Shown: piece after piece, positions 1-13,981 of the stretch
Layout of the letters: each line of letters begins with the position of its first letter
How positions within the stretch are numbered: the first letter of the stretch is position 1
From: Deinococcaceae bacterium
GTDB taxonomy: Bacteria > Deinococcota > Deinococci > Deinococcales > Trueperaceae
Assembly: GCA_040256005.1 (NCBI GenBank)
Contig: JBDZWC010000081.1
Coordinates: forward strand, 1 to 13,981
DNA length: 13,981 nucleotides
Direction: 5' to 3'
The notes under the pieces: model-generated
Told to the model about the DNA's origin: nothing
Databases searched by the model: none
What the model saw: the letters and a program-made list of their open reading frames with translations, nothing else
Translations under genes and position numbers: made by a program

Positions 1-878
1 GTCACGGCGGCGGGCAGCACCTCGAGCTCTAGGGGCGTCTCGCCGAGCGGGTCACCGTCGACCTGCACGGGTAGGGGTGGCGTCGCCTCTACCCGCAGCC
101 GCGAAGCCGGCGTCAGCTCGGTCCGACTGGCCGTCCTGTCCATGAGCCGCAGCGCCTTGCGTAGCACGCCCATTACGCCGGTCGTGCGCAGGATGGCGAC
201 GTCCATCCTGGCGTCGTGCGGCGAGGCGTCGGGCCCCAGCTTGAGCCCGAGTACCTCGAGCCGCGTGGCGTTGAACGCCAGCACGGAGTGGGCGTTGGTC
301 CTCACCTGGCGACCGTCGATCGTCACCGTCACGCGCCTCCGCCGGGCTGCGCGTGCTGCCACGTATGCGGCCCAGATGTAGGCGAAGATGCCCAGCCTGT
401 CCTTGGCCTCGCGGTCGGCCGCTGCGTTGATGACGGCGTCTACGCCGGCGCCGCAGAACAACAGCGAGACGCAGTCATGGCTCCTGACGGCGATAACGTC
501 CAGCGGCACGGCGCGGCCAGATGCCGCCGCCGCCAGGGCTTCGGCCGGCTCGAGCGGCAGGCCGAGCACGCGGGCCAAACCGTTGCCGGTGCCCAGAGGC
601 AGGATCGCGATCGGAGCCCGGGAGCCAGAAGCCACCACCCCTTGGGCCAGCGCGGTAACCGTCCCGTCGCCACCACCCGCGATGAGCATGTCGTAGCCCT
701 CGCCCGCAGCGGCGGTCGACCACTCGAGAGCGTCGTCAGGGCCTTCGGTCACGCGCACGTCGCAAGTCTCCGCGCCAAGCTCGATGACGGAGCCGGCCAG
801 CGTCGCGGCCAGCTCCTCCCCACGGCTGGAGCCACTGCTGGGGTTGAGGACGGCGAGGACCTTGCGCCCTTGGAACAC
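1..878 (-). CDS. Diacylglycerol/lipid kinase family protein (YegS/Rv2252/BmrU-like), 3' end truncated by window edge
   Basis: Translated by hand; absent from the ORF track because no stop falls in the window. Starts GTG at 878 (in-frame TGA two codons upstream): MFQGRKVLAVLNPSSG...IAGGGDGTV...LPLGTGNGLAR...VQVDGDPLGETP. The NPxSG, GGDG, LPxGTGN and QxDG motifs are hallmarks of the DAGK family. Confidence 0.9.
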   Translation of the reverse strand, partial: MFQGRKVLAVLNPSSGSSRGEELAATLAGSVIELGAETCDVRVTEGPDDALEWSTAAAGEGYDMLIAGGGDGTVTALAQGVVASGSRAPIAILPLGTGNGLARVLGLPLEPAEALAAAASGRAVPLDVIAVRSHDCVSLLFCGAGVDAVINAAADREAKDRLGIFAYIWAAYVAARAARRRRVTVTIDGRQVRTNAHSVLAFNATRLEVLGLKLGPDASPHDARMDVAILRTTGVMGVLRKALRLMDRTASRTELTPASRLRVEATPPLPVQVDGDPLGETPLELEVLPAAV

Positions 879-996
879 GCCTCAGAGTGTGGGTGCGGCC
901 ACCGTTGACTGGTCTCCCGGGCGACTCAGGGCGGGGGACCGGGGCGCTACGGCTCCGGCCGACCGGTCTTCCGCCGGCACCAGGAGGGACGTCGTC

Positions 997-1986
997 TCAG
1001 CGGGCCTCCCGCACTAGCTCCCAGATCGCCGCCTCCACGAGGGTCTCCGCCTGGTAGTAGACGTAGTGCGTGGCCAGCTCGGCGACGACCTGCTTGCTGT
1101 CCGTGGAGACGTTGAGCAGGTCGGCCTGCAGCCCAGCCCAGATCTCGTCGAACCGAGCGAGCACGTCGGGCGTGAGGCCCAGCGCCTCGAGCGCTTCCGC
1201 CGGGAGCTGGCCCTCCAGACCGATGCCGCGCGACAGGACGATGACGGGGGTGTCGCCGACGTCGAACGCGGCGGCCGCCTGTTCCATCGTCGCTCCTATG
1301 GCGTCGTACTCGGCCACGGCGGCCTTCAACTGGTCGGGTTGGACGAAGAGCTGGGCCCACTCGTCCTGCAGGGCGGGGCGCAACACGGGTGGCGCGTTGG
1401 GCCTCACGAGGTCTGCTGGCAGGTTCCCTTCCTCGGCCATCGTCACGACCCCGGCCAGCCCCTCGATCTCCATGTTCTGGACGTCGACGACCGCGGGCAC
1501 AGCTGTCAGCGCCTGCATCTGACGTGGATGCGAGGAGTCTATGAGCACGATGCCGACTACGTCCTCTGGGTTCCTTGACGCGAAGCCGAGCGCGTACAGA
1601 CCGCCTATGGAGTGGCCGGCCAGCACGTACGGGCCCGCCTCGCCCGCGCCGTCCAAGAGGGCGTCAAGTTCGGCGGCGATCGTCGCGAGGTCGCGCGGTG
1701 CCGGGCCTGGCTCGGACCAACCGTACCCGGCGCGGTCGTAGGCGCACGTCCTGGTGTGGCGGGCCAGGCGGTCCTGCAACGCCCGGAAGTTGATGGAACC
1801 GTCCCCCAGGCCGGCCTCCAGCACCACTGTCGGGCTGCCCTCGCCCTGGCAGTAGATGTGCAGGGAGTGGCCACCCACGTCGACGAGGTCGCCGGGCGCG
1901 CTGGGAAGCTCCGCCTGCGCAGCGGCGATGCCGAGGAGCGTGAGGAGCAGGAGGCTCGAGAAGGTAGTGGCGATGCGACGTGCCAT
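997..1986 (-). CDS. Secreted alpha/beta-fold hydrolase
   Basis: ATG at 1986 preceded by RBS-like AAAGGGG, so the track's 2058 start is probably too long. Signal-peptide-like N-terminus (MARR + hydrophobic stretch + AQA). Motifs LEAGLG, YDRAGYGWS, nucleophile elbow GHSIG and C-terminal catalytic His (ATHYVY). Confidence 0.9.
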   Translation of the reverse strand: MARRIATTFSSLLLLTLLGIAAAQAELPSAPGDLVDVGGHSLHIYCQGEGSPTVVLEAGLGDGSINFRALQDRLARHTRTCAYDRAGYGWSEPGPAPRDLATIAAELDALLDGAGEAGPYVLAGHSIGGLYALGFASRNPEDVVGIVLIDSSHPRQMQALTAVPAVVDVQNMEIEGLAGVVTMAEEGNLPADLVRPNAPPVLRPALQDEWAQLFVQPDQLKAAVAEYDAIGATMEQAAAAFDVGDTPVIVLSRGIGLEGQLPAEALEALGLTPDVLARFDEIWAGLQADLLNVSTDSKQVVAELATHYVYYQAETLVEAAIWELVREAR

Positions 1987-2012
1987 GGGTGCCCCTTTCG
2001 ATGCTGGCGACC

Positions 2013-2018
2013 ACTCTA
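2013..2018 (-). promoter_or_regulatory. Putative -10 element (TAGAGT) of the hydrolase gene
   Basis: TANNNT hexamer on the minus strand, 26 nt upstream of the ATG, which leaves room for the RBS. No clear -35. Confidence 0.4.
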
Positions 2019-2051
2019 ACCAGGGCCGATGACATCGATGCGGCCCGGGCG

Positions 2052-2079
2052 TTGACATATTCCGAAAATGGAATATGAT
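2052..2079 (+). promoter_or_regulatory. sigma70 promoter of arsR-SRPBCC operon (TTGACA-16-TATGAT), likely leaderless
   Basis: TTGACA at 2052-2057 and TATGAT at 2074-2079. The ATG at 2088 follows 8 nt after the -10 with no SD. Confidence 0.8.
2056..2077. promoter_or_regulatory. ArsR autoregulatory operator (CATATTCC-N6-GGAATATG)
   Basis: Perfect 8-bp AT-rich inverted repeat overlapping both -35 and -10, directly upstream of an ArsR gene. Confidence 0.75.
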
Positions 2080-2087
2080 GCTCGGCG

Positions 2088-2423
2088 ATGGCGAGGACGC
2101 CGACCACCAACGACGTGTTCGCCGCCCTGTCCGACCCCGTGCGCCGTGACCTGATCGCGGCCATCGGTGACGGCGAGGCGACGGTGAGCGAGCTGGTGGA
2201 GCGACTCGACATCGCCCAGCCCCAGGTGTCCAAGCACCTGGCCGTGCTGCGCGAGAGCGGGCTGGTACGCGTCCGGCCCGAGGGCAAGTGGCGCTTCTAC
2301 AGCGTCAACGGCCCCGCTCTCGGGCCGGTCATCGACTGGGCCCAGAAGTTCCTCGGTGCCGTCAACGAGCGCTACGACCGCTTGGATGACCTGGTGACCG
2401 AGCTGAAAGAGGAGGGATCTTAG
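2088..2423 (+). CDS. ArsR/SmtB-family transcriptional regulator
   Basis: DVFAALSDPVRRDLI...TVSEL...IAQPQVSKHLAVLRESGLV...GKWRFYS is a typical ArsR winged-HTH. No Cys metal site, consistent with the SRPBCC-associated subtype. Confidence 0.93.
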   Translation: MARTPTTNDVFAALSDPVRRDLIAAIGDGEATVSELVERLDIAQPQVSKHLAVLRESGLVRVRPEGKWRFYSVNGPALGPVIDWAQKFLGAVNERYDRLDDLVTELKEEGS

Positions 2424-2933
2424 ATGACGAGGATCGACCGCAAAGGCAGCGCCAAGCTCACAGTCGTGTCTGATACCGCCTACGAGATCGTCAGGGAGTT
2501 CGACGCGCCCGCCGACCTGATCTTCCGGGCCCACACGGAGCCCGAGCTCGTGAAGCGCTGGTGGGGCTTCCCTTCGTTCCAGTGGTTGGAGTGCACGGTC
2601 GAGCCCTGGGCCGGCGGCAGATGGCGGTACTCGGCCAAGGAGGGCGACATGGAGGTCTCGTTCCACGGCCGCTTCCAAGAGGTCGTGCGACCGGGACGCA
2701 TCGTCAACACGGAGATCTACGAGGGAATGCCCGGCGTCACGCCCGAGACCGAGGAGGGCGGGGCGCTGAACACGAACGTCATCACCGAACGGGACGGCGT
2801 GACGACCCTGCATGTCCACGTGGAGTGCTTCTCGCCCGAGGTCCTCAAGATGATCCTCGACAGCGGCATGGAGAGCGGCATGCAGCTCTCCTACGACCGC
2901 ATGGAGGAGCTGGCCGTCCAACTGGCGGCGTGA
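2424..2933 (+). CDS. SRPBCC (START/Aha1/CalC-like) ligand-binding domain protein
   Basis: ATG immediately after the arsR TAG, with SD GAGGAGG. Motifs REFDAPADLIFRAHTEPELVKRWWG, GGRWRY, FHGRFQEVVRPGRIVNTE and SGMESGM...YDRMEEL. Confidence 0.92.
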   Translation: MTRIDRKGSAKLTVVSDTAYEIVREFDAPADLIFRAHTEPELVKRWWGFPSFQWLECTVEPWAGGRWRYSAKEGDMEVSFHGRFQEVVRPGRIVNTEIYEGMPGVTPETEEGGALNTNVITERDGVTTLHVHVECFSPEVLKMILDSGMESGMQLSYDRMEELAVQLAA

Positions 2934-3013
2934 TGCTGGCCGGCAGGCGGTCCGGCCCAAGACCCTGCGCCTCGCGCTGAGCCTCTGGCCTATGGTTGGG
3001 GGAGCATCCGAGA

Positions 3014-3042
3014 GGGCGTCGGGGACGAGTTCCCCGGCGCCC
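3014..3042 (+). other. GC-rich stem-loop in the SRPBCC-dinB intergenic region
   Basis: GGGCGTCGGGGA-cgagt-TCCCCGGCGCCC forms a 12-bp stem with one G-U pair, 8 nt upstream of SD GGAGG (3051-3055). No U-tract. Confidence 0.55.
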
Positions 3043-3059
3043 CGTCGGGCGGAGGTGGC

Positions 3060-3602
3060 ATGTCCTTCGAGATCGCGCACGCCATGCAAGTGCTCAGCCG
3101 CACACCGGGCACCCTGCGTCAACTTCTCCTGGGCCTGGATGACAGCTGGCTGCACGCCGACGAGGGTCCGGGAACCTTCAGCCCCTTCGAGGTCGTGGGT
3201 CATCTGCTCGAGGCCGAGGTCACGAACTGGCTGCCCCGGGCGCGGGTCATAAGGGCGGGCGACCCGAGCGCACCTTTCCCACCCTTCGACCGCTACGCTC
3301 ACCGCCGCCTGTACGCCGGGACGGCGCTGCCCGAGCTGCTGGACCGGTTCGCCGACCTGCGCGGCCAGAACCTGACCGAGGTGAAGTCCTGGGACCTTGG
3401 CCCCCAGGACCTGGCCGCCACGGCGCTGCATCCTCAGTTCGGCGAGGTGACGCTGCGCCAGCTGCTCTCGACCTGGACCGTGCATGACCTGGGGCACCTG
3501 GCCCAGATCGCCCGCGTCATGGCCAAGCGCTACCGCGACGACATCGGCCCCTGGGCGGCGTTCCTCCCTGTCGTGACGGACCGCCCGCAGCCCAGCGGCT
3601 GA
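3060..3602 (+). CDS. DinB/YfiT-family protein (putative metal-dependent thiol transferase fold)
   Basis: SD GGAGGT. Motifs LSRTPGTLRQLL, FSPFEVVGHLLEAE and WTVHDLGHLAQI supply the DinB-superfamily His metal ligands. Confidence 0.88.
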   Translation: MSFEIAHAMQVLSRTPGTLRQLLLGLDDSWLHADEGPGTFSPFEVVGHLLEAEVTNWLPRARVIRAGDPSAPFPPFDRYAHRRLYAGTALPELLDRFADLRGQNLTEVKSWDLGPQDLAATALHPQFGEVTLRQLLSTWTVHDLGHLAQIARVMAKRYRDDIGPWAAFLPVVTDRPQPSG

Positions 3603-3608
3603 GATCGC

Positions 3609-5174
3609 CTAGGTGCCGGCCGCGAGCCACCCGCGCAGCGCCTCTGTGTCCATGTCCCACAGCATCTCACCCAGGGGCACGCGCTCCACGGTGACCTCGG
3701 CACCTGCCTGGCGGAGCGCGGCCTCCACCGACTCTCCCTCGGCAAGGGCCGGGTCGCTCTCCCCGAGGACGAGCAGGACACGGGTGTGTTCGAGCACGGC
3801 ACCGTCGCCGCTGGCGGGCGCCGGCGCGGTGCGCGGCCGTAGCAGCGCGGCAGCCGCGAACGTTCCCGGGTAGGCCTGCAGAGCCGTCAGCGCCAGTAGC
3901 GCGCCGCCGGCGTGTCCCACCAACACCACGCCGGCGGCGTCGAAGTCGTAGAGCGCAGCGGCTTCCGCAACGGTCGACTCCAGCTCCCGCGCAGCCAGTC
4001 GCAGGTCGTACATGTCCGGGGACCCGTCGGCACCGAGCCTGACGAAGCTCGGCCTACCGCTCTCCAGCTCGTGTCCCCTCAGCGCCAGCAACGGAGCCTT
4101 GTGGTCTGCCTCCCGCGCCAGCGCCAGAAGCGATGTCTCGTCCCCACCTTCGCCGTGGAGCAGGACGAGGGTCCGGGGCGACGAGCCTGCCACGAACCGG
4201 TGCACGAACGACAGTTCGCGACGCGGTGCGCGCGGCTCGCCCGGCAAAGCGAACGCGGGCAGCACGGCCTCTATCTCGCCGCGCCGCGCCTCCAGGTCGG
4301 GAGGCAGCACGAGAGAGCCCCCCAGCGATGGGAGCGGCTCGTCCACAGTGAAGCCGGGCCCGTCGCTCGCGACCTCGATGATCGCCCCCGACGGCTCCTT
4401 GAAGTACGCGGAACGGAAGTAGCCGTGCTCACGCAGGGTGCTGAGCCCGAGCAGACCTCGCTCCGGATGCTCTCTGAGCCTGGTCGGGAACCCGTCCATG
4501 TCGCGGCGGAAGGCGACATGATGCAGCGTTCCCACTCCGCCGGAGGACGGCCAAAAGCCCGAGGCGTCGCGCACGTACACGGTGTTGCCGCGTCCGGCGG
4601 CCGACCGGAACGTTCGAACCGAGTCAGTCTCCTCCGCCGCATCGAAGCCGAGTAGGCCCGTGAGCACCCTGGCCGTCTCCTCGACGGTGTCAGACCAGAA
4701 CGTCACGTGGTGCAGACCCCGCACGGACGCCTCGTTCGGCACGTCGGAGCCGGGCACCGCGCCTACAGGGGGCGGAGGGTTCTCGATGCCGACGAGCACT
4801 AGCGGCAACCCGTCGGGGTCCTCTAAAGACAGCGTGGTCAGGCCGCCCTTGGCGGCAGGACCTCCGAACCGCACGCCACGCTCCAGCAGACGCTCGTACC
4901 AGGTGCCGATATGCGACCTCGGCACGATGAGGCCAACCTCGGCCGCCTGACCGATGCCCCTCCTGCCCTTTGCGGTGTCCGGCCAGGCGAAGAACGTGAG
5001 CACGGTGCCAGGGCTCCCGACCGCGTCCCCGTAGAAGAGGTGGAGGGTGGCGGGATCCTGATGGTTGACGGTGCGCTTCACCAGACGCAGCCCCAGCAGG
5101 CCGACGTAGAAGTCGACGTTCGCCTGGACGTCGCCGGTGATGCCGGTGACGTGATGCAGCCCGCTGGGTTCCAT
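3609..5174 (-). CDS. Ring-cleavage VOC dioxygenase (MhqO/PcpA/LinE-like) fused to a C-terminal phospholipase/carboxylesterase-like alpha/beta domain
   Basis: Likely ATG at 5174 (MEPSGLHHVTGI). VOC motifs LRLVKRTVN, HLFYGD, LTFFAWP, TLHHVAF, YFRSAYFKEPSG and EVASDGPGF. C-terminal domain LVLLHGEGGDETSL...GESDP resembles the MhqD-type carboxylesterase. Confidence 0.88.
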   Translation of the reverse strand: MEPSGLHHVTGITGDVQANVDFYVGLLGLRLVKRTVNHQDPATLHLFYGDAVGSPGTVLTFFAWPDTAKGRRGIGQAAEVGLIVPRSHIGTWYERLLERGVRFGGPAAKGGLTTLSLEDPDGLPLVLVGIENPPPPVGAVPGSDVPNEASVRGLHHVTFWSDTVEETARVLTGLLGFDAAEETDSVRTFRSAAGRGNTVYVRDASGFWPSSGGVGTLHHVAFRRDMDGFPTRLREHPERGLLGLSTLREHGYFRSAYFKEPSGAIIEVASDGPGFTVDEPLPSLGGSLVLPPDLEARRGEIEAVLPAFALPGEPRAPRRELSFVHRFVAGSSPRTLVLLHGEGGDETSLLALAREADHKAPLLALRGHELESGRPSFVRLGADGSPDMYDLRLAARELESTVAEAAALYDFDAAGVVLVGHAGGALLALTALQAYPGTFAAAALLRPRTAPAPASGDGAVLEHTRVLLVLGESDPALAEGESVEAALRQAGAEVTVERVPLGEMLWDMDTEALRGWLAAGT

Positions 5175-5273
5175 GCGCCCATCTTGAAGCACCACGTCGG
5201 CGTTGGCTCGTCATCAGGTGATGGTTGTCCCACCGAGGTGAACTTCGAACACAGCAGCCCTCCCACGGGGCGC

Positions 5274-5279
5274 TAGGCT
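5274..5279 (+). promoter_or_regulatory. Putative -10 (TAGGCT) of the WYL gene; short or leaderless transcript
   Basis: TANNNT 9 nt upstream of the GTG at 5289, with no SD. Overlaps the right arm of the AGCAGCC-N16-GGCTGCT inverted repeat. Confidence 0.45.
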
Positions 5280-5288
5280 GCTCGAAGC

Positions 5289-6242
5289 GTGACCAGGACG
5301 CTCAACAAGGCGAACCGGCTCAAGGAGATGGAGAAGCTCCTCGCGCTCAAGCCCTACACCGTCTCCGAGCTCGCCGGCAAGTTCGGCGTGTCGCGCCGGA
5401 CGATCGAGCGGGACCTGGGCGACCTGCGGGAGACGACCCCCCTCGATCAGGACGGGCCCCGGTACCGGGTCCGGGCGACCGGTTCGGCCCTCAACGCGGT
5501 CGAGGCTCTGGCCGTGCACAGCGCCACCCGGTTGTTGGTCCACACGGGCGTGGGCGAGTCGCACTACCGAAGCGCCCTGCGCAAGCTTGCTCACCAGCTC
5601 CCCGAGCCGGCGCGGACAGCCCTGGCTTCCGCTGTGGACGGGCTCGAGACCAAGCGCAACGACCGCACGCTCGACCTGGTCGCTCAGGCCTGGTTCGGTG
5701 GCCGCGTCCTGCGCTGCGACTACCGACCAGCCAGCTCGGAGAAGCGCTACCGCCACGAGTACGAGATCTACTTCTACGAGCTCAACCGCCGGAACCTCCA
5801 ACCCTACGTGATCGCCAGGGAGAGGCTCTACTTCAAGCGCGTCGGGGCGTTCCGCCTATCGCGCATGCACGACGCCGCGCTCCTCGAGGACCGCTACGAG
5901 ATCCCGCCCGACTTCGACCCGCTCGAGTACCTCGAGGGCGCCTGGGGGATCACCGTGGAGGGTGAACCTGTCGAGGTGCGCCTGTGGGCTCACCCTTCGG
6001 TGGCGAGCTGGTTCCTGGAGCAACAAGAGGTAGACAGGAGCGTCGAGGTCGCGGGTCGCCGCCCCGATGGTTCCCTCGACGTCAGGCTCAAGGGGCGACT
6101 CTCCAAGGATGGCGACGCCCACGAACTGCTGTCGTTCATCCTCGGCTGGGGCTCCATGGTGCAGGTCATGGGTCCGGTCGCCGTACGCGACCGTGTGGCC
6201 GCGGAGGTCGCGGCGGCAGCGGGTATGTACACCGGGAACTGA
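5289..6242 (+). CDS. HTH-WYL-WCX transcriptional regulator (PafBC/DriD/YafY-like)
   Basis: N-terminal wHTH TVSELAGKFGVSRRTIERDL. WYL domain (RVLRCDY...PYVIA...AFRLSRM) retains the FRxxR nucleic-acid-binding arginines. Linker YEIPPDFDPLEYLEGAWGI, then WCX (ELLSFILGWGSMVQVMGPVAVRDRV). Confidence 0.93.
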   Translation: MTRTLNKANRLKEMEKLLALKPYTVSELAGKFGVSRRTIERDLGDLRETTPLDQDGPRYRVRATGSALNAVEALAVHSATRLLVHTGVGESHYRSALRKLAHQLPEPARTALASAVDGLETKRNDRTLDLVAQAWFGGRVLRCDYRPASSEKRYRHEYEIYFYELNRRNLQPYVIARERLYFKRVGAFRLSRMHDAALLEDRYEIPPDFDPLEYLEGAWGITVEGEPVEVRLWAHPSVASWFLEQQEVDRSVEVAGRRPDGSLDVRLKGRLSKDGDAHELLSFILGWGSMVQVMGPVAVRDRVAAEVAAAAGMYTGN

Positions 6243-6297
6243 GGCACATCACTGATCGTCGCGGCGCCAGCACGCGCTCTGCGGGATCCGGGCGCGC

Positions 6298-6849
6298 TCA
6301 GGTGGCGGGTCGCACCTCGGCAGGCTCGCGTACCGAGTGAGGGTTCTCCAAGTACTCGTCCCACCTGGCGAGGCGCTCGAGGTCGATGCCCGGGTCAGCC
6401 AGCCGACTTTCGACCAGGGCGGTGAACTCGTCGTTGAAGGGCGTCGGTCTCCCTCGCCACCACGAGGCCACGCCTGGCTGAGCGATCCACCACGCCAGCG
6501 TCCGCTCCCAGCGCTCCCACACATGAGAGGGCAGGGCACCTGAGCGCATCTGGTCGTACATGAACTCGATCGCGCCGAAGATCTCGTAGAAGGTCCAGGT
6601 GAACTGGATGCGCTCCTCGACGGTGAGCAGGCGTGTGTCCATGGCACCACGGGCGAAGACGTTCGCGAGCCTCTCGCTCTCGGACAGGCGAGCCTGGACG
6701 GCTGCCAGGCGTGCGAGGGCCTGAGCGTAGTTCTGCGCGCGCAACGTGCGGGTCTGTTGCCTGACCTGGAAAGCGAGCCCCAGTAGCGAGAGCGTGACGG
6801 CAAGGACGCTGACGGCCGTCCCGATGAGCTGTGTCGTCGATGAATCCAC
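6298..6849 (-). CDS. Hypothetical protein with one N-terminal transmembrane helix
   Basis: 183-aa GTG-start ORF with natural-looking composition that fills the gap between WYL and sbcD. Hydrophobic LIGTAVSVLAVTLSLLGLAF followed by QVRQQTR, then a Trp-rich helical domain. Confidence 0.75.
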   Translation of the reverse strand: MDSSTTQLIGTAVSVLAVTLSLLGLAFQVRQQTRTLRAQNYAQALARLAAVQARLSESERLANVFARGAMDTRLLTVEERIQFTWTFYEIFGAIEFMYDQMRSGALPSHVWERWERTLAWWIAQPGVASWWRGRPTPFNDEFTALVESRLADPGIDLERLARWDEYLENPHSVREPAEVRPAT

Positions 6850-6938
6850 CGCACAAGCTTCGTTTCCGGGGCCGGGGGTTGCAAGGGGGTCCCGAGGACC
6901 CAGCCTTCACCCGGCGTCGGCTCGAATGGCGGCGAACA

Positions 6939-6971
6939 GCGACGCTTCCTGTCGCACCTCGGGGTTACGTT
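6939..6971 (+). promoter_or_regulatory. Putative WYL-activator-dependent promoter: dyad GCGAC-N7-GTCGC plus TGTCGC-N10-TACGTT (-10)
   Basis: GCGAC 6939-6943 and GTCGC 6951-6955. TGTCGC at 6950-6955, then exactly 10 nt, then TA-cgt-T at 6966-6971. The implied TSS near 6978 lies just upstream of SD AAGGGGGA (6980-6987). Confidence 0.6.
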
Positions 6972-6981
6972 TGTGGCCGAA
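6965..6981. promoter_or_regulatory. RDRM (DdrO operator)-like 17-mer TTACGTTTGTGGCCGAA overlapping the -10/TSS
   Basis: Fits the recalled 17-bp Deinococcus RDRM pattern TT(A/C)YGY-N5-RCR(T/G)AA with a single mismatch at position 14. Confidence 0.4.
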
Positions 6982-6993
6982 GGGGGACAGGCT

Positions 6994-8181
6994 TTGCGTT
7001 TCATCCACACGGCGGACTGGCACTTGGGGAAGCGGCTCCACGACTTCTCGCTTCATGAGGTTCAGAAGGAGCTGATCGAGTCGTTCGTGCGGCTCGTGAA
7101 CGAGGTGGAGCCGGACGCCGTGATCGTCGCTGGAGACGTCTTCGACACGCACGTGCCGCAGCTCACCGCCCTCGAGCTGTGGGAGAACGCGGTCGAAGCC
7201 ATCGTCGCCGAGGCGGGCGTCCCCATGCTGGTGATCCCCGGCAACCATGACCACCCGGACCGTATGTCCGCCCACCATGGCATCGCCAAACGCGCCGGCC
7301 TTCACTTCGTGCGGTCGCTGGCCGACTGTCCGACGCCCGTCACCATCGACGGGGTCGATATCTACGGCGTGCCGTTCCACAAGCCCGTTCACGTGAACGC
7401 CGCGTACCGTGATGAGCCACCTGGAGTGGGCGACTTCGACTACGGCTCGGCCATGGCGTGCGTGCTGGCCCGGCTGATGCGTGCGGAAGGACGGCCGGCG
7501 ATCCTGGTCGCGCACGCGTTCGTCGAGGGCTCCGGCGACGAACCGGATGGCGAGGACGCCATCATGGTCGGTGGTGCCGGCGGCGTGCCCGTATCTTCCT
7601 TCGTCGGCTTCGACTACGTGGCGCTCGGCCACATCCACGGCCCGCGCAGGCTCGGCGACGAGGGCGAGGTGCACTACTCCGGGTCGCTCTTCCCGTACTC
7701 GTTCAAAGAAGGCGTCTCCTCGGCCCTGGACGGCGCCGCGCCGCAGGGCGGCGGTGTGAAGGGCGTGAACGTGGTCGAGGTCCTCTCGAACGGGGCGGTG
7801 GACCGCGAGTTCGTGCCGCTCGGGGCCAGTCGCCGGGTCCAGGTCATCGACGGGCTCACGTTCGACGAGCTGATCAAGCGGGCGCGGACCCTTGACGACC
7901 GTGAACGCCAGCACTACACCCTCGCGCGCATCTCCGATCAAGGCCCCGTGCAGAACGCCATCGCGGAGCTGCGCGAGGTGCTGCCGAACGCGGTGCTGGA
8001 GCAGCCCAACGTCTCGGTCGCAGAGTCGGTCGCGCGCCTCCGCGGTGATCACAGGACCATCTCGCCCGAGGACGCCCTCAAGCAGCTCTACGCACAGGTG
8101 TATGGCGAGGACATGTCCGCCCTCGAACTCGAGATCCTGGAAGAGATCGCCGGCGGTAGGCAAGAGGAGGCGGCGGCGTGA
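6994..8181 (+). CDS. sbcD: SbcD (Mre11-like) metallophosphoesterase nuclease subunit
   Basis: Likely start is TTG at 6994, 6 nt after SD AAGGGGGA, giving the canonical MRFIHTADWHLG N-terminus (the track starts at 6973). All phosphoesterase motifs present: DWHLG, GDVFD, GNHD, AHAF, LGHIH, YSGS. Confidence 0.95.
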   Translation: MRFIHTADWHLGKRLHDFSLHEVQKELIESFVRLVNEVEPDAVIVAGDVFDTHVPQLTALELWENAVEAIVAEAGVPMLVIPGNHDHPDRMSAHHGIAKRAGLHFVRSLADCPTPVTIDGVDIYGVPFHKPVHVNAAYRDEPPGVGDFDYGSAMACVLARLMRAEGRPAILVAHAFVEGSGDEPDGEDAIMVGGAGGVPVSSFVGFDYVALGHIHGPRRLGDEGEVHYSGSLFPYSFKEGVSSALDGAAPQGGGVKGVNVVEVLSNGAVDREFVPLGASRRVQVIDGLTFDELIKRARTLDDRERQHYTLARISDQGPVQNAIAELREVLPNAVLEQPNVSVAESVARLRGDHRTISPEDALKQLYAQVYGEDMSALELEILEEIAGGRQEEAAA

Positions 8182-11162
8182 GGCCCATCCGCCTCACCAT
8201 GCGCGCCTACGGCCCCTACGCGGGCGAGCAGGTCGTCGACTTCGAGCGGCTGGGCGCGCACGGCCTGTTCCTGATTCACGGACGCACCGGGTCGGGCAAG
8301 AGCACTGTGCTGGACGCCATGTGCTTCGCCCTGTACGGGGAGACGAGCGGGAACGAGCGCGAGGGCAAGGACGCCGTCTCGACCCTTGACCCGTTCGGCG
8401 GGACGGTGGTCGAACTGGAGTTCGAGCACGTGGGCAGGCTCTACCGCGTGAGGCGTGGGCCCGACCAGGAACGACCCAAGAAGCGTGGAGCGGGGACGAC
8501 GACTCAGAAGCACTGGGCGGAGCTGCTCGACGTCACCGACGGTCAGAAGGTCTTGTCCGATAAGGTCTCGGGCGTCACCTCTGCCGTGAGCGAGCTGCTG
8601 CGCTGCGACGCCGGTCAGTTCAGACAGACGATCGTCCTGCCGCAAGGGGAGTTCCGGAAGGTCGTCACCGACGACGGTTCGCGGCGCGCCATCCTCACCA
8701 AGGTGTTCGGCACCGGTAGGTTCCAGAGGTTCGTCGACGCCCTGAAGGCCAAGCACAACGCGCTCATGCGCGACGGGCAGGTGAACGAGAGCAAGCGACG
8801 GGAGATCCTGGACGGGCTGGGCGCCACCGATCGCGAGGCCGTTTCGAAGCTTCTCGAAGACGCGCAGAAGGCTACGGAAACAGCCTTGTCCGAGAAGCAG
8901 CGGCTGGACGTCCTCAAGCTGTCGGCCCGGGCCGAGATGACGGCGGGCGAGACCCTCGCCGACGAGTTCGACGCGTTGGTACAGGCTCACGAACAGTCTG
9001 CGCGGCTCGAGGCGCGGGCCCATGAGATGGAGGCGGAGGCTGCCTCGCTAGAGGCCGCCCGCCGAGCGGAAGCGCTGAGCGACGCGCGGCGCAACCTCGC
9101 AGAGAAGGTCGGGGAACGCGACGGACTCATCAGGGAACTAGCAGACGCGGAGCAGCGGGCAAGCGAAGCAGCCGCTCACTTGGCGACGGCGGAAGAGGCG
9201 GTCGAGGCGCTCGAGCCGGAGAGACCCCGCCTCGAGGCGTTGCAGAACGAAGCGTCTCGTCTGGGGCACCTCGAAGCGGCCGTGGCTGGTGCCGCCCAGA
9301 CGCGGAAGGACCTCGAGGAGGCGAAGGTCGTCCACATGGGCGCGCGGGCGGACCTTGAGCAGGCCCGCGAGGACCTCGCCCAGGTGGAATCGGAACTCAA
9401 GGGCGTCAAGGCCCGGTTGAAAGCGGCCAGCGCTGCAGCGGAATCGGCGCACGACGCACGCGAGCGGCATCGGCAGGCGAAGGACAGCCTCGCAGCGGCC
9501 GAGAAGCTGGCAGACCTGGCGGGCAGGTTCGAGGCGGCGGAAGCCGAGCTGAAGCGGCTGACGAAGGGCGACGACCCGCTTGCTGCAGCGCTCGCACAGA
9601 TCGTGATCCACGCCCCGGGACTCCTCGCCGAGGACCTAGTGGAGGGCGACGCATGCCCGGTCTGCGGCAGCACGGAGCATCCCGCTCTCGCCCACGGCCA
9701 CGGGCGCGAGAGCGTTGCCTCGGTCATGGCCCGTTTCGGGTCGGCTGCGGGCGAGGTCGCCGACCTGAGAGCGAAGAGGCGCGAGCTAGAAGAGCGGATC
9801 GACGAGGTACGGGCAACTCAGGGCTGGAGCGAGGGCGCTCCGGCAGAGGCGGATCTGGCGCAGGCGCTGGACCAGGCCGAGGCAGTCGTCAAGGCGGCCG
9901 AGGGCGCCGTCGAAGCCCTCGAGAGCCTGCAGGCAGACGTCTCTCGCCTGGAAGGCGAAGCCGAGAACCTTGCGAAGCTGGTGGAACAGCGCGCCGAGGC
10001 GGAGAGGAAGGCTGCGGAGCAGGTCGTGAAGCTCGAGAGCGCCGCGGAGACCGCGGTCAAGGACCTGCCGGCCGACCTGCGAGACTCGGACGCCTTCGCT
10101 ACGGCGCTGCAGGACGCCCAGAAGGCGGCCGAAGCCCTCGCCCAGCGGTTCACCGCCGCCGCCGAAGAGTTGGAAGCGGCGAAGCGGGCCGTGAGCGATG
10201 CCAGCAAGGACGTGACCAACCTGACCGGTCGCCTCGAGACGGCAAAAGAGGACGTCTCCGCTCGCGCCGCAGAGTTCGACGAGCGCCTGAAGGTCGCCGG
10301 TTTCTCCTCGCTGAAAGAGCTGGACGCCGCGGCGTTGCCGGCAGAGGATCTGGCCGAGCGCGAGAAGGACCTGAAGAGCTACGGGGAGGAGAGGCTAGCG
10401 GCCGCCACCACCGTGTCGGACCTGGAGAAGAAGCTCAGAGGTCGCGAGCGTCCTGATCTTGTTGCGCTGCGCGCTGCACTGGACTCGGCGACCGACGCCG
10501 CAGAGCAGGCGGCCAACGCTTGGAACGTCGCGTCCAATAGGGCCGCGAAGATCGCCGACAGCCTGGGTCGCTACGACGCGCTCATGAAGCAGGACGCAGC
10601 GCTCGAGGAGCGCAAGCGCGCGGCCAAGCGGCTCTACGACCTCGCCACTGGTCAGGTGAAGGGCGAGTCGCGGATGGACCTGCAGACGTTCGTGCTGCGC
10701 TCGATCTTCGGCGAGGTGCTCGCGCACGGCAACGCGCACCTCAGGCACATGACGGCCGGGCGGTACCAGCTCGCCCTCAAGGAGCCGGAGAGCGCCTCGG
10801 ACACCGGACTCGAGCTGAACGTCCACGACTCGTTCAGCGGCGGCGCCGTAAGACCCGTCCGCACGCTCTCCGGTGGTGAGGGCTTCCTCGCGAGCCTCGC
10901 CCTGGCCCTCGGCCTGGCCGAGGTCGCCCAGCAGCAGAGCGGTGCGGTCGACCACGGGGCGCTGTTCATAGACGAGGGCTTCGGCAGCCTCGACTCGGCC
11001 GCGCTGGACAACGCCGTGGGGATCCTGCGCGGCCTTCAGGCCAGCCACCGGATGGTCGGCATAATCAGCCACGTAGACGAGCTCAAGAAGCGGATACCCG
11101 TTCAGCTGCTCGTCCATGCCGGCGCGGAAGGCAGCCAGCTGGAGGTGCGCGTCAACGCGTGA
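8178..11162 (+). CDS. sbcC: SbcC (Rad50-like) SMC-family ATPase
   Basis: GTGA overlap with sbcD and SD GAGGAGG. Walker A GRTGSGKST, Q-loop VLPQGEF, long coiled coils, central zinc hook CPVC (9654-9665, residue 493 of 994), signature LSGGE, Walker B LFIDEGFGSLD and H-loop IISH. Confidence 0.96.
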   Translation: MRPIRLTMRAYGPYAGEQVVDFERLGAHGLFLIHGRTGSGKSTVLDAMCFALYGETSGNEREGKDAVSTLDPFGGTVVELEFEHVGRLYRVRRGPDQERPKKRGAGTTTQKHWAELLDVTDGQKVLSDKVSGVTSAVSELLRCDAGQFRQTIVLPQGEFRKVVTDDGSRRAILTKVFGTGRFQRFVDALKAKHNALMRDGQVNESKRREILDGLGATDREAVSKLLEDAQKATETALSEKQRLDVLKLSARAEMTAGETLADEFDALVQAHEQSARLEARAHEMEAEAASLEAARRAEALSDARRNLAEKVGERDGLIRELADAEQRASEAAAHLATAEEAVEALEPERPRLEALQNEASRLGHLEAAVAGAAQTRKDLEEAKVVHMGARADLEQAREDLAQVESELKGVKARLKAASAAAESAHDARERHRQAKDSLAAAEKLADLAGRFEAAEAELKRLTKGDDPLAAALAQIVIHAPGLLAEDLVEGDACPVCGSTEHPALAHGHGRESVASVMARFGSAAGEVADLRAKRRELEERIDEVRATQGWSEGAPAEADLAQALDQAEAVVKAAEGAVEALESLQADVSRLEGEAENLAKLVEQRAEAERKAAEQVVKLESAAETAVKDLPADLRDSDAFATALQDAQKAAEALAQRFTAAAEELEAAKRAVSDASKDVTNLTGRLETAKEDVSARAAEFDERLKVAGFSSLKELDAAALPAEDLAEREKDLKSYGEERLAAATTVSDLEKKLRGRERPDLVALRAALDSATDAAEQAANAWNVASNRAAKIADSLGRYDALMKQDAALEERKRAAKRLYDLATGQVKGESRMDLQTFVLRSIFGEVLAHGNAHLRHMTAGRYQLALKEPESASDTGLELNVHDSFSGGAVRPVRTLSGGEGFLASLALALGLAEVAQQQSGAVDHGALFIDEGFGSLDSAALDNAVGILRGLQASHRMVGIISHVDELKKRIPVQLLVHAGAEGSQLEVRVNA

Positions 11163-13981
11163 GCCGTTCGAGTCAGGGGGCGCTGTTCGCGGCCGACCAG
11201 GAGGCGCTGTTCGCCCCCCGGGACGTCGGCTCGAAGCGGACAGTGGTCCTCGCGGTCGACCCGCTCACGACGGCGCGGGCTCACCTTTCCGGCAGGACCG
11301 TACTGACGCCCAACGAGCGGGCCGCCAGGGCTTTGCTAGGCCGCAGGGTCGGCTCCGTGAGCCTCGCAGAGCGCGCCGTCAGGGCACTACGCTCCCGGGG
11401 GACTCACGTCGCCAGCCCCCTGGAGCGGCTCATGGTGCTGCGGCAGGTCGTCGCGGCGGACGGCTCGTGGGCGGACGTACGCGGTACCGCTCGCCGCCTC
11501 GAGCCCGTGGTCAGCGAGCTTCTACGCGCGGGCTTGGGCGTGCGTCCCCATCTGTCGGCCGCTCTGCGCGCGAGCACCGACGTGGCTCCGCGCACCACGA
11601 GGGTCGCCGAGTTGGCCGTCTCCTACTCACGGCTCCTGGCCCAGAGAGGCGAGGTGGACCCCGCCGAGGCGCTATGGCTCGGAGCGACCGCCGTGCAGGA
11701 GCAAGGGCCTCTACTCACTTACGGGTACTCGCGGTTGGGCGCAGCGGAGACCGCGTTCCTCGCCGCGCTAGCCGGTGACGGATCGGTGCTGGTCTTGCCG
11801 GCGGGCTTCTCGTCGAGCGACGAGGCGGCCGCGGCGCTTTCTGCCCTGGGCTGGGACCTGCAGCGCGACGAGCGGGCAGGTCTCGAAGTAGGTCCGCTAG
11901 TGGCGGAAGCGTTCACCCGGTCTGTCACAGCCCCGGCGGGAGCGACGGAGCGCGCCCAGACAGCGGCGACCGGCACACCGGATGGGCTCGCTGCTCTCCT
12001 CCTGGCCGACCAGGAAGAAGAGGTTCGGTGGGTGCTGGCGCGCGTCAAGGCGCTACTGGCCTCGGGTGCGCTCGCCGACGACGTCGTGCTGGTGGCACGC
12101 GACGAGAGGTCCTACGGGCCGCTCGTACGCGCCGTGGCCGCCGAGTTCGCCATCCCCGTCAGGTTGGCCTACGCGGTGCCGCTCAAGGAATCGCGGCTGG
12201 GAGAGGTCGCAACCGGTCTGGTGGCTGCCGTGGGCCGCAGGCTCCCGTTCGAGGAGACGGCCAGGCTCCTGCGACACCCGCTGGTGCGGGCGTTGACCGA
12301 CGAGGCGTGGGTCACGGCACGGGCCTGGCACCCTGAAGGGCCCGGGGAGTGGGGGAACGCCGGCGCCGCCGTCGCAGGCCTCCTCGACTGGCCCGCCAAG
12401 TCGACCTGGCAGGGTTACCGGGAGCTGTTCGAGGCGACGCTCGAGGGCTTGGGCGTCGCGGGCAGGGCCGAGGGCAGGGACAGGCGCGCGCTGGCTCGTC
12501 TGCTCAAGTCGCTGCGGCACGCCGCGCCCCCGGGCGGTGCCAAGGATGAAGCCGCGACGCTCGGCGACTTCCTAGCCCTGCTCACCGACGTGATCGAGAC
12601 CGCCGTCCTACCCGTCGACCCGCCGGGGCGGGGGGCGGTGGAGCTGCACACTCCGCTCGCCGTGTTCGGCGCGCGGTACGAGCACGTGTTCGTCCTCGGC
12701 CTGAGCGAGGGCGTCTTCCCTCAAGCCGTCAGGGAAGACCCGGTCATCGACTTCATGGAGCGGCGCGCGCTGGCTGGACTGGGCTTGAAGCTGGAAGACG
12801 CCGAGGGTGCTGCAGAGCGCGAGGAGCTGTCGTTCCTGGCGGTCCTGCATGCCGCCGGCTCGAGCCTCACGCTCACCGCACCGCGCATGGCGGGGAGCTC
12901 GGAGCGCCTCCCCAGCCCGTACCTGGCTGCCGCCGGCGTAACCGAGGACCTGCGGGTAGGGCCGCGGCCACCGGCCAGCGCGCTGGAGGAGCTGATCGTG
13001 CGGTTGCCGGGCGCAACGGGCGCAGCGGCACGCGCTTGGGGCGTCGAGCGCCGGCGCGAGAGCGCCCAGCAGCCCGACGCGCACGACGGCATCACGGGCG
13101 AACCGGTACACGTCAGCGGACCTTTCAGCGCGACGCAGCTGACTACCTTCGGGCAGTGCTCGTTCCGCTGGTTCGGACAGCACGGGCTGCGACTATCGGA
13201 GGTGACCGAGGCCGAGGAGGAGGTCACGTCCCTGACGGCCGGGTCGGTCTTCCACGACACTCTCAAGACCGCCGTCGAACGCGTCATGCGCCGTGGCGAC
13301 GCGTTCGCCACCGGCGACCCAGAGACGTTCCGGACCGCGGTGATGGAGGAGCTCGAGGCGGCGTACGAGGCGGCGCATGAGGAGCGCGAGAAGCGGGGCG
13401 AGCGGGTTCGGTCCAAGACATGGCCGCTTCAGAAGGGTGAGAACCTGGACAAGCTGAGGCGACTCGTGCGGTCCGCCGACTTCATCCTGGCTGGGTCGCG
13501 CGTCGCCGACCTCGAGAAGGGTTTCCGGGCCACCTGGCGTGGGATCCCCGTCCGGGGCGTCGTCGACCGCATCGACGTCGAGCGGACGCCCGACGGCGAG
13601 AGGCTTCTGCTCACCGATTACAAGCTGGGCAAGTCCGCTCCGAGGGGCGCCAAGGGGCCACGGGGCACGCTGAACCTCGACGTGCAGCTACCCCTCTACA
13701 TCGAGGCGGCTGCCCCCGCGCTCCACCCGGGTGCACAGGTAGGGGCCGCTCGCTACCTCTCTATCAACGGGGCGAACGTCAGCAAGGTGGTCGACCCGGC
13801 GAAGGTCGACTCGGCTGCGCTGGACGGGCTCGTGGCTCGGTTCCGTACGGCGCTGGCGGGCGGCGCGTTCCCGCTCGACCCGGATCCCAGGCAGGAGGCG
13901 TGCCAGTACTGTCCGTTCGACCCCGTCTGCCGCCGCGGTCCACGGCTGCCCCTACGGAGCGGGGTGGATCGCCGCTCGTTC
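11159..13981 (+). CDS. addB: AddB/RexB-like protein: inactivated helicase-like N-terminus plus iron-staple PD-(D/E)XK nuclease; 3' end beyond window
   Basis: Translated by hand: 941 codons without a stop from the GTG at 11159 (GTGA overlap with the sbcC stop; GGAGGT upstream). AddB-like segments DQEEEVRWVLARVK, DDVVLVARDERSY, YEHVFVLGLSEGVFP, PSPYL, FSATQLTTFGQCSFRWF, GSVFH, RGVVDRID, TDYK and DVQLPLY. Four Cys: TGC at 13157, then CQYC-PFDPV-C at 13901-13930. Confidence 0.88.
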   Translation, partial: MSRSSQGALFAADQEALFAPRDVGSKRTVVLAVDPLTTARAHLSGRTVLTPNERAARALLGRRVGSVSLAERAVRALRSRGTHVASPLERLMVLRQVVAADGSWADVRGTARRLEPVVSELLRAGLGVRPHLSAALRASTDVAPRTTRVAELAVSYSRLLAQRGEVDPAEALWLGATAVQEQGPLLTYGYSRLGAAETAFLAALAGDGSVLVLPAGFSSSDEAAAALSALGWDLQRDERAGLEVGPLVAEAFTRSVTAPAGATERAQTAATGTPDGLAALLLADQEEEVRWVLARVKALLASGALADDVVLVARDERSYGPLVRAVAAEFAIPVRLAYAVPLKESRLGEVATGLVAAVGRRLPFEETARLLRHPLVRALTDEAWVTARAWHPEGPGEWGNAGAAVAGLLDWPAKSTWQGYRELFEATLEGLGVAGRAEGRDRRALARLLKSLRHAAPPGGAKDEAATLGDFLALLTDVIETAVLPVDPPGRGAVELHTPLAVFGARYEHVFVLGLSEGVFPQAVREDPVIDFMERRALAGLGLKLEDAEGAAEREELSFLAVLHAAGSSLTLTAPRMAGSSERLPSPYLAAAGVTEDLRVGPRPPASALEELIVRLPGATGAAARAWGVERRRESAQQPDAHDGITGEPVHVSGPFSATQLTTFGQCSFRWFGQHGLRLSEVTEAEEEVTSLTAGSVFHDTLKTAVERVMRRGDAFATGDPETFRTAVMEELEAAYEAAHEEREKRGERVRSKTWPLQKGENLDKLRRLVRSADFILAGSRVADLEKGFRATWRGIPVRGVVDRIDVERTPDGERLLLTDYKLGKSAPRGAKGPRGTLNLDVQLPLYIEAAAPALHPGAQVGAARYLSINGANVSKVVDPAKVDSAALDGLVARFRTALAGGAFPLDPDPRQEACQYCPFDPVCRRGPRLPLRSGVDRRSF
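11174..11214 (+). repeat. Tandem 17-nt direct repeat (period 24) encoding QGALFA / QEALFA
   Basis: cagggggcgctgttcgc (11174-11190) versus caggaggcgctgttcgc (11198-11214), one mismatch. Confidence 0.7.

Follow-up and report, generated by a model that had tools for sequence, protein, structure and literature searches.

The window, meaning the whole stretch of 13,981 nucleotides that was analysed, carries a gene for a wHTH-WYL-WCX transcription factor followed by sbcD, sbcC and an addB-like gene. We consider it probable that this protein is a DriD-type activator, and that it governs an ssDNA-activated, LexA-independent repair operon that makes 3' tails.

Layout of the locus

A first-pass annotation had placed an HTH-WYL-WCX gene upstream of co-oriented sbcD, sbcC and addB-like ORFs. 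This was confirmed by the ORFs and by profile matches, and both GTGA stop/start overlaps that it described (8178-8181 and 11159-11162) are present in the sequence. The features are as follows.

5289-6242, + strand: wHTH-WYL-WCX transcription factor, 317 aa, DriD-like (Pfam, structure match, tree)
6298-6849, - strand: hypothetical gene, 183 aa, outside the operon (ORF; orthologues in relatives)
6939-6955, + strand: palindromic operator GCGAC-N7-GTCGC, predicted WYL activator site (sequence, conservation, PWM)
6966-6971, + strand: predicted -10 hexamer TACGTT, 11 nt past the GTCG half-site (sequence, orthologue promoters)
6994-8181, + strand: sbcD, Mre11-like nuclease, likely TTG start (profiles, motifs, orthologue starts)
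8178-11162, + strand: sbcC, Rad50-like ATPase (profiles, motifs)
11159-13948, + strand: addB2, AddB-like subunit, 3' end on contig C150 (PF12705, motifs, contig bridge)
13949-13981, no strand: contig tail where public contigs diverge (loose ends at 13948, runs X1 and X2)

The gap of about 750 bp between the WYL gene and the operon has the spacing originally given, but it is not empty, as the opposite-strand gene at 6298-6849 lies inside it. The 183-aa product has no match in Pfam and its look-alike clusters in the Atlas are unnamed. Its orthologues are 83% identical in genome G006 and 74% identical in G008, and the gene changes place among relatives, being at the same site in G006 and upstream of the WYL region in G008.

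The host assembly comprises 3.1 Mb in 250 contigs and is 96.8% complete. From 11159 the AddB-like ORF stays open up to the contig end. The window's final 33 bases are at odds with public contigs from runs X1 and X2, which depart at 13948 and bridge into addA on contig C150; the tail probably represents an assembly tip or a different allele. These public data are contigs and probably represent DNA; in the single run recorded as RNA, 2 of 30 bins were covered.

The promoter carries a conserved WYL-type box

The WYL-type box reported earlier in the operon promoter was found as CGAC-N7-GTCG (6940-6954), followed after 11 nt by TACGTT (6966-6971). It is the sole perfect match in the 3.1-Mb assembly, and when the 144-nt intergenic sequence was shuffled 200,000 times, such a site arose by chance in 46 of the shuffles. 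In a PWM scan of the genome the box ranked first, with 38.8 bits vs 21.2 for the runner-up. The repeat search did not show it, its arms being shorter than the seed length. A sigma-70 scan of the promoter gave no -35/-10 promoter and no consensus -35. The box occupies the -35 region at a fixed distance from the predicted -10, which is the layout of DriD/PafBC-type activators: the DriD site CGAC-N7-GTCG is reported to overlap the -35 at a set distance from the -10 (PMC13004042), and the PafBC motif TGTCGG-N10-TA-N3-T is arranged in the same way (PMC8151990). The box is kept upstream of sbcD or addB in relatives, and TA-N3-T stands at the unchanged 11-nt distance in orthologous promoters across genera. 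Box and -10 are retained while the spacer bases differ, in genomes of the genus as well as in G016, G069 and G139. The most likely start codon of sbcD is TTG 6994, after AAGGGGG (6980-6986), and not GTG 6973, since TTG 6994 matches the orthologue starts.

We also considered a PafBC-like genome-wide regulon and rejected it. The pattern TGTC-N12-TA-N3-T occurs 28 times, within the range of 12-28 seen for other spacings, the PWM gives one strong site only, and the box is present at neither recA 5' end. The genes recA, uvrB and lexA carry a palindrome unlike the operon box. Absence of recA from the genome was ruled out, as two recA 5' ends lie at the ends of contigs C240 and C241, as in relatives.

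The WYL protein resembles DriD in its DNA-reading residues

Pfam HTH_11, WYL and WCX domains were all matched above their cut-offs. Among solved structures DriD and PafC are nearest; DriD ranks first, aligned over residues 6-310 (E 4e-4), with weak overall similarity. R37, E40 and R41, the base readers of DriD (PMC10853764), align with R37, E40 and R41 of the window protein, and R37 and R41 are invariant in 33/33 homologues. The recognition-helix residues, taken with a site of the form CGXC-N7-GXCG, place the protein with the activator type. In the alignment, 7 of the 11 listed ssDNA contacts of DriD are identical, while R204, Y240 and R288 of DriD differ. Across the 33 homologues only Y145, Y173 and K/R189 of the pocket are broadly kept, and Arg occurs at positions 153 and 155 in only 5/33 each. 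In a tree built without DriD, the WYL clade is sister to cas3-linked WYLs of Deinococcota, which are its closest kin. Box geometry, base-reading residues and the co-occurrence of box and WYL gene described below support the earlier proposal that the WYL protein controls the operon through a DriD/PafBC-type box.

SbcCD, AddB2 and AddA2

The SbcD product scored 137 bits with TIGR00619 (cut-off 77.65) and matched PF12320, the SbcD C-terminal domain; its metal-binding motifs DxH, GDxFD, GNHD and GHxH are intact. SbcC, encoded next to it, is a split ABC ATPase with a coiled coil and has a Walker A motif, a CPVC zinc hook, the LSGGE signature and an IDEG Walker B. It matched Pfam AAA_23 and SbcC_Walker_B and scored 244 with TIGR00618, under the cut-off of 478.5. 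Among 128 genomes, 67 have the resident-type sbcD and 32 the window type, with both in only one, and the window SbcCD appears to replace the housekeeping SbcCD. On the question of a separate housekeeping sbcCD, which the first-pass annotation had raised, no other canonical copy was found in the assembly; given its completeness, absence is unproven. The only other candidate is a distant Mre11-like gene on contig C215, with a long partner ORF and 26% identity to the resident SbcD.

AddB2 matches PF12705, and the best PDB match of its profile is B. subtilis AddB (E 1.4e-11); the NCBIfam addB models score far under cut-off. C667, C915, C918 and C924 together with D-DYK-QLxxY are invariant in 9/9 sequences, indicating a RecB-family nuclease with a four-cysteine Fe-S staple. 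The N-terminal Walker A is absent, with no GxxxxGK[ST] anywhere in the protein. The gene addA2 on contig C150 lies beside addB2, as bridged by the public contigs, and is adjacent to it in relatives. It encodes 870 aa with UvrD domains and is a helicase only: AddA2 stops 57-65 aa past helicase motif VI in 8/8 genus copies and the nuclease domain is absent. Its orthologues in Acidobacteriota, cyanobacteria and Deinococcus plasmids have about 280-300 aa more, including a PD-(D/E)XK domain. The addA on contig C40 was rejected as the operon partner, since it has its own addB and its type is found in 12/12 genus genomes; the host has a second, complete AddAB elsewhere in the assembly.

Distribution among relatives

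The WYL gene adjoins the operon in 8/12 genomes of the genus vs 1/116 other genomes of the family. The adjacency on which the first-pass annotation had staked its proposal is therefore conserved in the genus; its idea of a self-contained circuit was not borne out, nor is the module widespread, as linkage is limited to a single genus and one further genome. Where the genes are unlinked, the WYL protein apparently works in trans (G011, G024, G069, G139). The box is present upstream of window-type sbcD in 8 of 11 WYL-positive genomes and absent in the other three, vs none of 16 WYL-negative ones. Within 400 nt of addB2 it was found in only 4/20 WYL-positive genomes, and 1/27 WYL-negative genomes has a weak one. 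The Fisher values of 7e-5 and 2e-11 overstate the case because the related genomes are not independent. Counting against control of these targets by the WYL protein, genus g11 lacks both target genes in 18/18 genomes and has the WYL gene in 17/18. An HMM search of 46 loci gave no WYL near addB2 outside Deinococcota, all five WYL matches being in this lineage.

The sister WYLs lie upstream of type I cas3, with the strict box layout in 6/12 and the core palindrome in 8/12, T. thermophilus HB8 included; the same box follows these proteins ahead of different target genes. TTH_RS10940 on pTT27 of HB8 is about 42% identical to the window WYL, and the box and its -10 spacing are alike before cas3 and before casA (type I-E). 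On plasmids, AddB2/AddA2 homologues neighbour CRISPR, BREX, McrBC and toxin-antitoxin genes. No cas1 was found in the host genome and no match to an IrrE/PprI-type protein. PADLOC 2.0 reported no system matched by all core genes: SbcC gave generic SMC-like matches, the WYL protein matched the WYL part of Cas3c, AddB had no match, and neither sbcD nor addB had a convincing one.

Proposed mechanism and alternatives

We propose that the WYL protein would bind ssDNA at DNA breaks and, once activated, would turn on sbcD-sbcC-addB-addA through the palindrome immediately 5' of the -10. SbcCD may then trim blocked or hairpin ends, and the AddA2 motor would unwind while the AddB2 nuclease alone cuts. 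In B. subtilis the AddA nuclease cuts the 3' strand and the AddB nuclease the 5' strand (PMC3321194). By analogy only, AddB2 would cut the 5' strand, so that the 5'-ended strand is removed and long 3' tails are left for RecA, with Chi not needed. The extra ssDNA would keep the activator on. Any such feedback would pass through the ligand and not through WYL expression, because the box is absent upstream of the WYL gene itself. The operon would work in parallel with a distinct regulon of the LexA type.

The main rival is that the operon serves ssDNA-induced defence, the WYL protein sensing ssDNA derived from invaders or damage and inducing nucleases against linear or hairpin-ended foreign DNA. 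The sister WYLs with the same box before type I cas3 are in line with this, as are the Deinococcus plasmids on which addB2-addA2-hypothetical-WYL precedes BREX, McrBC or an Mre11-like pair, the Thermus plasmids on which addB2-addA2 follows a type I-U CRISPR locus, and the patchiness of the addB2-addA2 pair across phyla. The genus loci, however, have ordinary metabolic and regulatory genes as neighbours, addB2 is retained in 11/12 genus genomes, and loss of the AddA nuclease should lower destructive capacity and not raise it. Repair and destruction of linear foreign DNA had both been offered at the outset. Repair is favoured, and destruction of foreign DNA is the less likely of the two in this lineage, because AddA2 has no nuclease domain and this is the sole canonical SbcCD of the genome.

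A CapW/BrxR-type repressor seated on the -35 region and freed by ssDNA would give the same damage induction with the opposite sign. WYL repressors of defence operons that are released by ssDNA are known (PMC11662680), the box overlaps the -35 position and the sister proteins are defence-linked. Yet there is no consensus -35 to repress, the constant 11-nt gap to TA-N3-T across genera is activator-like, and CapW/BrxR are not listed among the solved-structure matches at E up to 1, so that a repressor is very improbable. It is likewise very improbable that the box is read by another factor, such as the second WYL of the genome on contig C40, with the neighbouring WYL linked by descent only. RRT-ERD-like helices are common to many HTH-WYL proteins, an unrelated gene sits between the WYL gene and the promoter, and in G011 the two are on separate contigs. 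Against this, the box is missing before sbcD in all 16 genomes without the WYL clade, and it follows the sister WYLs before varied targets. The C40 protein, moreover, has Arg at the E40 position, and E40K weakened DriD binding 83-fold (PMC10853764). Least credible of all is that the operon is a housekeeping cluster, constitutive and comparable to addAB-sbcCD of B. subtilis, with the box as a decaying relic: other genera do have the same operon genes without WYL or box (G020, G034, G124 and G125), but retention of box and -10 despite spacer divergence argues against decay.

Beyond the DriD-type repair activator that we prefer for this operon, we tentatively suggest, with more doubt than confidence, that one Deinococcota WYL family with one operator couples ssDNA sensing to interchangeable outputs. 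These would be type I CRISPR-Cas in Thermus, and in this Trueperaceae lineage an SbcCD acquired by capture, together with a second AddAB with a helicase-only AddA, resecting the 5' strand only. If true, AddA2B2 would generate 3' tails without Chi and feed its own activator, and ssDNA would turn on the type I-E CRISPR-Cas of T. thermophilus HB8 by way of two boxes, one ahead of cas3 and one ahead of casA. One sensor and operator would then serve repair in one lineage and immunity in a different one. The findings point to a Deinococcota DNA-damage circuit separate from LexA and PprI/DdrO, and to a natural AddAB minus the AddA nuclease, with predicted single-strand-selective resection. Both the component parts and the logic were known before; the linkage has a narrow taxonomic range, and the host is an uncultured bacterium.

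Comparison with known systems

In the literature searched, which leaves most subscription papers outside, we found no description of the WYL + sbcCD + addAB arrangement, in agreement with the first-pass annotation; the DriD/DdaA supplements may list further motif-bearing operons. Caulobacter crescentus DriD shares with the window protein the full-length wHTH-WYL-WCX architecture, R37/E40/R41, CGAC-N7-GTCG at the -35 and 7 of its 11 listed ssDNA contacts, but overall similarity is weak (E 4e-4) and R204, Y240 and R288 are not kept here. The targets named in the accessible text on DriD are didA, bapE, recJ, dnaG and CCNA_03891, vs sbcCD/addAB here, and DriD is described there as having a site in its own promoter region, unlike the window WYL.

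Mycobacterial PafBC is likewise a WYL activator, with the promoter GTCG-N11-TA-N3-T, and it induces adnAB, an end-resecting helicase-nuclease, independently of LexA; the logic of a WYL activator inducing resection genes is thus already known. PafBC acts as a heterodimer on a large, global regulon, whereas here there is a single gene and one strong site in the assembly. A cluster of addAB with sbcCD is already known from Bacillus subtilis, where a single operon, addB-addA-sbcD-sbcC, contains all four of these gene families (PMC1533848) and AddB has the RecB-family nuclease and four Fe-S cysteines. Here, in contrast, the genes run sbcD-sbcC-addB-addA downstream of a WYL box, AddA has no nuclease and AddB no N-terminal Walker A, and the genome encodes another, complete AddAB.

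The WYL gene before type I-E cas3 in Thermus, an adjacency already tabulated in print (PMC5529391), differs in its CRISPR-Cas target and belongs to a separate, well-supported clade; we found no literature on the Thermus box or on a regulator function of TTH_RS10940. CapW and BrxR are also WYL regulators beside their target operons, with ssDNA sensing shown for CapW, but they are repressors of defence systems, whereas the promoter layout here fits activation.

Locus and gene order

The WYL gene and the sbcD, sbcC and addB-like (addB2) genes named by the first-pass annotation were all found in the same orientation, with two GTGA overlaps joining the operon genes. The host assembly, G000, comprises 3.1 Mb in 250 contigs and is 96.8% complete, and the window is the whole of its contig C24, with these features:

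2088-5195: ArsR-AHSA1-DinB_2 genes and a glyoxalase-esterase fusion
5289-6242, same orientation as the operon: WYL regulator gene
6298-6849, opposite strand: gene for a 183 aa protein
6940-6954: palindrome CGAC-N7-GTCG of the promoter box
6966-6971: TACGTT, 11 nt beyond the palindrome
6994: TTG, probably the start of sbcD

The gap described between WYL and sbcD does exist, but it is not empty; it holds a real gene (6298-6849), orthologs of which occur in G006 and G008 of the same genus. Its product has a hydrophobic N-terminal stretch and no Pfam match, and its look-alikes in the Atlas are unnamed clusters, in one of which 11% of members carry DUF6082. In G001, G002, G004 and G016 the distance between the WYL and sbcD matches is no more than ~70-125 bp. 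SbcD and SbcC retain their catalytic motifs, and the closest AddB-like relatives show 56-68% identity (the titles of their records read Trueperaceae, Deinococcaceae or uncultured bacterium). The genes at 2088-5195 accompany the WYL gene in several relatives and stay with it in G011 too, though the operon has moved away there.

Promoter box

The WYL-type box proposed for the operon promoter was confirmed and is the only perfect match in G000. Using a matrix trained on other genomes, it scored 38.8 bits vs 21.2 for the second-best site, and shuffling produced a box in 46 of 200,000 sequences. Across relatives the palindrome and TA-N3-T are constant while the intervening bases vary. The box is absent upstream of the WYL gene itself. 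It also precedes other genes in relatives (loci L153, L304, L119 and L142), being found upstream of an AAA ATPase in G006, an exonuclease/endonuclease/phosphatase gene in G097, a YbjN-domain gene in G029 and a DinB-family gene in G034.

A second palindrome, CCT(T/A)A-N5-T(A/T)AGG, has four sites in G000, preceding a uvrB-like gene, both lexA-like genes and one DinB-like gene; the names uvrB and dinB were assigned from the translations. With one mismatch it also precedes one recA copy. The CCTTA-N5-TAAGG-like sites (C27:3163, C29:7207, C93:2688, C132:68527 and the end of C240), found before the same recA copy in five relatives too, are a candidate SOS box of this lineage. Since this palindrome is not in the window operon promoter, the WYL operon looks separate from a LexA-type regulon. 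Across the genus recA has two near-identical copies with different promoters (L090-L107; ends of C240 and C241 in G000), because of which assemblies break there.

Conservation across the family

The WYL gene lies directly upstream of sbcD (G000, G001, G002, G004, G008) or addB2 (G003, G005, G006) in 8 of the 12 genus genomes. In G011 it is on a different contig and the box is still kept; G007, G009 and G010 have no WYL match, and the box is absent at G007 addB2. Among the 116 genomes beyond the genus, adjacency by coordinates was found in G016 only. In G006 (L113:5380-5440) the WYL gene is followed by the box and then a leader like the G002 sbcD ribosome-binding region, running directly into addB2; this suggests deletion of sbcDC in that branch.

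Family tallies over 128 genomes were 56 for the WYL clade, 32 for window-type sbcD and 64 for addB2 (the unpublished genome G120 is counted for WYL and resident-type sbcD). For window-type sbcD in the 31 other genomes, 29 upstream regions were obtained and 27 scored, leaving out G130 (without upstream DNA) and G071 (not located). The box preceded sbcD in 8/11 WYL-positive vs 0/16 WYL-negative genomes, related genomes whose lack of independence makes Fisher values overstate the co-occurrence. G069 and G139 have the box although their WYL gene sits on another contig. Upstream of addB2 the box is found in 4/20 genomes with WYL and 1/27 without, so addB2 is often outside the predicted WYL control. 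Another genus, g11, has WYL in 17/18 genomes and an sbcD or addB2 target in 0/18; the WYL family therefore has other outputs.

A second AddAB

Contigs from public sequencing runs exit the window at 13948 into the start of the C150 reverse strand (X1, X2), and contigs on C150 extend back into the window addB (X2, X3, X5; two studies). The start of addA2 lies 56 nt into that strand; addB2 and addA2 are neighbours in relatives. AddA2 (870 aa) carries UvrD helicase domains but no nuclease domain, ending 57-65 aa past motif VI in 8/8 genus copies examined. Many orthologs (Acidobacteriota, cyanobacteria, Armatimonadota, Deinococcus plasmids) extend into a PD-(D/E)XK domain that has a CxxC...C motif at its end; tails are degenerate in G020, G027 and G034, and a few distant copies are short too. 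A search for a separate nuclease gene found none. The nuclease motifs and four cysteines are retained in AddB2, but Walker A is missing. C40 encodes a distinct AddAB whose AddA does carry a nuclease, and this type of addA is present in 12/12 genus genomes; AddA2B2 is therefore a second machine.

Repair or defence

A check for a separate housekeeping sbcCD found no resident-type sbcD in G000 (assembly 96.8% complete). Of the 128 genomes, 67 have the resident type, 32 the window type and one (G002) both; within the genus, five have the window type alone and four the resident type alone. This fits the window SbcCD as a replacement of the housekeeping enzyme and favours a role in repair. C215:2-4233 of G000 encodes a distant Mre11-like protein and an ATPase-like ORF of 991+ aa, unlike both SbcCD types.

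The main support for the rival reading, a role in defence, comes from cas3-linked and plasmid contexts. In a 43-row tree the repair-linked WYL proteins form a supported Trueperaceae clade, with the cas3-linked ones across a 100/99 branch (root not fixed). Of 12 cas3-linked loci, 6 have the same box in the stretch from WYL to cas3 (8 have the core palindrome), against a background of about 0.01 per 170 nt. On Thermus thermophilus HB8 pTT27, one box is upstream of cas3 and another upstream of casA; they lie downstream of the WYL gene TTH_RS10940 (L312:6934-6965 and 9738-9769; CGWC-N7-GTCG, 11 nt, TA-N3-T). These boxes predict a type I-E CRISPR-Cas system activated by ssDNA in this laboratory strain. 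Thermus WYL genes adjoining cas3 have been listed (PMC5529391, PMC4012209), and our literature search did not find a common box before Thermus cas genes. AddB2 homologs occur in 20 plasmid records. Deinococcus plasmids carry an addB2-addA2-hypothetical-WYL cassette followed by BREX, McrBC or an Mre11-like pair; upstream of the cassette are CGTC-N7-GACG palindromes, single or tandem. In loci L310, L313, L314 and L190 the hypothetical protein is 145 aa and the downstream defence or repair module varies. On Thermus plasmids the addB2-addA2 pair comes after type I-U CRISPR genes, and such a box is absent there.

Comparison with known systems

The window SbcCD is a member of the SbcCD family, and the window AddAB is a variant of the Bacillus subtilis type that fails two of its features. 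The two nucleases of B. subtilis AddAB divide the strands, with the 3'-ended one cut by AddA and the 5'-ended one by AddB (PMC3321194); by analogy, AddA2B2 would produce 3' tails without Chi. The sharing of an operon by addAB and sbcCD, as in B. subtilis (PMC1533848), is already known, as are WYL activators of resection genes, such as PafBC with adnAB (PMC8682763, PMC8151990). In Moraxellaceae, DdaA links the damage response with defence (PMC12392091). Neither the local WYL-box-sbcDC-addBA arrangement nor a helicase-only AddA under a WYL box was found in print in our search.

DriD is the top solved-structure match of the window WYL protein (E 4e-4, residues 6-310). The DriD base readers R37, E40 and R41 (PMC10853764) are also present, and 7 of the 11 listed ssDNA contacts are identical, two of them at positions poorly conserved among 33 homologs, whereas R204, Y240 and R288 are not identical and W206 is replaced by Phe. 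The DriD site, ATACGAC-N7-GTCGTAT, lies over the -35 at a constant distance to the -10, and by our reading the promoter sequences printed in the methods of that paper also give a gap of 11 nt (PMC13004042); the PafBC motif TGTCGG-N10-TA-N3-T has the same gap as the window box (PMC8151990). DriD has been proposed to sense ssDNA made by AddAB (PMC9186387). The WYL protein, box and operon are predicted to work like a DriD-type circuit.
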